In this document: positions 1-64,000 of the stretch, in pieces
How positions within the stretch are numbered: the first letter of the stretch is position 1
Layout: every line of letters begins with the position of its first letter
Source of the DNA: an uncultured archaeon
GTDB taxonomy: Archaea; Thermoproteota; Bathyarchaeia; Bathyarchaeales; Bathycorpusculaceae
Direction of reading: 5' to 3'
Length of the DNA stretch: 64,000 nucleotides
NCBI GenBank assembly: GCA_963810275.1
Contig: CAWENF010000003.1
Location: 64,001-128,000 of the forward strand
Made by a program: the position numbers and the translations under genes
Notes under the pieces: model-generated
What the model was told of the DNA's origin: nothing
The model's database searches: none
Seen by the model: only the letters and a program-made list of their open reading frames with translations

Positions 1-1
1 C

Positions 2-499
2 CAAACTACGCACCACATCGTTGATGTCTTCCCATTCGGCTTTGAGAAAAGTCACAGGCTTTACCACCACAACGTCTTCTTTGACGCTAAAACTTAGTAG
101 TTTACGTTGGTCAGGAGTAAACTCATTTTCCATTTTGGATGCATACCGGCTCAGCGGAGGCTGAGTGGGGCGAGGAACAAGAGGTTTAACTTCAGGAACG
201 AAAGTTGCCGCAGGTTTGGGCTCTGTTTTATTTGCTACTACATTGGAGGCTGGAGTGGGTTCAGTGAGCTTGGGTTCTGAAACAGAAGCATTTGAGGAGA
301 GTTCCAACGTGGGAAATTCGGGGGTGTCAGCTACATCACTAAAAGTGGCGCTTCTAATTACTAATGAAACCTGCTGCGTGAACAAATCCAATTTAGCGTC
401 CAAAAGTTCCACGTCAGAAGGCAAATTCAGGGTTGCGCCTTTGCCCTGCAATAGTGCGACAAGCTGATCAGGAGTAAGTTTTACAGTTCGGAGTTTCAT
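2..499 (-). CDS. Hypothetical protein, runs off the window start (MKLRTVKLTPDQLVALLQG...)
   Basis: Read by hand. ATG at 499-497 opens a frame with no stop to the window edge; Pro/Thr-rich middle segment. Not in the ORF track. Confidence 0.65.
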   Translation of the reverse strand, partial: MKLRTVKLTPDQLVALLQGKGATLNLPSDVELLDAKLDLFTQQVSLVIRSATFSDVADTPEFPTLELSSNASVSEPKLTEPTPASNVVANKTEPKPAATFVPEVKPLVPRPTQPPLSRYASKMENEFTPDQRKLLSFSVKEDVVVVKPVTFLKAEWEDINDVVRSL

Positions 500-598
500 G
501 CTGCACCAGATGCCTCTAAGCAACCGATAACATAAAAGCCTTGCCATACCAAGGAAACTGCGGTTTCTTGGGTAGAAAAAAAGGGAAAAAGGTGTTTG

Positions 599-1180
599 TT
601 AATGTTTTCTGTTTGCCAACCAGTCGGCAAAGTTACCTGAATAAACGCCCCAAGAGTGCAGACGGGGGGTAACTGCTCGGAGTAGTGATGGGCAGGCTAA
701 TGCGACGATGGGCAGGTTTAGGGCGTAGGTTCCAGGCAGCAGAGGCCATGCGACTTCGGCAGGGAATATACCGACGGCGACGAACTGCCAAAGTATTGCT
801 ATGGTGCCGATTAAGAGGGAAACTGCGTAGACAGATATGAGGACTGCAACTGCTTTGCCTGTTTTTGCTTGGGCTGCAAACCGCGGGATGAGAAACCAGT
901 TTATACAGTATATGACTACGACTGTTGTGACTTCAATCCATGCAAGATGCAGCGGTAAAGCTTCAACGTAGACTCCGCCAATGTAAGCACCTATCATGCT
1001 GCCGACCAGTCCGCTCCAACCGAACCATATGGGCACGACGCCTAGGAGGATGATGGGGAGGTAGAGGAAGGTGAAGTTGGGCAGGGCGATTATGTGTGAG
1101 AGGTAGAAGAATATGGCAAAGAGTGCGGCGACCATTGCCATTATGGAGACTTGTTTTGCTTTGCTTTGCTGTGCGTTCAT
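599..1180 (-). CDS. Integral membrane protein, ECF S-component/QueT-like
   Basis: 193 aa with about 5-6 hydrophobic helices; N-terminal 'AMVAALFA' pattern and 'PIWFGWSG..GSMIG' resemble S components. Confidence 0.55.
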   Translation of the reverse strand: MNAQQSKAKQVSIMAMVAALFAIFFYLSHIIALPNFTFLYLPIILLGVVPIWFGWSGLVGSMIGAYIGGVYVEALPLHLAWIEVTTVVVIYCINWFLIPRFAAQAKTGKAVAVLISVYAVSLLIGTIAILWQFVAVGIFPAEVAWPLLPGTYALNLPIVALACPSLLRAVTPRLHSWGVYSGNFADWLANRKH

Positions 1181-1286
1181 GTGAATCTGAGGTCTTGAGG
1201 GTTATTGTGAATAAAAACCTTGTCGACTGTAAGACAATTGTAATACAAGTTGACGGCTGGTTAATTAAACACAGTCAAGAAGAAAA

Positions 1287-4200
1287 TTAAGCGCCTATTT
1301 TGCTACGTCGAAGCATAACAATAGTCACAATTGCAGCACAAACAATCACAGCCACAATACCAGCCACAATAATTAACGAATCCATGGTCCACAGTTGTTC
1401 GACGGGTTCGAACACAATCTTCACATCGTTAATGCTAAAATGCGTCATGAACCACACGTAATAGTTTTCTACATCTTGCGTGTAGACTTGGCTGTCAATA
1501 GGCAAGTTGTCGATGTAGATAACGGGTTTTGAGCCCAAGGGCACCTGACTTTTAGGTATTGTGATGTTACTTGTACCGGTTGTGCCTGCTTCGCTTGTTA
1601 TGGTAAAGGATATGATTGTCGTTTGTTCGGTTTGGTCTGTTTGTATTTTTGCATTGCTGATTTGAGTTGCTGTGATATTGCCGCCGCTGATGACAATCTG
1701 GTCTGTGGTGGCACCATCGGTTTTAGTTACGTTTAACGGTTCAGGGACCGGCGTCTGTGTCGGCGAACGGGTCAGGGAAGGTGCAGACGTTGGTTGACGC
1801 GGTTGGAGTCGATGTTGGTTTAAGGTTAATGGTTGGGTTTGCAGTCGGCGAAGGAGTAGGCGTAGGGGTTGCAGTCACCTGCACAAATATGTTGATATTT
1901 GTCTGTGCAGTGTTTCCAGCCCCATCAGTGACCAACAATTTAACAGTATATGTACCTACGTCTAGATATGTGTGGGTTGGAGCTGCGCCAGTACTCGCTT
2001 CGGCATCTCCAAACTCCCAATAATAACTTGTAATACCAGAACTGTCGTGGCTAGCGGAGCCGTCAAAGGATACAGCGGTGCCTTGTATGATGGTTTGGCT
2101 GGAACCAGCGTTCGCTATTGGAGCAGTAACATCAAGAATAATTGATGCACTATAAGTAGAGGTTAAACCTGTGTTATCTTTGAACTGAACGTAAACAGTA
2201 TTGACACCTTCCTCCCCCTCCAAAGACCAAGACTTCGTGGTTATGAAACCCTGCCAGTCAGACCAATAGGAGTTGTCGTTTGAGAAACGCATCTCTGCCA
2301 CATTTGAATTGGCGTCGGTTAGCGATAACGTGAGGGTTACTGTGCCTGAGTTTGTATATTGTGTCCCGCTATTAATTTCAATTGAACCGGTTGGTGGAGT
2401 TGTATCGAGGATAATTGTATCCCGGTAGGTTTGGGAGGTTAAGCCTGCGTTGTCCTCAAACTTGGCATACACAGTTTTAGCTCCGTCGCCACCAGAAAGA
2501 GTCCACTGCTTGGTTGATAAGAAGCTCTCCCAACTATTCCAGGAAAGGTTATCATTTGAGAAGCACATCTGCGCCGAGCCCGAGTTAGTGTCAGTTAAGG
2601 TTAATGTGAGTTCAACGTTTGGCGCTGTTGTATAGGTTTCGCCTCCGTCGATGGTTATTGAACCAGTAGGGTTAGTTGTGTCAAGGATGATTGTGTCGTT
2701 GAACAACGAGTTTAAACCTGCGTTATTTTGGATTTGATAATAAACTGTTTTTTGGCCTTCGTCACTAGCCAACGTCCAAGGTTTAGTCGGAGCAAACGTT
2801 TCCCAAGTCTCAGTGTCCCATTTGCCGTCGTTGCTAAAACGAACTTTCAAGATCCCCGAAGTTGCGTCGTTTGCCGTTAGAGTTAAAGTCACCGATTTGG
2901 AGGTTGAGTAGGTGTTGCCGCCATCGATTTTCACGCTGCCTAAGGGGTTAGTTTTATCCAGTTTAATTCCAGACAAAGTGTGGTGAGTTTCTTCGTTTCC
3001 GCTGATGTCGGTGGTCCAGAACTCTAGCGTGTTGTCGGCAGCTTCTGTGGTGATTTGAGGCTGCCCGTCAGCTGCGACTGTTTGGATTTTGCCTCCGTTT
3101 ATTATATATGAGGTTTGTTTTACACCGAAGTAATCTTGGGCGGATAGGTTAATTTTGAAGTCAGATGTGTGCCATTGCTCGTCATAATCGTCTGTGGTTA
3201 TTGGCGCTGTGCCGTCAAGGAACCATAGCATCATGTTTTTGAACATGGCTTGACAATCTCTATCGTCAATCCAGTCGTCGGAGCCAACGCCGTTCCAGAA
3301 AACCACTTTGCCAGGTAAAGAATCTGTGGCTATGATTTTGGCGTGCTCGTCAGCTAACTTGGCTATGGCTACAGCGTTTCGGGTAGTTGTCGGCTTGTAT
3401 GGCGTCATTGTCGGTTTCAAGCCCCTTAATGTGGTATCCGACGGCGAAGTCGCCGTATCCGTTGTTCATAATTGGGTGTGTGTCGTCTTCGACAACTAAG
3501 TCGCCTTGTCCGGTGGCATCGCCTTCTGAAGTTGCTCGAACAACGTAAGCTAACAGAGCATCAGAGTAATATAACGAATCTATACCTGTGACGAGCAGGT
3601 TGCCGCCACGCTCCTCCAAATACGTGTTTAAGGTGCTTTGCTCCTGTGCGGATATGTTTCGGGCGTAGTTATAGGTAATCACAACAGGGTAACTGCTCAA
3701 AATGTCTAGATCGGAGGTGTAACTGTAGTAATAATTGTAGGAACGATAGTCATAGTTGATGTTCATGGAATCCAAAACGTTTAGCGTTGTCCAAAGCTCG
3801 TCGTTGTCAGAGATAATGGCAATTTTTTGACTTACAGGTATAATGCGAGTTCGCTCGTTATTGTCGATGCTTACTTCTTGGTATTTAGGCACCGCGTAGG
3901 CAGTTATGTTGCAAAAACCAGTAGGTAAAGCCATTAAAATTGAGACTTTCCCAGATTCCCCGCTTGCTAAGGTTCCAAAGTTGGAGCTTGCAACTATAGT
4001 TCCGTCAATGTACATCACGAGGTCAACATCGAATTCACTGGTTAACCCGAAGTTGAAAACTTTTGCCGTAAAATTCAAATTTGTTTGCGGCGTCCAGATT
4101 CTAGGAGTTTCTAAAGTTACTACCAAATCATGCTGGCTCGACTGCGCAATATATGGAACGTACCCTTTGATGGGCATCCAAATCCAATATGTGGTATCGT

Positions 4201-6328
4201 CAGGTGTAGTATAGATGTCGCTGAGTGAGAAGTCAAAAACCCCATCTGTTTCCAAATCACTATCGCTAACGCCAACAACAAAAGTAGCCGAGGAATTATG
4301 CGCATCAAGATAGAGAATATTTATAGGGTTAAAGACATCCCAAGCTCTTGTATCATAATCCCATCGCAATATCTGTGTTCCTTCGTTACCCACCAAAATC
4401 ATAAAATCAGCCCCAATGGAGTCGTTTTGTCCGGGATAATAGCTTTGAGGCATGCCTGTGCTTATGTTCTGGTCCGCATCAACCATTATGGCAGTATCGA
4501 TATCTTCAAGGGCATTGTTCCAGTTGTGGTAATAGTCCACTTTAAAGAATACAACTCCAGATTGGAGTTGGCTGTAAACTGCTTTGGGAGTACAGCCGAG
4601 GTTGTAGTCAGGGCCAGAAGCGATTTGCGTCCAGCCATCATTGTCGGGGTCAGCTACAACCAAATAATTTACAGCTAATTGGTTGTTGACGAAGCTGGTT
4701 TCGCTTTCGCCTAAAGCAGGCTTAACGTAGTAAGTCACGTTGTAGGTACCTAACCCCTTTGGAGTCCACGTGACTACTCTGGAGTCAGTGCGATAAGCCG
4801 CTAAATTGGATATTATATCAGAATCCACTTTTGTGCCGTTAACGATCAGGTAAAGTTCCACGTCTGTTTCATTCATTGAGCCCTTATTGACTGCTGTCAA
4901 ATTGAAGCTTTGAGCAAAACCCAGCATGGCATAGGAAGGTTTTTCCCAAGTCTGTGCTGCAAGGTCATGCTCGACAGGTTCTTCTTCTACGCCGCGTTGT
5001 GCGTTAACTAGACCATAGCCGAAGTAATTGTCAAAGCCAGGATCGCCAATGTCTTCGCAGGTTGCCTCCAGCTGGGCTCTTACGAACTGGTGCTGTCATG
5101 CTTGGGTACTGGCTCCAAATTAGGGCGGCCACGCCGGCCACGCCGGGGCAAGCCATAGATGTACCGCTTAGGCTAGCATAATTCAAGGGGTATCCGCGTT
5201 CGGTGTTTAAGGTTACAGTGTAATTTGGCATAGTCGAGAAGATACTAACACCGGGAGCGGCAACATCCACCCAGTTGCCGTAGGTGCTAAACGACGCCTT
5301 GCTATCATTTGATTCGTTGCAGAGACTGCTACTGCGTTTTCGTAGGCTGCGGGGTAGTGATATTGATCGGTGTTGTCGTTTCCCGCTGCCGCAATGAATA
5401 ACACACCATGCGAAGTCGCGTAGTCAACTGCAGCAGCTATTGTATCGCTTTGGTCGGTTCCACCCCAGCTGTTGCTTAAAATGTTGGCGCCTGCGTCGGT
5501 TGCATTAATAATGCAGTTAGCAAGGGTAAAATATGAACCGGACCCGGTTGCATCTAATCCTTTCTCAGCCATAATTTTGACGTTAGCTGTTCCAGCGATG
5601 CCTAAGCTGTTGTTTATGGTAGCGGCGATTATTCCTGCGCAGTGGGTTCCATGTCCATTATCGTCTTGGGGATATTGGTCATTGTTGACAAAGTCGTAAC
5701 CAAAAGGAATGTAGTTGTCTTGCAGGTCAGTATGGTTGTAGTCTATGCCTGTGTCGATGACTGCCACAAGCAAATCTGCGTTGCCCGAAGTGGAGTTCCA
5801 AGCAAAATCGACATTCATGCGTTTTGGTCCCCATTGTTGACTCCAAGAGGGGTCGTTTGGAGTTGAATCGATTCTGTATCTGCCGTTTGGCTCCACATAA
5901 TTTGGGATGCCAGAGTTATGCATTCGGTCAATAAAGCCAGAAGCTACAGAAACCGGCACTTTAACGACAAACGAGACTTTCTCACCCATAGAAATAGTGT
6001 CTATAACCTGTCCGCTGTTTTGGGAGATAAAACCAGTTACCTGGTTTTTGTTGGCGGCAGTGTTGTTTACTCCCACGATGAGTTCCAGCGTATTTTGGCT
6101 ATCGACGTAGCTATTGAGGTTCTCAGCATTTAAGTGAAGAGAAGCTTTTCCGCCTTTTAGGCCGTCAGAATGGTTTACACTTGAAAGATTACTTTGTAAC
6201 CCGCCGGAGTCACGATGAATATTAATCGAAGGAACGATTGCAGATGCAACAGCCACATTACTGCATGCAAGCAAGATGAATATTGTGAGTAAACATAATA
6301 GTTTAGAAAAACTATTTTGTGCCAACAT
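1287..6328 (-). CDS. Large secreted, membrane-anchored subtilisin-like (S8) serine protease with CARDB-like, Ig-like repeat and PKD domains; split by frameshifts into ORFs 5213-6328, 5031-5270, 3350-4927, 1741-3420 and 1287-1544
   Basis: Signal peptide; triad motifs VIDTG, HGTHCAG and GTSMACP; oxyanion motif AAAGN; PKD motif WEFGD..PTHTY; PT linker; C-terminal TM helix with basic tail. Confidence 0.8.
2130..2960 (-). repeat. Three tandem ~90-aa Ig-like protein repeats within the protease gene
   Basis: Recurrent LD.T.P.GSI.I..G..Y....V.LTL...D..S....FSND...W..W..F...K.W.L....G..TVY....N.GL.S in ORF 1741-3420. Confidence 0.75.
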
Positions 6329-6563
6329 TACCCCGGTGACCTTGGCATTAGTCTTAAAAACATATTATTTATAAGAATCGCCTTTCCGTCTTTTAGAAAC
6401 ATTAAAGGTGAGTCTGTTCCTATTACGTTCAGAAACCCTCTTTGGGAAGGGAGAGGGTAGTTTAAGCTGCTTCACAGGCGCTCCTCAACGACGCTTAATC
6501 ACATGCAGGGATTTTAAAAGTTTAGCAAATCAACGCTTATTGAGAAATAGCTTAGAGAAAAAA

Positions 6564-7085
6564 TTAGATATGTTGACTAAGTAATTTCTGCATATCCAAA
6601 GCTGAAAGGTCAAGGTTACATTTCGGGCAGGTCTTCTGGATCTCCTGCTTTGCACCCACCTTGAGTGCTGTTCCACAGTGAGGGCAGAAGTAAGTCAGGG
6701 TTTGTCCTCTCTGAACTAATTCTGATATCAATTCATCTATCGTCAGCGGCTTGGAAGTGCTTTGTTTGATTTTTTTGCGTGAAGACTCAGCTTTTTTCTT
6801 CACCGCCTCAACAACCTGCGGGTCAGTGCTTGTAGTGAAGTACTCGCATCGAGCACTCTGCACATAGGGCTCGTCAAGGTCAGTACCGTATAAGCCGCAG
6901 GTGCCAGTCTGGAAAAAGACACAAGCCATACAGCTGGTTTTACGGTATTCTGCGTCAAGCGTTTTGTAGCAGGTGGGGCAAACTTCGACTTCTTTGCCGT
7001 CTTTAACTGTGGTCAATGCAATTCCACGGTATTGTTGTTTGCAAACGGGACAGGTTGGCTTTGGCATAGTTATCCCAGAAAACAC
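6564..7085 (-). CDS. Multi zinc-ribbon (CxxC) protein
   Basis: CPVC, CPTC, CMAC, CPHC and CPKC motifs. Confidence 0.65.
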   Translation of the reverse strand: MFSGITMPKPTCPVCKQQYRGIALTTVKDGKEVEVCPTCYKTLDAEYRKTSCMACVFFQTGTCGLYGTDLDEPYVQSARCEYFTTSTDPQVVEAVKKKAESSRKKIKQSTSKPLTIDELISELVQRGQTLTYFCPHCGTALKVGAKQEIQKTCPKCNLDLSALDMQKLLSQHI

Positions 7086-7195
7086 TGATTTAACAGTTAT
7101 TTAATGTTAGCCCAAAAAATCTTTCACTCACATTTAAAAAAACATTTAGTCCCCAAAGCAACTGTTAAGGATAAACTAAATATCTAAAATGGGTA

Positions 7196-8065
7196 TTGTT
7201 TGGTATGGGATTTCAGCACCGGAAAAGCAAGCCAAACGGCAAAATAGGCGACTATGGCAAGTTTATGCGTAAAAAAGCCATTAAGAAACTTAAACAGCAA
7301 ACCAGCACCCACGAGAATGAACACCGAATTTTAACTCAAAAAGAAACATCAGAGATTACGCTTAAGAGGCTTCACATTTTGGGAAGCCAAAAATTTGGCG
7401 CCTCCCCTTACAGCGAACACTTTGAAAGGTGGCTTTTAAACATCGAGGCAGTAATAACCGAGTTCACTATGCACCCTGACATAGGTGTTGACGCCAAATT
7501 TCAAGATGAAACCAAAGAAGCATTGGATACGGTGAAGCGCCAGCTTATGGACCGAAAACAAGCCGAGGAGCTGATAAACCAGGACGCGGGGGAACTGGAA
7601 AAGTTTAGGGAACAACTTAAGCAAACGGATTTAGAGTACGCCATGAAAGCAATGGCCATAAAGGTGCGTAAGCGCAGAGAAACCAATCGGCTCAACACTG
7701 AAATCGAGTATCTTAAGCGCGAGCAGGACATGATTATCCGCTTGAAAACAGGGTTCTTCCGATTCAGATCTAAGCGGAAAAGGGAGGAAAAAGAGGCTCA
7801 AATTGTGCAGGACCTCAACAGCCGCCAAACCGAGTTAGAGTTGACGATTCTGGATTTCGCGGCAGAGCATAAAGAACTCAAAGACGACTATGACCAAAAA
7901 AGAGACCCACTATCCAAGCAGATTAAAAACCTGCAGAAAACCATCGGCATCTCCGAAACCGACGCCTCTTTGGAGGAGCGGTGGTTTGCCTGCGGAGCCT
8001 TAATCGACGCCGTGAACAGCTACCTGCAACGTAAAGCCGCCGCCTCACCTAAAGAGGAAACTTAG
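7196..8065 (+). CDS. Coiled-coil hypothetical protein
   Basis: 289-aa ORF with long charged helical heptad segments. Confidence 0.65.
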   Translation: MFGMGFQHRKSKPNGKIGDYGKFMRKKAIKKLKQQTSTHENEHRILTQKETSEITLKRLHILGSQKFGASPYSEHFERWLLNIEAVITEFTMHPDIGVDAKFQDETKEALDTVKRQLMDRKQAEELINQDAGELEKFREQLKQTDLEYAMKAMAIKVRKRRETNRLNTEIEYLKREQDMIIRLKTGFFRFRSKRKREEKEAQIVQDLNSRQTELELTILDFAAEHKELKDDYDQKRDPLSKQIKNLQKTIGISETDASLEERWFACGALIDAVNSYLQRKAAASPKEET

Positions 8066-8491
8066 AAGTCATCTTTGTCTATGCGGTAGATGTACCAGTC
8101 GAGGCCTTTTGCTCTGTTTTTTGGATCGAAATCCTGCGCTGGCTTATTCCACTTATCGCTTTAGTCTGCTGCTTGATGAAATCGAACATTGCTTTGCTTA
8201 CCCCTGTTTGCGGTAGTCTTCTTGCAAAGATGTCTTCCAAAAGGGTTGGCAAGCTAGAAAGGTAGAGTACGTGAAGTAGTATGTGAAGTAGCCTTCCGGT
8301 TTACCGTTGATTGTGGCAATGTATGCATGGTATCGGGGTTGAGCGGGTTGATAATCGCGGCGCAAGCTGGTTCTTGCTTCTTGGTCTGCCGGTGGGAGGT
8401 GCTCGTATTCGGGGACATCAGCGATTAAGATCAGTAAGGTACCAAAGTTTTCGGCGGTTACTTGTGTGATCTGGACAGTGTTTTGTTGCAT
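8062..8491 (-). pseudogene. GNAT family N-acetyltransferase (diamine acetyltransferase-like), frameshifted or partly deleted
   Basis: 'YYFTYSTFLA', 'EDYRKQG' and a C-terminal 'DWYIYRIDKDDF*' segment that is not contiguous with the upstream ORF; lies just outside the att repeat. Confidence 0.55.
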
Positions 8492-8667
8492 ACATGCACA
8501 TGTTTAGGATGGGACAAAAGCGCTATATTTTAGCAGAAAAACAGTGTTAAAGCTAAATGCAGGGCTTGCTTGAAGATTATTGCCAACCCAACTTCGCGTT
8601 TTTTTGAAAGGATTTAAAAACACTGTAAGGGCTAGCCAGAATTAACCCCGTTTGCAGTATTTTTTGG

Positions 8668-8699
8668 GTGGTGGCGGGGGTGGGACTTGAACCCACGAA
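8668..8699 (-). repeat. att site (tRNA-distal copy): tRNA T-arm plus acceptor 3' strand
   Basis: gtggtggcgggggtgggacttgaacccacgaa, identical to 17029-17060. Confidence 0.95.
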
Positions 8700-8774
8700 A
8701 GGACTTTTCTTTCCTGCTGAAAGAAAATCCCTGCCAAAAGAAAGGGCTTCATTTGGGTTTAGTTTGTTTTCCAT
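8668..8774 (-). CDS. int(N): N-terminal fragment of the split integrase
   Basis: MENKLNPNEALSFGRDFLSAGKKSPF-VGSSPTPATT reads through att in the same frame as int(C); GGAGA RBS-like sequence upstream of ATG 8774. Confidence 0.8.
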
Positions 8775-9104
8775 ATGTTATTTCTCCGTATCCTTATTTG
8801 ATACAATAATTAATCACTCAATAAACAAATATAAATGTATCACAATACGATACTTAAGTGACTACCGATGCATAAAGCCATCCTATCAGAACGTGAAAGA
8901 ACATCTACTAACCAAGTTCCTTGACGATGAACCCAATAACCGATGAAACCTTCCGCATGCTTAAAATGAGGATTAAGCGAAATTATCCCACCATAACTCA
9001 AGATTTTCAGCTAATCAGTCAACTATTAAATAAGCTGGAATCTTCCACATAGGGCTTATTTTTACCATATTTTATTTTAGAATTTACTTCTTTAATTATT
9101 GGAT

Positions 9105-9139
9105 ACCTTTTCCTGAGGTTGGGGTATACCACCCTCTAT
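9105..9139 (+). repeat. Boundary motif copy 1
   Basis: ACCTTTTCCTGAGGTTGGGGTATACCACCCTCTAT. Confidence 0.8.
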
Positions 9140-9278
9140 CAGTCATCATATGAACCATAGAACATAGTAATTGATCTTTTGATTAGTGGATTATTAGAAC
9201 AGTAAGCAATCTATTATTTACTCATCAATTAACTTTGGCATCATTTCTCTCATAGTAATTATTTGACTATTGAATCCT

Positions 9279-9309
9279 ATAGGGGGGTAGCATAGTTGTG
9301 GGAAAAGGT
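9279..9309 (-). repeat. Boundary motif copy 2 (degenerate right arm)
   Basis: Minus strand ACCTTTTCCCACAACTATGCTACCCCCCTAT. Confidence 0.7.
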
Positions 9310-9359
9310 CATTGATTTAAGTTACTGGTTTTTCATTGCCTTATTTGAGCATAATTTAA

Positions 9360-9920
9360 CTAAAATTGTCTTTCTGTTACATGATATGTCCTTTGGTCAA
9401 GTATTTGATTATTTAAGACAATTATTGCAATGAAGTCACTGTTATAAAGTTCAGAAAAATACGTGTCCAAGTTAACTGTTACAGCTAATTTGGTATCGAT
9501 TCTTTCACTTGGCTGAATTATATCAAATATTTGTGTTTTGTTAAAGGGGTCATTAGCAACCTCAGACCTTCTGACAATTAGAGTTAGACCACTAAAGTCT
9601 TTGTCTTCAAAGTTTTGAATCGCTACATCAAAATTTATGGACATTGCCACTCCACCAGGATTGTACCAGCCGTAGGTTGAGTTGAATTTCACTATTTTTA
9701 CATTATATATTTGAGTGATTGTCGGGTTTGGAGAAGGTGATGTAATGTTGAGTCTTGGTGAAGGTGTTGTTGGTATAGTGGTTGAAGTTGGTGTCGGTTC
9801 GGTTTCTGGCGATAAATCGTGCGACTGATTATTCAGTAGGTTATCGAATGAAAAAACTATGATAACGCTTGAGATTAAGACAAGTGTGAGAGTGATTATA
9901 ATTGCCTTTTTTGCAGATAT
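9360..9920 (-). CDS. Membrane-anchored/secreted protein: N-terminal hydrophobic helix, Pro/Thr linker, beta-rich domain
   Basis: ORF 9360-9692 stays open upstream (AKKAIIITLTLVLISSVIIVF...PTPTSTTIPTTPSP) to an ATA at 9920; no canonical start codon at the expected position. Confidence 0.6.
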   Translation of the reverse strand: MSAKKAIIITLTLVLISSVIIVFSFDNLLNNQSHDLSPETEPTPTSTTIPTTPSPRLNITSPSPNPTITQIYNVKIVKFNSTYGWYNPGGVAMSINFDVAIQNFEDKDFSGLTLIVRRSEVANDPFNKTQIFDIIQPSERIDTKLAVTVNLDTYFSELYNSDFIAIIVLNNQILDQRTYHVTERQF

Positions 9921-9978
9921 CCGTAAGCCCTCTTAATTTTTGATTATTTATCTCCGAATAAAAGCATTCTTGTATAGA

Positions 9979-10013
9979 CTTCTTGACTAAGACATAGTCA
10001 ACTTTTCTTGACT
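9979..10013. promoter_or_regulatory. Operator-like motif, copy A
   Basis: cttcttgactaagacatagtcaacttttcttgact; contains inverted repeat TTGACTA-N5-TAGTCAA and direct repeat TTCTTGAC. Confidence 0.55.
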
Positions 10014-10097
10014 TAGATGGCAGACCAGATTTCATACATAATAGAATTTGATAATTCTTTTAGTCAAAGTGCGTGTTTTTGTTTTTCTGTTTTTTGT

Positions 10098-10280
10098 TTA
10101 TCTTTTTGGTATAAGTATATCTGTATAGCAGAACCAGCTATTGCGAATAATGAGAAGTAAAAGAACTCTTTTGATGCCTCTGTTGGCTTGGGATAAAGTT
10201 ATGTAACCTCCAATTATGGCAATTGCAAACAGGGATATTGAAAGTAAAGACAAAAAACGATATTGTTTTGTTAGAGGCAT
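10098..10280 (-). CDS. Small hydrophobic membrane protein (possibly frameshifted)
   Basis: 60-aa ORF with a TM helix, downstream of operator-like copy B. Confidence 0.4.
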   Translation of the reverse strand: MPLTKQYRFLSLLSISLFAIAIIGGYITLSQANRGIKRVLLLLIIRNSWFCYTDILIPKR

Positions 10281-10346
10281 ATTTCCAATATTGTTTTATC
10301 TACTTTATCTAACTTGTTAATGTTACAAATACAAAAACTATACGGG

Positions 10347-10380
10347 TTTCTTGACTAAGCCACGTCACCGTTTCTTGACT
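10347..10380. promoter_or_regulatory. Operator-like motif, copy B
   Basis: tttcttgactaagccacgtcaccgtttcttgact, next to boundary motif copy 3. Confidence 0.55.
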
Positions 10381-10382
10381 AT

Positions 10383-10413
10383 ATAGGGGGTACACCTTGC
10401 CGTGGGAAAAGGT
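10383..10413 (-). repeat. Boundary motif copy 3
   Basis: Minus strand ACCTTTTCCCACGGCAAGGTGTACCCCCTAT. Confidence 0.8.
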
Positions 10414-10464
10414 AAGTATTTTTAACTTTATTACTGGTTTTTCGGTGCCTTCTGATAACTAATC

Positions 10465-11052
10465 CTAATTTATAGAATAGTATCTTTCAGCTAAAACTTG
10501 CCCATCATAAATGAGGGTAACCTGATAAGTCAAATCTCTAGCCTCAAAATAATGGTTTAAATCGACAAACAAGTCACATCTTGCTTGAGCTGATTGATTT
10601 GGCAAAACATACGGAATTGTAGCTTCACATGAATATTCGTTTTTAGCTACCTGATGTTCAGCTAAATTATGAATCAATACGGTTGCATTATTCATTTGAA
10701 CTAACCCTGTATTTGTAACTAGAACGTGAAAAGAAATGATAGTTGAAACTCCAACTACTACACTTGGATAAATTGTGTCATAAGTTATTGAAGTTATGTT
10801 TGCCCTAGCAAACGCTTGGTTTTTGACATCTTCTATATCATTTTCGATGTCTGAAATTTGTCTGGTCAGATTGGCTATTTGACTTGTTAGATTAGCAATC
10901 TTTATGTCTTTTTCATTTATTTGAGTTTCAAGTTGGGTAATTTCTGAATCTTTCTGAAGAGACGCATTATAGTAGTATAGCGTGCCACTCAGTGAAGTTA
11001 CTAGTAGCATAATAATGGCGGCAGTTACGATAATTAATCTGACCTTTTTCAT
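10465..11052 (-). CDS. Membrane-anchored protein: N-terminal TM, coiled-coil stalk, C-terminal Ig/CARDB-like domain
   Basis: Likely start MKKVRLIIVTAAIIMLLV at 11052 (ORF track extends to 11118); heptad repeat ITQLETQINEKDIKIANLTSQIANLTRQI; 'FHVLVTNTG' beta domain. Confidence 0.7.
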   Translation of the reverse strand: MKKVRLIIVTAAIIMLLVTSLSGTLYYYNASLQKDSEITQLETQINEKDIKIANLTSQIANLTRQISDIENDIEDVKNQAFARANITSITYDTIYPSVVVGVSTIISFHVLVTNTGLVQMNNATVLIHNLAEHQVAKNEYSCEATIPYVLPNQSAQARCDLFVDLNHYFEARDLTYQVTLIYDGQVLAERYYSIN

Positions 11053-11096
11053 AGTTTTAGGTTTATTCAATTCAAATAAAAGCGTTCTTGTCCAGA

Positions 11097-11130
11097 CTTC
11101 TTGACCAAGCCCTGTCAACGTTTCTTGACC
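11097..11130. promoter_or_regulatory. Operator-like motif, copy C
   Basis: cttcttgaccaagccctgtcaacgtttcttgacc, next to boundary motif copy 4. Confidence 0.55.
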
Positions 11131-11135
11131 AGAAA

Positions 11136-11168
11136 ATAGAGGGTATACACACTATCACTGGAAAAGGT
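11136..11168 (-). repeat. Boundary motif copy 4
   Basis: Minus strand ACCTTTTCCAGTGATAGTGTGTATACCCTCTAT. Confidence 0.8.
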
Positions 11169-11358
11169 GGTTATGGATTTTTCCTTTTCCCACCATTTTC
11201 ATATTCACAGAAGCATTTGAATTCTTCTGGACTTCTGATTATCCCTCTATCCATTAAATTTTGGTAATCTTCAAAGTCATAAATGAAACCACATCTTCTT
11301 ACATCTTAGAAGCATCTTAATTCTTACCACTGGCAACACCTAATAGAGAAAGAAATTA

Positions 11359-12775
11359 TCAGTTAGAGAATGGGTTAACTGAGAAGCTAACCCCATCTCC
11401 ATCGCTTGAAAGTTCCGACTGCTTAGTTTCCTTATGCGTTATCGGATAATACTTGAGTGCTACACCATCCTTCTCCTCTTTAAGCAATCCAGCACAAGCG
11501 AAATTCTTAAGCATACCACGTAAACGCTTGTCTGAACATCGTCTCTGCTTCTCATAAGAGTATATGTTATGTATTTCTTGAATCCTAAGCCCCGTACCTA
11601 AGTAGATTTCATTTTCGTTGAATGCTTTCTCGATTATTTTCCAGACTGCATATTCTTCAGGTGTCAAGCCTAAGCTGTTGCATTTTAGGATTGGTTCATA
11701 GACCTTTTTGGCATTTTCAATGTCAGATGAGTTAGCATAAATACATGAGTTGTCAGGTGTTCGGTCTCTATGTTGGAAGTTTAGTAAAGCCCAAGCTTCG
11801 GCAAGAGCATATAATCTAGGGAAATCACGTTGAGCTTTAGGTGCCAAGTTATCGATGTTTTTGAAGAACCAATCTTTCAAGTTCTCCATATCTTCAGCTT
11901 TAAACAGCACCTTCTTGATGTTTGCTTCCTTAATACGTTGTACCCGTTGCTTTAAGCCAACTCTTGAGGGTTCAGTTCTCATACCATTCGTTAAACTTGA
12001 GGTCAGTCATTTTTCTAGCTTGTAACTCAATGCCTTTTTTGATTTTGTCAGGATTATCACTTGGACTTAACAGATAGTTTCGGCTAACCTCTTGCTCATC
12101 CATTTCGCCAAATGCTGATGCAAACAGGGCAGTAAAGTATCCTTTAATCAGGACTTTTTTGGTTCGGTGGCTTCCATTCCCTGCCTTGTCTGTAACCAAG
12201 TAAGTGGATATCCTGTTTCCTGAGTTGTCATGACTTAACAGGCTTCTTATGTTCTTTAGCAGTTCATAGTTTGGCAAATCGTAGAAGACCACTATCTTCT
12301 TTGATAAATCAATGAAGTATGCTGTATGGCGTTTAAGGTCATTCCATTCTTCCCAAACTTCTTTTGGGTCGCCTTTCTTTGCACATTTGCTCATATCTAT
12401 TGGCTGTAGATTGCGGTCATCAACTGGAATAGCATTTGAACTGTAGATTAAGGCTCTAGGCGTTGAATCATTAATACCCACGATTGTATCAGAGTTAGGA
12501 TGTCGGAAGTACCATAAGCTTTCTGTTATGTTGAGGGTTTTGCCTACTGATGATTCTCCTGTTAAGACAACGTTTCTTTGTTCCTCTTCGGTGAATGTCA
12601 AGACGTTGACTAGGAATAGGGGTATCTTGACGTTTTCATCTTCATAGACTGTGGTGGATAATGCTCTGTTTAATTCGTCAAAGCCAATTTCATTGTTGAG
12701 GTATTGGTCGATTAGCTGTTGTCTTTCTCGAGTCTGGGCGTCATTATCAGTTGGATTCATCGTTTGCATCTCCAT
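11359..12775 (-). CDS. MCM-like AAA+ ATPase/putative replicative helicase with C-terminal winged helix (one frameshift near 11980)
   Basis: Walker A GESSVGKT, Walker B-like IVVFYD, arginine finger DEQEVSR, MCM-like RDFPRLYALAEAWALL and DIENA; removing one base joins EWYE to TEPSR. Confidence 0.7.
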
Positions 12776-12956
12776 TTTTTATGCAGTCTAACAACATTTG
12801 CTTATACTCACTGTACTGCTCCATCTGCGTTAACACGTCAACGTGGTAACACAAAGGGGAACAGTATTTTTGTGCAGGGCTAGCGGAAACAAAATTCATA
12901 CCGCAATTCCTGCATTCTTTTTTGGATTTAATTTTTTGCTTGCTCAATTTTATCAC
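12747..12956 (-). CDS. Small zinc-finger protein
   Basis: CRNCG...KYCSPLC; overlaps the ATPase start. Confidence 0.6.
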   Translation of the reverse strand: MIKLSKQKIKSKKECRNCGMNFVSASPAQKYCSPLCYHVDVLTQMEQYSEYKQMLLDCIKNGDANDESN

Positions 12957-13031
12957 AAAATATATATCCTCAAGGAAGTATAGATGGTATAAAGTTTATA
13001 CTTAGTATCAACATGTGTATCTTAGAGGCAA

Positions 13032-14001
13032 TGGAATGGATTAGACCAAAAGGAGAGAAGTCAAGACTATCAAGGAATTGAACGTCAATATTGCAGAGAA
13101 GACATTCTAATAACATTACTTGATGGCGATTTTGGATTCAATGAACTTGTCAGAAGATTTGAACATTCAACTGAAAAAATCAAGCAAGGAAAAAGAACCT
13201 ACAGCAGAGGTACAGTGTATAAATATCTTAGTGATTTAGTTGACGAAAATGAAAATTCAATATAGCGATAACAAGCTTGAATACGGAAAGTTGAGGACTG
13301 ACCTTATTCCTTAACTTCAGATGGACGAAAGGATTGACTGAAAAACTAACTTACCCCTTAGACATAATTCGCAGATGAATATGTTACACGTAAAATTCCG
13401 AGAATATATAAGTTCTAAAAAACCACCTTTGTATTTAACAGATGAAGGAAGGGAAGAAGCAAGAAAACAAGGATTATTTAATTCATTTAAAACAACTACC
13501 TTTTCCGCTTATAGAACGAGTTATTCTTAGCTACAAATACAAGGTTTTTGAAGCATCTTATTAGAATTTCAGACAAACCACCGATGAAAACATTCCGTTA
13601 TACTTCGCCTATAGGAAAAAACAAGGGAATTTAAACGAATTCCTATACTCATGGGTGAGTACATTCAAGATTCCTAAAAAAGAACTTACTAAAGCGGAAG
13701 AAAGAAGATTGCTTAAAATGAAGTTGCCACAGCAAATAAAAGAAAGACACTCGAATGGATAATTGAAAGTCATAGATGATGTACTGAGAGATTATAATAT
13801 TTTCAGATAGTGAGATTCTTGAGATGTGGTTGAGAACATGGTTTACTAATAGCTAATGATTCTGAGCCATTTAGAAGTGAAAAAACTGAGCATACTCAAG
13901 ACGAGATAGAGCAAATGAAACGCAAGATTAGAGAGCATATGATAATTAATGAGAATTTAGAAAACGGTATACTATCAAATGTTAAACATCTTTTCCCGTG
14001 A
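13032..14001 (+). pseudogene. Winged-helix DNA-binding protein, multiply frameshifted, divergent from the ATPase operon
   Basis: Hand translation gives GFNELVRR..YSRGTVYKYLSDLV, YSLTSDGRK, a second wing LYLTDEGREEARK, and terminal NVKHLFP* ending inside motif copy 5. Confidence 0.55.
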
Positions 14002-14020
14002 CAGGGTATACCCACCCTAT
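13988..14020 (+). repeat. Boundary motif copy 5
   Basis: ATCTTTTCCCGTGACAGGGTATACCCACCCTAT. Confidence 0.8.
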
Positions 14021-14023
14021 GGT

Positions 14024-14058
14024 ATCTTTTCCTGCGACATGGTGTACCCTCCCCCCAT
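14024..14058 (+). repeat. Boundary motif copy 6 (tandem with copy 5)
   Basis: ATCTTTTCCTGCGACATGGTGTACCCTCCCCCCAT. Confidence 0.75.
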
Positions 14059-14263
14059 CAACCTCTCCAAAAATGAAGCTAATATGCTTAACATCCACAG
14101 GCATATCTGAAAAAATTAAGCTATGGCATCCCATATAATCGTAAATGCCCCTGCTAACTAGCTGAGGGGAGTGGTTTTGATATCGCTATATATGTTAAAC
14201 TTCCCTAAGGCAAATAGAGACTGAAAAGCTTACCATGCCTACATTATAAAGAGTCATGATTAG

Positions 14264-14296
14264 ACCCTTTTCACGGGGTTGAGTGTACCTACCCTG
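14264..14296 (+). repeat. Boundary motif copy 7
   Basis: ACCCTTTTCACGGGGTTGAGTGTACCTACCCTG. Confidence 0.75.
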
Positions 14297-14346
14297 CGAA
14301 GTTTTTTATTTATTTTCATTGTATTAAACAATATCTTGGTGGTTCA

Positions 14347-15203
14347 ATGAGTTGGTTTTCTGAGCGAAAAGGGATAACAAAAGCTAAGAACAGAAATTCA
14401 ACTTGAGTCGATTGATAATTGCTTTGCAAAACCAACTCTGGAATCAGTTGGAACTTTTCTACTGGAAAGAAAATAACAGAAAATATTATACTAAAGATGG
14501 CTATTTTAGTGAGCTAATAGAATTCCTCTGGAACGATTTCTATAAGGAACCTATTGATGAGATTCCACATAAATGGAGCGATTGTCATCGTCTAATTAGA
14601 GAACGGTTTTTTGAAAGCCAATGGTATCGCAGTATACGACTTTACTTGAAGCAGTAGTTAAACTCAAAAGCTATGATACTATGGAATTTCAAAATGCATG
14701 TAACCTTATTCTGGAAAAGGGACTATCAGCTTATCGGTTTATAGATGGAAAGATAACTGAGATAACGTCTAAGGAAGAGATTTCCGAAATTGAAGAAGCA
14801 ATAAATTCTCCAATCGCAGTTGTCCAAACTCATCTGAAAAAAGGTTTAGATTTATTTTCTGATAAGCAGTCTCCCGATTACCTTAATTCAATAAAAGAAT
14901 CAATATCGGCCGTTGAAGGTCATTATGTAAATTGATAACTAAAAAATCAAAACGCAACATTAGGTGAAGCACTCAACGCTATAGAACGCCAAACTGGTGG
15001 AACTATCTTTCATCCAGCATTAACTGGAGCATTTCATAAATTATATGGTTATACAAATGATGCAGATGGAATAAGACATGGTCTTAAAAGATGAGTAAAG
15101 TAAACTGCAGGCTTCTGAAGAGGCGAAGTTTATGTTGGTTACTTGTTCAGCTTTTGTTAACTATCTTATCGCTAAAGCATCAAAGGCAGGCATCAAATTA
15201 TAG
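14347..15203 (+). CDS. AbiJ-NTD4-like abortive-infection family protein (several frameshifts)
   Basis: MSWFSERKG..., LQNQLWN, SAYRFIDGKITEITSKEEISEIEEA, PDYLNSIKESISAVE, KLYGYTNDADGIRHG and EEAKFMLVTCSAFVNYLI, spread over different frames. Confidence 0.7.
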
Positions 15204-15208
15204 TATAG

Positions 15209-15242
15209 ACCTTTTCACAGGGTAGGGTGTACATACCCCTAG
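15209..15242 (+). repeat. Boundary motif copy 8
   Basis: ACCTTTTCACAGGGTAGGGTGTACATACCCCTAG, 5 bp after the AbiJ-like stop codon. Confidence 0.8.
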
Positions 15243-15284
15243 CAATTTGATAAAATTATTAAATAAAGACTAGACATTAACCGA

Positions 15285-15851
15285 TTGATTGCAATGTGGA
15301 TAACACCGAAACATAGACATACAGACTTTCATGACCCATTAACGTTTGATGATAAAGTAACGATTTTTTATGAACAAACTCTAGGATGGCAGTTAGACAT
15401 AGCTGAGCAAGTAATCGATAACATAAACCATAGTGGATTTGGTGCTCTGTCAATTGCAGTAAGCTATTTTGAAATGATATCTAAATATCGAAGCGGTTTC
15501 TTAGGTAGGCAATCAAGGCATCATTTTAAACAAGGGGTACATATTGTCTTTCCAATACTTAGAATAGCACCGCAAGAGGTAATCGATAGCCTTCTCGACA
15601 TTTTTTATGATGGTTGTCGTTGTGGTCTATACCATAGAGGGCTTACTAACCCTCAAGTGATGCTTACGGGAGAATTAGAGACACCAATTGCTTACAATGA
15701 CTCAATTCATCAACTGATTATAAACCCTAGGAGACTGATTACTGCATTAGAGATGGATTTAGAGAATTACATTAGACTCCTACTAAATCCAACTAATGTT
15801 CAATTAAGAATTAACTTTGAACAACGTTTTGATTATGATTCTTCCCACTAA
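15285..15851 (+). CDS. HEPN-like protein (putative RNase toxin/defence effector)
   Basis: 188-aa helical protein with an Rx4H motif (RCGLYH). Confidence 0.55.
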   Translation: MIAMWITPKHRHTDFHDPLTFDDKVTIFYEQTLGWQLDIAEQVIDNINHSGFGALSIAVSYFEMISKYRSGFLGRQSRHHFKQGVHIVFPILRIAPQEVIDSLLDIFYDGCRCGLYHRGLTNPQVMLTGELETPIAYNDSIHQLIINPRRLITALEMDLENYIRLLLNPTNVQLRINFEQRFDYDSSH

Positions 15852-15885
15852 TAGGGGGTGTATACCCTCTACTATGGGAAAAGGT
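15851..15885 (-). repeat. Boundary motif copy 9 (inverted relative to copies 5-8)
   Basis: Minus strand ACCTTTTCCCATAGTAGAGGGTATACACCCCCTAT; shares a base with the TAA stop of the HEPN-like gene. Confidence 0.8.
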
Positions 15886-16136
15886 AGTTACCAATCATCA
15901 TCTAATTCTTCAGGGAATAAAGGGTCATCAAATAGAATTAAACCATCTCCTTGACTATCTTCAATTGAATTTCTTTCTAAGTTGCTTATCGGATTCTTCA
16001 TTATATGTGCTAGTTGATTGTCCAGCCGTTGACTAAGACTATGAAAGAATTTAATGCCAATCAATATGATGAGAGACTAAAAAGCCTAAGAGAAAAAAGA
16101 ATATGATGAAGGATAAAAAGTCAAACATCCAATCAC

Positions 16137-17057
16137 CTAACAGATAGGTTTTGGCTTGTTTAGGCAATATCCCCACTCAGTTTTTGTTACTAAGCTATAG
16201 CCGTCAGCAAGATATCTGGTTAGTTCTTCTTTGCTGTCTGCATAAACGACATTGTATTCGTTAGCTTTGACCCATGATTTCACAATATGGATATATCTCA
16301 ATGTGTTTGTAATGTTGCAATGCCTAGCAAATCTTTGTGTATCCACAATGTCTTTGGTTTTGAAGTACTGCCATGAAATCGCAAAATGTCTAAAGGTATG
16401 GAAGTGAATTCTTAGAAAATCCTGATTACCTGTTTCTTTGGCTAATCGTTTCTTATAATCACGGATGTTATCGTTTAGTGCTTCAGAAGTGAGTACTTCG
16501 GCAAAGATTCTTTGACCTTTCTTTGGAATTTGTAGAAGCATCGCAAATAATTCATCACTTATGTGATAAGTCAGAGTTCTATGACCTTTATTTCCAACAA
16601 TCATTATAGTTTTATTTTGAGCGTTGAAGTCTTTCCAAGTTAATCGCCAAACTTCACCTGCACTTGCACCAGTTTCAACAGCAACCTTGATTCTTGTTCT
16701 ACAATTCAAGTTACGAACACGATAAAGAAATTGCTTAACCATTTCAGGACTTGGAACATACATCTCTTCGTTATCATATGCTTTGAAGGGTGGTTTCTCG
16801 AAAGGAATACTTAGATACTCAGCATATTGTTCAACAACATCCAAAGCGTTCTCCTTTGTACCATCTTTCCATGCTTTTGACAGAACTTGATTAGCCATCT
16901 CTTGAGGAGAACCACTAAGTTGCTTGAGATAACGCATTTTTCGCTCTATAGTGCTTTCTCTATTCCCTTTCTTGTTCAGTAACCAAACTGCAAAAGATAC
17001 TGTTTGATTCACTAACGGGGGTTCTAGAGTGGTGGCGGGGGTGGGACTTGAACCCAC
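16137..17057 (-). CDS. int(C): tyrosine recombinase/integrase catalytic fragment
   Basis: ETGASAGE (Arg-I position is Ser), GNKGH, HTFRH, ARH and TLRY; ORF starts inside the att/tRNA T-arm. Confidence 0.9.
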   Translation of the reverse strand: MGSSPTPATTLEPPLVNQTVSFAVWLLNKKGNRESTIERKMRYLKQLSGSPQEMANQVLSKAWKDGTKENALDVVEQYAEYLSIPFEKPPFKAYDNEEMYVPSPEMVKQFLYRVRNLNCRTRIKVAVETGASAGEVWRLTWKDFNAQNKTIMIVGNKGHRTLTYHISDELFAMLLQIPKKGQRIFAEVLTSEALNDNIRDYKKRLAKETGNQDFLRIHFHTFRHFAISWQYFKTKDIVDTQRFARHCNITNTLRYIHIVKSWVKANEYNVVYADSKEELTRYLADGYSLVTKTEWGYCLNKPKPIC

Positions 17058-17060
17058 GAA
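17029..17060 (-). repeat. att site (tRNA-proximal copy)
   Basis: Identical 32-mer to 8668-8699. Confidence 0.95.
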
Positions 17061-17223
17061 GGCCTGCGCCAGAGGATCTTAAGTCCTCCTCCATATCTTA
17101 GGGGCAAATTGTTTTTATCTGGGATGAAGGCCTGCGCCAGAGGATCTTAAGTCCTCCTCCATATCTTAGGGGCAAATTGTTTTTATCTGGCCGCCTATTT
17201 AGACCTGGCTCGGATACCCCGCC
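17030..17223 (-). tRNA. tRNA-Leu(TAA) with D-arm intron (about position 22/23) and an internal 65-bp duplication
   Basis: Acceptor GGCGGGG/CCCCGCC-A-CCA; anticodon arm GAGGA-CTTAAGA-TCCTC; long variable arm; T arm GTGGG-TTCAAGT-CCCAC; intron 17161-17198 with a relaxed BHB (GTCT/AGAT central helix, AAA bulge, TAGG/CCTA). Confidence 0.9.
17058..17190. repeat. 65-bp perfect tandem duplication (17058-17122 and 17126-17190, separated by gat)
   Basis: gaaggcctgcgccagaggatcttaagtcctcctccatatcttaggggcaaattgtttttatctgg occurs twice. Confidence 0.95.
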
Positions 17224-17254
17224 ACCAGCAACCCAATAGAGTCAACAATGGACT

Positions 17255-17267
17255 GTTTAAGTTTTTT
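17255..17267 (-). promoter_or_regulatory. BRE/TATA-like promoter of tRNA-Leu
   Basis: Minus strand AAAAAACTTAAAC about 32-44 bp upstream of the mature 5' end. Confidence 0.5.
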
Positions 17268-17359
17268 GCATCGAACACCAGCCAACTTGAGAAGGACAAC
17301 GTGATGCGCCAGAAAAGTGGGAGAACAAGTCAGCCAAACAAAAGCCTCGCGCAGAGGTC

Positions 17360-17603
17360 AAGTTTAACGACTTAAAGGAATTTACATTTGGACGGTCTTT
17401 AGTCGCTCGATTTCTTTGTCTAAGTGCTCAACAGCGGCTAGCAGCCTCTTCTTTTTGCGCTCCATCAGCTCAACCAGTTCTTCTTTTGTGGGGGACGCAT
17501 CATCGCCATCTTCATACCCATGCCGCCGCCCATCCAGGGCATGTGGTGTGACATGTCATGAGCCGCCCCAAGGACCTTGGGCGCCCATTTTTTGCCAATC
17601 CAT
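17360..17603 (-). pseudogene. Small Gly/Met-rich plus coiled-coil protein (DUF5320-like), frameshifted; end coordinate approximate
   Basis: MDWQKMGAQGPWGG, HHMPWMGGGMGMKMAMM and TKEELVELMERKKKRLLAAVEHLDKEIERLK are not in one continuous frame. Confidence 0.4.
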
Positions 17604-17759
17604 AAAATTTCACCCCAGCCAAAAATCGTATAAAAGCGTTCATGTTCACTGCGGGTTCCGTTAACTTATCCTTATGTGACTACCCAAGGGAGTATACAGT
17701 GCTTTTTGTTGTTCCCTGTTACCAACACATGATTATATTTGATCATTGGGAGTATTGTA

Positions 17760-17914
17760 TTGCCGGTTGAGGAACACGCTTCACGGCATCATACGGGGAC
17801 TGATCTTCCGCAAACAAGTAAAGACCTGATCTGCGATGACTTCAAAGAAAAAGCTTTAAAATGAGCGAGAAGGCAGCCGATGAGTGTCAGTGGGGTTTAG
17901 ACTCAACCCGGCAA
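17760..17914 (+). ncRNA. Candidate structured small RNA (may encode a 34-aa peptide)
   Basis: Terminal inverted repeat TTGCCGGTTGAG/CTCAACCCGGCAA, an inner stem, upstream TTATAT and a downstream T tract. Confidence 0.4.
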
Positions 17915-18355
17915 CCCTCCCTTCTTTTTGCAAAATTTTTTCGGCTTGAAGCTGTTCTTTGCAGCTCAAATAATATTGGGCATCGTTGTGAAAAGTTGTC
18001 TTGTTCTATGATATATTGTAATGCCTGTAATTTTTTAATTTTAATAGTGTCTTAAGCGCGTATTTATCTTCTATATTTACCGACCTATACTCGGTTGTCA
18101 ATTGATGCATATTTTCTAAGCGGACCTATCAAGCCGCCACAATTACAGTAAAATGGTTTAATGCCGCATTTAAAAGAAAAACTTATTATCACACTTAAAT
18201 ATACGAAAGAAAGGCTGCAACCCCAAAACGGAGATTATAGCTTTTGACGCAATCTTTTGGTGCCGTTAAAAACGTCACGCCCAATAAGACAAAAAGTAAA
18301 ATGTCATCGCTCACCCGTCAGCAACCATAAAAACACCCAAAACCAAAACAATAGT

Positions 18356-18730
18356 ATGCCAAAAATACATTACACCCAACACAAAGTGAACGAAGTTTTA
18401 GAAAACCTAAACCCACAACAGCTGCAAACAGTTGAGAATCTACGGCAACTCATAAAAAACGCCTTGCCCGCAGCTGAGGAAACAGTACGACAAGGCAGAA
18501 TTACGTTTAGAACCCATGACAGAGACCTCGTCTGGTTTACAGTCACCAAAAGCCATGTGGATGTGGAGTTCGCCAGGGGCTCAAGCCTCAGCTCACCGCT
18601 TCTAAAAACAAGAGGCACCGCAGAGGAAAACCCGAATATACGCCATATCGAAGTAAACAACTTCACCGAAGTAAATTATGAACTTGATAGGCTTGTTCGA
18701 AAAGCGGAATCCGTGAGTTTTGAGCATTAA
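18356..18730 (+). CDS. DUF1801 (YdhG-like) domain protein
   Basis: 'LRQLIKNALPAAEETV' and 'HVDVEFARGSSL...RHIEV' match the family pattern; likely start MPKIH (ORF track starts at 18257). Confidence 0.65.
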   Translation: MPKIHYTQHKVNEVLENLNPQQLQTVENLRQLIKNALPAAEETVRQGRITFRTHDRDLVWFTVTKSHVDVEFARGSSLSSPLLKTRGTAEENPNIRHIEVNNFTEVNYELDRLVRKAESVSFEH

Positions 18731-18773
18731 CCAAAAACCTAAGTTACTCGCTTCTTCAACCAACAACTAAGCC

Positions 18774-19769
18774 TTAAACCGTTTTGAGGCTGCCCTTCTG
18801 CAATGGGTCACCGTCACGATAGCTGCAGATAACGCCATATTTTCTAACACACTCCAAGCATAAAGCGGGATCACAAAGGGTTGTACTCAAGTAGCGTTCG
18901 CCGCCGTCAGGAGCAATACACACAATCACGCCTCCGCTGAGTTCTTTAGCTAACTGCTGAGCAACATAAAATGCTGCGCCGCTGCTTGGACCCACAAACA
19001 AGCCTTCCTCCAAAGCCAAAAGCCGAGCCGCATCATCCGCCACCGCCGGCTTGACATAGCGGATTTCGTCAACCATTTGAGGATTCCAGATTTTAGGCAA
19101 ATGCTGGAGCCTAAGGTTTTTGAGACCCTGAATAGAACCGTCGCCTTCTGGTTGTACACCGATAACTTTCACTTTTGGGTTAAGCTCTTTTAGGCGCTTG
19201 GACAAACCCATAACGGTGCCTGTAGTCCCCATGCCCGCCACGACATGCGTTACTTCGCCGTCGGTGTCACGCCAAATCTCAGCTGCGGTAGTCTCTTAAT
19301 GGGCAAGTACGTTGGCTTGGTTAGCGAACTGGTTGGGCATAAAATACTTATCAGGATTTTTAGCAGCGATTTCATGCACTAAATCTTCTGCACCGTCCAT
19401 GCCCTTGTCGCCGTCGCTTAGAAGCACTTTGGCTCCAAGCGAGATGAGGATATGTCGGCGCTCCATACTCATGGTTTCAGGCATCACAATCACAGCATCA
19501 TAGCATTTAGCTCTACAAACAAGCGCTATACCGATGCCAGTGTTGCCGCTGGTGGCTTCAATGACAATTTTGCCCGCTGTTAGCCGACCGGATTTTTCGG
19601 CTTGCTCAATCATGTAGAGGGCGATACGATCTTTTATGCTGCCGCCTGGGTTAGTTTTCTCAAGTTTAACGCATACTTCCACGGCTGGGTTTTGATTTAA
19701 GTGTTGGACTTTAACTAGTGGTGTGTTACCAATGTAGTTGAGTATGGTTTTGCCGTTCACATTTGGCAC
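18774..19769 (-). CDS. cysK: Cysteine synthase (PLP fold II) with one in-frame TAA at 19296-19298
   Basis: IGNTPLV, NPGGSIKDR, EATSGNTGI, GMGTTGT, GPSSGA and PDGGERYLST; the two ORFs are in frame (LAH*ETTAAEIW). Confidence 0.85.
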
Positions 19770-19842
19770 CGTATAGCTGGGTAGAGTTAGCGCTGGGGCG
19801 CCTATAAAACCTATCCAGATAGGTACCCCAAAATGGGGATGG

Positions 19843-20700
19843 TTATTTGGCGTAGGCTTCCACTAAGTCGCGAGCGGTGATTATGCCAACTATGTTTTCG
19901 TCTTCGACTACGGGGAGTCTGCGTATGTGTTTGAGCGCCATCAAGGCTGCTGCGCGGTGCGCACTAGTGCCGGATGAAACATAGATTAGTGGCTTTGAAC
20001 AGTTCGGTCCTACGTCGGTAAAGAGGTCTTTGTCCATTGCTAAAAAGTTCGTGAGTAAATCGCGTTCGGTAAAGATGCCAAAAGGCATGCCTTCGCGTGT
20101 GATTATGACGCTTCCTATGCGTTGATGCCCCATCATTTTTGCCACATTCATAACTGAGGCTTCCTCGTCCGCTGTGACTATTTTTTTGGTCATAAAGTCG
20201 TTGATGGGCACTTCGGTTTCGGCTACGTCTGGTAAACTTTTGATTAAATCGGCAGAGGTTATTATGCCTGCGAGTGCGCCTGCGTCGTAGACGGCTATTC
20301 TGCCCTTATGGGTTGTCATCATTTTAGCTACCGTTTTAATATCGGTTTGGACTGAGACACCTGTAAGGGGGTAGGACATGACGTCTTCGACTTTCTGGTC
20401 TCCTAATAGTATGCCGTACGCTATAACTTTGCTAAGCAAATCCCGCTCAGTCACGATTCCTATGGCTGTTTTGTATTTCTCAACAATTAGGCTGCCGACG
20501 TGTTTTTGTCCCATAATGTGACCCGCTTCGTCAAGTGACGCTTCGGGGCTAATGGTTATGACTTGGCGTGTCATGAGGTCTTCTGTTAAGCGGTAAAGCG
20601 GCAGGTTTCGTTTATATTGCTCATAAGCTATGTCAATTAAGCCCGGCAACATCCTACGCGTTTGTTTTGTTTGAGGAGTCGCCAACAGAAATTCCTCCAT
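19843..20700 (-). CDS. CBS domain protein (four CBS repeats)
   Basis: GIVTERDL, GIITSADL, GIFTERDL and GIITARDL. Confidence 0.85.
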   Translation of the reverse strand: MEEFLLATPQTKQTRRMLPGLIDIAYEQYKRNLPLYRLTEDLMTRQVITISPEASLDEAGHIMGQKHVGSLIVEKYKTAIGIVTERDLLSKVIAYGILLGDQKVEDVMSYPLTGVSVQTDIKTVAKMMTTHKGRIAVYDAGALAGIITSADLIKSLPDVAETEVPINDFMTKKIVTADEEASVMNVAKMMGHQRIGSVIITREGMPFGIFTERDLLTNFLAMDKDLFTDVGPNCSKPLIYVSSGTSAHRAAALMALKHIRRLPVVEDENIVGIITARDLVEAYAK

Positions 20701-20916
20701 TATAACATGGCTTCGCGCAGGATATTAAAGTTCCATGACTACCCTCAAGCGACCGACGGCTGTTCACTGCCACAAACCTGACTGGTCAGGTTACATCTTA
20801 GGGGTTTTTGTTTGTTGAGGCGTTCTTGAAAGGATCAGAAAACCGCCTTTCCCAAAAGAAATCGGCGGGGAAAATTCTAAATGCAAGTATCCGCAATATT
20901 TTCACGTTGATTAAGC

Positions 20917-21318
20917 ATGACAGAAAAAGTTGACGTTATCAAACTTCACAAAGACGCACAAGCCCTAATGGAAGCAGGCAAATACGCAGAAGCACGCGAC
21001 CTCTTCGCACAAGTCGCCGAACTTTACTACAAAGGCCAAAACTACTTCGGCTCTGCAGAAATGAGCTACAAAGCAGGCGAATGCAGCTTCCAATTAAAAG
21101 AATATGAAAAAGCAGTTGAGTTCTTCACCAAAGCCGCGGATATCTCGTTTGCTAAAGGCTTTGACCGCTTTGGCTTGAGCGCTCTTGAAAACGCGCGTGA
21201 CAACCAGAAAGCTTTGGGTAACACCGCCGAAGTCGAGACGCTAACCAAAAAGATTGATGAGATAAACAAGAAGAACGCTGAACCAGAAGAAGAATCGTCG
21301 TTCTCGGTATTCTCCTAA
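20917..21318 (+). CDS. TPR/SNAP-like helical repeat protein
   Basis: GKYAEARDLF and YKAGECSFQLKEYEKAVEFFTKA repeats. Confidence 0.7.
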   Translation: MTEKVDVIKLHKDAQALMEAGKYAEARDLFAQVAELYYKGQNYFGSAEMSYKAGECSFQLKEYEKAVEFFTKAADISFAKGFDRFGLSALENARDNQKALGNTAEVETLTKKIDEINKKNAEPEEESSFSVFS

Positions 21319-21463
21319 ACACTTTTCTTTAATTTATTTTTTGCAAAGATTCAACCAAGCAGCAATTTTATAGTTAACATTTTTTAGCTCAAATAAGAAA
21401 ATAGGGAACCGTTTAAAGCGAAAACAACTGCTATTCTAGTAATCGAACTACCTGGACCAGAAT

Positions 21464-23119
21464 ATGCCGACCACATTTCAATCCCTCGCTGAACTACTCG
21501 AAAAAGTGGAAGCCACCCAAAAACGTCTCGAAATCATACAGTTAACCGCAGGCTACCTAAAGACGCTCGACACAAACGAGGTGCAAGCAGCGGTGGACAT
21601 GATGGTTGGCAGGGCGTTTTCGAAGTATAGTAAGCGGACGCTGGACGTGAGTTGGGCTACGCTTAGCCGCATGGTGCGGCAGATTTGCGAGTTTGACGGG
21701 GGCTTGTTTCGCGAGGCGATGGCGAATACAGGTGACATTGGTTCAGCTACCAAAGCGGTGCTTGAGCAGGGCAAGCCAAAGAGGCAAATGCAGCTAACCC
21801 AAAAAACGCTGACCATCGCCGAGGTTTGCAGTAGCTTTGAAGCTATAAGCCAAGCTGAGGGCAGCGGCTCACGTACCAGAAAAGAACGCCAAATAGCATC
21901 GCTGCTAAGCCAAGCCACTCCGCTGGAAGCCAAATATCTGGTTAAGATTTTCACGGGCGAAATGCGCACTGGCTTAAGCGAGGGGCTGATGGAGCAGGCG
22001 GTTGCCGAAGCATTCGAAGCGTCTTTGCCACAGGTGCAACATGCAGGTATGGTTTTAGGCGATATTGGCGAGGTCGCAGGCAAACTCAAAGCGCAAGGTG
22101 CGGCGGGTTTGGAAGGGTTGGGGTTTGTAGTTTTCCGTCCTGTGCAGTTGATGCTGGCGCAGACAGCCCAGTCAGTCAACGAGGCGCTATCAGAGATGGG
22201 TGGGGCTGCTGGGTTTGAGTACAAGTACGATGGCGCAAGGGTCCAAATCCACATACAAAACGGCGATGTACGGATTTTCAGTCGACGCTTGTCTGACGTG
22301 ACAGAGAGCCTACCTGAAGTCGTAGAAAATATAAAACAAAACATCCGATCTGAGAGCGCCATCGTGGAGGGTGAAGTCATTGCCTTGGACTTGTCGGGGT
22401 ATCCGATTGCATTTCAGCACCTGATGCGCAGATTCAAACGCGTCAAGGACATTGCGGACATGCAACAAAAAATCCCTCTCACCCTCTACCTCTTTGACAT
22501 CCTCTACCTTAACGGCGAAAGCCTCACAACCCACATCTACCTGCGTCGCCGCCAAATCCTCGCAGATCAGGCAGGAAAAATCGCGTTAAGCAGCCAAATC
22601 ATAACGGACCAGCGCACCTCCGCTGAGGTATTTTTCAAAGAAGCAATAGCCGCTGGGCATGAGGGGTTAATAGCAAAGAAACTCGACAGCCTCTACTCTC
22701 CGGGGCGCAGAGGCAGAAGATGGCTAAAAATTAAAACCACCCTTGAACCACTTGATCTCGTTATAACTGCTGCCGAGTATGGGTATGGACGCCGCAAAGG
22801 CTGGCTAAGCGACTACTACCTCGGCGCATACGATCCAGAGTCAGGCAGGTATTTTGATGTGGGTAAAACCTTCAAGGGCTTAACCGACTTTGAACTCACC
22901 GACCTAACTAACCAGCTAAAAGCAATCACAGTAGCCGCCGAAGGGCACCGAGTGATGGTGATGCCCAAAATAGTAGTGGAGGTCGCCTACAACGAAATCC
23001 AGCAGAGCCCCAAATACCCAAGCGGCATGGCACTACGATTTGCCAGAATCACCCGTATCCGAAGCGACAAGTCACCCGAACAGGCGAGCACGTCTGGGGC
23101 TGGTGAGGGAAATCTATGA
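21464..23119 (+). CDS. lig: ATP-dependent DNA ligase (likely frameshift in the last codons; VREIYDRQF continues in another frame)
   Basis: Motif I EYKYDG, plus EGEVI, FDILY, EGLIAK, WLKIK and LRFARI.RIR.DK. Confidence 0.95.
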   Translation: MPTTFQSLAELLEKVEATQKRLEIIQLTAGYLKTLDTNEVQAAVDMMVGRAFSKYSKRTLDVSWATLSRMVRQICEFDGGLFREAMANTGDIGSATKAVLEQGKPKRQMQLTQKTLTIAEVCSSFEAISQAEGSGSRTRKERQIASLLSQATPLEAKYLVKIFTGEMRTGLSEGLMEQAVAEAFEASLPQVQHAGMVLGDIGEVAGKLKAQGAAGLEGLGFVVFRPVQLMLAQTAQSVNEALSEMGGAAGFEYKYDGARVQIHIQNGDVRIFSRRLSDVTESLPEVVENIKQNIRSESAIVEGEVIALDLSGYPIAFQHLMRRFKRVKDIADMQQKIPLTLYLFDILYLNGESLTTHIYLRRRQILADQAGKIALSSQIITDQRTSAEVFFKEAIAAGHEGLIAKKLDSLYSPGRRGRRWLKIKTTLEPLDLVITAAEYGYGRRKGWLSDYYLGAYDPESGRYFDVGKTFKGLTDFELTDLTNQLKAITVAAEGHRVMVMPKIVVEVAYNEIQQSPKYPSGMALRFARITRIRSDKSPEQASTSGAGEGNL

Positions 23120-23178
23120 TAGGCAGTTCCGCAATAAAGGCAAATACGAAACTAGAGAGGACCCAATGAGCGAAGCTG

Positions 23179-23925
23179 ATGACGGAAAAGTTTGCTAAGG
23201 TATTCTACAGTCGACAAACCGTGCTTAAAGAACTTGGTGAAGCTGGACAGAGGAAACTTGATGACGCTCGTGTGGCAGTGGTCGGTGTAGGCGGATTCGG
23301 CGGCGTATCCTCATTTTACCTCACCTTAGCGGGCGTAGGATATGTCCGAGTTATCGACCAAGACATAGTGGATCCCCATAATTTGCACCGCCAAATCCTA
23401 TACACGCCTGACAAACTAAATTACCCCAAAGCCGAAGAAGCCGCAAAGAAACTACAAAAACACAACCCACTTGTAACAGTGGAGGCCACATCGGAAAGCC
23501 TAAACGAATCAAACGCCGAAGCCCTCCTAAAAGACATAGACATCATCGTGGACGGATTAGACAACATGCAAACCCGCCACATCGTCAATCGCACCTGCAT
23601 CAAACTCAAAGTGCCCTACGTTTTTGGTGCAGCCACTGGATTAGAGGGTAATGTCTCCGTGTTTTCTCCGCCCCAAACTGGTTGTATAGACTGTCTGATG
23701 CTGGAAAAAACAGATCCAGAGCAACCCCGCAATCGAGGCATAATCGGGGCCACCGCAGGGGTCATCGGCAGCCTCCAAGCCATAGAAACCATAAAACTTA
23801 TAGCAGGTATCGGCGAACCCCTGCTGGGCAAGATGCTGGTATGCGACTTCTCAGATATGGGCTTCACTACTATACAATTGACTAAAAATCCCTGCTGCAG
23901 GGTATGTAGCGACGATTTGTCCTAA
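23179..23925 (+). CDS. ThiF/MoeB/UbaA E1-like adenylyltransferase
   Basis: YSRQ, GVGGFG, NLHRQ, DGLDN and CxxC pairs. Confidence 0.9.
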   Translation: MTEKFAKVFYSRQTVLKELGEAGQRKLDDARVAVVGVGGFGGVSSFYLTLAGVGYVRVIDQDIVDPHNLHRQILYTPDKLNYPKAEEAAKKLQKHNPLVTVEATSESLNESNAEALLKDIDIIVDGLDNMQTRHIVNRTCIKLKVPYVFGAATGLEGNVSVFSPPQTGCIDCLMLEKTDPEQPRNRGIIGATAGVIGSLQAIETIKLIAGIGEPLLGKMLVCDFSDMGFTTIQLTKNPCCRVCSDDLS

Positions 23926-25310
23926 GTAGAGCTTGATGCCACTGTAGGGGCAGCAACGATTGATCGAGGCTGTTTTCGTGAAGTTTTAAAGGTATAGTTT
24001 TTGGTTGCAGTACTTATTACGATAACAGCGGCGATTAAGGCGATACCGACCACAAAAATGGTGTTAAATGCCTTCGCATTGGAAAGTTGTGGACCAATCA
24101 CTTGGTGTCCCTGAACGGTTACGATTAAAGGGGAGGTATAGGTTGATAGGATGCTTGTGGCGATGATGGGCCCCATGGCGCCTCCAACATTTCTTAGCAT
24201 AGTGTTTACGCCTAGACTCACAGCTACGGCGTCGCTTGGCACAGAAATGCTTACCATATTAACTATAGGGATTATAAGCGAGACCACCCCTGATAGAGTG
24301 ACCGCTAAGTCAAACGTAACCATCAAAGCAGATGAGCGGTTAACTATAAGCAAAATTAACCCTGTAATTATGGTGGCTGAAGCCAAAAAAAGAATTGGCT
24401 TAGGACCGATTCTGCTGACGGCTCTACCCATCAAGGGTCCAAGAACAAGCATAATAATCGTCGCAGGCCCCAAAGTGAGTCCAGTCTCTATTATGGTTAA
24501 ACCTAAACCGAAGGGCTCAGGCTGCTGCGCATAATAGACGATAGCGAAGAAAAGCAGAAACATCGCCATGCCACTTAGAATCCCAACCAAATTAGCCACC
24601 AAAACGTTCCTGATGCGCAGAAGCCCCAGATGAATAAGCGGATGCGGCTTATTTCTCTCGTAAAAGAAGAAAGCCATCACAAGCGCTAAACCAGGCACCA
24701 GAAAAGCAAATGATTCCAAAGAAAGCCAACCCATCTGCGGCCCCTCAGTTACATAGATGAGGCTTAAGGCGATACCAGTCATAAGCATCGAGGCACCCAC
24801 ATAATCCACAGGCTTTCTTTCATTGTAGGCATCCTTTTTGAGCACTTTTGCCGTGACAAAAATCAAGATTACGCTAAAGATAAGTGCTGTGTGGAAAGCG
24901 TATTGCCACCCCAAATCCTGAACGACGTAGGAGCCTAAAATTAAGCCTATAGAGGCGCCTATAGCGAAGGTTCCGCTGATTATCCCCTGTGCGGGCGCAA
25001 TTCGCTCTCTGGGAAAAGTGTCGACGATTATGGCAAGCGCCAAAGGTATGATGGCAAACCCTACGCCTTGAATCGCCCTCGCCACTATCAGAAGGTATAT
25101 GGAGTTAGCGAATCCAGCAACGGCAACACCGACTGTGTAGAAACACAGTGCCACCAAGAACATTCGTTTCTTTCCATAGTTATCCCCCATTCGCCCAAAA
25201 AGAGGTGAAGCAACACTGCCTACGATAAGGAGGGCAGAGGTTATCCAGGAGGCGATGGTGTCTGTTGCGCCAAAGTCTTGCTGGATCGTGGGAATTCCGG
25301 GAATGACCAT
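23922..25310 (-). CDS. MFS transporter, DHA2/EmrB-like (N-terminus probably extends upstream past a frameshift)
   Basis: Motif A GRMGDNYGKK, ARAIQGVG and many TM helices. Confidence 0.9.
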   Translation of the reverse strand: MVIPGIPTIQQDFGATDTIASWITSALLIVGSVASPLFGRMGDNYGKKRMFLVALCFYTVGVAVAGFANSIYLLIVARAIQGVGFAIIPLALAIIVDTFPRERIAPAQGIISGTFAIGASIGLILGSYVVQDLGWQYAFHTALIFSVILIFVTAKVLKKDAYNERKPVDYVGASMLMTGIALSLIYVTEGPQMGWLSLESFAFLVPGLALVMAFFFYERNKPHPLIHLGLLRIRNVLVANLVGILSGMAMFLLFFAIVYYAQQPEPFGLGLTIIETGLTLGPATIIMLVLGPLMGRAVSRIGPKPILFLASATIITGLILLIVNRSSALMVTFDLAVTLSGVVSLIIPIVNMVSISVPSDAVAVSLGVNTMLRNVGGAMGPIIATSILSTYTSPLIVTVQGHQVIGPQLSNAKAFNTIFVVGIALIAAVIVISTATKNYTFKTSRKQPRSIVAAPTVASSST

Positions 25311-25676
25311 TGTCTCAACATAGTTGATGAGTAAAAATAGACAGTTACTGTTAACAAAACACGGTTAGCGTATGAGTATCTTTGGGTGGCTCGCTACTGC
25401 TTAACGCAGAATTGGATGGCTGTATAATCGATCGAGATTCTTTTTTGACTGCAAAAATGGTCTAACAGAAGCAAACTCGAAAAGTAAAATAAAAAATGAC
25501 TTTTAGGGTAAAGTACTGCCACCTCAAAAACTTTTTGTTGAAACCAACTGAACATTTAAGAAAAAAACCGTTTACACAAAATACCAAAATAGTCTTTTAT
25601 AATCGCCAATGAAAAAACTAAAAGCATCTATTATGATTATCAGAAAAAAACAAACAAAAAGAAAGAAGAGATGGAA

Positions 25677-26741
25677 TTACTCTTTCTTTTGTTTGTTTGG
25701 CCGCAGTGAGCGGACGGTTTTCCCTGCACGCCACATTTCGCTTTGACCCATAGCGTTGAGTTCGTCAGCGAGTTTCTGGCGGTAGTCGGGTGCTTTGCTC
25801 TTTTCGAGTACGATGCGGGTTTCTTCGCCTGCAGCGGTTAACTCGTAGAGGCTGTCAAACACTGGTTGAGTTGCGCTTCTGAAGCGTTCTTTCCAGCGTA
25901 GGGCACCGATGCGGGCTGTTTCGCTGCAGTTATTGTACATCCAGTCCATGCCGTTTTCGTCGACGAGGCGTATGAGGCTCTGGGTGAGTTCCTCGACTGT
26001 TTCGTTGAATGATTCACTTGGGCTGTGACCGTTTGCTCGCAACGTGTTGTATTGGGCTTCAAGGATGCCTGCGAGTGCGCCCATAAGAGTGCCGCGCTCC
26101 CCAGTTAAGTCACTGTACACTTCTTTCTCAAAGGTTGTTGGGAAGAGGTAACCTCCGCCGATGGCGATGCCGAGCGCTTTGGCCCGGTCCATGGCTTTGC
26201 CTGTGGCATCTTGGTGAATTGCGAAGCTGCAGTTAATGCCGCTGCCGTCAACAAAGTTGCGGCGCACACTGGTACCTGAACCTTTTGGTGCGACAAGGAT
26301 AACGTCGATGTCTGCTGGTGGGATAACACCTGTTTGTTCTTTGTAAACGATGCTAAAGCCGTGGCTGAAGTAAATTGCGTCGCCTGCTTTGAGAGTGGCT
26401 TTAATTTTTGGCCATAGAGCTTTCTGGGCGGCGTCGGTTAAGAGGAACATTTTTATTGTGCCTTTTTTGGCGGCTTCTTCGAGTGGGAAGAGGTTTTCGC
26501 CTGGAACCCAGCCGTCTGCGACTGCTTTGTCCCATTCCTTTTTGAATATGCCTTCTTTTTCTTGTCCGATTATTACCTTTACGCCGTTGTCTCTCATGTT
26601 AAGTGATTGTGCTGCTCCTTGGATACCGTATCCAAGCGAGACTACGACTTCGTCTTTTAGGATTTGTTGGGCTTTCGCCACGGTAAACTCTTCACGAGTG
26701 ATGACGTCTTCTTGAACGCCACCAAAATCCATTTTCACCAT
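25677..26741 (-). CDS. ilvC: Ketol-acid reductoisomerase
   Basis: GYGIQG, FSHGF, VAPKGSG, SDLTGER and CSETA. Confidence 0.95.
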   Translation of the reverse strand: MVKMDFGGVQEDVITREEFTVAKAQQILKDEVVVSLGYGIQGAAQSLNMRDNGVKVIIGQEKEGIFKKEWDKAVADGWVPGENLFPLEEAAKKGTIKMFLLTDAAQKALWPKIKATLKAGDAIYFSHGFSIVYKEQTGVIPPADIDVILVAPKGSGTSVRRNFVDGSGINCSFAIHQDATGKAMDRAKALGIAIGGGYLFPTTFEKEVYSDLTGERGTLMGALAGILEAQYNTLRANGHSPSESFNETVEELTQSLIRLVDENGMDWMYNNCSETARIGALRWKERFRSATQPVFDSLYELTAAGEETRIVLEKSKAPDYRQKLADELNAMGQSEMWRAGKTVRSLRPNKQKKE

Positions 26742-26832
26742 TTTATAGTACCTTCAGCCAACCATTTAGCAGATGGCATAATTAAGAATTATGTAGGAAA
26801 ACACCACTAAAAATATGAGGCAACCTCTGGGT

Positions 26833-27003
26833 TTAGGGGATTTCTGTTAGGTTATCCCGCAGCGCAATCCAGCGTTTAAACTCCAACCCAGTGCATTTGC
26901 CTTTGCCCATCCAGCCTTCCCCATACTTCTCGGTTAGCTTCGCGTTATAGGAAGCAAACGTTTCGCATTCTGTGACTTCTAAGCTTGTTTTTTTCTTTTT
27001 CAA
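26833..27003 (-). CDS. Small hypothetical protein (56 aa)
   Basis: TTG start with GGAGTG upstream, directly after fprA. Confidence 0.35.
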   Translation of the reverse strand: MKKKKTSLEVTECETFASYNAKLTEKYGEGWMGKGKCTGLEFKRWIALRDNLTEIP

Positions 27004-27022
27004 GAGGGTACACTCCAGTTGG

Positions 27023-28294
27023 TTATTGTGCGTTGTATTTTTGGAATGCCTTCTCCGCCGCGGCTTTAGATAGTTGCTGGACCTTCGCCAAATCCTGAGC
27101 GGTTGGACTGCCGTAAACGGGAAGCGCTGGGCCTGCCAACTCGAAGCCCAAAGATTCCAGTTCGGCAGCAATTTTGCGTGTAGCTTCGCCGCTCCAGGCG
27201 AAACTGCCAAACGTGGCTGCTACGCGGCTGGAGTATTTTTTGGTTTTGAGCAGGTTTAGGAAGTCGGCAATTTTGGGAAATACTTCATGCTCGTAGGTGG
27301 ATGAGCCTACGATTAGGGCTGGTGCTTCGACTAGTGCTGTTAGGGCGTCGACTGGCTGGTCCTCTGAGAGGTTAAAAGTTTTGATTGTGCCGCCGGCTTG
27401 AGCAACGCCTTTTTCTACGGCGTCGAGGCACTGTGCGGTCATGCCGTACATTGAGCAGTAGACTACTGTGACGGTTTTCTTGTAGACGTTGTGGCTCCAT
27501 TTCGCCCAGTCATCAAGCTTCTGCTTGGCGGTCTGGTTAAAGACGGGACCGTGGCTTGGCGCCAAAACCTCAACTTCTAAGCCGTATTTGCTGAATTTGT
27601 CGATAGCTTTAAGCACCCATTCTCGGTGCCCGTTAAACACGGATGCAAAATATTTTTGTGAGCAGCCACAGACGTTTTGTGACTCAGCGTTAATGTCGGA
27701 TTCTAAAATGGCGTCGGGGGGGAGAGTTTTGAAGGCTCCGAAGGCGTCGCAGCAGAACAGGATTTTGTCCTCAGGCAGGTAGGTACTCATGGTTTCGGGC
27801 CAGTGTAGCCACTGCGTCTGTAAGAACCGTAAGTTTTTGCCCCCAAGTGGGAGTGTCATATCGTCTCCTTTGGTGAGTATGGCAGATGGGTCGGTTTGGT
27901 AGAATTTCCTGAAAATGCTTTGGGCCATGGGTGTATAGACTACTTTGATTTTAGGCGCCTTTTTTAGGAGTTGGGGGACTGCGCTGGTGTGGTCGGGTTC
28001 CATGTGGTTTATGACTAAGTAATCGATTTTAGAGAGATCGGTTACTTGGCTTATTTTCTCGAAGTGCTCCGCTGCTTTTGTTTTGTTAACGCAGTCTATA
28101 AGCGCTGTTTTCTCGGAACCTTTAACAAGGTACGAGTTGTATGTGACGCCTTCGGGGATGCTCCAGAGCCCCTCGAAAAGCTGGATGTTTGAGTCATTAG
28201 CTCCCACCCAATAAACGTCTGGAGATATAACTAAAGGTTTAACGGTCAAACAAATTCCCCAGTTGATAATATAGAGTAACGGGGGTTTTGTCAA
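27023..28294 (-). CDS. fprA: FprA family flavodiiron protein
   Basis: GVTYNSYL, NHMEPDH, HWPE, CDAFG, PSHG and flavodoxin motif SMYGMT. Confidence 0.9.
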   Translation of the reverse strand: MTKPPLLYIINWGICLTVKPLVISPDVYWVGANDSNIQLFEGLWSIPEGVTYNSYLVKGSEKTALIDCVNKTKAAEHFEKISQVTDLSKIDYLVINHMEPDHTSAVPQLLKKAPKIKVVYTPMAQSIFRKFYQTDPSAILTKGDDMTLPLGGKNLRFLQTQWLHWPETMSTYLPEDKILFCCDAFGAFKTLPPDAILESDINAESQNVCGCSQKYFASVFNGHREWVLKAIDKFSKYGLEVEVLAPSHGPVFNQTAKQKLDDWAKWSHNVYKKTVTVVYCSMYGMTAQCLDAVEKGVAQAGGTIKTFNLSEDQPVDALTALVEAPALIVGSSTYEHEVFPKIADFLNLLKTKKYSSRVAATFGSFAWSGEATRKIAAELESLGFELAGPALPVYGSPTAQDLAKVQQLSKAAAEKAFQKYNAQ

Positions 28295-28359
28295 TAATAC
28301 CTTTTGCTTCCACGTTGTTGTTATCGCAAAGCAATTAACCCTAAAAACAAACTATAACC

Positions 28360-28818
28360 ATGGCAACTCTCAAACTTACCGCGGAGCTAGTAGCGCCTTG
28401 CGGCATGAACTGCGGCGTCTGCAAATCTTATCTTGCATACTCACGCGACTTACCCCGAAAGAAAGGCGAAACTTACCATTGCAGCGGATGTATCGAGCGA
28501 AACAAAACCTGCGCCTTCATAAAACGGGATTGTGAGAAAACCCGCAAGGGACGGGTGCGGTTCTGTTATGAATGCAGCGAGATGCCATGCAAAAAACTTG
28601 CAAAACTCGATACAAACTACAGTGCACGCTACGGCATGAGCATGGTTGAAAACCTAAAAATAATCCAGGAGAAAGGCATGAACACTTTCCTTTTAAGCCA
28701 GGAGGATAAGTACCGTTGCCCCAATTGCGGCGACGTGGTTTGCGTGCATGACGCAAAATGCTACAACTGCGATTATCAGGGGCAGAAGCCTAAACAGAAA
28801 GCTGGCAAGAAGCAGTAA
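28360..28818 (+). CDS. DUF3795 family Cys-rich protein
   Basis: APCGMNCGVC, CSGC, FCYECSEMPC and CPNCG. Confidence 0.8.
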   Translation: MATLKLTAELVAPCGMNCGVCKSYLAYSRDLPRKKGETYHCSGCIERNKTCAFIKRDCEKTRKGRVRFCYECSEMPCKKLAKLDTNYSARYGMSMVENLKIIQEKGMNTFLLSQEDKYRCPNCGDVVCVHDAKCYNCDYQGQKPKQKAGKKQ

Positions 28819-29093
28819 GATAAAGCAAGGTGGGTGCCGGATTGCAAATATGAGAAGTAGCTGTTTTCGGTTGTTCTCGCTGATAGATCCTTCTCCTATA
28901 TACAGAGTTTTCATGTTTGTGTTTGATAAATGGTCGTTTTTTCGTTGACAAAGGCTTCTCTGGGCAGGCTTGTTTCTGTAGATATTTGTCGCCGGCGCTT
29001 TCACGAGTTTATTTTTTAAGCAGCAAAGCACTGGGTTTTAAATAACTAAGCAACGTAAGTAACAACTCTGCCCCACAACGCCGTGATAGCTCT

Positions 29094-29645
29094 ATGAGCG
29101 AAAAACCCGTCCACACCCCCAAACACGACCAATCAGTATCCTTCAAAATTGCAGCGGGAGCCATATTCGCTGGTCTTGTTGCAGTTGCCACATTTATTTT
29201 TGTGGTTCCAATTCCCGCAACCACAGGCTACTTCAACTTAGGTGACACATTCATCTACGTTGCAGCCCTGCTGCTAGGACCAGCCGTCGGAGCAGCCGCA
29301 GGAGCAGGCGCAGCCATCGCAGACATCATTGGATTCCCAGCGTTTGCTCCAGGCACATTCGCAATCAAGTTAATTGAAGGATTCATTGTCGGCTACTTAA
29401 CTAGAAAACTCTACAACAAAACAAGAAACCTAACTCTAAGCGCAACCGTCGCCATCGTCATCGGCGGATTAGAAATGGTCGTAGGTTACTTTGTCTATGA
29501 ACAAGTAGTTTTAGGCATCCCGTTTTACGGTGCACTTGCAGAGGTACCATTCAACTTGATTCAGATGATAGCAGGCTTGCTGATTGCAGTGCCAGTGATG
29601 CATGCGGTTCTACGGGTTTTCCCACAGCTTAAAAGCTACTTCTAA
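29094..29645 (+). CDS. ECF transporter S component
   Basis: PATTGYFNLGD..IY..ALLLGP and TFAIKLIEG. Confidence 0.85.
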   Translation: MSEKPVHTPKHDQSVSFKIAAGAIFAGLVAVATFIFVVPIPATTGYFNLGDTFIYVAALLLGPAVGAAAGAGAAIADIIGFPAFAPGTFAIKLIEGFIVGYLTRKLYNKTRNLTLSATVAIVIGGLEMVVGYFVYEQVVLGIPFYGALAEVPFNLIQMIAGLLIAVPVMHAVLRVFPQLKSYF

Positions 29646-29658
29646 CAGAGGAATACAC

Positions 29659-30666
29659 ATGAAGCTAAAACCCGGCAAAATTCCTGTAGACATCCTAAAA
29701 GACGTGGTCTTCAAGAACCTAGGCGCCGCCCGTCCAGAAGTAGTGTTGGGTCCAGCCTCAGGCATAGACGGTGCAATTCTTGATTTGGGCACAAAAGACG
29801 CAGTGGTCTCCATGGACCCCATTACGGGCGCAGTGGAACACATCGGCATGGAAGCCATCAACATAAACGCCAACGACGTCGCCACATTTGGGGTGGAACC
29901 AGCTTTTTTCTTCAGCTGTATTATGCTTCCACAGAACGCTGATAGCCAAATCATCGAGAAAATCAGCACACAGATGCACCACGCCGCCAGACAACTCGGA
30001 ATCGCAATTGTGGGCGGTCACTGCGAAGTCACCCCAGGTATCCTAAACCCAATCGTTGTCGGCTGTGTTATGGGCTTAACCGAGAAAGGCAAGTACGTGA
30101 CGACAGCAGGGACTAAGGCAGGCGACAAAATTATCTTAACTAAAACGGCGGGCATCGAAGGCACCGCCATACTTGCAACAGACCGCGAAGAACAACTCAA
30201 AAAAGTATTTAGCCAGACACTGCTGGACTGCGCTAAAGGCTTCTACAGCCAAATCAGTGTAGTCAAAGACGCCCTGACCGCTTACAGAGCGGGCGGAGTA
30301 CACGCAATGCATGACCCAACCGAAGGCGGCATCCTAAACGGGGTTCAAGAGATGGCAGACGCAGCGGGCTTGGGTGTAAAGGTGTTTGGTGAAAGGATTA
30401 CGGTGGAGCCTGAAACCGCCAAGATTTGCCGCTACTACGAAATTGACCCGCTTCAGTTAATTAGTTCAGGCGCTTTGCTCATATCAGCTGAACCTAAAGC
30501 CGCCGACAACATTATCGAGAACCTCGCAGAAAAACGCGTCTTTGCGGACGTAATCGGCGAGTTCACAGCTAACCCAAACAAGCGCATCCTACACACAGGC
30601 GACGACCAATCCGAGATACTGCCCAGACCCGAATCAGATCACCTCTGGATAGCCCTAAGCAGATAA
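29659..30666 (+). CDS. AIR synthase-related (PurM/HypE-like) protein
   Basis: MKLKPGK, DPITG, NANDVAT, GGHCE and MHDPTEGG. Confidence 0.85.
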   Translation: MKLKPGKIPVDILKDVVFKNLGAARPEVVLGPASGIDGAILDLGTKDAVVSMDPITGAVEHIGMEAININANDVATFGVEPAFFFSCIMLPQNADSQIIEKISTQMHHAARQLGIAIVGGHCEVTPGILNPIVVGCVMGLTEKGKYVTTAGTKAGDKIILTKTAGIEGTAILATDREEQLKKVFSQTLLDCAKGFYSQISVVKDALTAYRAGGVHAMHDPTEGGILNGVQEMADAAGLGVKVFGERITVEPETAKICRYYEIDPLQLISSGALLISAEPKAADNIIENLAEKRVFADVIGEFTANPNKRILHTGDDQSEILPRPESDHLWIALSR

Positions 30667-30672
30667 AACCAA

Positions 30673-31449
30673 CTAAACTTTATGTAAACCGTTGCGGAAC
30701 CCGTTTAGAGGCAACTGTAACGCCCAGTACACAAAGAAAACCGGGTAAAACAGAACATACTCGTAAAGATGAGAATACACCAAGCAGCAACGCAGCTCCA
30801 AAATAGCCTGTGACAAACCGTTCTTAACGCTCCAGTTGTCAGGCGCCTTATCATGCAGGCAATACACGCTGCTGCCCACCGTCACCTTGTATCCGCGGCT
30901 CTCAATGTACCGCACGAGGTATGCGTCCTCGTAGAGGTGAAGTTCATCTGGAATTGTTATGCCCTCCACAGCTTTGCGCAGAATAAGCGTATCGTGCATG
31001 CCACCCCTCAGCTTAAAGCACCGCCGAGCCACTATCGTCTGCACCTTTAAGATTCGCTTGTTTCTGATATTAGGCAGCAAATCAATGTTTACGCCCCACA
31101 CTGCACCCACACCATCCACTAAGTCCTTCAGAACGTTTTTGAACCAGTATTTGCTGAGCAACACGTCACTGTCTAAAAACAGGAACCAATCCGTTGTGAC
31201 TCTACGTATACCCTCTGTTCGCGCAGCCGCCCTGGACCCCTTCATCTGGTAAAGCTGAACGTTATGATGTTTGCGATTGAACGTTTCGACGATTTGAAGT
31301 GTTCTGTCGGTTGAGTAGCCATCGATTACGATGAGGTTGTTTACAGGAACATTTTTGTAAACCGAGTTGAGACATTGGGCGAGAAGGTGCGCACTGTTTT
31401 TTGTTAGTACCACAACATCGACTTTGAGGGGAACCTGCAAAGATATCAT
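30673..31449 (-). CDS. Glycosyltransferase family 2
   Basis: IDGYSTDRT, FLDSD and ED motifs; paralog of 31491-32228. Confidence 0.85.
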   Translation of the reverse strand: MISLQVPLKVDVVVLTKNSAHLLAQCLNSVYKNVPVNNLIVIDGYSTDRTLQIVETFNRKHHNVQLYQMKGSRAAARTEGIRRVTTDWFLFLDSDVLLSKYWFKNVLKDLVDGVGAVWGVNIDLLPNIRNKRILKVQTIVARRCFKLRGGMHDTLILRKAVEGITIPDELHLYEDAYLVRYIESRGYKVTVGSSVYCLHDKAPDNWSVKNGLSQAILELRCCLVYSHLYEYVLFYPVFFVYWALQLPLNGFRNGLHKV

Positions 31450-31490
31450 CTCATTAATGAGGACTGTTTGCTTTTAAACGTAAACCCAAA

Positions 31491-32228
31491 TTACGATGGT
31501 TCCTGAACAAACAACTGATAAATTGAGTACGCAGCATAGAAGCCGTAGGCAAAAAGCAGCTTGGCGATTAGACGAGGGCTGCCAATGCGCAGCGCCTCAG
31601 AAATTAAGCCAAGGCTCCCTTTAAACGTCCAAACAGTTTGCGGGCGGTAGTGGATGCAAAATGGACTGTAGCAGGCGACGACACGAAACCCTTTGCTTGC
31701 AATCCAGTCCTTGATGTAGGCATCCTCAAAAACGTGAAGGTTTGGGGGGATTTTAATGTCTTTAACGAGGATAGTACGAATAAGAGTGTCGTGGGTGCCG
31801 CCTCGGACTTCAAAGATGCGTCTCGTAGTTGTCAAGAACAGTCGAATCGCTTTGCTGCTTGAAAGAGTGGACCAAACTTCGATGCCCCACACTGCACCCA
31901 CGTCGGGCTGCATGTATTGTTGAGCTTTTTTGTACCAGTCGGCGCAGAGCACGACGTCGCTGTCCACGAACATGAACCATTCGGCGGTGACAGCTTGGAT
32001 GCCTTTTTGGCGGGCGGTGGCGCGGGTACCCTTGTCCATGATGACGCGTATGTTACCGTACTTTTTGTTAAATTCCTCGATGATTTCAAGCGTGTCGTCA
32101 GTGGAGTAGCCGTCAACCACTATAAGCTGAGCGACTGGGATATTTTGGTAGATGGACTCAACGCACCGCTTAAGCATTCGTTGGCTGTTTTTGGTTAAAA
32201 GCACGACGTCCACTTTTTCATCCACCAT
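31491..32228 (-). CDS. Glycosyltransferase family 2
   Basis: VDGYSTDDT, FVDSD and FED. Confidence 0.85.
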   Translation of the reverse strand: MVDEKVDVVLLTKNSQRMLKRCVESIYQNIPVAQLIVVDGYSTDDTLEIIEEFNKKYGNIRVIMDKGTRATARQKGIQAVTAEWFMFVDSDVVLCADWYKKAQQYMQPDVGAVWGIEVWSTLSSSKAIRLFLTTTRRIFEVRGGTHDTLIRTILVKDIKIPPNLHVFEDAYIKDWIASKGFRVVACYSPFCIHYRPQTVWTFKGSLGLISEALRIGSPRLIAKLLFAYGFYAAYSIYQLFVQEPS

Positions 32229-32232
32229 AACG

Positions 32233-32883
32233 TTACCTCTTTGCCGCTAACCTCACAGTCAACCCGTAAGCTGGAATAGGAAACGACTTAAAAAACAGGT
32301 TGCCCCCCAGCCGTAACGGCAAATCATAGTAAACCCCAACCTCCAAACGATCATACCCCAAAATATCCGTGAAAAGTCGCTTCCATGCCCCAGGCGACTT
32401 AGCATTTATGTGTGTATCATCATAATCGCCAGTCAAGGTGCGCACAAACTTCTCCACCTTTTTGTTAGGCGTAGTACAAACCAGAACCCCTCTGCAAACC
32501 TCAAACATACCCGCCAGCGCCTTCTCGGGGTTAGGCAGATGCTCAAGCACATCAAAGCAGGTAACCAAATCAAAACCACCGCTAACTGGCAACGGTGTTT
32601 GGGCGTCACAAACCAAAAAATCACCGCCACACAAGGCTTTCGCCTGTTTAGTGCCCCACGCCGAAATATCCAGGCCCACTGCGTCATATCCTAAGCCCTC
32701 CAATACATTAGTAGAGTAACCACACGCGCAGCCCACATCCAAAGCCCGCTTGCCCACCCCCGACAGGAGGTTAACTTGGAGTTTATTATTTGCCCAATGT
32801 AAAACTTCCAGTACATGCCGCTCCAGCAGCCGCTGCTTATACGTGTACATACGGTCTGCAAAGTAGTCTTGTGTGTACCCCAA
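32233..32883 (-). CDS. Class I SAM-dependent methyltransferase
   Basis: LDVGCACG, GLDIS, FDLVTCFDVLEHL and TTPN. Confidence 0.85.
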   Translation of the reverse strand: MGYTQDYFADRMYTYKQRLLERHVLEVLHWANNKLQVNLLSGVGKRALDVGCACGYSTNVLEGLGYDAVGLDISAWGTKQAKALCGGDFLVCDAQTPLPVSGGFDLVTCFDVLEHLPNPEKALAGMFEVCRGVLVCTTPNKKVEKFVRTLTGDYDDTHINAKSPGAWKRLFTDILGYDRLEVGVYYDLPLRLGGNLFFKSFPIPAYGLTVRLAAKR

Positions 32884-33006
32884 ATATGTCGCCTAAAAGT
32901 AGAGTGTAACTGTTCTCTTTTATACTCACGCCAAAAAACGTTTAAGCCCACAACATCAACGTTTCGATAAAGCCGTAGAGTTGAAGATAGTTTTTATATT
33001 GCCAAC

Positions 33007-34086
33007 TTGAATACAATTAAACAACAATTAATCCGGCTAGTGACGAATGATTTGACTTCAGGTCTGAAGAAAGCTACATCTTTAGCAGCACGCTCCATGA
33101 AATCAGGTAAACCCCACCATGCACAGTGGCTGGTTACCCGCAAATGCAATTACCGATGCGTAGGATGCAATGTCTGGAAAGAACAAGACCAAAACGAGTT
33201 ATCCACCGAAGAAATAAAACGAGGTCTAGACTGCCTAAAAAAAGCAGGAATAATCGAGCTGGTTCTTTCAGGCGGCGACCCCCTGCTCAGACCTGACATC
33301 GGCGAAATCATCGACTACGCCTCTGAGCGCTTCGTCACCACTGTCTATGACAACGGAAGCATGGCAGCAAAAAAAGTTGAGTTGCTGCATAAAGTGGATT
33401 TCGTGGCATTATCCATCGACAGCCTTGACGAGGCAAAAAACGACGCCATCAAAGCGATGCCCGGCGCATGGAAAAACGCTATGAACTCAGTGGAGGTCCT
33501 TCAGAAAGCTGGAGTCAAGGTAGCGGTTACGCCAACGATTTCTCAGAAAAACCTCTACGAAATCATAGACTTAACAAATTACTTTACGGGCAGGGGCATC
33601 CCAGTTTGGTACTGCCTCTATACCTATGACACTTCAGAGGATTCAAAGCAGCTTTTCCGGATCGGCAAAGCAAACGACGAGTTTATCATAACCGACAAAA
33701 AAGCCGTGGTGGAGCTTTTTAACCAGCTTATGGAGCTAAGAAAGAAAAACGACAAAGTCCTAATGACCACAAAGCTACTTAAAACTCTACGCAGCCTCTT
33801 TGACGAGGAAAAGCGCACCTGGAAATGTCAGGCGCTCACCAACTTTTTGGTGGTAGACCATTTGGGCAGGATTGCGGGTTGTCACAGCCAAAACTTTGTG
33901 GGAACCGTGTTTGATTTGCCCCAGAAATGGAATAGTGAGGAATTCAAGGAGTTACGCAAAAGCTATAACGACTGTGAACGCTGTAATTACCTTTGTTACG
34001 TGTTCTATTCGCTTTACGGAAGTCCAAGCGGGCACCTCTCGCTGGCAAGAGAGCAGTGGAAAAACGCAAAGTTACTCCTTAAATAG
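33007..34086 (+). CDS. Radical SAM protein with C-terminal SPASM/twitch-like cysteines
   Basis: CNYRCVGC and SGGDP; C-terminal C..GC..CERCNYLC. Confidence 0.85.
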   Translation: MNTIKQQLIRLVTNDLTSGLKKATSLAARSMKSGKPHHAQWLVTRKCNYRCVGCNVWKEQDQNELSTEEIKRGLDCLKKAGIIELVLSGGDPLLRPDIGEIIDYASERFVTTVYDNGSMAAKKVELLHKVDFVALSIDSLDEAKNDAIKAMPGAWKNAMNSVEVLQKAGVKVAVTPTISQKNLYEIIDLTNYFTGRGIPVWYCLYTYDTSEDSKQLFRIGKANDEFIITDKKAVVELFNQLMELRKKNDKVLMTTKLLKTLRSLFDEEKRTWKCQALTNFLVVDHLGRIAGCHSQNFVGTVFDLPQKWNSEEFKELRKSYNDCERCNYLCYVFYSLYGSPSGHLSLAREQWKNAKLLLK

Positions 34087-34324
34087 TCTCAGTTTCTAAA
34101 CTTGGAAGCACATCCAGAAATCCCACAGGTAAAAAAAAGGGGTTATTTGTGCATTCTTCTATATTGACTACTCGGGAGAACTTTGTGACTTCATTGCATC
34201 CACTTATGAAGCGCGGACCAGCATCTTTGGGATATCTGAGTTCTATGATGGCAGGTAGAAACATTATGACTACGGTTAAAGCGGCAGTTCCCACGATCAA
34301 AGCTAAAAGCGATTCTAATCCCAA
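34079..34324 (-). CDS. Small membrane protein
   Basis: N-terminal TM helix followed by ELRYPKDAGPR; overlaps the stop of the GT2 gene. Confidence 0.5.
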   Translation of the reverse strand: MGLESLLALIVGTAALTVVIMFLPAIIELRYPKDAGPRFISGCNEVTKFSRVVNIEECTNNPFFLPVGFLDVLPSLETETI

Positions 34325-35652
34325 ATCGAGTTTACCTCCAATGTTAAATCACCATCTGCAACCAAATCGCCGTTTCCCGAATGGGGAGTTTTAGCCCAGA
34401 CCAAAACATCTTTCCGGATTATCTTTTCCCGAAGCACCGCTAAAGAAGCAAAGATACATATGAAAAGGTTGTAAAAGAAAGTAACGATAGAGAGAGGGAT
34501 TAGCCACTGAGTTCTTTTGCGGTTATCCAAGTATAAACCTACACCAACTTCGAAGAAGGGGGCAAAGTTACCGATAAAGCTGTAGAAGGAAATGGGTAAG
34601 ATAATACAGAAGGCGGGTACAATCAGCGGCGATATGTTGAAAATACTGGTTCCACAGGCAATCAGCCCCAATCCGACCATGAAAGAAAAAAACACGATAA
34701 TGGGCATGAAGTATAGGTTTAAAAGTAGCAACCCGTCAATTTTCTGTTTAAGGTTCAGTTTACTAGAGGCTATAACAGGCAAGAAATGTTTGCAGAAGCA
34801 CTGCATGTGACCTTTGGCCCAACGGTACCTTTGCCTGTAGTAAGCGCCCCAATTATCCACCGCCTCCTCGTAGCATTCAGCATCGACATCATACTTTATT
34901 TTGTAACCAGCAAGGTAGATGCGGAAAGTCAAATCGGTGTCCTCAGCTAAAACCGATTCATCCCAGCCTCCGAGCTGCCTAAGTATACCGCTTCTAAAAC
35001 CACCAACAGTACCGCCAAATTGAGTAATCAACCCCAAAATGTCACGCGCTTCTTGGTCTACGCGGTACCCGCCTACACGCTCCAGAGCCACCAACCGTGT
35101 CAAAAAGTTTTTCGATTCATTTTGAACAACAACTCTTCCCTGAACAGCCCCTACTTTGGGGTCTGCAAAGGCGCTTACAAGCCGTCCCAGAAGATTTTTG
35201 GGCGGAAAATAGTCAGCGTCAAAGCATAATGTTACTTCGCCAGTAGCCCTTTGAAAGCCGTCGTTCATAGCTGCGGATTTACCTTTACCGCCGACATCAC
35301 TATTTCGGTTAACCACAGATATATAGGGGTATTTGGCAGCGTATTCAGATGCTATTTTTTCAGTTTTATCAACGGAGGCATCGTTTATCACAATTACTTG
35401 AAGCTTGTTTTTAGGGTAAGCTGTCGCTGTTAGCCGTTGAAGGATTCGCCCGATTACTTTTTCTTCATTGCATGCTGGGATTAGAACCGTAACTGAAGGA
35501 TCATACTTTATGTTTTCTGAAGTCTCTTTTACAGCGGCGGGTTTATTGGATTTTCTCAGTACTGTCAGGGTGAAAATGTAGTGTCTGACAAGGTAAGCTA
35601 ACGTCAAAGCGATTGAGCTCAGGAAGAACACTTCAAGCAGTTCAATAATCAC
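34315..35652 (-). CDS. Processive GT2 (cellulose synthase/PgaC-like) membrane glycosyltransferase
   Basis: D,D,D,QxxRW signature (NDAS, FDAD, AEDTD, QRYRW) and TM helices. Confidence 0.9.
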   Translation of the reverse strand: MIIELLEVFFLSSIALTLAYLVRHYIFTLTVLRKSNKPAAVKETSENIKYDPSVTVLIPACNEEKVIGRILQRLTATAYPKNKLQVIVINDASVDKTEKIASEYAAKYPYISVVNRNSDVGGKGKSAAMNDGFQRATGEVTLCFDADYFPPKNLLGRLVSAFADPKVGAVQGRVVVQNESKNFLTRLVALERVGGYRVDQEARDILGLITQFGGTVGGFRSGILRQLGGWDESVLAEDTDLTFRIYLAGYKIKYDVDAECYEEAVDNWGAYYRQRYRWAKGHMQCFCKHFLPVIASSKLNLKQKIDGLLLLNLYFMPIIVFFSFMVGLGLIACGTSIFNISPLIVPAFCIILPISFYSFIGNFAPFFEVGVGLYLDNRKRTQWLIPLSIVTFFYNLFICIFASLAVLREKIIRKDVLVWAKTPHSGNGDLVADGDLTLEVNSIWD

Positions 35653-36044
35653 TTTTTAGCGACTCCTTCAACAGCATCAATCGTAGTGAGCTTAGTTAAA
35701 CTGAAAGACCAGAACGTTATTACCCAGAAAATGTTGAGGAAAGGGTAAGCGACAGTATAGAACAGACTTAGCCAAACCGGCTGAACGTCTTGGGTAATTG
35801 CCACTTGCACTGCCAAAAGATGAAAAGCGCAGTTCCAAATCATGCCCAAAACGTTTCCTGCGAATAGGAGGGCGAGTTTGGCAAATTTGCCCCCCTTTAG
35901 TTGGGTGAAGAGGATTATGAAGATAATATCAAAAATCAGCAGTGTAGCAAAAGATTGGAGGTCAATCCAACGATAAGTTATTGTTAGACAAATCGCCAGA
36001 AGCGCACAGAGTAAAATAAGAGTTAGTTTAGTAATTATCTTCAC
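35649..36044 (-). CDS. Four-TM membrane protein
   Basis: Hydrophobic 131-aa ORF overlapping the GT2 start. Confidence 0.6.
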   Translation of the reverse strand: MKIITKLTLILLCALLAICLTITYRWIDLQSFATLLIFDIIFIILFTQLKGGKFAKLALLFAGNVLGMIWNCAFHLLAVQVAITQDVQPVWLSLFYTVAYPFLNIFWVITFWSFSLTKLTTIDAVEGVAKK

Positions 36045-36162
36045 TCGTTCCCTTCTCTCCAGTCTCCCTACATAGCTGAGAAATTTGATTTACATAATTT
36101 AATTTTTAAATTATAAGTAACAAAATTATAGAAGAAAGTTCTACTGGGCGCAGAATGTTTAA

Positions 36163-36774
36163 TCAAGTCGGAGGAATCGAGAAAACAACGTTGTCAATCA
36201 CGTGGCACAGAACCTCAAACACTTCGTTAGCTGACAAGTTATCCGTATCTAAAACAAAATCAAACGGCGTCAAATCTTCTCCAAGTAAAAACCCGTAAAG
36301 CGACTTGTATATCATTTTGGTATGCCCTTCTTTTTCACCGAGAACCTGCACCGCTTCCTGATATGACAGACGATCTCGTTCAGCTACTCTTTGCGCTCGC
36401 TTCTCAAAAGAAGCTTCCAACCAAATTTTGAATCCACCCTTAAGCAGCCAGGGCATAGTCCAACTGTCCAAAAGCACGTTGCCTTGCTTGGCAAACTCTA
36501 AGAGTTTATCGTCCACCGCCTTGTCAAATTTTGGGTCTGTTTTACGTTTAGCCAAAAAAGATAGACCAACGGGGCTTTCCCACCATCCCTGAACAGAGAT
36601 ATCGTAGCCTTCCTGCTTTGCTAACTCTTTTAATGCATCGCCGCCCGAGTAATAACGTAAACCGTATTTATGCGCCAGTTTTTTGGCAAGAGTGCTTTTT
36701 CCCGTGCCAGCCATGCCGGAGATGCAGATTACTTGCTGCTCGGTAGCTTGAAGGTTTTTTTGTGGGTCAGCCAT
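36163..36774 (-). CDS. cmk: Cytidylate kinase (archaeal type)
   Basis: ISGMAGTGKST, KIWLEAS and DFVLDTD; usual position after DUF106. Confidence 0.85.
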   Translation of the reverse strand: MADPQKNLQATEQQVICISGMAGTGKSTLAKKLAHKYGLRYYSGGDALKELAKQEGYDISVQGWWESPVGLSFLAKRKTDPKFDKAVDDKLLEFAKQGNVLLDSWTMPWLLKGGFKIWLEASFEKRAQRVAERDRLSYQEAVQVLGEKEGHTKMIYKSLYGFLLGEDLTPFDFVLDTDNLSANEVFEVLCHVIDNVVFSIPPT

Positions 36775-36798
36775 TTTACTTTACGTCTCACGAGATTA

Positions 36799-37734
36799 TT
36801 ACTGAGTGTTGTCTATGGGCATGATACCGATGATGCGGGAAGCGATTAAACCCAAGAACAGAGAGCAGATGGGGTATAGCCAGACAACTGCAATCGGACC
36901 AAAGCCGGGCAGGTAAGCTAGACTTGTGTTTCCGAAAGTAGGAATCAAAACCAGGAACCAAACAATGAGGTACAAAAAGGATATACCTATTTGAAGCATC
37001 TGTGGCTTCATCATTTTAGATTGCATATTGTTGATTTGGGACTGTTTGCGTTTAAGCTTCTCCATCTGTTTCTTGTCGTTCGCTCTTGCTGCAGCCATCT
37101 GTTCGGAACGGAATTCAGCCATCTCTTTTTGCATTACACGATACTGTTCCCAGCCGATGAAGTAGTTGATTAGGATCCGGTTGATGCCACTGTTGAGAAA
37201 GGCGATGCCGACTGCAATGCCTAAAATCGCCAGCACGGGCAGAAATGATGTGATTTGAAGTTTATAAGAGGAATTTATCGTTGAGGTTGCGCCGCCGGCT
37301 GAAATAACTTTAGTTGCCCAAGTGTAGTCGCCGGCTACCTGAGCGTTATGAGCTTCGAAAGTCAAAGTGACGCTTTGCCCGTTAGATAAGCCGCTACCAG
37401 AGGTTTCTGCCAAGATTACTCCATCAGCAGTGTCCACGTTCCAGTTTCCTGATACAGGTTGTTGGCTAACTTGCAAATTAGAAATTCCAAGATACTCAGC
37501 AGGCATGGTTATATTTGCACCAGTTATGCTGTCTGCACCGGTATTAGTCAGAGTAAACGTGTAAGACGATTCGGAGTTGACGGTTGGATCGGAGGCAGAT
37601 ATGGAGGTCTCAAAATTCAATGTGGATTGCGCTTCTGCAGTGCATACATAGGCGGTGAAAGCGGAAACGGCCAGCAGGGTTACCAGCGTTATCAGCAAGA
37701 GTTTTTTGTGTGTGTTCATGCCACTGTGCCTCAC
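36799..37734 (-). CDS. EMC3/TMCO1 (DUF106, Oxa1 superfamily) insertase with an extra N-terminal exported domain
   Basis: C-terminal TM, coiled coil (MQKEMAEF..MEKLKRKQ..MMKPQM) and two more TMs; N-terminal signal peptide plus ~130-aa beta-rich domain. Confidence 0.8.
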   Translation of the reverse strand: MRHSGMNTHKKLLLITLVTLLAVSAFTAYVCTAEAQSTLNFETSISASDPTVNSESSYTFTLTNTGADSITGANITMPAEYLGISNLQVSQQPVSGNWNVDTADGVILAETSGSGLSNGQSVTLTFEAHNAQVAGDYTWATKVISAGGATSTINSSYKLQITSFLPVLAILGIAVGIAFLNSGINRILINYFIGWEQYRVMQKEMAEFRSEQMAAARANDKKQMEKLKRKQSQINNMQSKMMKPQMLQIGISFLYLIVWFLVLIPTFGNTSLAYLPGFGPIAVVWLYPICSLFLGLIASRIIGIMPIDNTQ

Positions 37735-37844
37735 GAATTTACTTACTATTTAGTTATTATTATGCTTAGCCTACATTGTCCTTGTTAATAACTATTTCAC
37801 TTGTTTACAAACAAGACAACCGCAAGTAAAACAAATAAAAGATG

Positions 37845-38384
37845 CTAGTTTTGGGCAAGTTTAGCGACTTCATGTCCCCAAGCTTCAATGGCTATCCAGT
37901 CTCGTGTGTCATGAACCCTGGCGGTATCCAAGCCGTTTTTGCGCAAGTTCCTTCGGTTAACTCTAACGATAATATCAACTATCAAACCGTGACTGTAACT
38001 AAAATCCATCAAGCACCCAAAGTAACCAACCGCAATTGGAGATAACCCATATTTCTCTGCAGTGTCCGTGAGGTAACGTTTTTTGCCTACATCGTAGCCT
38101 TCGTCTTTGCGGTCAGCCATTGAGCAACTAACGAACAACGCCATTTTTTTGCTTTTCAATGAAGACAGGTTGTTCTCTATGAATGCAATGGATTCTTTAG
38201 TCCATTTGTCAGAACTCAAACCGCTCCCGATAAGTACTAAATCATAATCCTCGATGCTGGCGGTGGCTTTTTTTGCGTCAACAACTTCTACAGTAAAGCC
38301 ATCGTCTTGGAGGGCTTTGGCGATTGTTTTGGCAACTTTTTCTGTGCCGCCCCATCTGGTTCCGTAAACAATTAACGTATTCAA
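37845..38384 (-). CDS. Flavodoxin domain protein (HemG-like)
   Basis: LIVYGTRWGGTEKVA, YDLVLIGS and DTRDW. Confidence 0.8.
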   Translation of the reverse strand: MNTLIVYGTRWGGTEKVAKTIAKALQDDGFTVEVVDAKKATASIEDYDLVLIGSGLSSDKWTKESIAFIENNLSSLKSKKMALFVSCSMADRKDEGYDVGKKRYLTDTAEKYGLSPIAVGYFGCLMDFSYSHGLIVDIIVRVNRRNLRKNGLDTARVHDTRDWIAIEAWGHEVAKLAQN

Positions 38385-38529
38385 CTTTCTTTGTTCTTCC
38401 CATTATAGATTAAGCAAAACGTTTTCGGATGCTTATTAATTCATCCGTGTAAACCAGCAAATATCAATAGCTTAAAATCTAGCACAAGTGATCTATATTA
38501 GAAATAAAAAAAGAAATGGAAGGGGTTGT

Positions 38530-41190
38530 TTAGTGCTTTCTCAACAGGAGCAGAGTCGCTATTGCAACTGCGATTATTATGGCTATACCCATTCCAAGGG
38601 TGTACAATTCGTATGGTGGCATCTGTACTGTTTGTTCTGTTATGCTTGGTGCTGGTGTTGCGCCCATCACTGCAAAAGAAGATTCAGCTGATGATGGGTA
38701 GTAGGATTCGGAACCTGGAAACTGCGCTGTAACAATGTATGAGCCTTCAATGTCGGGTGTCCACGTGTAGGTGAACATGCCGCTTGCGTCAGTGGAGGTG
38801 CTGCCTATGCTTCTGTAGTTGCCGTTTTGGTCCCAAACGAACAGGTTAACTGGTACACCAGTGACGTCGGTTGGTTTGGGTTTTTGCATATAGACGTACT
38901 CCATCCAAGCACTTTGGCTTTCATCTGAGACTGCTGGTACTCCGTTGGGGAATCTTGCTGCTTGCTCTTGTTGCTGGGTTCCTGCTGCAATGTCGCTTAC
39001 TGTTCCGCGTATCACGACAGGTGTGCCAAATGAAGCGGCTATGTCTGGTGCAGACACGGTGATTTGACTTGGTCCTTTACCGAAGCAGTAGATGCGGCTA
39101 TCATATGAGTTGAGTGTTGTCAAGTATCCGTCTGCTACTGGAGCTTGGCCACCGTACATTTGGTTGCCATAGTCCATAATTGTCCAGATTTCTTCGCCTG
39201 TGGTTGCGTTGATGCATCTATACTGTGCGCCCTTGTATAGTGGCGAGTTAGGTGAGTGCTCTGTGGTGTCTAAGTAGACTTTGCCGTCCGCGATGGTGCT
39301 GATGAAGATTGGGTAACGTCCGTATACAGTGTTGAAGTTACTAAGGGTGCTGTTGCCCTCGCCGCCATTGCCGTAAGTCCAGAGCAAGTCGCCGTTGTTA
39401 ACATCATATGCGTAGACGATGCCTCCATAGCCTGTAAAGTAGAGTTTGCCGTATGCAACTCTTTCTAAGCCGAGAGCCAAGTAGTTGTAGTCAGCTGTAT
39501 AGTCGTCAGGTACTCCACTTGGTCCCCAAACGTGACTACCGTCAGATAGACTCCAACCATCATGAGTAATGGATTCTTTGTCGCATGTCGTAAAGATGCC
39601 TGCATCTGGATCCCAGTCAGTAATAATTCGGCTGTTGTTGCCTGGTGCTGGGTCGTAGCTCTTTGTCCATAGAATTGAACCTCGATTGTTAGTTTGGAGG
39701 CTGACGCAAGTAATGTTACCACCGTCCACAGATATCGTTGTACCAAAGTCACCTGGACGTCCACCGAGGCTTCCTTCCATCAGTAGGATTTTGTCTTCCT
39801 CACGGACTAGGGGTAGATTGCTTAGTGATGCTTGTGCAATTGACCAAGTGCCTTTAAGCGTTGAAAGAGAAATGTTCCAGTCATAGCATGCTGATGTGCT
39901 TGCATCCACGGTACCTGAATACCAATTAGCTACACCAAAAGCACCGTTACCACCAAACACACGTGAAGAGTTCCACTGTGCTAGATAGTAGTTTGGATTT
40001 GTTGCAGTTCCTTTGTTCGTTAGGATGTATGTTAGAACTTCGCCCGATGGTCCGCCGATGCTTACGCCTGAAGGAACATTCTGTATTTCCATGTCAGTTA
40101 AGTCGCCTGTTAATGCGTCGTACGCTGCCCAGTAGGTGTTACCACCCATCAGCCCATACGGAGTTGGGATGCCGCCCACTGAGTGGGGTGCAATGAGTAT
40201 ACCGTTGGGTAATACGCCGTGTTGGTTAGGGTTTTCGAAGCTGTATAAGTAGCCAAATGTCGGAACGAGTGCTGTACCTGTTGCTGAGCAATTTATGCGC
40301 CAGAGTTCTTCGCCTGTCTGCAGGTTTACTGCAACGTAGTCGCCGCCTGTGCTGGACATTCCACCTACACCACCGGAGTTACCGAGTGGTTCTTGGTAGT
40401 AAAGAACGCCCTGCATAATGATTGGGTTGCTGAATCTTGTTGCGTATGATAAGCCATTGTAGAACATTTCACCTAGAACTGCAGTGTCGTTTCCGCCGAC
40501 AACTCCTCCGTGCTGGATTGATTTAGCCCACATTATGTGTGCGCTATTGGGGGCTGTTCCGTCTGGTTGGTATGCACCCGGGATACCGTAAGCCGCTCCG
40601 GCTCCAGTGATGAAAGGTGCACCTAGCCAGTTTGATGAGATTGAATACCAATAGCTGTTTTGACCCTCAATTGGGCGTGACCAGTATTCGTCTGGTAAGG
40701 GATAGCTGTCGATTACTCCAGCAATCGGTTCGTCCTGCACAGTTAAGTAAATGGTTTTTTCTGCAGCTGTAAATATGTCGCCAGTGTAGGCAGAACCAGT
40801 CCAAGTGTATTCTTGTTCTGGATATTTGAATTCAATTGTGTAGTTTCCGACCTTCTCTGGTGTGTACTGGTAGAATTGTACTGAGGTTGTGTCGCTGACT
40901 AAGGGCCAAGTCTTTGTTTCGACGTGACCGTCTGGGTCTGTGATTGTTAATGAATAGTCGTGTCGTCTAACGTCGTTGCCAATCGCTGCACCTGGAAGAC
41001 CACCGTCAATCCAAAAAACGATTGAGACCGTTTGACCGACGCCTACTGGGCTGGGTGCAGCTACCAGGTAGGGGTACGATTTCCAAGTCCATGACGGATC
41101 ATGGGCTGTTGTTGATGGAGCTATTGCAATAGTGGTTGTTATTGCTATTAGCAGAACTATGGTCGATATACTAGCGATTTTTTTGTTCAA
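38530..41190 (-). CDS. Large secreted PQQ-like beta-propeller repeat protein with C-terminal membrane anchor
   Basis: Signal peptide; repeats AVNLQTGEELW, AYDVNNGDLLW and CINATTGEEIW; C-terminal TM ending RKH. Confidence 0.8.
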   Translation of the reverse strand: MNKKIASISTIVLLIAITTTIAIAPSTTAHDPSWTWKSYPYLVAAPSPVGVGQTVSIVFWIDGGLPGAAIGNDVRRHDYSLTITDPDGHVETKTWPLVSDTTSVQFYQYTPEKVGNYTIEFKYPEQEYTWTGSAYTGDIFTAAEKTIYLTVQDEPIAGVIDSYPLPDEYWSRPIEGQNSYWYSISSNWLGAPFITGAGAAYGIPGAYQPDGTAPNSAHIMWAKSIQHGGVVGGNDTAVLGEMFYNGLSYATRFSNPIIMQGVLYYQEPLGNSGGVGGMSSTGGDYVAVNLQTGEELWRINCSATGTALVPTFGYLYSFENPNQHGVLPNGILIAPHSVGGIPTPYGLMGGNTYWAAYDALTGDLTDMEIQNVPSGVSIGGPSGEVLTYILTNKGTATNPNYYLAQWNSSRVFGGNGAFGVANWYSGTVDASTSACYDWNISLSTLKGTWSIAQASLSNLPLVREEDKILLMEGSLGGRPGDFGTTISVDGGNITCVSLQTNNRGSILWTKSYDPAPGNNSRIITDWDPDAGIFTTCDKESITHDGWSLSDGSHVWGPSGVPDDYTADYNYLALGLERVAYGKLYFTGYGGIVYAYDVNNGDLLWTYGNGGEGNSTLSNFNTVYGRYPIFISTIADGKVYLDTTEHSPNSPLYKGAQYRCINATTGEEIWTIMDYGNQMYGGQAPVADGYLTTLNSYDSRIYCFGKGPSQITVSAPDIAASFGTPVVIRGTVSDIAAGTQQQEQAARFPNGVPAVSDESQSAWMEYVYMQKPKPTDVTGVPVNLFVWDQNGNYRSIGSTSTDASGMFTYTWTPDIEGSYIVTAQFPGSESYYPSSAESSFAVMGATPAPSITEQTVQMPPYELYTLGMGIAIIIAVAIATLLLLRKH

Positions 41191-41377
41191 GTTTTTTTCT
41201 CCTTTTTAAGAGTATGTTTCTTGTAAAGACTTGGTATTGGATGTCTCAGTTTATAAAGAGAAGTGGAAAGTGGGCACTGACGACAAGAATTAAAAATTTT
41301 TAAGAAATCTCGAAATACAGAGTATCTGAACAGTTTAAACAGAAACTAACAAAGTTAGATTTAAAATAGAGAGGGGA

Positions 41378-42817
41378 TTATTCGCCCAATATTCTTCTAA
41401 ACGCTGGGAACATTTCCGCAGCACGTTCACGCATCAAAAGTTCGTAGTACTGGTAGATGATACCCACTGTCAGCAGGATACCAGTACCCGTTCCGAACGC
41501 TCCTAAGCAGTCGGAGAGACCAGCCAGCAAACCTACAAAGATGCCTCCTAAGACGGTGACAACTGGAATGTAGCGTTTGAGTATGGCTTCTATTGGGCGT
41601 TCGCTGCGTCTGTAACCTGGAATCTGCATACCGCTGTCCATGAGTTGCTTAGCGACTTTCTTGGGCCCAAGTCCACCGACTTCGAGCCAAATTAGCGAAA
41701 ACACAGCACAGAACGCAACCAATATGGCGACGTACACAGCTGCTTGGAGCGGGGCATCAAGGACGTACCATATGTTTCGGGGTGCAGTTACCAGCCACGC
41801 CAAACCACCGACGGGCACAACAGATCCAGAGGCAGTGGCGTTATAGTCACCGACTATTTGGAAGAATAGGTTTGTGCCTGGGGCTGGTTGTCCAAATTGG
41901 CTCCACAGTAGCTGTGTGAAGAAGTACACGTTGGCAAATAGTGCTGAAGCGAATATGACGGGCAAGTTGCTGACGTAGAGTAGTTTGATTGGATATCTGC
42001 TACGGAAGCCTTTGTAGCCTGCGTAACTCATTGGCAACTCGACTCTTACACCTTGCAGATATATGACGACTAGGAACACTACAATTGTTCCGATGAAACC
42101 AAGAAGTGACGGGTAGACGGCGTTTATGCTGCCAAACGCCCATTGGAAGGCTGTTTGTCCGCCGTTAAGGAGTTGGGAGAGTGAACCGACGAAAAGGCCA
42201 GTTGGAGGTGCGAACATTGACCATATGATGGTCTGGGCGACACCAGCCATGATGAAGAGACTAATACCACTGCCTAGACCCCAGCCTTTCTGCACAAGTT
42301 CATCCATTAACATAACGATTATTCCTGCGGATAGCAACTGTATGAAAATTACTACCACGGTGACTCCCGTAATACCACCTGTCGCAGGATCCCCGAAGGG
42401 CACGCCGTACATACCACTGAAGATGTAAGCACCGCCCTGGACGGCGGTTAATACTATGCTGAAGACTTTACTTGCAGAGGTAAAGAGACCTCGGTCTTCA
42501 GGGTTAGATAAGTCGCATTTGATGATGTTGGAACCTGCCAAGAGCTGGAGAATTAAACCAGCGGTGACAATTGGCCCGATACCAAGCTCCATCAGGGTGC
42601 CCTGATTTGAGGCGAAGATGACCCTGAGTGAACCAAAACGGTCTGCAGCGGTGGAGCTGACACCGTAAAGCGGAACCTGGGTCATCACGAGGAAAATTAC
42701 TAGAACAATGGCGGTCCAGAAGATTTTTTCGTTAAAGCTTACTTTGCGTGTGGGCTTTTTAATTTCAGGTAAAACTCTGCCTATGGGTTTGAACAGGCTG
42801 AGAAATCTTCCGGCCAT
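41378..42817 (-). CDS. secY: Preprotein translocase SecY
   Basis: GTLMELGIGPIVTA, GLGSGISLFI, YPIKLLYVSN and GTGILLTV. Confidence 0.97.
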   Translation of the reverse strand: MAGRFLSLFKPIGRVLPEIKKPTRKVSFNEKIFWTAIVLVIFLVMTQVPLYGVSSTAADRFGSLRVIFASNQGTLMELGIGPIVTAGLILQLLAGSNIIKCDLSNPEDRGLFTSASKVFSIVLTAVQGGAYIFSGMYGVPFGDPATGGITGVTVVVIFIQLLSAGIIVMLMDELVQKGWGLGSGISLFIMAGVAQTIIWSMFAPPTGLFVGSLSQLLNGGQTAFQWAFGSINAVYPSLLGFIGTIVVFLVVIYLQGVRVELPMSYAGYKGFRSRYPIKLLYVSNLPVIFASALFANVYFFTQLLWSQFGQPAPGTNLFFQIVGDYNATASGSVVPVGGLAWLVTAPRNIWYVLDAPLQAAVYVAILVAFCAVFSLIWLEVGGLGPKKVAKQLMDSGMQIPGYRRSERPIEAILKRYIPVVTVLGGIFVGLLAGLSDCLGAFGTGTGILLTVGIIYQYYELLMRERAAEMFPAFRRILGE

Positions 42818-42825
42818 TCAGCAGT

Positions 42826-43248
42826 TTACTCCTCGGAGGCGTCTACTTCTGCTTCTGGGAGGATGAGTTTTCCGCCTGCAGCTTCTATTTTTTGTTGAGC
42901 GGATTTTGATGCTGCTGCTACTTGAACTGTTATGGCTTTGGTGACTTTGCCTGTGCCGAGTAGTTTGGTGTAGCCGAGCGCGGTTAGGTTGATTTCCTTT
43001 CCTGCTGGTATTTGATCGAGTTTTTGCAGGTTTATTGTGCTTTCTACACGGTTTTTGCTCCGTGGAGATGTGAAGCCAGTTTTTCCGAAGTAATTTTTAT
43101 CTGAGGTTACGACTTTGCTCCAGAGGTGCTTGTGGCGTCCGACTTTTCGGTTGCCTTTGCTTCCGCTGTCACGGTGTTGTCCGATTCTTCCGTAACCTTG
43201 AGTTCGTGAGCCTCTAAATTTCCTGATTTTCCTAAGTTTATGGGGCAT
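42826..43248 (-). CDS. rpl15: 50S ribosomal protein uL15
   Basis: RKFRGSRTQGYG, YFGKTGF and KLLGTG. Confidence 0.95.
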   Translation of the reverse strand: MPHKLRKIRKFRGSRTQGYGRIGQHRDSGSKGNRKVGRHKHLWSKVVTSDKNYFGKTGFTSPRSKNRVESTINLQKLDQIPAGKEINLTALGYTKLLGTGKVTKAITVQVAAASKSAQQKIEAAGGKLILPEAEVDASEE

Positions 43249-43561
43249 GATGATCTGCGTTTCCTAATGCTGTTGATTCTGCTTTTTTTAACTTTATCTC
43301 AAGCACGCCGTTCTTGTATTTCGTGTGCGTTTCGTCTGGAATGACTACCTTCGGTAAATTTAAACTTTTATAGTATCTGCGTTCCTTTGACTTGGCGGAC
43401 AGTGTTATTTTTTGATCTTTTACGTTTATTTTGAAGGTGTCCTTGTTGAAGCCCGCTATCTCGGCGACTATGGTTATATTGTTGTTATCTTGGAAGATGT
43501 CGATTAAGGGCTTTTGATCATGTTTTTTTGCGTATTTACTGGATGGTCGGAAGTTGGGCAT
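43238..43561 (-). CDS. Hsp20/alpha-crystallin small heat-shock protein (true start may be near 43680)
   Basis: PLIDIF, IVAEIAG and YKNGVLEIKLKK. Confidence 0.85.
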   Translation of the reverse strand: MPNFRPSSKYAKKHDQKPLIDIFQDNNNITIVAEIAGFNKDTFKINVKDQKITLSAKSKERRYYKSLNLPKVVIPDETHTKYKNGVLEIKLKKAESTALGNADHHAP

Positions 43562-43751
43562 TACGGGGTTAGCTTTTAAATTACCCTGTGACCTTTTGGC
43601 AGTTTTGGATGTTGAAGTTAAATCTTTAATGTCTAACCATCTACGATTCTTGTTGGATCTTCTCCATCTTGCGCTCGTGATTTCCCCCTCCGAATTAACT
43701 ACCGATTTCTATGAGGACATTATAAAACGTATCGCACAAAAAGGATTAGAA

Positions 43752-43887
43752 AACAGCTGAATTGCAATTGGGAGTTACTTGCCAGTTTTGACGGTTGTTA
43801 AGCTGATCAGGGCAACATCTTTTCTAATTTCCATACGCTGGTCTAGGGAGCTAGTCACCCGTTTAGCGCTGCTCGCTTACTGATAGC
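43752..43887 (+). ncRNA. Candidate two-hairpin structured RNA
   Basis: Several stems containing G-U pairs on the plus strand; TTATAAAA at 43720-43727. Confidence 0.3.
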
Positions 43888-44238
43888 ATTTATACAGTTT
43901 ACGGATGTGTTTCTTTGCGTTTGTAGAGGTACTTGCGTAAATTATAAAAGACGCCGCAATTACATACTATAATGAGGAAAAGAGTCACTCGCAGCTAAGC
44001 ACCAAAGCCCATGCGAGTGCAACGCAAGCAAAAGAACGAAATCCTAATAACACAAACATAACATTGAGAACTTTGCTATCACGAGGGAGAAAAAACCGAC
44101 TCTTTTCCTCTCCCTCCTTTTTCTCATAAAGCGTAAGATGAGAGGCCATTTTGCAAGACACCTCAGTACTAAATAGCATCAAAACTTTTTGAGCATTAAG
44201 TTTCACAAAGGATTCTTCGCTTGAAGCTTAAGCCCTCA

Positions 44239-44907
44239 TCACGGATTTGTTGAAGTAATTGACGCATAAATAATACCCGCAACCACTTCTCCGCCTTCAT
44301 AAGTCAAGTGAACACCATCGGTTGAGTACTCTGAGTGCCCAACCATCTGCGAGTAAACGTCAATTATCGGCACACCTGTTTCGTCTGCCGCCTGCTCTAT
44401 GTAGGGGATTAGTGTTTGGGCAAAGAACGCGGGGTTCATTTTGCCACCTTGACTGTCAAAGATGGGCGGAGGAAGCACGACATAAATGTCGGGTTTTTCA
44501 GGCAGTGCTTGAAAGCTTTTTATAATCACCTTATAGTCGGCGACAAAAGTCTCGTTGTAGGGTACGAGGCTGGGCTGAGCATCGTTTGTGCCAAGCATAA
44601 TTATGACAATGTCGGCTTTGTAGTCCAATGCATCTTGGTAGACAGTAGTGTCCATGTATGGCGTATCCGAAGCAAAATTTACCGTTGTGGCACCAGCCCC
44701 GAAGTTGCGTAGGTCGTAGGTTTGGTTGCCCAGCAGGTTCCAAAGCGTGTAGGGGTAAGAAGTGGACTGAGTTAGGCTATCGCCGACGCAAGCCACGCTG
44801 ATTCGCGGGTCCTGCGCAGCCAAAAGAAAGTAAACTGCAAAGCTTGCAACAATAATAATAATGACTAATCCGGCAGATAACACCAGTTTTGTATTCATCG
44901 CAGTCAC
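44239..44907 (-). CDS. SGNH/GDSL hydrolase, membrane anchored
   Basis: GDSLT, NFG..A, LGTND and DGVH. Confidence 0.9.
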   Translation of the reverse strand: MTAMNTKLVLSAGLVIIIIVASFAVYFLLAAQDPRISVACVGDSLTQSTSYPYTLWNLLGNQTYDLRNFGAGATTVNFASDTPYMDTTVYQDALDYKADIVIIMLGTNDAQPSLVPYNETFVADYKVIIKSFQALPEKPDIYVVLPPPIFDSQGGKMNPAFFAQTLIPYIEQAADETGVPIIDVYSQMVGHSEYSTDGVHLTYEGGEVVAGIIYASITSTNP

Positions 44908-44977
44908 TTACACCTTAAGTATCGCTCTATACTGAAAAGATTTTGAAATATAAAAAATTGCCATTCCTTGCCAACAT

Positions 44978-46279
44978 CTAAATAGTGCTAGAAGGCTTTC
45001 TGTTGAATTTGAACACAGCCACAACCGCTATGACAACCATGACGGCGACACCTAAAGAAACCATAATCACAAACGGCTCGTTATCATAGCTAGAAATGTT
45101 TGGCGGGTCAACGGTATTGTTCCATGCGATTACATTTCGATAGCCGACATTGTCTTGGTTGGGCGAGGGGTAGATAAGGTCGAGGCTGCCACCGTAAATT
45201 TCCAGCAGGTCAAGCACACTGGCGCTAATATTTACAGTTAATTCGTCGGGCGGCCACAGTCCCCAGACACGGTCGCTTGGCCCTCGGAAGCTGTAAGCAT
45301 AATCCTCAGGTAAGACGGCAGCCGTGCGCACTCCGATTGCGTTTTGGGGACGAGGATGGTTTTGGGCGTAGGTCCAGAACCGCTGCATTGCATCGAGATG
45401 TTCCTGCGTAAACACATTTTCGGTCCAGCCTTCGTTGGTGTCAAACACTAAGATGTATTTGGCGCCGTTCTGGTAAGCCAGCACCATGTCGTCGTAGAGT
45501 TTAGCGCCGGATTCCATGTAAGGAGGGTCAATGTAGGACCAGGTAATCATTATGCCCCAATCTTTGTTGTGAAGGGTAGCGGCGCCGCGGCATAAAGCAA
45601 CGTTAAGTTGGCGACTGTAAGACCAGTTTCCGCCCCGTTCACCAAACTCGGCGAACACAGTGTCGTAGCCGGCTTGGTAGTCCCACCAGTAAAGGGCATA
45701 GTCAGATGTGAAGAAAAGGTAATCAGAGCTAAAGAGCGGAAGGTCACTTTTGTTAACAAAACTTAAACCAGGAATGAAGGTGTCGTTACCCAGCCACCAA
45801 CTCATCATCTCCACGTAATGCTCTGCGGCGTCAGTATAGCTATCAGCTTCTAAAACAGCGGGGTATTTGGCTTGATCAATCTGTTTGCCTCCAGCTTCAT
45901 CAAAAAAATAGATGCCCATGAAGTGGTCTCCGTAGGTTTGGTTAGCGTAATCAAACCACTGCCGTGTAGGGTAACGGGGATCGTCAGTATAAACTAAAAA
46001 GTTTAAACCTTTGCTGTAGACGTAGTCGCTAATGTCAGTAAGCTGTGTTGTATTGTAGTCGTAGCTACATCCGATTATGAAAAAGTTGGTGTAAGCAGAG
46101 ATGCTGTCGATTAAGTGTTTTGTCTGCTCGATGTCTCCGATGGCAACGTCTACTCCAAAGTAGAGGGGAAGTGCGTCTGTATTCTGCGCTGCTGTATTCG
46201 AAGTTGAGAAGCAGACGCCTGCAAATACTGAAGCCAGCAATAGTAGAATCAGTAGAATGACGCTGGAGGTATTGTTCAT
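44978..46279 (-). CDS. Secreted membrane-anchored hypothetical protein (possible glycoside-hydrolase-like barrel)
   Basis: Signal peptide, GIYFFDEAGG, FTSDY, AEFG and a C-terminal TM. Confidence 0.6.
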   Translation of the reverse strand: MNNTSSVILLILLLLASVFAGVCFSTSNTAAQNTDALPLYFGVDVAIGDIEQTKHLIDSISAYTNFFIIGCSYDYNTTQLTDISDYVYSKGLNFLVYTDDPRYPTRQWFDYANQTYGDHFMGIYFFDEAGGKQIDQAKYPAVLEADSYTDAAEHYVEMMSWWLGNDTFIPGLSFVNKSDLPLFSSDYLFFTSDYALYWWDYQAGYDTVFAEFGERGGNWSYSRQLNVALCRGAATLHNKDWGIMITWSYIDPPYMESGAKLYDDMVLAYQNGAKYILVFDTNEGWTENVFTQEHLDAMQRFWTYAQNHPRPQNAIGVRTAAVLPEDYAYSFRGPSDRVWGLWPPDELTVNISASVLDLLEIYGGSLDLIYPSPNQDNVGYRNVIAWNNTVDPPNISSYDNEPFVIMVSLGVAVMVVIAVVAVFKFNRKPSSTI

Positions 46280-46359
46280 TAGTTATACTGGAGAGTTCAA
46301 CCGCTAATAAAATTTACTTAAATTCCCACAAAACCCCAAATACCGCCGAGAGTAGCAGT

Positions 46360-47460
46360 TTAGCCTATGAGGCTCTTAAGGTAAGGCACCTTCTTTAGCG
46401 CCCAAACAATCGCCAACGACACAAACAGTACAATCACTGTTATGAGAGGTATCTCCACGATGGGGTCAAGCAGAGTACGGTTTAATGTGAAGCCCAAGTA
46501 GCCGTTTTGGATCGATTCAAGGATAATCACGTGTAAGAAGAAAATTGCCAGCGTGTTTTCTCCGAAGAGTTTGATGAGACGGTTCTTTACGGAATGCACC
46601 TGCTTTGCCTTGGGAGGTTTCACAGTTAAGAGCAGCAGAAACAGCATCACGGAGGCAAAGATAACGGTTGGGCTGATGTATTCTTGGAAGAAGTACATAT
46701 TGACAAGTTTAGGTGCCTCACCGTAAGCATAGTCTGCGGCGGCTAAAGCGTAGGTGGCCAGCGCCGTCAACGCCAAACCCAGTACAACGAAAGCTGCCAA
46801 TTTCTTACGATCCATCTTCACCGTAAACAAGTAAGTACCCAAAACAAAGTACCCCACGTAACCTGTCATGACAAAAACGTTGGCGTTAAGAGCAAACGGA
46901 GTTATCAGCAGAAAACAGGGTAAAACAGCCACGCCAATTGCCCAAATAATTATGAAATACTTCACCAACACATGTTCGGCGTTAGCCATAAAAACTCTAA
47001 GAATCGGCGTCAACAAATACAAGCCGATAAGGACGTACATGTACCAGAACTGTGAGTAAGGACCGTTAAGGATACCTTGCAGAATTGTCCAACCAGAAAA
47101 CGGCAGCTCCTGAACTAAAAAGTCCCAAAGGAAGTAGATGGCCCCCCAGAAAATAAACGGCAACCCAATACGCACCCAACGTTTTCGGAAAAACACGCTA
47201 AGTGACTCCTTTTTATAGGGTTCGAGCAGTAATGCGCCTGTCATCATCAAAAACAGAGGCACACCAGTGGTTACTGCTATGCTCTGGTAGACTGACACAA
47301 CTCCCCAGCTTGCCAGCTGTGACGGTGTTAAACTGCCCAGCTGTGCGGCTGTTAGGATGTATTGCCCTGAAGCGTGTAGCAACACAACGCCAACTATCGC
47401 GACAGTACGGATTAGGTTGACGTCTACTGGACAACCTCGAATTAGGTTGAATTTTTCCAT
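46360..47460 (-). CDS. Acyltransferase 3 (OafA/YiaH-like) membrane O-acyltransferase
   Basis: IRTVAIVGVVLLH, VPLFLMMTGALL, QFWYMY and GYFVLG. Confidence 0.9.
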   Translation of the reverse strand: MEKFNLIRGCPVDVNLIRTVAIVGVVLLHASGQYILTAAQLGSLTPSQLASWGVVSVYQSIAVTTGVPLFLMMTGALLLEPYKKESLSVFFRKRWVRIGLPFIFWGAIYFLWDFLVQELPFSGWTILQGILNGPYSQFWYMYVLIGLYLLTPILRVFMANAEHVLVKYFIIIWAIGVAVLPCFLLITPFALNANVFVMTGYVGYFVLGTYLFTVKMDRKKLAAFVVLGLALTALATYALAAADYAYGEAPKLVNMYFFQEYISPTVIFASVMLFLLLLTVKPPKAKQVHSVKNRLIKLFGENTLAIFFLHVIILESIQNGYLGFTLNRTLLDPIVEIPLITVIVLFVSLAIVWALKKVPYLKSLIG

Positions 47461-47542
47461 CCTAAAACAATAGTTGACTTAAAACAAATTAAAGGCTTAT
47501 CGTATATCTTGATGCCGAGCAGCATGATTATTAGAGCTAAAA

Positions 47543-47905
47543 TTAAATCTCAGGTACATTGTCAAACTGGTCACTGGCAACAACCTCACTGTCTGTACGC
47601 AGGTAATCTTCACCGTCAACTATAACCAGATGAACGTCCTCGCCTTTACGCCACTTCCCCATAGGCGTGCGGAAAACCGTACTGAAAGTCAAACCTTTCT
47701 TCAAATGATCAACTACGTCTGATCGGGAGAAAGATTTTGTTTCGCAGACCATACAGCCGAAATCCGAGTGTACTTCGACTGTTTTGACTTGGTTGCTGTT
47801 GGAGTCGGTTTTAACACCTGAAATAAGGTAGTCAGCCCATTTCTGCAAAGATTCACACCTGCGCCAGTCTGTCTTTAAACTATTATTTAACGGTTGTTGC
47901 ATCAC
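47543..47905 (-). CDS. DUF3892 domain protein (true start probably downstream of 47905)
   Basis: WADYLISGV, RSDVV..LKKG and YLRTD...DQFDNVPE. Confidence 0.7.
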   Translation of the reverse strand: MMQQPLNNSLKTDWRRCESLQKWADYLISGVKTDSNSNQVKTVEVHSDFGCMVCETKSFSRSDVVDHLKKGLTFSTVFRTPMGKWRKGEDVHLVIVDGEDYLRTDSEVVASDQFDNVPEI

Positions 47906-48059
47906 TCATTGACAAAGAAAAAGCAGATTTAAGACCTCACTGAACAAATATACAGCATCGTACAACCTCAATTACTAACGCCTGAAAACCTTGAACGCCT
48001 GCAATAGCATTTAACAATGAGGGCACATCCGAAGAGGCGGGAAAGGAGAGAGAAAAAAG

Positions 48060-48583
48060 TTGCGGAGAAAACAAACCGCACTAGCTGTTGCGCTAGTTAT
48101 TGGAATAGTATTGATACTTTACGGAATCTACATCGGTGTTATGATTGGAGCTGACTGGTACGGAAAAGACGCTACCTTTCCCTGGCATATGAACAACTAT
48201 ATCGTCATGGAAGCTCAATATGCCTAAAGTATATTCGGTTTAGCAAATATTGCAATCGGCGGCTTAACCTCAGGCGTTGCCTTATCGGTGTTCTTCATAA
48301 GGCACAAAAATACGAAAATCACAGTCGCATTGATGGTAACTTTTTTTGTTGCAATCGTAACCAGCAGCTTAGGATTTAACACGCTTGACTCATGATAGGA
48401 TGCTCCTACTGGACCAACCAAACCTACCCTCCGCCAATACAAATTGCGTTTTTCTCTGTGGATGTTTGGAACTTTTACTTCTTTTTCTTCGTGGTCCCAC
48501 TCTGGGTGGGAGGCTTAATAGTCGGCTCGGCTCCGCAACTGCATACATTAACTTGGTCCACACACACCATTATAACCTCATGA
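48060..48583 (+). pseudogene. Membrane protein with internal stop and frameshift
   Basis: MRRKQTALAVALVIGIVLILYG...YA*SIFGLANIAIGG..., continuing in the frame of ORF 48392-48583. Confidence 0.45.
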
Positions 48584-48766
48584 AATACGTAGCTAAAAAG
48601 AATATTCCAGAAATAATGCCGTCCCGACAAGACAAAGGCTATCTAACCCAACATAAAAAACATCGCTCACCATCATGTACTGTTTGAAGATAACTTGGAA
48701 GGTACAAAATAAGTTCAGCTAAATCCGAAAAAAAACTTTAAAAAATAAAAATTTGGACGCAGGTGC

Positions 48767-49273
48767 TTAGACCATGCGTTTGACAAGTTCGTTTATTGCT
48801 TCACCGCGGTAGCCTGATTCACCGCCTGCACGGAAAGACTTCTTGGTGTTTCCATGGTAGCCTTTACTTGGCGGATGAAGCTTGAAACGTGGTTCGATAG
48901 CTGGGAGGTTTTTGTATGCGACTTTGCAACTTAAGACTGCATCTGCGAGTTCTTCGATGGATTTGTAACCTTGCTCCTGCAGATACTCAGTATTAATTTT
49001 CTTGCTGCCTTCCAAGCGTCCGCGTTTCGTCAGCATTTCGACGACGGTTCCTTTTGTGGGTTCGCCCCAAGTAACGTAGTTGTTGACACGTTGTAGCATG
49101 CCTTTGTAGGCGGGACGACTGTCAATGAGGATTGCATGGTTAGTGTGGGTTAAGCGGAGCAGTTCGAGAGTTTCGCGGGCTTCCCTGAGTGCATTGATTG
49201 TGCCTCGGACACGAACCACTACGAGGCATTTACATTCTTCAGTTTTCTGTTGTGACATTTTTACTTCACCCAA
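48767..49273 (-). CDS. rpl30: 50S ribosomal protein uL30
   Basis: VVRVRG, VTWGE, LHPPSKG and GYRGEAIN. Confidence 0.95.
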   Translation of the reverse strand: MGEVKMSQQKTEECKCLVVVRVRGTINALREARETLELLRLTHTNHAILIDSRPAYKGMLQRVNNYVTWGEPTKGTVVEMLTKRGRLEGSKKINTEYLQEQGYKSIEELADAVLSCKVAYKNLPAIEPRFKLHPPSKGYHGNTKKSFRAGGESGYRGEAINELVKRMV

Positions 49274-49929
49274 TCAGTTGTGGTAATCAAGTTGTAGGTT
49301 TTCTTTAGCCCGTCAAATATGGCGCATGCATAGGATGGAACGGTTCGGGTTGAACCATAGCTGCGCATCCAGAGGTCTTTAACACCTGCAAGCCCAAGAA
49401 TAACTTTGGCGACTTCGCTTGAAACTAACCCTAAGCCTCTTGGCCCGGGGATAATAACTGCACGGACACCACCGCATTTGCCTTCTACCTGGAAGGGTAT
49501 GCTGTGGGGTTTTCCGCAGCTACATTCCCAACTTCCGCATCCACGTTTAACGGGGACAATATTGAGGCGTGCGTTGGCTGCTGCTTTTTCGATGGCGTTA
49601 CGGACTTGACTAGCTTTGCCTTGCCCTAAGCCGATGTAGCCGTCTCTGTTACCGACTGCGACGATTGCTTTGAAGCGTGATTTTTCGCCTGCATCAGTCT
49701 GTTTCTGGACTAAGTTAACGTTGATGACTTCTTCCTGTAAGTCTGGAATCAGGGAGTCGACGATTTGGGATTCGCTGATTTTTATTCCACTCAGGAATAC
49801 TTCTTCGATTGTCGTGATTTTGCCTTCTTGAACCATTTTCCCTAAGCGGGTTCGTGGAACCCACTGTTCTAGGCTGGCTTGGCGTCTTTCGGCGTCTCTA
49901 CTTCTATCTCTTTGACCTCTGTGACTCAT
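49261..49929 (-). CDS. rps5: 30S ribosomal protein uS5
   Basis: WVPRTRLG, VQKQTDAGE and RGCGSWEC. Confidence 0.97.
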   Translation of the reverse strand: MSHRGQRDRSRDAERRQASLEQWVPRTRLGKMVQEGKITTIEEVFLSGIKISESQIVDSLIPDLQEEVINVNLVQKQTDAGEKSRFKAIVAVGNRDGYIGLGQGKASQVRNAIEKAAANARLNIVPVKRGCGSWECSCGKPHSIPFQVEGKCGGVRAVIIPGPRGLGLVSSEVAKVILGLAGVKDLWMRSYGSTRTVPSYACAIFDGLKKTYNLITTTDWVK

Positions 49930-50876
49930 TCTTCATTTTCACCCTTCTTGGTTACCTTTTTGGCTGGTACATTCTCTTTAGGGGGAACTGCCTTTTCTTT
50001 GGCCTCTGCAATTGGAGCTTCTACTTTTACTGGCTTTTCAGCTTTCTCGGGTTTTGGAGTTACTGAAGAAGCCACTCTAATTGATGCTTCAGTTGCCTTG
50101 GCTTTTGAAGCTGTCTCCTTAGCTTCAGGCGCTTTCTCTTTAACTGGAGCAGCAGATGCTTTTTCCTTTCCTGGAACAACATTCTCTGATGCTGGCTTAG
50201 CTTTCTCCTTAGGAGGAGCCGTTTTAGCTGGAGGCGGAGCCTTAGCTTTGGGCTTCACTTTTACCTCAACTTCGGGGGCAACCTCCATACCCTTAAAGGA
50301 GGCAACAATTGCTGCGCGAACCTTGCTGAAGTGCTCAGGAAGCGTCTCGGGGGCAACCTTTTGCTTGAGGAACATACTGAATTGAGCTTTGTATTCGTCG
50401 CTATCCACACCGAGTTCTTCAGCATAGTTTGCTATATGGTGACCTTTGGTGCGTTCTTTAACAAGTTTATCTTCGCTGTAGGGGATTTCTATACCTGCAT
50501 CGACAACGCCGTGCAGAACTGCAAATACCTTATTGCCTTTGGTTGGGATAGCCATACCGAGGTCAAGGATTGCTTCGTCTACGTTTGCTGCTTTGGCTTT
50601 AAGTCCACAAATCAAACCAGTGAGGTATGCTGCGGGGATATTCCCGGCGGGTGCTTTCCAACCGTACTTTTTGATAAGTTCACGACTGTTGGCTGACGCA
50701 AGGGTCATATCACCTATTGGTTTAGCGATGATTATTTGTGCAGTTACGTTTTTGAGTGAGGGACGAACGACGAGTCGGTGTCTTCCCGAAATAACCATGG
50801 CTTTACGGGCTTGGTAATCGGTTTTGCCTGAACGTCTGCGTCTAAGTTGTACTCGGTAGTTTGCGCTTTTTGCCAT
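49926..50876 (-). CDS. rpl18: 50S ribosomal protein uL18 with long Pro/Ala/Lys/Glu tail
   Basis: RRRRSGKTDY and NIPAAYLTG. Confidence 0.95.
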   Translation of the reverse strand: MAKSANYRVQLRRRRSGKTDYQARKAMVISGRHRLVVRPSLKNVTAQIIIAKPIGDMTLASANSRELIKKYGWKAPAGNIPAAYLTGLICGLKAKAANVDEAILDLGMAIPTKGNKVFAVLHGVVDAGIEIPYSEDKLVKERTKGHHIANYAEELGVDSDEYKAQFSMFLKQKVAPETLPEHFSKVRAAIVASFKGMEVAPEVEVKVKPKAKAPPPAKTAPPKEKAKPASENVVPGKEKASAAPVKEKAPEAKETASKAKATEASIRVASSVTPKPEKAEKPVKVEAPIAEAKEKAVPPKENVPAKKVTKKGENEE

Positions 50877-50877
50877 C

Positions 50878-51333
50878 TTAACGTTTCCTCCATTGTTCGT
50901 TTGATTTTAGGTGTCGCTCCATTTCGGCGATGGATTGGAATCTTCCACTGCCTGCCATACGGTAATACTGGGTGTAAGTAGATTCTGTGATTACTCGGCT
51001 TGCTTTAAGCTCGCGGAGTTTACGTCTTAAGGAGCGAATTCGAATCATCCAAGCCTGTTTCTTGGTTACTTTAGCATAGCCTGCACCTGTAAAGCTGCCA
51101 GCTCCGCTGCGTCTGCCTAAGCGTTTCTTTGCGCGTATGGTTTTTGCGCGTGAACGGCTAACCCCTTTCTCAGGCAGGGAAACAATAATTTTCTCATGAA
51201 TCATTTTGCGTACTTCTTCACGTGTAATTGCGCCTTCAACGTCGTCAACACGTTCAGGATCTATCCAAACTCTGTTTTGACCGATTTTGAGGATTTCCGC
51301 AGCTAAACGTCTTTGACCACTTAGGTTAGTCAT
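50878..51333 (-). CDS. rpl19e: 50S ribosomal protein eL19
   Basis: QRRLAAEIL, RVWIDP and WMIRIRSLR. Confidence 0.97.
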   Translation of the reverse strand: MTNLSGQRRLAAEILKIGQNRVWIDPERVDDVEGAITREEVRKMIHEKIIVSLPEKGVSRSRAKTIRAKKRLGRRSGAGSFTGAGYAKVTKKQAWMIRIRSLRRKLRELKASRVITESTYTQYYRMAGSGRFQSIAEMERHLKSNEQWRKR

Positions 51334-51941
51334 TACTTCTTCTCCTCCTTCATTTCAGCTACTTTCTTTTCTTTATCTTTCTTTTTAGCAGCAGCTTTTT
51401 TCTTCTTCTGGAGATCTTTCTTCTTCTTTTCTATCTCCTTGGCTTTCTCTTTCTGAGATTTTTCTTCTTTCTTAGCTGTTTCTTTCTGCTCTGCCTCGGT
51501 TTCAGCTTCAGTTTCTTCGACTGCTTCAGTTTGTTCTTCAGCAGATACTTTGACGTTTAAGATTTTAATGTCAAGTTGCTTTGCTTCCTCGATGATGAGG
51601 GCTCGTTTGCGTTTGCCGACAGTATGTCCGATTCTTGCCGCTTCAGTAGCTGGGTCTATTGCCGCTAAGTCGGCGACGTTGTAAACGATGACTTCTTTGT
51701 AACCTGATGGATGCAGGAAACGGGCAACTTTGGGGCCTTTGTAGCCTGTGCTTGGTCCTGGAGGCCAGCCTTTGATTTTTCGGCGGATTTTGTTGTCTAA
51801 CCCGCGTGGTCTACGCCAGCTTTCGCTGAAACGGTCAAACCGCCAGCTTTCCGCCCGGACGAACTTCGGCTTTTTGTTTCTGGCGCGTGCCCGAACTCTT
51901 AGTGCACTACGTGAGGGTGACTGTTTCTTTTCTTCTGTCAT
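51333..51941 (-). CDS. rpl32e: 50S ribosomal protein eL32 with Glu/Lys tail
   Basis: KPKFVR, WRRPRGLDNK and HPSGY. Confidence 0.95.
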   Translation of the reverse strand: MTEEKKQSPSRSALRVRARARNKKPKFVRAESWRFDRFSESWRRPRGLDNKIRRKIKGWPPGPSTGYKGPKVARFLHPSGYKEVIVYNVADLAAIDPATEAARIGHTVGKRKRALIIEEAKQLDIKILNVKVSAEEQTEAVEETEAETEAEQKETAKKEEKSQKEKAKEIEKKKKDLQKKKKAAAKKKDKEKKVAEMKEEKK

Positions 51942-52486
51942 TATGCCATTCCTTCGTTTCTTTCATAGGTGTAAATACCGTCAAGGAAGACACGGGGGTC
52001 TTTTCCTCGCACCTTAGTCATCTGCTCAATGTTCGCTGCGGTTTGGCTGACCAACTCAAGATCAGTACCTTGCAGGATGATGTCATCTGGTTCGAGTTTA
52101 ACCTTGACGTTTTCGAGGATTTTGATTTTGCGGGGCCTACGTTCGCCTGTAAAGTTTTCGATCAGCAATGCTTTGTCTTCGAGTTTCACAGTAATTGGGA
52201 AGTGCGAGAAAACTATTTTCATTTTGTATGTGTAGCCTTTGGTGACGCCAGTTATCATGTTTTTGATGTGTGAATGGATGGTTCCTACTAGAGCGGCTTC
52301 TTTTTTACGTGGCCACTTAGCTGAGATGACCACGTTTTTGTCTTGGCCTTCTATTGAGATCTGGGCATAAGAAAAGTCGCGGGAGAGGGAGCCTTTTTCG
52401 CCTTTAACGTTGATTTTTTTACCCACTACACTTAAAGTTACGTCATCTGGAACTTCAATGGTTCTTGATACTTCTGGAAGCCGCAT
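51941..52486 (-). CDS. rpl6: 50S ribosomal protein uL6
   Basis: NMITGVTKG, SHFP and KDPRVFLDGIY. Confidence 0.97.
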   Translation of the reverse strand: MRLPEVSRTIEVPDDVTLSVVGKKINVKGEKGSLSRDFSYAQISIEGQDKNVVISAKWPRKKEAALVGTIHSHIKNMITGVTKGYTYKMKIVFSHFPITVKLEDKALLIENFTGERRPRKIKILENVKVKLEPDDIILQGTDLELVSQTAANIEQMTKVRGKDPRVFLDGIYTYERNEGMA

Positions 52487-52499
52487 GAGTTTTATCTCC

Positions 52500-52883
52500 T
52501 TAATACACGAAGGCTAAGAGCCTTCCTCCGATTTTCTTTTCTTCTGCATCTTTGTGAGCTATTACGCCGTTGGAGGTTGAAACAACCATTATGCCTACAT
52601 CTCTGGAGGGCAAGTAGGTTTTCTCCCAAGCTTCATACTCGTCGGCTTTAACTGCAAAGCGGGGTTTAACTGGGCCGCACTTGTTGATTCTGCCTAGGAG
52701 TTGAACCTTGAATTTTCCTTGGCGCCCATCGTCTATGAATTCGAACTCGCCAATGTAGCCGTTAAGTTGCATGATGCGTAGAACGCGTCCCAAGAGTTTA
52801 GATGCTGGGCTAATGATGCATTCTCGTTTGTTCCGTGTTTCGTTATTGAATATGGTTACGAGACCGTTAGTTAAAGTGTCCAT
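52500..52883 (-). CDS. rps8: 30S ribosomal protein uS8
   Basis: [20 protein letters not shown] and GGRLLAFVY. Confidence 0.95.
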
Positions 52884-52899
52884 TTTCTTTCATTAGCTC

Positions 52900-53064
52900 C
52901 TATTCATATTTCTTGAAACCTAATTTGGGGGCAGCCTCTCTAAAACATGTCCTGCATAAATATAAATCGTAACGTCTGATGACTGGACCGAACGAGCCGC
53001 ATCTTACGCATGGACGTGAGCCTTTGCCGTATTTTCTTTGTTTCTTAACTTGCTGTTTTCCCAT
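52900..53064 (-). CDS. rps14: 30S ribosomal protein uS14 (Zn-binding type, 54 aa)
   Basis: Hand translation [23 protein letters not shown]...[18 protein letters not shown]; too short for the ORF track. Confidence 0.95.
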
Positions 53065-53080
53065 ACAATCACTCTCAGTT

Positions 53081-53623
53081 TTAGACGAGTTCTACTCCTA
53101 CAGTTTGTTTTATGAAGAGCATGGACTCTTCAGGGGTTAAGACGTGTTTTGGACCAATCGGTTTGCTTTGGCGTTTCCGGGTCGTGACACGGTGGCCTGG
53201 GCGGTTGACGGTGACGCAGATATCCATACCGAAGATGCCAATTTCAGGGTCATATTTGACACCGGGAATCTCTATGTGCTCTTTGAGACCGAAGCTAAAG
53301 TTTCCGCGAACATCAAACGAGCGCTTGGACAGTTTATTATCAACCACTGGGAAGACCTTCTTTAAGAAGTCAATTGCTTCTTCCCCGCGCAATGTGACAA
53401 CGACTGCTATGGCTTCTCCTTCTCTGATGCCGAAGTCACGGATGGATTTCTTTGCACGCTTCTTAACCGGAACTTTGCCAGTAATTTCTTCAAGTACCTT
53501 GTTTGCTTTTTCGAGCGGTTCGCCGGATTTGCCAACGTTGAGGTTTACAACGACTTTCTCGATGCGGGGTTTACGCATCGGGTGATCTTCCCAAGTTTGG
53601 AATATTTGTTCATCAGACAACAC
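53081..53623 (-). CDS. rpl5: 50S ribosomal protein uL5
   Basis: [15 protein letters not shown] and [11 protein letters not shown]. Confidence 0.97.
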
Positions 53624-54377
53624 TAAATTCCTCCAACGTGTTAATCATGGGTGAGGTTTCGCCTATTGAGAAAACAAAGTCCATGATAGTTTGGTACCGT
53701 GCGCCTTTGGCGTCTTCGATGAGGACAAGAGCATGTCGGCGTTTCTTATCTTCAGCTTTTTCGATTTCAACGATTTTACCCATAACACCGATGTTTTTGC
53801 CGCCGGTGATTATGGCTAAGTTGCCTTCTTTTGCTTTAAGGGTTGCAACCACCTGTTTTTCAGGATAGGTTACTTTGAGGGTGTCAAACGTGTCATATGT
53901 GACTCCGGTTGGATTTTTAGGGTCTGCGACTTTGACGAGCATTACGGAGCCATCGTGAACTATCACTTGGACTCCGCCTCTAACTGTATGTTTGTTTTCA
54001 ACCCGCAAAAGCGAGAAAGTGGATTCTTCCTTGCTAATTGGTGCAGTGTAGAGCCCTTTGTGTGAAGGCATGACGCGGTAGTGTTTGTCGCTTCCTTGCA
54101 GTGAAATAACATCCATTAAACCGACGGGTATGTCGTCTTTTTTGTAAACTTTTCCGTTTACTATGACATTGCCTTGGTCGATGATTATTTTGCCTTCTTT
54201 TCTTGTATCTGCAACACCTAGCATGTCACGTAGAACAAGAGTCAGTGGGACACATTTATGTAATGAATGTGAACCTGAAGAGGGCTTCACAACCCACGGT
54301 GCCTCTTTTCTGTGAATAGGCCAGAATGCTGGCGCTGGCTTTCGTTTCAGCCTTGCAGTCTTTCCTTTTCTACCCAA
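53613..54377 (-). CDS. rps4e: 30S ribosomal protein eS4
   Basis: LKRKPAP.FWPI.RK, PVGLMDVI and ITGGKN.G. Confidence 0.95.
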   Translation of the reverse strand: MGRKGKTARLKRKPAPAFWPIHRKEAPWVVKPSSGSHSLHKCVPLTLVLRDMLGVADTRKEGKIIIDQGNVIVNGKVYKKDDIPVGLMDVISLQGSDKHYRVMPSHKGLYTAPISKEESTFSLLRVENKHTVRGGVQVIVHDGSVMLVKVADPKNPTGVTYDTFDTLKVTYPEKQVVATLKAKEGNLAIITGGKNIGVMGKIVEIEKAEDKKRRHALVLIEDAKGARYQTIMDFVFSIGETSPMINTLEEFSVV

Positions 54378-54379
54378 AC

Positions 54380-54886
54380 TTATTGTCCTCCTTCTTCAGA
54401 GGTTTCAGCCTCTGTTTCTTCTGCCGTTTTTTTGACGGCTTTTTTAGCGATCGTCTTCTTTGCTGGTTCTTCAGTCTTAGCTGCCGTCGCTTTTGGTTTT
54501 TCTTTCTTTTTCCTCTCTGGAGCAACTTTCCGTCCGAGAATGGTTTCCTTGCGGTATTTGTCGTCAAGGACTAAGTTGCGGATCTGAACTTTGGATGGAT
54601 GAACAGCTAAGAAGATGTTGGTTCCATCAACTTTTTCACGGGTTAACCCTTCAAGGTAGATTCTGTATGCTTTTAGGTCAACACGTGAAACCTTTCCTTC
54701 AAAGCCTTTGTTGTCGCCTCGTAGAATGCGCACCGTGTCGCCCTTGCGGACAGGCAGGGTTTTTGCGCCTTTGGAAACGGCAAGTTCACGTGAGAGCGGT
54801 GCAGCCATGCTTTTGTGACGTATGTGAGCTGGAGCGTTGAAGTGCTTCTTTCTCTGTTTTCCGGGGTCTTTAACTGATTTCTGCAT
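54380..54886 (-). CDS. rpl24: 50S ribosomal protein uL24 with charged tail
   Basis: PGKQRK, PVRKGDTVRILRG and HPSKV. Confidence 0.95.
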   Translation of the reverse strand: MQKSVKDPGKQRKKHFNAPAHIRHKSMAAPLSRELAVSKGAKTLPVRKGDTVRILRGDNKGFEGKVSRVDLKAYRIYLEGLTREKVDGTNIFLAVHPSKVQIRNLVLDDKYRKETILGRKVAPERKKKEKPKATAAKTEEPAKKTIAKKAVKKTAEETEAETSEEGGQ

Positions 54887-54898
54887 TCTTTTTCTCTC

Positions 54899-55342
54899 CT
54901 AAACGATTATGCTTGAGGCGCTGGCTATTCTTGGCCATCTCTCAGCTGCTTCTCTTGCTACGGGGCCTCTAATTTCGGAGCCTTTCATGTCTCCTTCTGG
55001 AGTTATAATAACGGCTGCGTTGTCTTCGAATTGTACCCAGACGCCGTCGATTCTTCGGAATGTTTTGCGTTGGCGAACGATGACTGCTTGGAAGATTTTT
55101 TTGCGCATATCAGGTGAGCCTTGGCGTACTGAGACTGTAACTTTGTCCCCGACTGTGGCTGAAGGGTAACGTCTTAGGCGCCCCTTGTAGCCCATGGCTT
55201 GAATGAGACGTAGAACACGTGCACCTGTGTTATCGGCGCATTTCATTTCTGAGCCTGCCAGTAGGCCACGGCTGAGTTTTTGTCCGTGAGACATCATACC
55301 CTTAGCAGTTAGACCTCTTCCTTTTGCTTTAGCTGCACACAT
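54899..55342 (-). CDS. rpl14: 50S ribosomal protein uL14
   Basis: CADNTGA, FEDNAAVI and GPVAREAAERWPRI. Confidence 0.97.
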   Translation of the reverse strand: MCAAKAKGRGLTAKGMMSHGQKLSRGLLAGSEMKCADNTGARVLRLIQAMGYKGRLRRYPSATVGDKVTVSVRQGSPDMRKKIFQAVIVRQRKTFRRIDGVWVQFEDNAAVIITPEGDMKGSEIRGPVAREAAERWPRIASASSIIV

Positions 55343-55343
55343 A

Positions 55344-55664
55344 TTATCGTTCCTCTCCTACTTTTTCTACTACAACGAAGCTGACCGTTTTGCTGAGTGG
55401 TCTGCACTCGGCAATTCTTACACGGTCGCCTTCTTTAACGTCTAAGCATGGAGGATTGTGTGATGGGATATGCCCGTGTCTGCGTTCGTAACGCACGAAT
55501 TTTGAGGAGAATTGCGTGAATTCTCTGTCAACGATAACGGTTTTGTCCATCTTTGCTGTGTGGACGACGCCTTCTAGGACGCGACCTCTAATTGAGAGAG
55601 TGCCGTGAAAGGGGCAGTTGGGGTCGTCACATGTTTTTTTGGGTTGCTTGAAAGTCATTGACAT
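55344..55664 (-). CDS. rps17: 30S ribosomal protein uS17
   Basis: CDDPNCPFHG and ECRPLSKTVSFVV. Confidence 0.97.
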   Translation of the reverse strand: MSMTFKQPKKTCDDPNCPFHGTLSIRGRVLEGVVHTAKMDKTVIVDREFTQFSSKFVRYERRHGHIPSHNPPCLDVKEGDRVRIAECRPLSKTVSFVVVEKVGEER

Positions 55665-55665
55665 A

Positions 55666-55947
55666 TTACCATAACCTCTTAACAGTTTTCTTAAGCCGAT
55701 CTTCTGAGCGGCCGACTAAGAGTTTACCGTCAACTTGAACGACTGTACCGTCGCTGAAAGTGAAATCAAATGCCGCAGCATCTTTTATGACGCTACGAGT
55801 TCTGCCTCCGTTCTGAAGTTGGAGAGTGTTTCTGGTTTCACCTACAACTAATCCGCCTACGCCAACGTAGTCTTCGTTGAGGCTTTGGGCGACTACGGCT
55901 TGTGCGCCGATAAATTCGTAGCGGATAATGTCAGGAGTTATTTTCAT
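55666..55947 (-). CDS. rnp1: RNase P protein component 1 (Rpp29/Pop4)
   Basis: EFIG, G.VV.ETRNT and G..L.GR.EDR; conserved position before rps17. Confidence 0.9.
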   Translation of the reverse strand: MKITPDIIRYEFIGAQAVVAQSLNEDYVGVGGLVVGETRNTLQLQNGGRTRSVIKDAAAFDFTFSDGTVVQVDGKLLVGRSEDRLKKTVKRLW

Positions 55948-56228
55948 TAGGAAGATTTCTCCTCAGATTTTGCTTGTTTTTTGGGTTTAATAGCTTTCTT
56001 TTCGGGGGCTGGCGCTTTGCGTAGCCCGATGTTTTGTTCGTTTTGAACAGTCAGGATGCGGGCGATGGTTTTACGGATTTGGCGGATACGTGTTGGATTT
56101 TCAACAGCACCACCTGCATTGACCATGGTGCGTATACGTGCAAGTTCAGCTCTTAAGTCGATGAGCCGCTGTTCTCTTGTTTCAGGGGTCATTTCAGCGA
56201 TTTCTTTCATACGCATAATTGGTGCCAT
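55947..56228 (-). CDS. rpl29: 50S ribosomal protein uL29
   Basis: ENPTRIRQIRKTIARILT. Confidence 0.95.
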   Translation of the reverse strand: MAPIMRMKEIAEMTPETREQRLIDLRAELARIRTMVNAGGAVENPTRIRQIRKTIARILTVQNEQNIGLRKAPAPEKKAIKPKKQAKSEEKSS

Positions 56229-57097
56229 TACTGTGTTTCCTCCGCTGGTTTAGCTTCGGCTTTTGGAATTTCTTCAGCTTTGGGTTCCTCTTTGGGTTTT
56301 TCTTGTGTGGCTGGCGCTTCTGGTTCGAGATTTGGTTCTGATTTAGCTGCTGGGGCTGCTGGGGGTTCTTCTGCTGGAGAGGGCGGGGATGAAGCTGGTG
56401 CTTGCTCTGGTGTTGGAGTAGGAATTGGTTCTGGCGCTGGAGCAGCGGCTGGTGCTGGTGTTGGGGCTGATTCTGCTACAATTTCAATTTCTTCCGGAGT
56501 CTCAGGTTCAATAATTTGGACTTTGTCTGGGAAATAGGCGTCCGGAGGCATAATTTTGACGCGAACACCAATCATTCCTGGTTTAAGTTGAACGTGTGCC
56601 TCAGCGGTTTTCATAGCGCGCAACGCTGGTTCACCACATCGGGGGAAGTCGCCTGCGCGAAACTTCTCAAAACGAGCTCGCTCGGTTGTTAGTTTGCCGC
56701 TGATAACGATTTCTGCGCCTAATGCGCCTGCTTCCATAACTTGGTTTAGTGCCCAGAATCCTGCACGCCTGAAGTGGACACCTCGCTCAAGAGCAGATGT
56801 TACTCGGTTTGCGACGACATGTGCATTGTACTCGGGGACCTCGATTTCTGAGACGCTAATTTGCGGGTTGGCAACTTTGAAGTTGCGTTCTAGTGAAGAG
56901 GCGAGTTCTTTAATAGTTTCTCCGCCTCTGCCGATAACGATTCCGGGGCGCATAGCGTAGATGACTACGTGGGTGCCAAGCGGAGTTTTTGAGAGGTTGA
57001 CTCCGCCATATCCGGCTCTTTCAAGTTTTTTCTGTAAAAACTCGTCGATTTCGGTACGTTTGATTGATTCTGTTATGAAACGTTTGACTATGCTCAT
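56228..57097 (-). CDS. rps3: 30S ribosomal protein uS3 with long Pro/Ala/Glu tail
   Basis: RPGIVIGRGG, LERGVHFRR and ISGKL. Confidence 0.97.
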   Translation of the reverse strand: MSIVKRFITESIKRTEIDEFLQKKLERAGYGGVNLSKTPLGTHVVIYAMRPGIVIGRGGETIKELASSLERNFKVANPQISVSEIEVPEYNAHVVANRVTSALERGVHFRRAGFWALNQVMEAGALGAEIVISGKLTTERARFEKFRAGDFPRCGEPALRAMKTAEAHVQLKPGMIGVRVKIMPPDAYFPDKVQIIEPETPEEIEIVAESAPTPAPAAAPAPEPIPTPTPEQAPASSPPSPAEEPPAAPAAKSEPNLEPEAPATQEKPKEEPKAEEIPKAEAKPAEETQ

Positions 57098-57583
57098 TTA
57101 CTGCTCTCCTGCGGTGGATTTCTCTTCGAGCACGATTTCCACATGGGTTAAAATATTGTATTTCGGTGATGCTCTGCCGTGTGCTCGGGGGGTATAACGT
57201 TTGAGTTTCATGCCCTGATATGCGACTGAGTGCATGATTCTTAGGCGGTCCACATCTAAGCCTTTGTTTTCTGCGTTTGCTTGTGCTGCTTGCAGAACAC
57301 GTAAGATGGCTTGGGCGGTTTTTACTGGGTACCTGCCGACGCAGTTTTTCTGCATACCGCCTTTGTGGCCGAGTTTCTTGGTATATCTTGTGTATGGAAT
57401 CGGTTTCCTCTTCGCGATTACTTCTCGAAGGTATTCTTTTGCTTTAACTAGATCCATGCTTTTTATGGCTTTAGCGACTTCCCGTGCGGCTTTGTGGGAT
57501 ACTTTTAATTCTCGGCCGCTGGCTTTCGCTGTTTTATCTGGATTAAGCATTTCTTCGATTATTGAGTATCCCCATTTGGGCAT
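57098..57583 (-). CDS. rpl22: 50S ribosomal protein uL22
   Basis: VSHKAAREV, GRYPVK and PRAHGRA. Confidence 0.97.
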   Translation of the reverse strand: MPKWGYSIIEEMLNPDKTAKASGRELKVSHKAAREVAKAIKSMDLVKAKEYLREVIAKRKPIPYTRYTKKLGHKGGMQKNCVGRYPVKTAQAILRVLQAAQANAENKGLDVDRLRIMHSVAYQGMKLKRYTPRAHGRASPKYNILTHVEIVLEEKSTAGEQ

Positions 57584-57898
57584 TTTTTATTTCTCCGATG
57601 CGCAATCAAACACGTAAAAGCAATTTATATGGCTTTCCGTATCAGAACTAAGATTTGACTCTTAACTGACTAAGTGGTGTCCCGGCGAAGGAACTATTCG
57701 AACGCGTGAGGTGTGTACAGTTTCACGATTACGTTTACTCTTTTATAGTTTGCCCAAAAAAAACCGTATAGCCAAGCACTCTTAAACTGGGTACCCCAAG
57801 GTGGAAGCCAAAGCTAAAAAGATAGCTGTATGAATTGTAGCTGACATGGGTCTACCACAATCGCCTATAAACAACCGTACCCGAGTTTCGTTGGAGAC

Positions 57899-58270
57899 TT
57901 GTGTTTGATAAACAACCAAGAAAAAAATGAAGCAGAACCCAAAACTATCCTTCGTACTCTGCCATATGAAAGTGGTTTCCATTTTAACACAGAAAAAGGT
58001 ATCTATATCGGCCAAACCGCTAACAGCCTCGAAGACTTCGGTGCAAAACTTAAAACTATAGACTCAGGATCGATTGCTTATCACTATTACAGAGGAGATT
58101 TCCAGAGATGGATAAGCACAACTTTGGGCGACCAAAAGTTTGCGGATAAGTTATGCTTTATTAAAACAGATATCTCTCCTGAGCAGCTTCGAACGGAACT
58201 TTTGAAAATGCTGGACAGCCGAATTATTGAATTAAAGAGTTTGGATTGGGTAGAAAACAAGGGCATATAA
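57899..58270 (+). CDS. DUF5752-like protein
   Basis: GFHF, ANSLEDF and SIAYHYYRGDFQRWI..TLGD. Confidence 0.7.
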   Translation: MCLINNQEKNEAEPKTILRTLPYESGFHFNTEKGIYIGQTANSLEDFGAKLKTIDSGSIAYHYYRGDFQRWISTTLGDQKFADKLCFIKTDISPEQLRTELLKMLDSRIIELKSLDWVENKGI

Positions 58271-58416
58271 GTTAGGTTTTGATTTTTTCCATTATTTAGA
58301 CAGGCTTTTTTAGTTTAAAATCCAAAAGAAAAAATGAGCCATGTTTGCGTCAGCAGCGATTTAGGCATAACTTAAAGAGCAAGCGCACTCCAAACAGGAG
58401 TAGAAGGAACCCACCA

Positions 58417-58707
58417 ATGAAAACTTTAAAAATCGTGAAAAAAATAGCACTCTTTACTGCCGCTGTATCTTTTGTTTTTGCTGCTGTTGAAGCAATCTTA
58501 ACCTATTTCGCAATAATAATCATCAATCAAACCACAGAAATCCCCAGTGAATACTTGATCATCAACGCTTTGCCCTCGGCGTTGCCATACCTGTTTATCG
58601 GAGTAATCGCAGTCGTCGTTGTGGCTTTAACCAGAGAACCCGAAGAACTATCAGATGAAGGTCCTCAAGAAGAAGCATTGCCACCAGCTGAAGAGGTTAA
58701 TGCTTAA
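58417..58707 (+). CDS. Small two-TM membrane protein
   Basis: MKTLKIVKKIALF..., two hydrophobic helices and an acidic tail. Confidence 0.55.
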   Translation: MKTLKIVKKIALFTAAVSFVFAAVEAILTYFAIIIINQTTEIPSEYLIINALPSALPYLFIGVIAVVVVALTREPEELSDEGPQEEALPPAEEVNA

Positions 58708-58829
58708 CAACTCTTTTTTTTAAGCAATTAATCTCTGCCGATTAAGGAAAGGTAGGAAGTTTTTGGTGTTTTAGGTAGGCTATTTGGATTAAAAAAGGCA
58801 AAAGCCGAGTCTTTCCTTGGGAAAAGAGG

Positions 58830-59285
58830 TTAGGATGGGAGTTGTTTGCCGCATTTTGGGCAGTACTGTGCTTCTCCCCCGACGGGATTGCCGCATTGAG
58901 GACAGTATTTGGTGGTGGCTTCGTCGACAGGCTGGGAATATGGGGGTTGTTGATAGGTGGGTTGGTTTTGGGGATAGATAGGTTGGTATTGGGGTGTGGC
59001 TTGAACCGGTTGGTGTGTAAGGGCGAGTATTCCACCGATCAGCGTGATGACGTTCAGGAGGCTAAGCACAGATAGGACTATAATGTAGATGCCGTACTTC
59101 TGGTGCTCCTCAGGTTGAGCCATTAGACGTTGAGCAAACATAATCATCAGTGCGTTGGCGACAATTATCCAGATGCCTATTAAAACGAAGATCAGGACGA
59201 CACCTAAGAGTATGCCAAGTATGCCGCCGATTAGGGTGCAGTAGTATGCTGCTGAGGGCTTGTCAACTGATTGCTGGTTATACAT
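58830..59285 (-). CDS. Membrane protein with Pro/Gln linker and C-terminal zinc ribbon
   Basis: TM helices, QPIYPQNQPTYQQPPY, YCPQCG and YCPKCG; likely start MYNQQ. Confidence 0.75.
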   Translation of the reverse strand: MYNQQSVDKPSAAYYCTLIGGILGILLGVVLIFVLIGIWIIVANALMIMFAQRLMAQPEEHQKYGIYIIVLSVLSLLNVITLIGGILALTHQPVQATPQYQPIYPQNQPTYQQPPYSQPVDEATTKYCPQCGNPVGGEAQYCPKCGKQLPS

Positions 59286-59433
59286 GTAAGTTAACCTTGT
59301 TGCATTCATTATCCAAGCGCTATGTATAAAAAAATAATGCTTACAAAAATCGCATGTATACATACGAGTTTGTTTTGCGATTTGTTTATGTTGCACAAAG
59401 CCTCATCCATAAACAGCACGGAGTGTACACTCG

Positions 59434-60498
59434 TTGGCATCCAAAAACGAAAAAATTACTATGATGCACGGCGCAGGCGGCACTGTCATGCATGACCTCG
59501 TCAAAAACTACGTCGTCAAAGCCTTCGGAGGCATCGGCAACGCAGAAGTCCCCATAGAAGCCATGGATGACGCAGCCGTCGTAGGCGACATAGTCATCAA
59601 AAGCGACAGCCATGCTGTGAAACCGATCTTTTTCTCTGGAGGCGACATCGGACGCATCGCCATCTCAGGTACAGTGAATGACATCAGCTGCCTAGGAGCT
59701 AAACCATTCGCACTCGCCTGCGGGTTAGTCTTGGAAGAAGGTCTGTTGATATCAGATTTAGAGCTGGTTCTGGCGAGCATGCGTGAAGCCTGCATCGAAG
59801 CCGATGTCGGCATAGTTACAGGAGATACAAAAGTCGTCGAAAAAGGCTCCCTCGGCGGAATGATCATGAATGTGTCAGGCGTTGGCAAACGCACTCCAGC
59901 GCTGGAAAGCAACCTAGCCGTAGTTGAGAAAACACGCAAACTCAAAGCTCGCTGGACTCTGGATTCGAACTTGGCAGTAGGTGACAAAATTATACTTACA
60001 GGCGCAATCGGCGACCATGGCATTGCTGTACTCTCAGCTCAGCAAGGACTAAAGTTCGGCAGTGAAATTAAATCCGACGTCAAACCCCTCAATGTGATGG
60101 TTCAGAAGATGCTGGGTGAAGTCGGAGGGATAGTAGCTATGAAGGACCCCACGCGAGGCGGCTTGGCAGATGCCCTCAACGAGTGGACAGAAAAAAGCAA
60201 AGTGGGAATCCTAACTTACGAAGACAAAATCCCAATCCACAGCGACGTACAGACCGCATGCGAGATGCTTGGCTTAGACCCTCTCGAAATCGGCAATGAA
60301 GGTAAACTAATCATCGGCGTCGTTCCCGACAAGACGGAGGAGACACTGGAGTTTTTGAGGCAAACCCCCCAGGGGAAAGAAGCAGAAATAATCGGTGAAG
60401 TTACTTCGGCGTTTAATGGTGTTGCTATGCAGACAGTTGTGGGCGGGAAACGTATTATTGCACGTCCTGTAGGCGACCCTGTGCCTCGCATCTGTTAA
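59434..60498 (+). CDS. hypE: Hydrogenase maturation protein HypE
   Basis: HGAGG, GTVND, TGDTKVV, KDPTRGG and terminal PRIC. Confidence 0.95.
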   Translation: MASKNEKITMMHGAGGTVMHDLVKNYVVKAFGGIGNAEVPIEAMDDAAVVGDIVIKSDSHAVKPIFFSGGDIGRIAISGTVNDISCLGAKPFALACGLVLEEGLLISDLELVLASMREACIEADVGIVTGDTKVVEKGSLGGMIMNVSGVGKRTPALESNLAVVEKTRKLKARWTLDSNLAVGDKIILTGAIGDHGIAVLSAQQGLKFGSEIKSDVKPLNVMVQKMLGEVGGIVAMKDPTRGGLADALNEWTEKSKVGILTYEDKIPIHSDVQTACEMLGLDPLEIGNEGKLIIGVVPDKTEETLEFLRQTPQGKEAEIIGEVTSAFNGVAMQTVVGGKRIIARPVGDPVPRIC

Positions 60499-60837
60499 AT
60501 ACTAATTCCAGTCTTTTTTAGGCATTATTCAATGATATAGCTATTCTTGGGAGCAATAATAAAAAATATAAGCGTTTTTATCCAAATTGCTTTTGTTATT
60601 ATAAAAGTGCAGATACATCGTTATTTATTCAACGTATAGCAGTAGATAGCCTCAAGGATAGCTTAGACGCGGTGGTTCTCTCTTCTATCTTCCTGATTCT
60701 CTTTCCTTTCGTTTAAGCCATCTTTTTCATTACTTTGCATTATTTTTACATTTTTTTTAATTTCAACCGCTAAGTCGACACTAACAATATAATCTTTTGT
60801 GCAGTGTGTAAATCTACTTTGGAGAGGGGAAAAAAGT

Positions 60838-61014
60838 ATGGGCGAATATGAACCTTTACAAGAAATTCCATTAAAAGACAAAAACTACCGAATCGACATA
60901 GGGGCATATGGGAGTATCTCTGTGGAGGCACCCACTAAAGAGGAGTGTTTGGAACTTTTTCGGGAAGTTACCAGCACCCGCAAAGATACACGCCTCGCTC
61001 AAGCCATAAGATAA
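60838..61014 (+). CDS. Small hypothetical protein
   Basis: MGEYEPLQEIPLKD... with GGAGAGG upstream. Confidence 0.45.
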   Translation: MGEYEPLQEIPLKDKNYRIDIGAYGSISVEAPTKEECLELFREVTSTRKDTRLAQAIR

Positions 61015-61022
61015 AAAGAAAG

Positions 61023-62114
61023 TTAAGTTGCATTAACAACGGCGTTTTTAGCCCAAACCCGGCAGGTTCCTTCGCTGCTCACCATGCAGGCACCAACGGG
61101 TTTAGCGGGGGTACAGGCGTTAAGGAACAGAGGGCACTGGTTGGGTTTTATTTTTCCGACGATCACGTTATGGCATTGACAACCTGCTTGGATGTCTTTG
61201 CCCTGTGCCTCTTTTAAGCCGTATTTTTTGCGTGAATCAAACTTTGAAAGGTTGGGTTTGAGTTGATAGGCGGAGTTTTCAAGTTTGCCTATGCCACGCC
61301 AGCCACCCGCAGAGACATTAAAAGCTTTTTCCATGGCATCAAGGGCTTTTTTGTTGCCTTCAGCTTTGACTACACGACTGTATTCGTTTTCCAACTTAAT
61401 ATTGCCAGTGCTGCATTGCTTTAGAATCATGTAAATAGACATTAACACGTCATTGGGTTCGAAGCCTGCCACGACGGTGGGCATGCGGTATCCCTTTGTG
61501 AAGAGTTCATAGGGTTTGGTGCCGATTATAGCGCTGACATGCCCGGGGGCGATGAAACCGTCGATTTGCAGGTCCTCCACACCCAAAAGCAACTCCATTG
61601 CAGGTGGAATAAGGCGATGAGATACGAGAAAGCTAAAGTTTTCAGGTAAGTCGCCAAGCACTTCAATCGCTGTTATGGGGGCGGTTGTTTCAAATCCTAC
61701 CGCGTGGAATACAAACTCCTTCTGAGGTTCTTGCCGCGCCATTTCCACGGCGTCACTGAGTGCGTAAACGACCCGGACATCTGCACCGCCTGCTTTAGCT
61801 TCAATAAGCGAAGACTCACTACCAGGTACACGTAGCAAATCACCAAAACAAGTAAGAACCTTACCTTTTTTGGCTAGCTGCACCGCCTCGTCAATTTCAG
61901 AGGCAGGTACAATGCAAACTGGGCAGCCGGGTCCAGCGATGACCTCCACGTTTTTAGGCAGTAAACTGCGCAGACCAAAATGTGTTATAGTCCACTCGTG
62001 TGTACCGCATACATGACAAATTTTAATTCCTCCCGTTTTCGGGGCAACCTGACTGATTTTCTTAGCGATTTCACGGGCGGTTTCGGGGTTTCTAAAACGC
62101 ATAGACTCAGACAT
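61023..62114 (-). CDS. hypD: Hydrogenase maturation protein HypD
   Basis: CGTHE, GPGCPVC, GFETT, PGHVS and CMVSSEGTC. Confidence 0.97.
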   Translation of the reverse strand: MSESMRFRNPETAREIAKKISQVAPKTGGIKICHVCGTHEWTITHFGLRSLLPKNVEVIAGPGCPVCIVPASEIDEAVQLAKKGKVLTCFGDLLRVPGSESSLIEAKAGGADVRVVYALSDAVEMARQEPQKEFVFHAVGFETTAPITAIEVLGDLPENFSFLVSHRLIPPAMELLLGVEDLQIDGFIAPGHVSAIIGTKPYELFTKGYRMPTVVAGFEPNDVLMSIYMILKQCSTGNIKLENEYSRVVKAEGNKKALDAMEKAFNVSAGGWRGIGKLENSAYQLKPNLSKFDSRKKYGLKEAQGKDIQAGCQCHNVIVGKIKPNQCPLFLNACTPAKPVGACMVSSEGTCRVWAKNAVVNAT

Positions 62115-62126
62115 AACAAGCCCCGC

Positions 62127-62354
62127 TTATTCTTCTCCTGCGGAAGCTAAAACGTCATTCCAGAGGCTCAGAGTTTCGAGTGCCTCTTTCTCTTCAAGAA
62201 CCTGTATTGCGTAGCCTGCATGGACAAGCACGTAGTCACCGAGGTTAGCGTCCACAAGCGACACGTTAACGTCTCGCAGCACGCCCCTGCCGAAATCGAC
62301 TTGGGCTTTTTCACCCTGCAGGGACATGATTTTTGCTGGAATTGCCAGACACAT
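62127..62354 (-). CDS. hypC: Hydrogenase chaperone HypC
   Basis: MCLAIPA and GDYVLVHAGYAI. Confidence 0.95.
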   Translation of the reverse strand: MCLAIPAKIMSLQGEKAQVDFGRGVLRDVNVSLVDANLGDYVLVHAGYAIQVLEEKEALETLSLWNDVLASAGEE

Positions 62355-62403
62355 AAACATCAACCTCTAAAAAAGGGTGTTGGGGCGATAAAAACAGATT
62401 GGT

Positions 62404-64000
62404 CTAAATATTGGAAATTGATGCTACGACTGCTTGACCAAAAGAGACGCCCCCATCACCCGGCGGAACCTGCTCATGCATAAAGAAACATAGCCGACTT
62501 GCTTCGACGGTTTTGCGCATTAGGGTGACGAGAAGCTGGTTACATGCCGCTCCGCCTGTGAAACCCACGTTTTTTGCTCCGATTTGCCTGGCTTTTTCGA
62601 CCGCTATTTCTGCTAAACCCTCTGCAATGTAGGCATGAACAGAGTAAGCTAAATCCATAGGAGAATAATTCTTCAAGTTAGTGTAAAGCTCTGACAGTAA
62701 AAACGTTGTGTCCAGAATGCCACCGCTGATTTTTGGCTCCAGTTTTAAGGTGTCTTTGCCTTGCAGGGCCGCCGACTCCAGCTTCATCGCAGGTTCGCCC
62801 TCGTAGGTACGTTGGAAACAGATGCCTAAAACCGCAGCCGCAGCATCCAAGACTCGACCGCAACTCGATGTTAGCATTGCGCTTGTACCGCTCCGCAACT
62901 GTTGAGCCAGGAGGTTGGCTTCTAAGTCGCCGTGCTGCAGGCACATACTATTTTGAAGCAACCAAGGGTACACGTTAACGCCTGCCTTATGCAGCATACC
63001 CGCAGCCATCCGCAGGGGATAACGGCTAGCCAAGTCTCCACCCAAAAGAGGCTGCAACTCGAGATGCCCCAGCCGCTCAAAACCCCGCCTGTCCGATTTA
63101 CAGAGGAGCACTTCGCCGCCCCATGCCTCGCTGCCGAGCCCGTAGCCATAGCCGTCGCAGGCAACCGCCAAAACCTCATCCAATTCATGCTCAGCCATCA
63201 AAGCAGCCGCATGCGCATGATGATGCTGCACCTGCACCAACTCCAAACCGCTAGTCTCCGCCATCTCTTGAGCGAGGTGGGTAGTATTGAATTTTGGGTG
63301 TAAATCGCAGGCGACCATGCTGGGTTGACAGTTGGTTAGGTGCTGGAGGTGCTGGATGGCTTTCTGGAGGAAGGTTTGGGTTTCGATGTTTTTGACATCA
63401 CCGATGTGCTGTGTGATAAAGGCTTTGTTGCCTGTTAGGATGGTTGCGGTGTCGTTGAGTTCACCGCCTAAAGCCACTACGCAGCGATCCGTTTTGCTTT
63501 TGAGCCTAATGGGGACTGGAGCATAGCCTCGGCTTCTGCGGATGAAAACTTGCCGTGTGCCGTGGACGCGCATGACTGAGTCGTCGCATCGGTGGGCAAT
63601 TCTACGATTATGAAACAGGAAGTAGTCAACCGTTTCGCCGAGGATTTTAAGAGCTTCGGCATTATCGTTGACTATGGGTTGGTTAGCTGGATTGGCGCTG
63701 GTCATAACAAATCCTTGGTCGGTGATTTGGTCGAAGAGCATGTAATGAAGCGCCGTGTAGGGGAGCATGACACCGATGTTGTGTAGGTTGGGCGCAACCA
63801 ATGCTGAAAGCTGGTATTGTGGGTTTTTGTTTAGCAGAACAATGGGGCGCTGAGGCGAAGTGAGCAGCTCCCGCTCTTTTGCGTTGATATATGCGAAACT
63901 TTCCGCTGCCTCTAAGCTGCGCGCCATAACTGCAAACGGTTTCTCTTTGCGATGTTTGGTTTCGCGCAGCTGCAGCAGAGGTTCTTCGAGCATTGTGGAA
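62404..64000 (-). CDS. hypF: Carbamoyltransferase HypF (N-terminus outside the window)
   Basis: KPFAVM, MTSAN, RRSRGY, DLHP, QHHHAH, DGYGYG and PPGDGGVSFGQ. Confidence 0.95.
   Translation of the reverse strand, partial: STMLEEPLLQLRETKHRKEKPFAVMARSLEAAESFAYINAKERELLTSPQRPIVLLNKNPQYQLSALVAPNLHNIGVMLPYTALHYMLFDQITDQGFVMTSANPANQPIVNDNAEALKILGETVDYFLFHNRRIAHRCDDSVMRVHGTRQVFIRRSRGYAPVPIRLKSKTDRCVVALGGELNDTATILTGNKAFITQHIGDVKNIETQTFLQKAIQHLQHLTNCQPSMVACDLHPKFNTTHLAQEMAETSGLELVQVQHHHAHAAALMAEHELDEVLAVACDGYGYGLGSEAWGGEVLLCKSDRRGFERLGHLELQPLLGGDLASRYPLRMAAGMLHKAGVNVYPWLLQNSMCLQHGDLEANLLAQQLRSGTSAMLTSSCGRVLDAAAAVLGICFQRTYEGEPAMKLESAALQGKDTLKLEPKISGGILDTTFLLSELYTNLKNYSPMDLAYSVHAYIAEGLAEIAVEKARQIGAKNVGFTGGAACNQLLVTLMRKTVEASRLCFFMHEQVPPGDGGVSFGQAVVASISNI

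What the first reader, a model, noticed from the sequence alone, without database searches (positions are those of the whole stretch)
9105..15885. Candidate new gene-cassette system: nine ~33-bp bipartite sites punctuate the cargo of an archaeal integrative element
Seen: nine copies of ACCTTTTC(C/A)-N9-11-GT(A/G)TAC-..CCCT(AT) at 9105, 9279, 10383, 11136, 13988, 14024, 14264, 15209 and 15851. None were found by eye in the other ~55 kb. They have two conserved arms around a variable spacer, and the right arm is often an imperfect hairpin. They hug gene ends: 5 bp after the AbiJ-like stop, overlapping the HEPN-like stop, and containing the wHTH stop. Copies 5 and 6 are back to back, like an empty slot. 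Known: integron attC sites and Xer pdif modules delimit single-gene cassettes in this way, but this motif lacks the attC RYYYAAC/GTTRRRY cores and I do not recognise it as dif. Inference: these are recombination sites for capturing, losing or shuffling cargo genes, acted on by the element integrase or a host XerA.
Basis: partly seen in the sequence, partly recalled or inferred. Interest (0 to 1): 0.9.

Follow-up and report, generated by a model that had tools for sequence, protein, structure and literature searches.

The report
Archaeal gene-cassette boundary motif
A conserved 33-base motif sits directly after the stop codon of almost every transcription unit in a small tRNA-integrated element of a Bathyarchaeota-like archaeon, and it marks the points where related elements and gene arrays have swapped genes, so it looks like the joint of a gene-cassette system that is not an integron.

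Summary
The pattern CTTTTCM-N8-12-GTRTAC matches 8 times in the window against 0.04 expected. The same genome holds a second cluster of about 11 copies in a related element on another contig.

The window element spans 8668-17060. It is bounded by a 32-bp tRNA-end repeat, and its integrase gene reads across that repeat. The integrase's own att site is therefore the tRNA end, not the motif.

The motif is confined to one genus. It occurs in elements with two integrase clades only 22% identical, and in integrase-less arrays of surface-protein genes.

Homology between loci starts or stops at the motif. A 0.5-kb single-gene cassette occurs in 6 of 120 genomes in unrelated flanks. A 1349-bp indel between two 95.7%-identical stretches has its joints at the left arm.

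The motif is not attC, not dif, not a hairpin under selection, and not the host's oligo-T terminator. It does close backbone operons too, which is terminator-like.

Best reading (0.45): a cassette joint used by a recombinase, with exchange in or beside CCTTTTCC. Main rival (0.33): a PeSL-like regulatory punctuation mark recombined through homology.

The parts
9105..9138 (+). motif copy 1; with copy 2 it forms a convergent pair about 205 bp from outer end to outer end
   Evidence: equivalent pairs of 201-211 bp in 7 other loci
9276..9309 (-). motif copy 2 (GCTAC core variant); its left arm overlaps the TGA of the leftward cargo gene
10381..10413 (-). motif copy 3, after cargo gene 10465-11118
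11134..11168 (-). motif copy 4, closing the backbone operon F17-F1
13988..14020 (+). motif copy 5, directly after the decayed PadR-like (F6) gene
14024..14056 (+). motif copy 6, in tandem with copy 5; the tandem is present in 3 elements and a single site in 4
14265..14297 (+). motif copy 7, upstream boundary of the AbiJ cassette
15209..15241 (+). motif copy 8, 5 bases after the AbiJ-like stop
15851..15885 (-). motif copy 9, closing the int-F3 operon; spacer type conserved in all elements
8668..8699 (.). attL: 32-bp copy of a tRNA 3' end
   Evidence: weak tRNA-like Rfam match at 8669-8735
17029..17060 (.). attR: identical 32-bp repeat at the 3' end of the target tRNA gene
16137..17057 (-). tyrosine recombinase (integrase); its start lies inside attR, so integration cuts the gene off from the part at the attL side (ORF 8577-8774)
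   Evidence: Pfam Phage_integrase 1.4e-14; NCBIfam XerA 49.4 bits against cut-off 220
15888..16064 (-). F3, small conserved ORF between int and copy 9
11359..12775 (-). F1, backbone gene of about 500 aa carrying a GxxxxGKT signature (seen by eye in the window sequence; GKT invariant); here split into 207 + 267 aa, intact in other elements
12747..12956 (-). F17, zinc-ribbon ORF upstream of F1
13026..13985 (+). remnant of the PadR-like wHTH backbone gene F6, broken in several frames
   Evidence: (79.7% identity to the intact gene in L048)
14388..15203 (+). AbiJ-like gene in four frame pieces (pseudogene)
   Evidence: AbiJ_NTD4 4.6e-05 and 2.2e-11 on two pieces
15285..15851 (+). 188-aa ORF of no known family, lying between copies 8(+) and 9(-)
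9360..11118 (-). cargo: three leftward genes for small membrane or secreted proteins (9360-9930 frameshifted, 10098-10280, 10465-11118)
9966..10013 (-). promoter region with paired GTCAAGAA boxes; further copies at 10348-10380 and 11084-11130

Best explanation
The motif is the joint between standard gene modules ('cassettes') of a family of mobile DNA in one Bathyarchaeota-like genus. Its consensus is (stop)-ACCTTTTCC, then 6-10 variable bases, then GGGTGTACC-CACCCT.

A module consists of the site body (spacer, GTRTAC core and C-rich right arm), a promoter, one gene or operon, its stop codon and the next CCTTTTCC. Modules are gained, lost and exchanged by breakage and joining in or just beside the CCTTTTCC left arm. 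I think the most likely agent is a site-specific recombinase working in trans: a tyrosine recombinase such as an element integrase, or the host XerA.

In the tRNA-integrated elements, arrays of cargo modules hang co-oriented from the sites that close the backbone operons F17-F1 and F6.

Shown: the motif, its polarity, its restriction to this genus and these loci, the coincidence of homology boundaries with it, and one indel with joints in the left arm.

Inferred: that the exchange is site-specific rather than homology-driven, the exact crossover point, and the enzyme.
For: 1. Clustering. There are 8 matches in the window against 0.04 expected. The genome has 16 pattern matches: 8 in the window, 7 in C21:213019-226935 and 1 stray.

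2. Mosaic blocks. Window-versus-C21 blocks of 75-92% identity end at or near sites: 8700-9317, 9959-10390, 13990-14204 and 15860-16128. Across six loci, 33 of 197 HSP ends lie within 10 bp of a site against 8.7 expected; related loci are not independent. In the larger set, 15 of 28 gene-side HSPs stop at site offsets 25-34, and 11 of 26 downstream-side HSPs start at -5 to +4.

3. A travelling cassette. L193:5377-5942 and L051:9198-8633 are 96.3% identical over 567 bp, running from one site through a 148-aa gene into the next site, with unrelated flanks. Relatives of that gene occur in 6 of 120 genus genomes. Homology is confined to the stretch between the flanking sites, and the immediate flanks beyond the sites differ in all six except L220 and L221, which share downstream sequence.

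4. An indel at a site. C6 and C2 of the same assembly are 95.7% identical. They differ by 1349 bp (C2:133240-134588, carrying a gene with an HxK..D motif seen by eye). Both joints lie at CTTTTCC(A)CATA, directly before the core of site C6:4997-5029.

5. Linkage. Among site pairs that share only downstream sequence (39 pairs), spacer length agrees in 0.87 and right-arm positions in 0.85-0.92. The background is 0.51 and 0.45-0.61. Pairs that share only the upstream gene (60 pairs) sit at background: 0.50 and 0.40-0.67. The site body therefore travels with the downstream module, and the joint lies at the left arm.

6. Arrays without backbone genes. L193 has 4 co-oriented sites in 1.6 kb; L051, L186, L184 and L210 are similar.

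7. Not a host terminator. Only 1 of 1087 long ORFs has CCTTTTCC within 12 bases after its stop codon (counted over the stop plus the next 17 bases). Host genes instead show runs of 5 or more T, 28% against 9% in controls.

8. Tandem site variation. Copies 5 and 6 form a tandem in the window, L017 and L053. L048, L049, L050 and L052 each have a single site there.
Against: 1. The motif closes backbone operons (int-F3, F17-F1, F6) in the sense direction and abuts stop codons. That is what a terminator-like punctuation mark would do.

2. No recombinase is tied to it. The element integrases act at tRNA ends and fall into two clades 22% identical. The 146 ORFs of 14 backbone-less loci show no recombinase or transposase among the 25 commonest of 95 Pfam families; the other 70 families were not shown.

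3. The site lacks the dyad symmetry usual for tyrosine recombinase core sites: the best 11-6-11 match is 5.9 of 11 against 5.4 in shuffles.

4. Another conserved element, the promoter, is also a block boundary (window 9959 = C21 219991). This fits homology-driven exchange.

5. AbiJ relatives in 4 other genomes are followed by no site (0 of 4).

6. The apparent invariance of CTTTTC is partly circular, because sites were found by searching for it.

7. The pairs are not independent (48 and 36 distinct sites), and backbone sites such as copy 9 keep their spacer together with the upstream gene.
Confidence: 0.45

Rival explanations
1. Composite regulatory punctuation, like the PeSL motifs of T4-like phages. 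The CCTTTTCC tract with the weak G-run/C-run hairpin ends the upstream transcript. The site body belongs to the control region of the next promoter. Modules are exchanged by homologous recombination between these short conserved sequences, with no dedicated recombinase.
For: The site sits in the sense direction at the end of every transcription unit, backbone included. In arrays a conserved promoter follows 10-60 bases after the site: AATCTTTTAAGCAAGG, a 25-base stretch found 96-100% identical in 42 of 120 genomes. The GTCAAGAA boxes are another such element. The promoter itself is a block boundary. The site body is linked to downstream DNA. No recombinase is linked to the arrays. PeSL motifs are described as small composite terminator/promoter sequences that serve as points of exchange between unrelated genes (abstract of PMC4122927).
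Against: The T run is four long, whereas host genes favour five or more. Complete sites also stand where no gene follows: copies 1 and 2 converge, and copy 9 faces a converging gene. The shared homology is only about 33 bp at roughly 70% column identity, which is short for homologous recombination. The arm-to-core spacing is constant at 8-12 bases, which suggests a single unit. No covariation supports the hairpin.
Confidence: 0.33
2. Purely regulatory site: a protein-dependent terminator or roadblock, or an operator for an element regulator such as the PadR-like F6 or the DUF7347 HTH proteins. It would play no part in recombination. Block boundaries fall there only because they fall at gene ends.
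For: Sequence is conserved without structural covariation, which fits protein recognition. wHTH genes recur: F6 in every element, and DUF7347 in 3 of the 146 ORFs. The site has a strict polarity relative to genes.
Against: Boundaries are accurate to within a few bases at the site, not merely 'between genes'. The C6/C2 indel has its joints inside the motif. The tandem copies vary in number between elements.
Confidence: 0.12
3. Binding sites of the element's replication or partition machinery, in the manner of ORBs or iterons. The convergent pair around an AT-rich stretch would be the origin.
For: In 7 of 8 loci examined, plus the window (205 bp) and C21 (204 bp), a (+) and a (-) site lie 201-211 bp apart around a non-conserved AT-rich stretch next to attL. 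Archaeal origins are described as an AT-rich region flanked by inverted conserved repeats next to an initiator gene (passages of PMC4010727). F1 carries a GxxxxGKT signature, seen by eye in the window sequence; GKT is invariant in the alignment.
Against: Most copies are scattered one per gene end and polar to genes. Arrays exist without F1. The pair is not next to F1.
Confidence: 0.05
4. Ends of non-autonomous single-strand (IS200/IS605-type, Y1 HUH) transposable cassettes. They would insert 3' of CTTTTCC, with the core acting as the subterminal hairpin.
For: A fixed distance separates a conserved short sequence from an imperfect hairpin. The site has a strict polarity. The body is linked to the downstream unit.
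Against: Y1_Tnp (PF01797) is found in 42 of 120 genus genomes. It is absent from G000, G382, G454, G401 and G347, five of the six genomes with the most pattern matches; the sixth, G404, has one match. The hairpin shows no covariation.
Confidence: 0.03

Closest known systems
Integron gene cassettes and attC sites, including the archaeal integrons of Ghaly et al. 2022 (PMC9668308; passages read)
   Same: Short sites punctuate arrays of mostly single, co-oriented genes. The sites sit tight against stop codons. Arrays occur with or without a neighbouring tyrosine recombinase, as with CALINs. The same cassette is found in different contexts.
   Different: The site is 33-36 bp and conserved in sequence, not a 55-140 bp structure-defined hairpin (that size range and the RYYYAAC/GTTRRRY cores are recalled, not from a call). 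It shows no folding covariation. The integrases score far below the integron-integrase cut-off. Cassettes carry their own promoters. Most of the site travels with the downstream gene rather than the upstream one. Sites occur on both strands within one element.
PeSL composite terminator/promoter motifs of T4-like phages (PMC4122927, abstract read; PMC2839356, search listing only)
   Same: A small conserved intergenic motif stands between variable genes of unknown function. Insertions, deletions and replacements between relatives are bounded by it. It combines terminator-like and promoter-adjacent parts.
   Different: This is an archaeal integrative element and chromosomal arrays, not a lytic phage with a hyperactive recombination system. 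The motif is shorter. No terminator or promoter activity has been shown. One indel has its joints at a defined place in the motif.
Xer-dependent dif and pdif modules (dif definition from PMC8371274, passages read; pdif modules of Acinetobacter plasmids recalled, no call)
   Same: Short sites bound small gene modules, sometimes in inverted pairs (copies 1/2 and 8/9). Xer-like tyrosine recombinases are present in the cell.
   Different: There is no 11-6-11 dyad. The sites are mostly direct repeats in arrays. The element integrases fall below the XerA cut-off.
Shufflon sfx sites acted on by Rci (recalled, no call)
   Same: A tyrosine-recombinase site that is asymmetric, with only one conserved arm. 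This shows that a missing dyad does not exclude such enzymes.
   Different: Shufflons invert segments inside one gene. Here the sites lie between genes and mostly as direct repeats.

Membership tests
Integron (attC / IntI) | Integron-type integrase | tested here: not met
   TIGR02249 scores 21.3 and 47.5 bits against a cut-off of 265 for the two integrase clades
Integron (attC / IntI) | attC: imperfect inverted repeats that fold as single-stranded DNA, with sequence variable but structure kept | tested here: not met
   The site is 33-36 bp and sequence-conserved. Native and chimeric half-sites fold equally well: -6.08 vs -6.03 kcal/mol, p=0.54; -1.92 vs -1.88, p=0.42.
Integron (attC / IntI) | Cassette boundaries coincide with the sites; arrays of co-oriented short ORFs | tested here: met
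   However, the cassettes carry promoters, and the elements hold sites on both strands.
Xer/dif and dif-like modules | Two 11-nt inverted repeats around a 6-nt spacer (definition from PMC8371274) | tested here: not met
   Best dyad is 5.9 of 11 against 5.4 of 11 in shuffles, over 104 sites
Xer/dif and dif-like modules | XerA-type recombinase as the acting enzyme | not testable with these tools
   The element integrases score 49.4 and 96 bits on NF040815 against a cut-off of 220. The host XerA was not looked for.
PeSL-like composite regulatory motif | Conserved intergenic motif that bounds indels and replacements between relatives | tested here: met
PeSL-like composite regulatory motif | Terminator plus promoter activity | not testable with these tools
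   No RNA data were available. Only a T4 run, a weak hairpin and a promoter-like sequence downstream were seen.
Archaeal intrinsic (oligo-T) terminator | Run of five or more T soon after the stop codon, as enriched at this genome's own genes | tested here: not met
   The motif has TTTT flanked by C in 118 of 118 profiled sites, though detection required it. Host genes: 28% against 9% have five or more T.
IS200/IS605-type ends / REP-like elements | Y1 HUH transposase in the same genomes | tested here: not met
   PF01797 has no match in G000, G382, G454, G401 and G347
CRISPR repeat | Regularly spaced repeats with unique spacers | tested here: not met
   No array was found in the genome with an 18-mer spacing scan. 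Copies lie 36 bp to several kb apart.
Integrase att site of the element | Direct repeat at both ends of the element | tested here: not met
   The end repeat is a 32-bp tRNA end at 8668 and 17029, unrelated to the motif

The most novel reading that the evidence does not exclude
This is a site-specific gene-cassette system of archaea that has not been described and is unrelated to integrons. It uses an asymmetric site of about 33 bp whose exchange point is the CCTTTTCC directly after the stop codon. Its cassettes bring their own promoter and carry the body of the site at their 5' end, the reverse polarity of an integron cassette. The system is shared between tRNA-integrating elements with unrelated integrases and chromosomal arrays of surface-protein and defence genes, so the recombinase acts in trans.
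Probability: 0.4. Interest if true: 0.85.

Novelty: new variant of a known kind. Interest (0 to 1): 0.66.

Why it matters
Bathyarchaeota-like archaea are abundant and uncultured, and how they exchange genes is largely unknown. The known archaeal cassette arrays are ordinary integrons with attC sites. A second, unrelated way of packaging single genes into exchangeable modules would bear on how their cell-surface and defence repertoires diversify. Here the modules carry surface proteins (PKD, NosD-like, Kelch) and defence-type genes (AbiJ, a gene with an HxK..D motif). It would also add a new recombination site, and probably a new site-enzyme pair, to the known set. If the motif instead proves to be a regulatory punctuation mark that recombines through homology, it would be the first archaeal counterpart of the phage PeSL idea. 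Either way the motif is a practical marker for finding these modules in metagenomes.

Tried and rejected
Reads. Only three runs of one study held part of the stretch, and only as contigs. The best share of words was 0.20. Laid on 8600-17100, they showed no joint at any motif copy. The single joint listed (14905-15044) lies inside the AbiJ remnant. Contigs cannot show rare circles.

Public collections. The viral contigs held neither the motif nor a relative of F1. The metagenome scan gave 2 loci that are 99.7% identical to each other. The one multi-match locus (L114) is titled as a Candidatus Bathyarchaeota MAG.

Rfam. Nothing matched in 8000-18000 except weak tRNA-like matches at the two att ends.

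Hairpin and attC idea. Many sites fold (mean z -1.6), but swapping half-sites between sites does not weaken folding.

dif idea: no dyad. CRISPR idea: no arrays. HUH idea: no Y1 transposase in the site-rich genomes.

Inversion test. The stretches between convergent site pairs share no detectable homology between elements, so their orientation could not be compared.

Half-sites. In L220 and L223 the cassette-distal halves of the flanking sites are degenerate in 4 of 4 junctions. At least one of these looks like simple C-to-T decay, so I give this little weight.

F1 and F6. F1 has no Pfam, NCBIfam, PHROG or PDB-sequence match. F6 has no NCBIfam, PHROG or PDB-sequence match and only a PadR match in Pfam. 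The F1 structure model had a mean pLDDT of 44 and was not searched.

The AbiJ gene as a travelling cassette: its relatives elsewhere carry no site.

Supplementary files of the papers were not consulted; data S1 and S3 of PMC9668308 might list integrons in related MAGs.

No search of the papers library was made for the motif itself. The statement that it is undescribed rests only on the absence of a match in Rfam and on the four literature searches, none of which was aimed at it.

Full report
**1. The observation**

The pattern CTTTTCM-N8-12-GTRTAC matches 8 times in the 64-kb window, all inside 9105-15885. One hundred dinucleotide-preserving shuffles gave a mean of 0.04. The ninth copy (9276-9309) has GCTAC instead of GTRTAC. 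The left arm alone is not enriched: 48 matches against 42.7 expected with one mismatch allowed.

An alignment of 65 sites gives the consensus nnGACCTTTTCCCACGnTnGGGTGTACCCACCCTnT. A profile of 118 sites shows three parts:
- a C/T-rich left arm,
- a variable spacer that ends in a G run before GT(G/A)TAC,
- a C-rich right arm reaching to about 14 bases past the start of the core.

Because sites were found by looking for CTTTTC, the apparent invariance of that stretch is partly built in.

**2. The element in the window**

A 32-bp direct repeat lies at 8668-8699 and 17029-17060. It is the 3' end of a tRNA gene. Rfam gives weak tRNA-like matches at both places. Between the repeats the G+C content is 31-40%, against 45-50% outside.

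A tyrosine recombinase gene (16137-17057, minus strand; Pfam Phage_integrase 1.4e-14) starts inside the right repeat. An ORF conserved in related elements reads through the left repeat (8577-8774). The integrase's own recombination site is the tRNA end, not the motif.

The element is decaying:
- The large backbone gene F1 is split into 207 + 267 aa. It is about 475-510 aa and intact in other elements.
- The PadR-like gene F6 is broken into many frames.
- The AbiJ gene is in four pieces, with AbiJ_NTD4 matches on two of them.

**3. Where else the motif occurs**

The same assembly (2.26 Mb, 28 contigs) has 16 pattern matches. Eight are in the window, seven in C21:213019-226935 and one is a stray; the reversed-pattern control gave 0 + 2. 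Looser scans raise the C21 cluster to about 11 sites and add two related sites on C6 and C2.

In 401 genomes of the class, clear clusters appear only in four genomes of the window's own genus: G000 16, G382 19, G347 9 and G368 7. All other genomes stay at the level of the control. Within the genus, 57 of 120 genomes have at least one match to a slightly stricter pattern. Single matches can be chance, since the control also hits, but most of the listed sequences show the full consensus.

A scan of 185,579 species genomes returned chance singletons and one three-match locus titled as a Bathyarchaeota MAG. The viral and metagenome collections gave nothing or almost nothing.

**4. Two kinds of context**

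(a) Elements like the one in the window. They share this backbone:
- a small ORF at attL, followed by a convergent pair of sites;
- cargo;
- F17 (zinc ribbon) and F1, closed by a site;
- F6 (PadR-like), closed by one or two sites;
- a variable gene;
- a site, then F3, the integrase and the tRNA.

The integrases fall into two clades only 22% identical. They target tRNA-Leu or tRNA-Gln, yet the same motif is used in both.

(b) Arrays or single copies with none of these genes within about 5 kb. Only 3 of the 20 further loci fetched first had any backbone match, and the second batch looks the same. Many of these sites follow genes for surface proteins (PKD, NosD-like beta-helix, Kelch) that end in a membrane helix plus an RHRK-type tail.

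Some arrays occupy the same tRNA-Leu locus that holds a full element in other species, so they are probably integrase-less remnants. Others have no tRNA gene in the fetched stretch.

**5. Polarity**

The motif reads in the direction of the gene before it and abuts that gene's stop codon. Of 139 sites, 59 have a same-strand ORF of 60 aa or more ending within 30 bases before the site. Only 18 have an opposite-strand ORF at the other end. The commonest distances are 0, +1 (TGA sharing the first A of the motif) and -2.

In the window this holds for cargo genes and equally for the backbone operons: int-F3 then copy 9, F17-F1 then copy 4, and F6 then copies 5 and 6.

**6. Module boundaries**

*Window against C21.* Blocks of 75-92% identity begin or end at sites, while what lies between differs. 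For example, the window has an AbiJ cassette and a 188-aa ORF between copies 7 and 9, where C21 has a single unrelated 272-aa gene.

*HSP ends.* In six loci, 33 of 197 HSP ends lie within 10 bp of a site against 8.7 expected. Related loci are not independent, so the binomial p-value is not to be taken at face value. In the larger set of 54 loci and 140 sites, gene-side HSPs stop at site offsets 25-34 (15 of 28), and downstream-side HSPs start at -5 to +4 (11 of 26).

*The clearest case.* A 567-bp stretch is 96.3% identical between two species. It runs from one site through a 148-aa gene into the next site, and the flanks are unrelated. Relatives of that gene occur in 6 of 120 genus genomes. 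Homology is confined to the stretch between the flanking sites or their remnants. The sequences printed just outside the sites differ in every genome except L220 and L221, which share some downstream sequence.

*An indel inside the assembly.* Contig C6 is 95.7% identical to part of C2 but lacks 1349 bp. The missing stretch carries a gene with an HxK..D motif, seen by eye in the sequence. Both joints lie at CTTTTCC(A)CATA, immediately before the core of a site.

**7. Where in the site is the joint?**

I compared two kinds of site pairs.

| Pair type | Pairs | Same spacer length | Right-arm identity |
|---|---|---|---|
| Share only downstream sequence | 39 | 0.87 | 0.85-0.92 |
| Share only the upstream gene | 60 | 0.50 | 0.40-0.67 |
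| Background (neither) | 6593 | 0.51 | 0.45-0.61 |

The spacer, core flank and right arm therefore travel with the downstream module. The first two bases and the stop codon travel with the upstream gene. The joint lies in or beside CCTTTTCC, which agrees with the C6/C2 indel.

Two caveats apply. The pairs are not independent. And backbone sites such as copy 9 keep their spacer type together with the upstream gene F3.

**8. What the motif is not**

- *Not attC.* It is too short and is conserved in sequence. Although many copies can form a small hairpin, exchanging half-sites between copies leaves the folding energy unchanged. The integrases score 21 and 47 bits on the integron-integrase model, whose cut-off is 265.
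- *Not dif-like.* The best 11-6-11 dyad is 5.9 of 11 against 5.4 in shuffles (definition of dif from PMC8371274).
- *Not a CRISPR repeat*.
- *Not the end of a Y1-transposase element.* Five of the six genomes with the most sites have no such gene.
- *Not the host's usual terminator.* Host genes are enriched for runs of five or more T after the stop codon (28% against 9%). Only 1 of 1087 long ORFs has CCTTTTCC within 12 bases after its stop.

**9. What speaks for a regulatory reading**

The motif ends every transcription unit, backbone operons included, in the sense direction.

In arrays a conserved promoter follows it closely. A 25-base stretch, AATCTTTTAAGCAAGG..., is 96-100% identical in 42 of 120 genomes. 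In the window the promoters carry paired GTCAAGAA boxes, found 6 times in the genome, 5 of them in the two elements. One window/C21 block boundary lies at such a promoter and not at a motif.

No recombinase gene recurs near the integrase-less arrays. Only the 25 commonest of 95 matched Pfam families were shown.

This is the pattern described for PeSL motifs of T4-like phages: small composite terminator/promoter sequences that act as points of exchange between unrelated genes (abstract of PMC4122927).

**10. Weighing**

Three points lead me to put a recombinase-mediated joint first, at 0.45:
- the shared homology is only about 33 bp at roughly 70% identity;
- the arm-to-core spacing is constant;
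- complete sites stand where no gene follows (copies 1 and 2 converge; copy 9 faces a converging gene).

I put homology-driven exchange at a composite regulatory motif second, at 0.33. A purely regulatory site gets 0.12.

The convergent site pair around a non-conserved AT-rich stretch has a constant outer length of 201-211 bp in 7 of 8 loci examined, 205 bp in the window and 204 bp in C21. This fits neither reading and suggests an origin-like structure, to which I give 0.05.

The enzyme is unknown. That two distant integrase clades share the motif favours a factor acting in trans.

**11. Comparison and novelty**

In function the closest known systems are integron cassette arrays, including those reported in archaea (PMC9668308, passages), and PeSL-mediated shuffling. 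The motif meets the defining features of neither attC nor dif. I file it as a new variant of a known kind, a cassette-type modular exchange system with a new site. It is restricted, as far as searched, to one genus. Everything rests on sequence comparison; nothing here shows an enzyme acting on the site.

Noticed in passing
window 17060-17195: Just inside the target tRNA gene next to attR, a stretch of about 66 bp (GAAGGCCTGCGCCAGAGGATCTTAAGTCC...TTATCTGG) is present twice in tandem. ARAGORN calls no tRNA in the window, so the gene may carry an intron or be disrupted.
   Followed up: no
G000 contig C6 (whole) versus C2:128765-136742: The 13.2-kb contig C6 is a 94-97% identical copy or strain variant of part of C2. 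The two differ by a 1349-bp indel at a motif site. The assembly therefore holds two haplotypes or a recent duplication.
   Followed up: partly
L210:5129-5153 and 5556-5580; many genus genomes: A promoter-like sequence, AATCTTTTAAGCAAGGTC, lies about 30 bases before start codons. It is 96-100% identical over 25 bases in 42 of 120 genomes of the genus, often in several copies per genome.
   Followed up: partly
window 9966-10013, 10348-10380, 11084-11130; C4:62505-62530: Paired boxes of the form GTCAAGAA-N-TTGAC...GTCAAGAA lie upstream of the leftward cargo genes and look like an operator for a dimeric regulator. There are six such pairs in the genome, five of them in the two elements.
   Followed up: partly
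cargo genes in L017, L048, L051, L182, L186, L187, L194 (for example L187:5069-5956): Many site-linked surface proteins (PKD, NosD-like, Kelch) end with a hydrophobic helix followed by (F/L)RRHRK(T/P)xNLKQ-type tails, which looks like a C-terminal sorting or anchor signal. Short remnants of this coding end often persist next to sites.
   Followed up: no
window 9105-9309; L017 3017-3220; L048, L050, L187, L194, L202, L213: The convergent site pair next to attL keeps an outer length of 201-211 bp, while the AT-rich sequence between the sites is not conserved between elements.
   Followed up: partly
window 11359-12775, 13026-13985, 14388-15203, 9360-9930: Four genes of the element are interrupted by frameshifts (F1, F6, AbiJ-like, one cargo gene). 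F1 in the C21 element is broken into even more pieces. Both copies in this genome look like decaying integrated elements.
   Followed up: partly
L228 (G442:C10:1-2246): An AbiJ relative 72% identical to the window's lies directly beside the same kind of tRNA 3' end that forms the window's att repeat, with no motif between them.
   Followed up: no
L193:11101-11736; L051:91-942: Defence-type genes sit at the edges of integrase-less motif arrays: a TIR_2 domain protein and a Fic/DOC protein.
   Followed up: no
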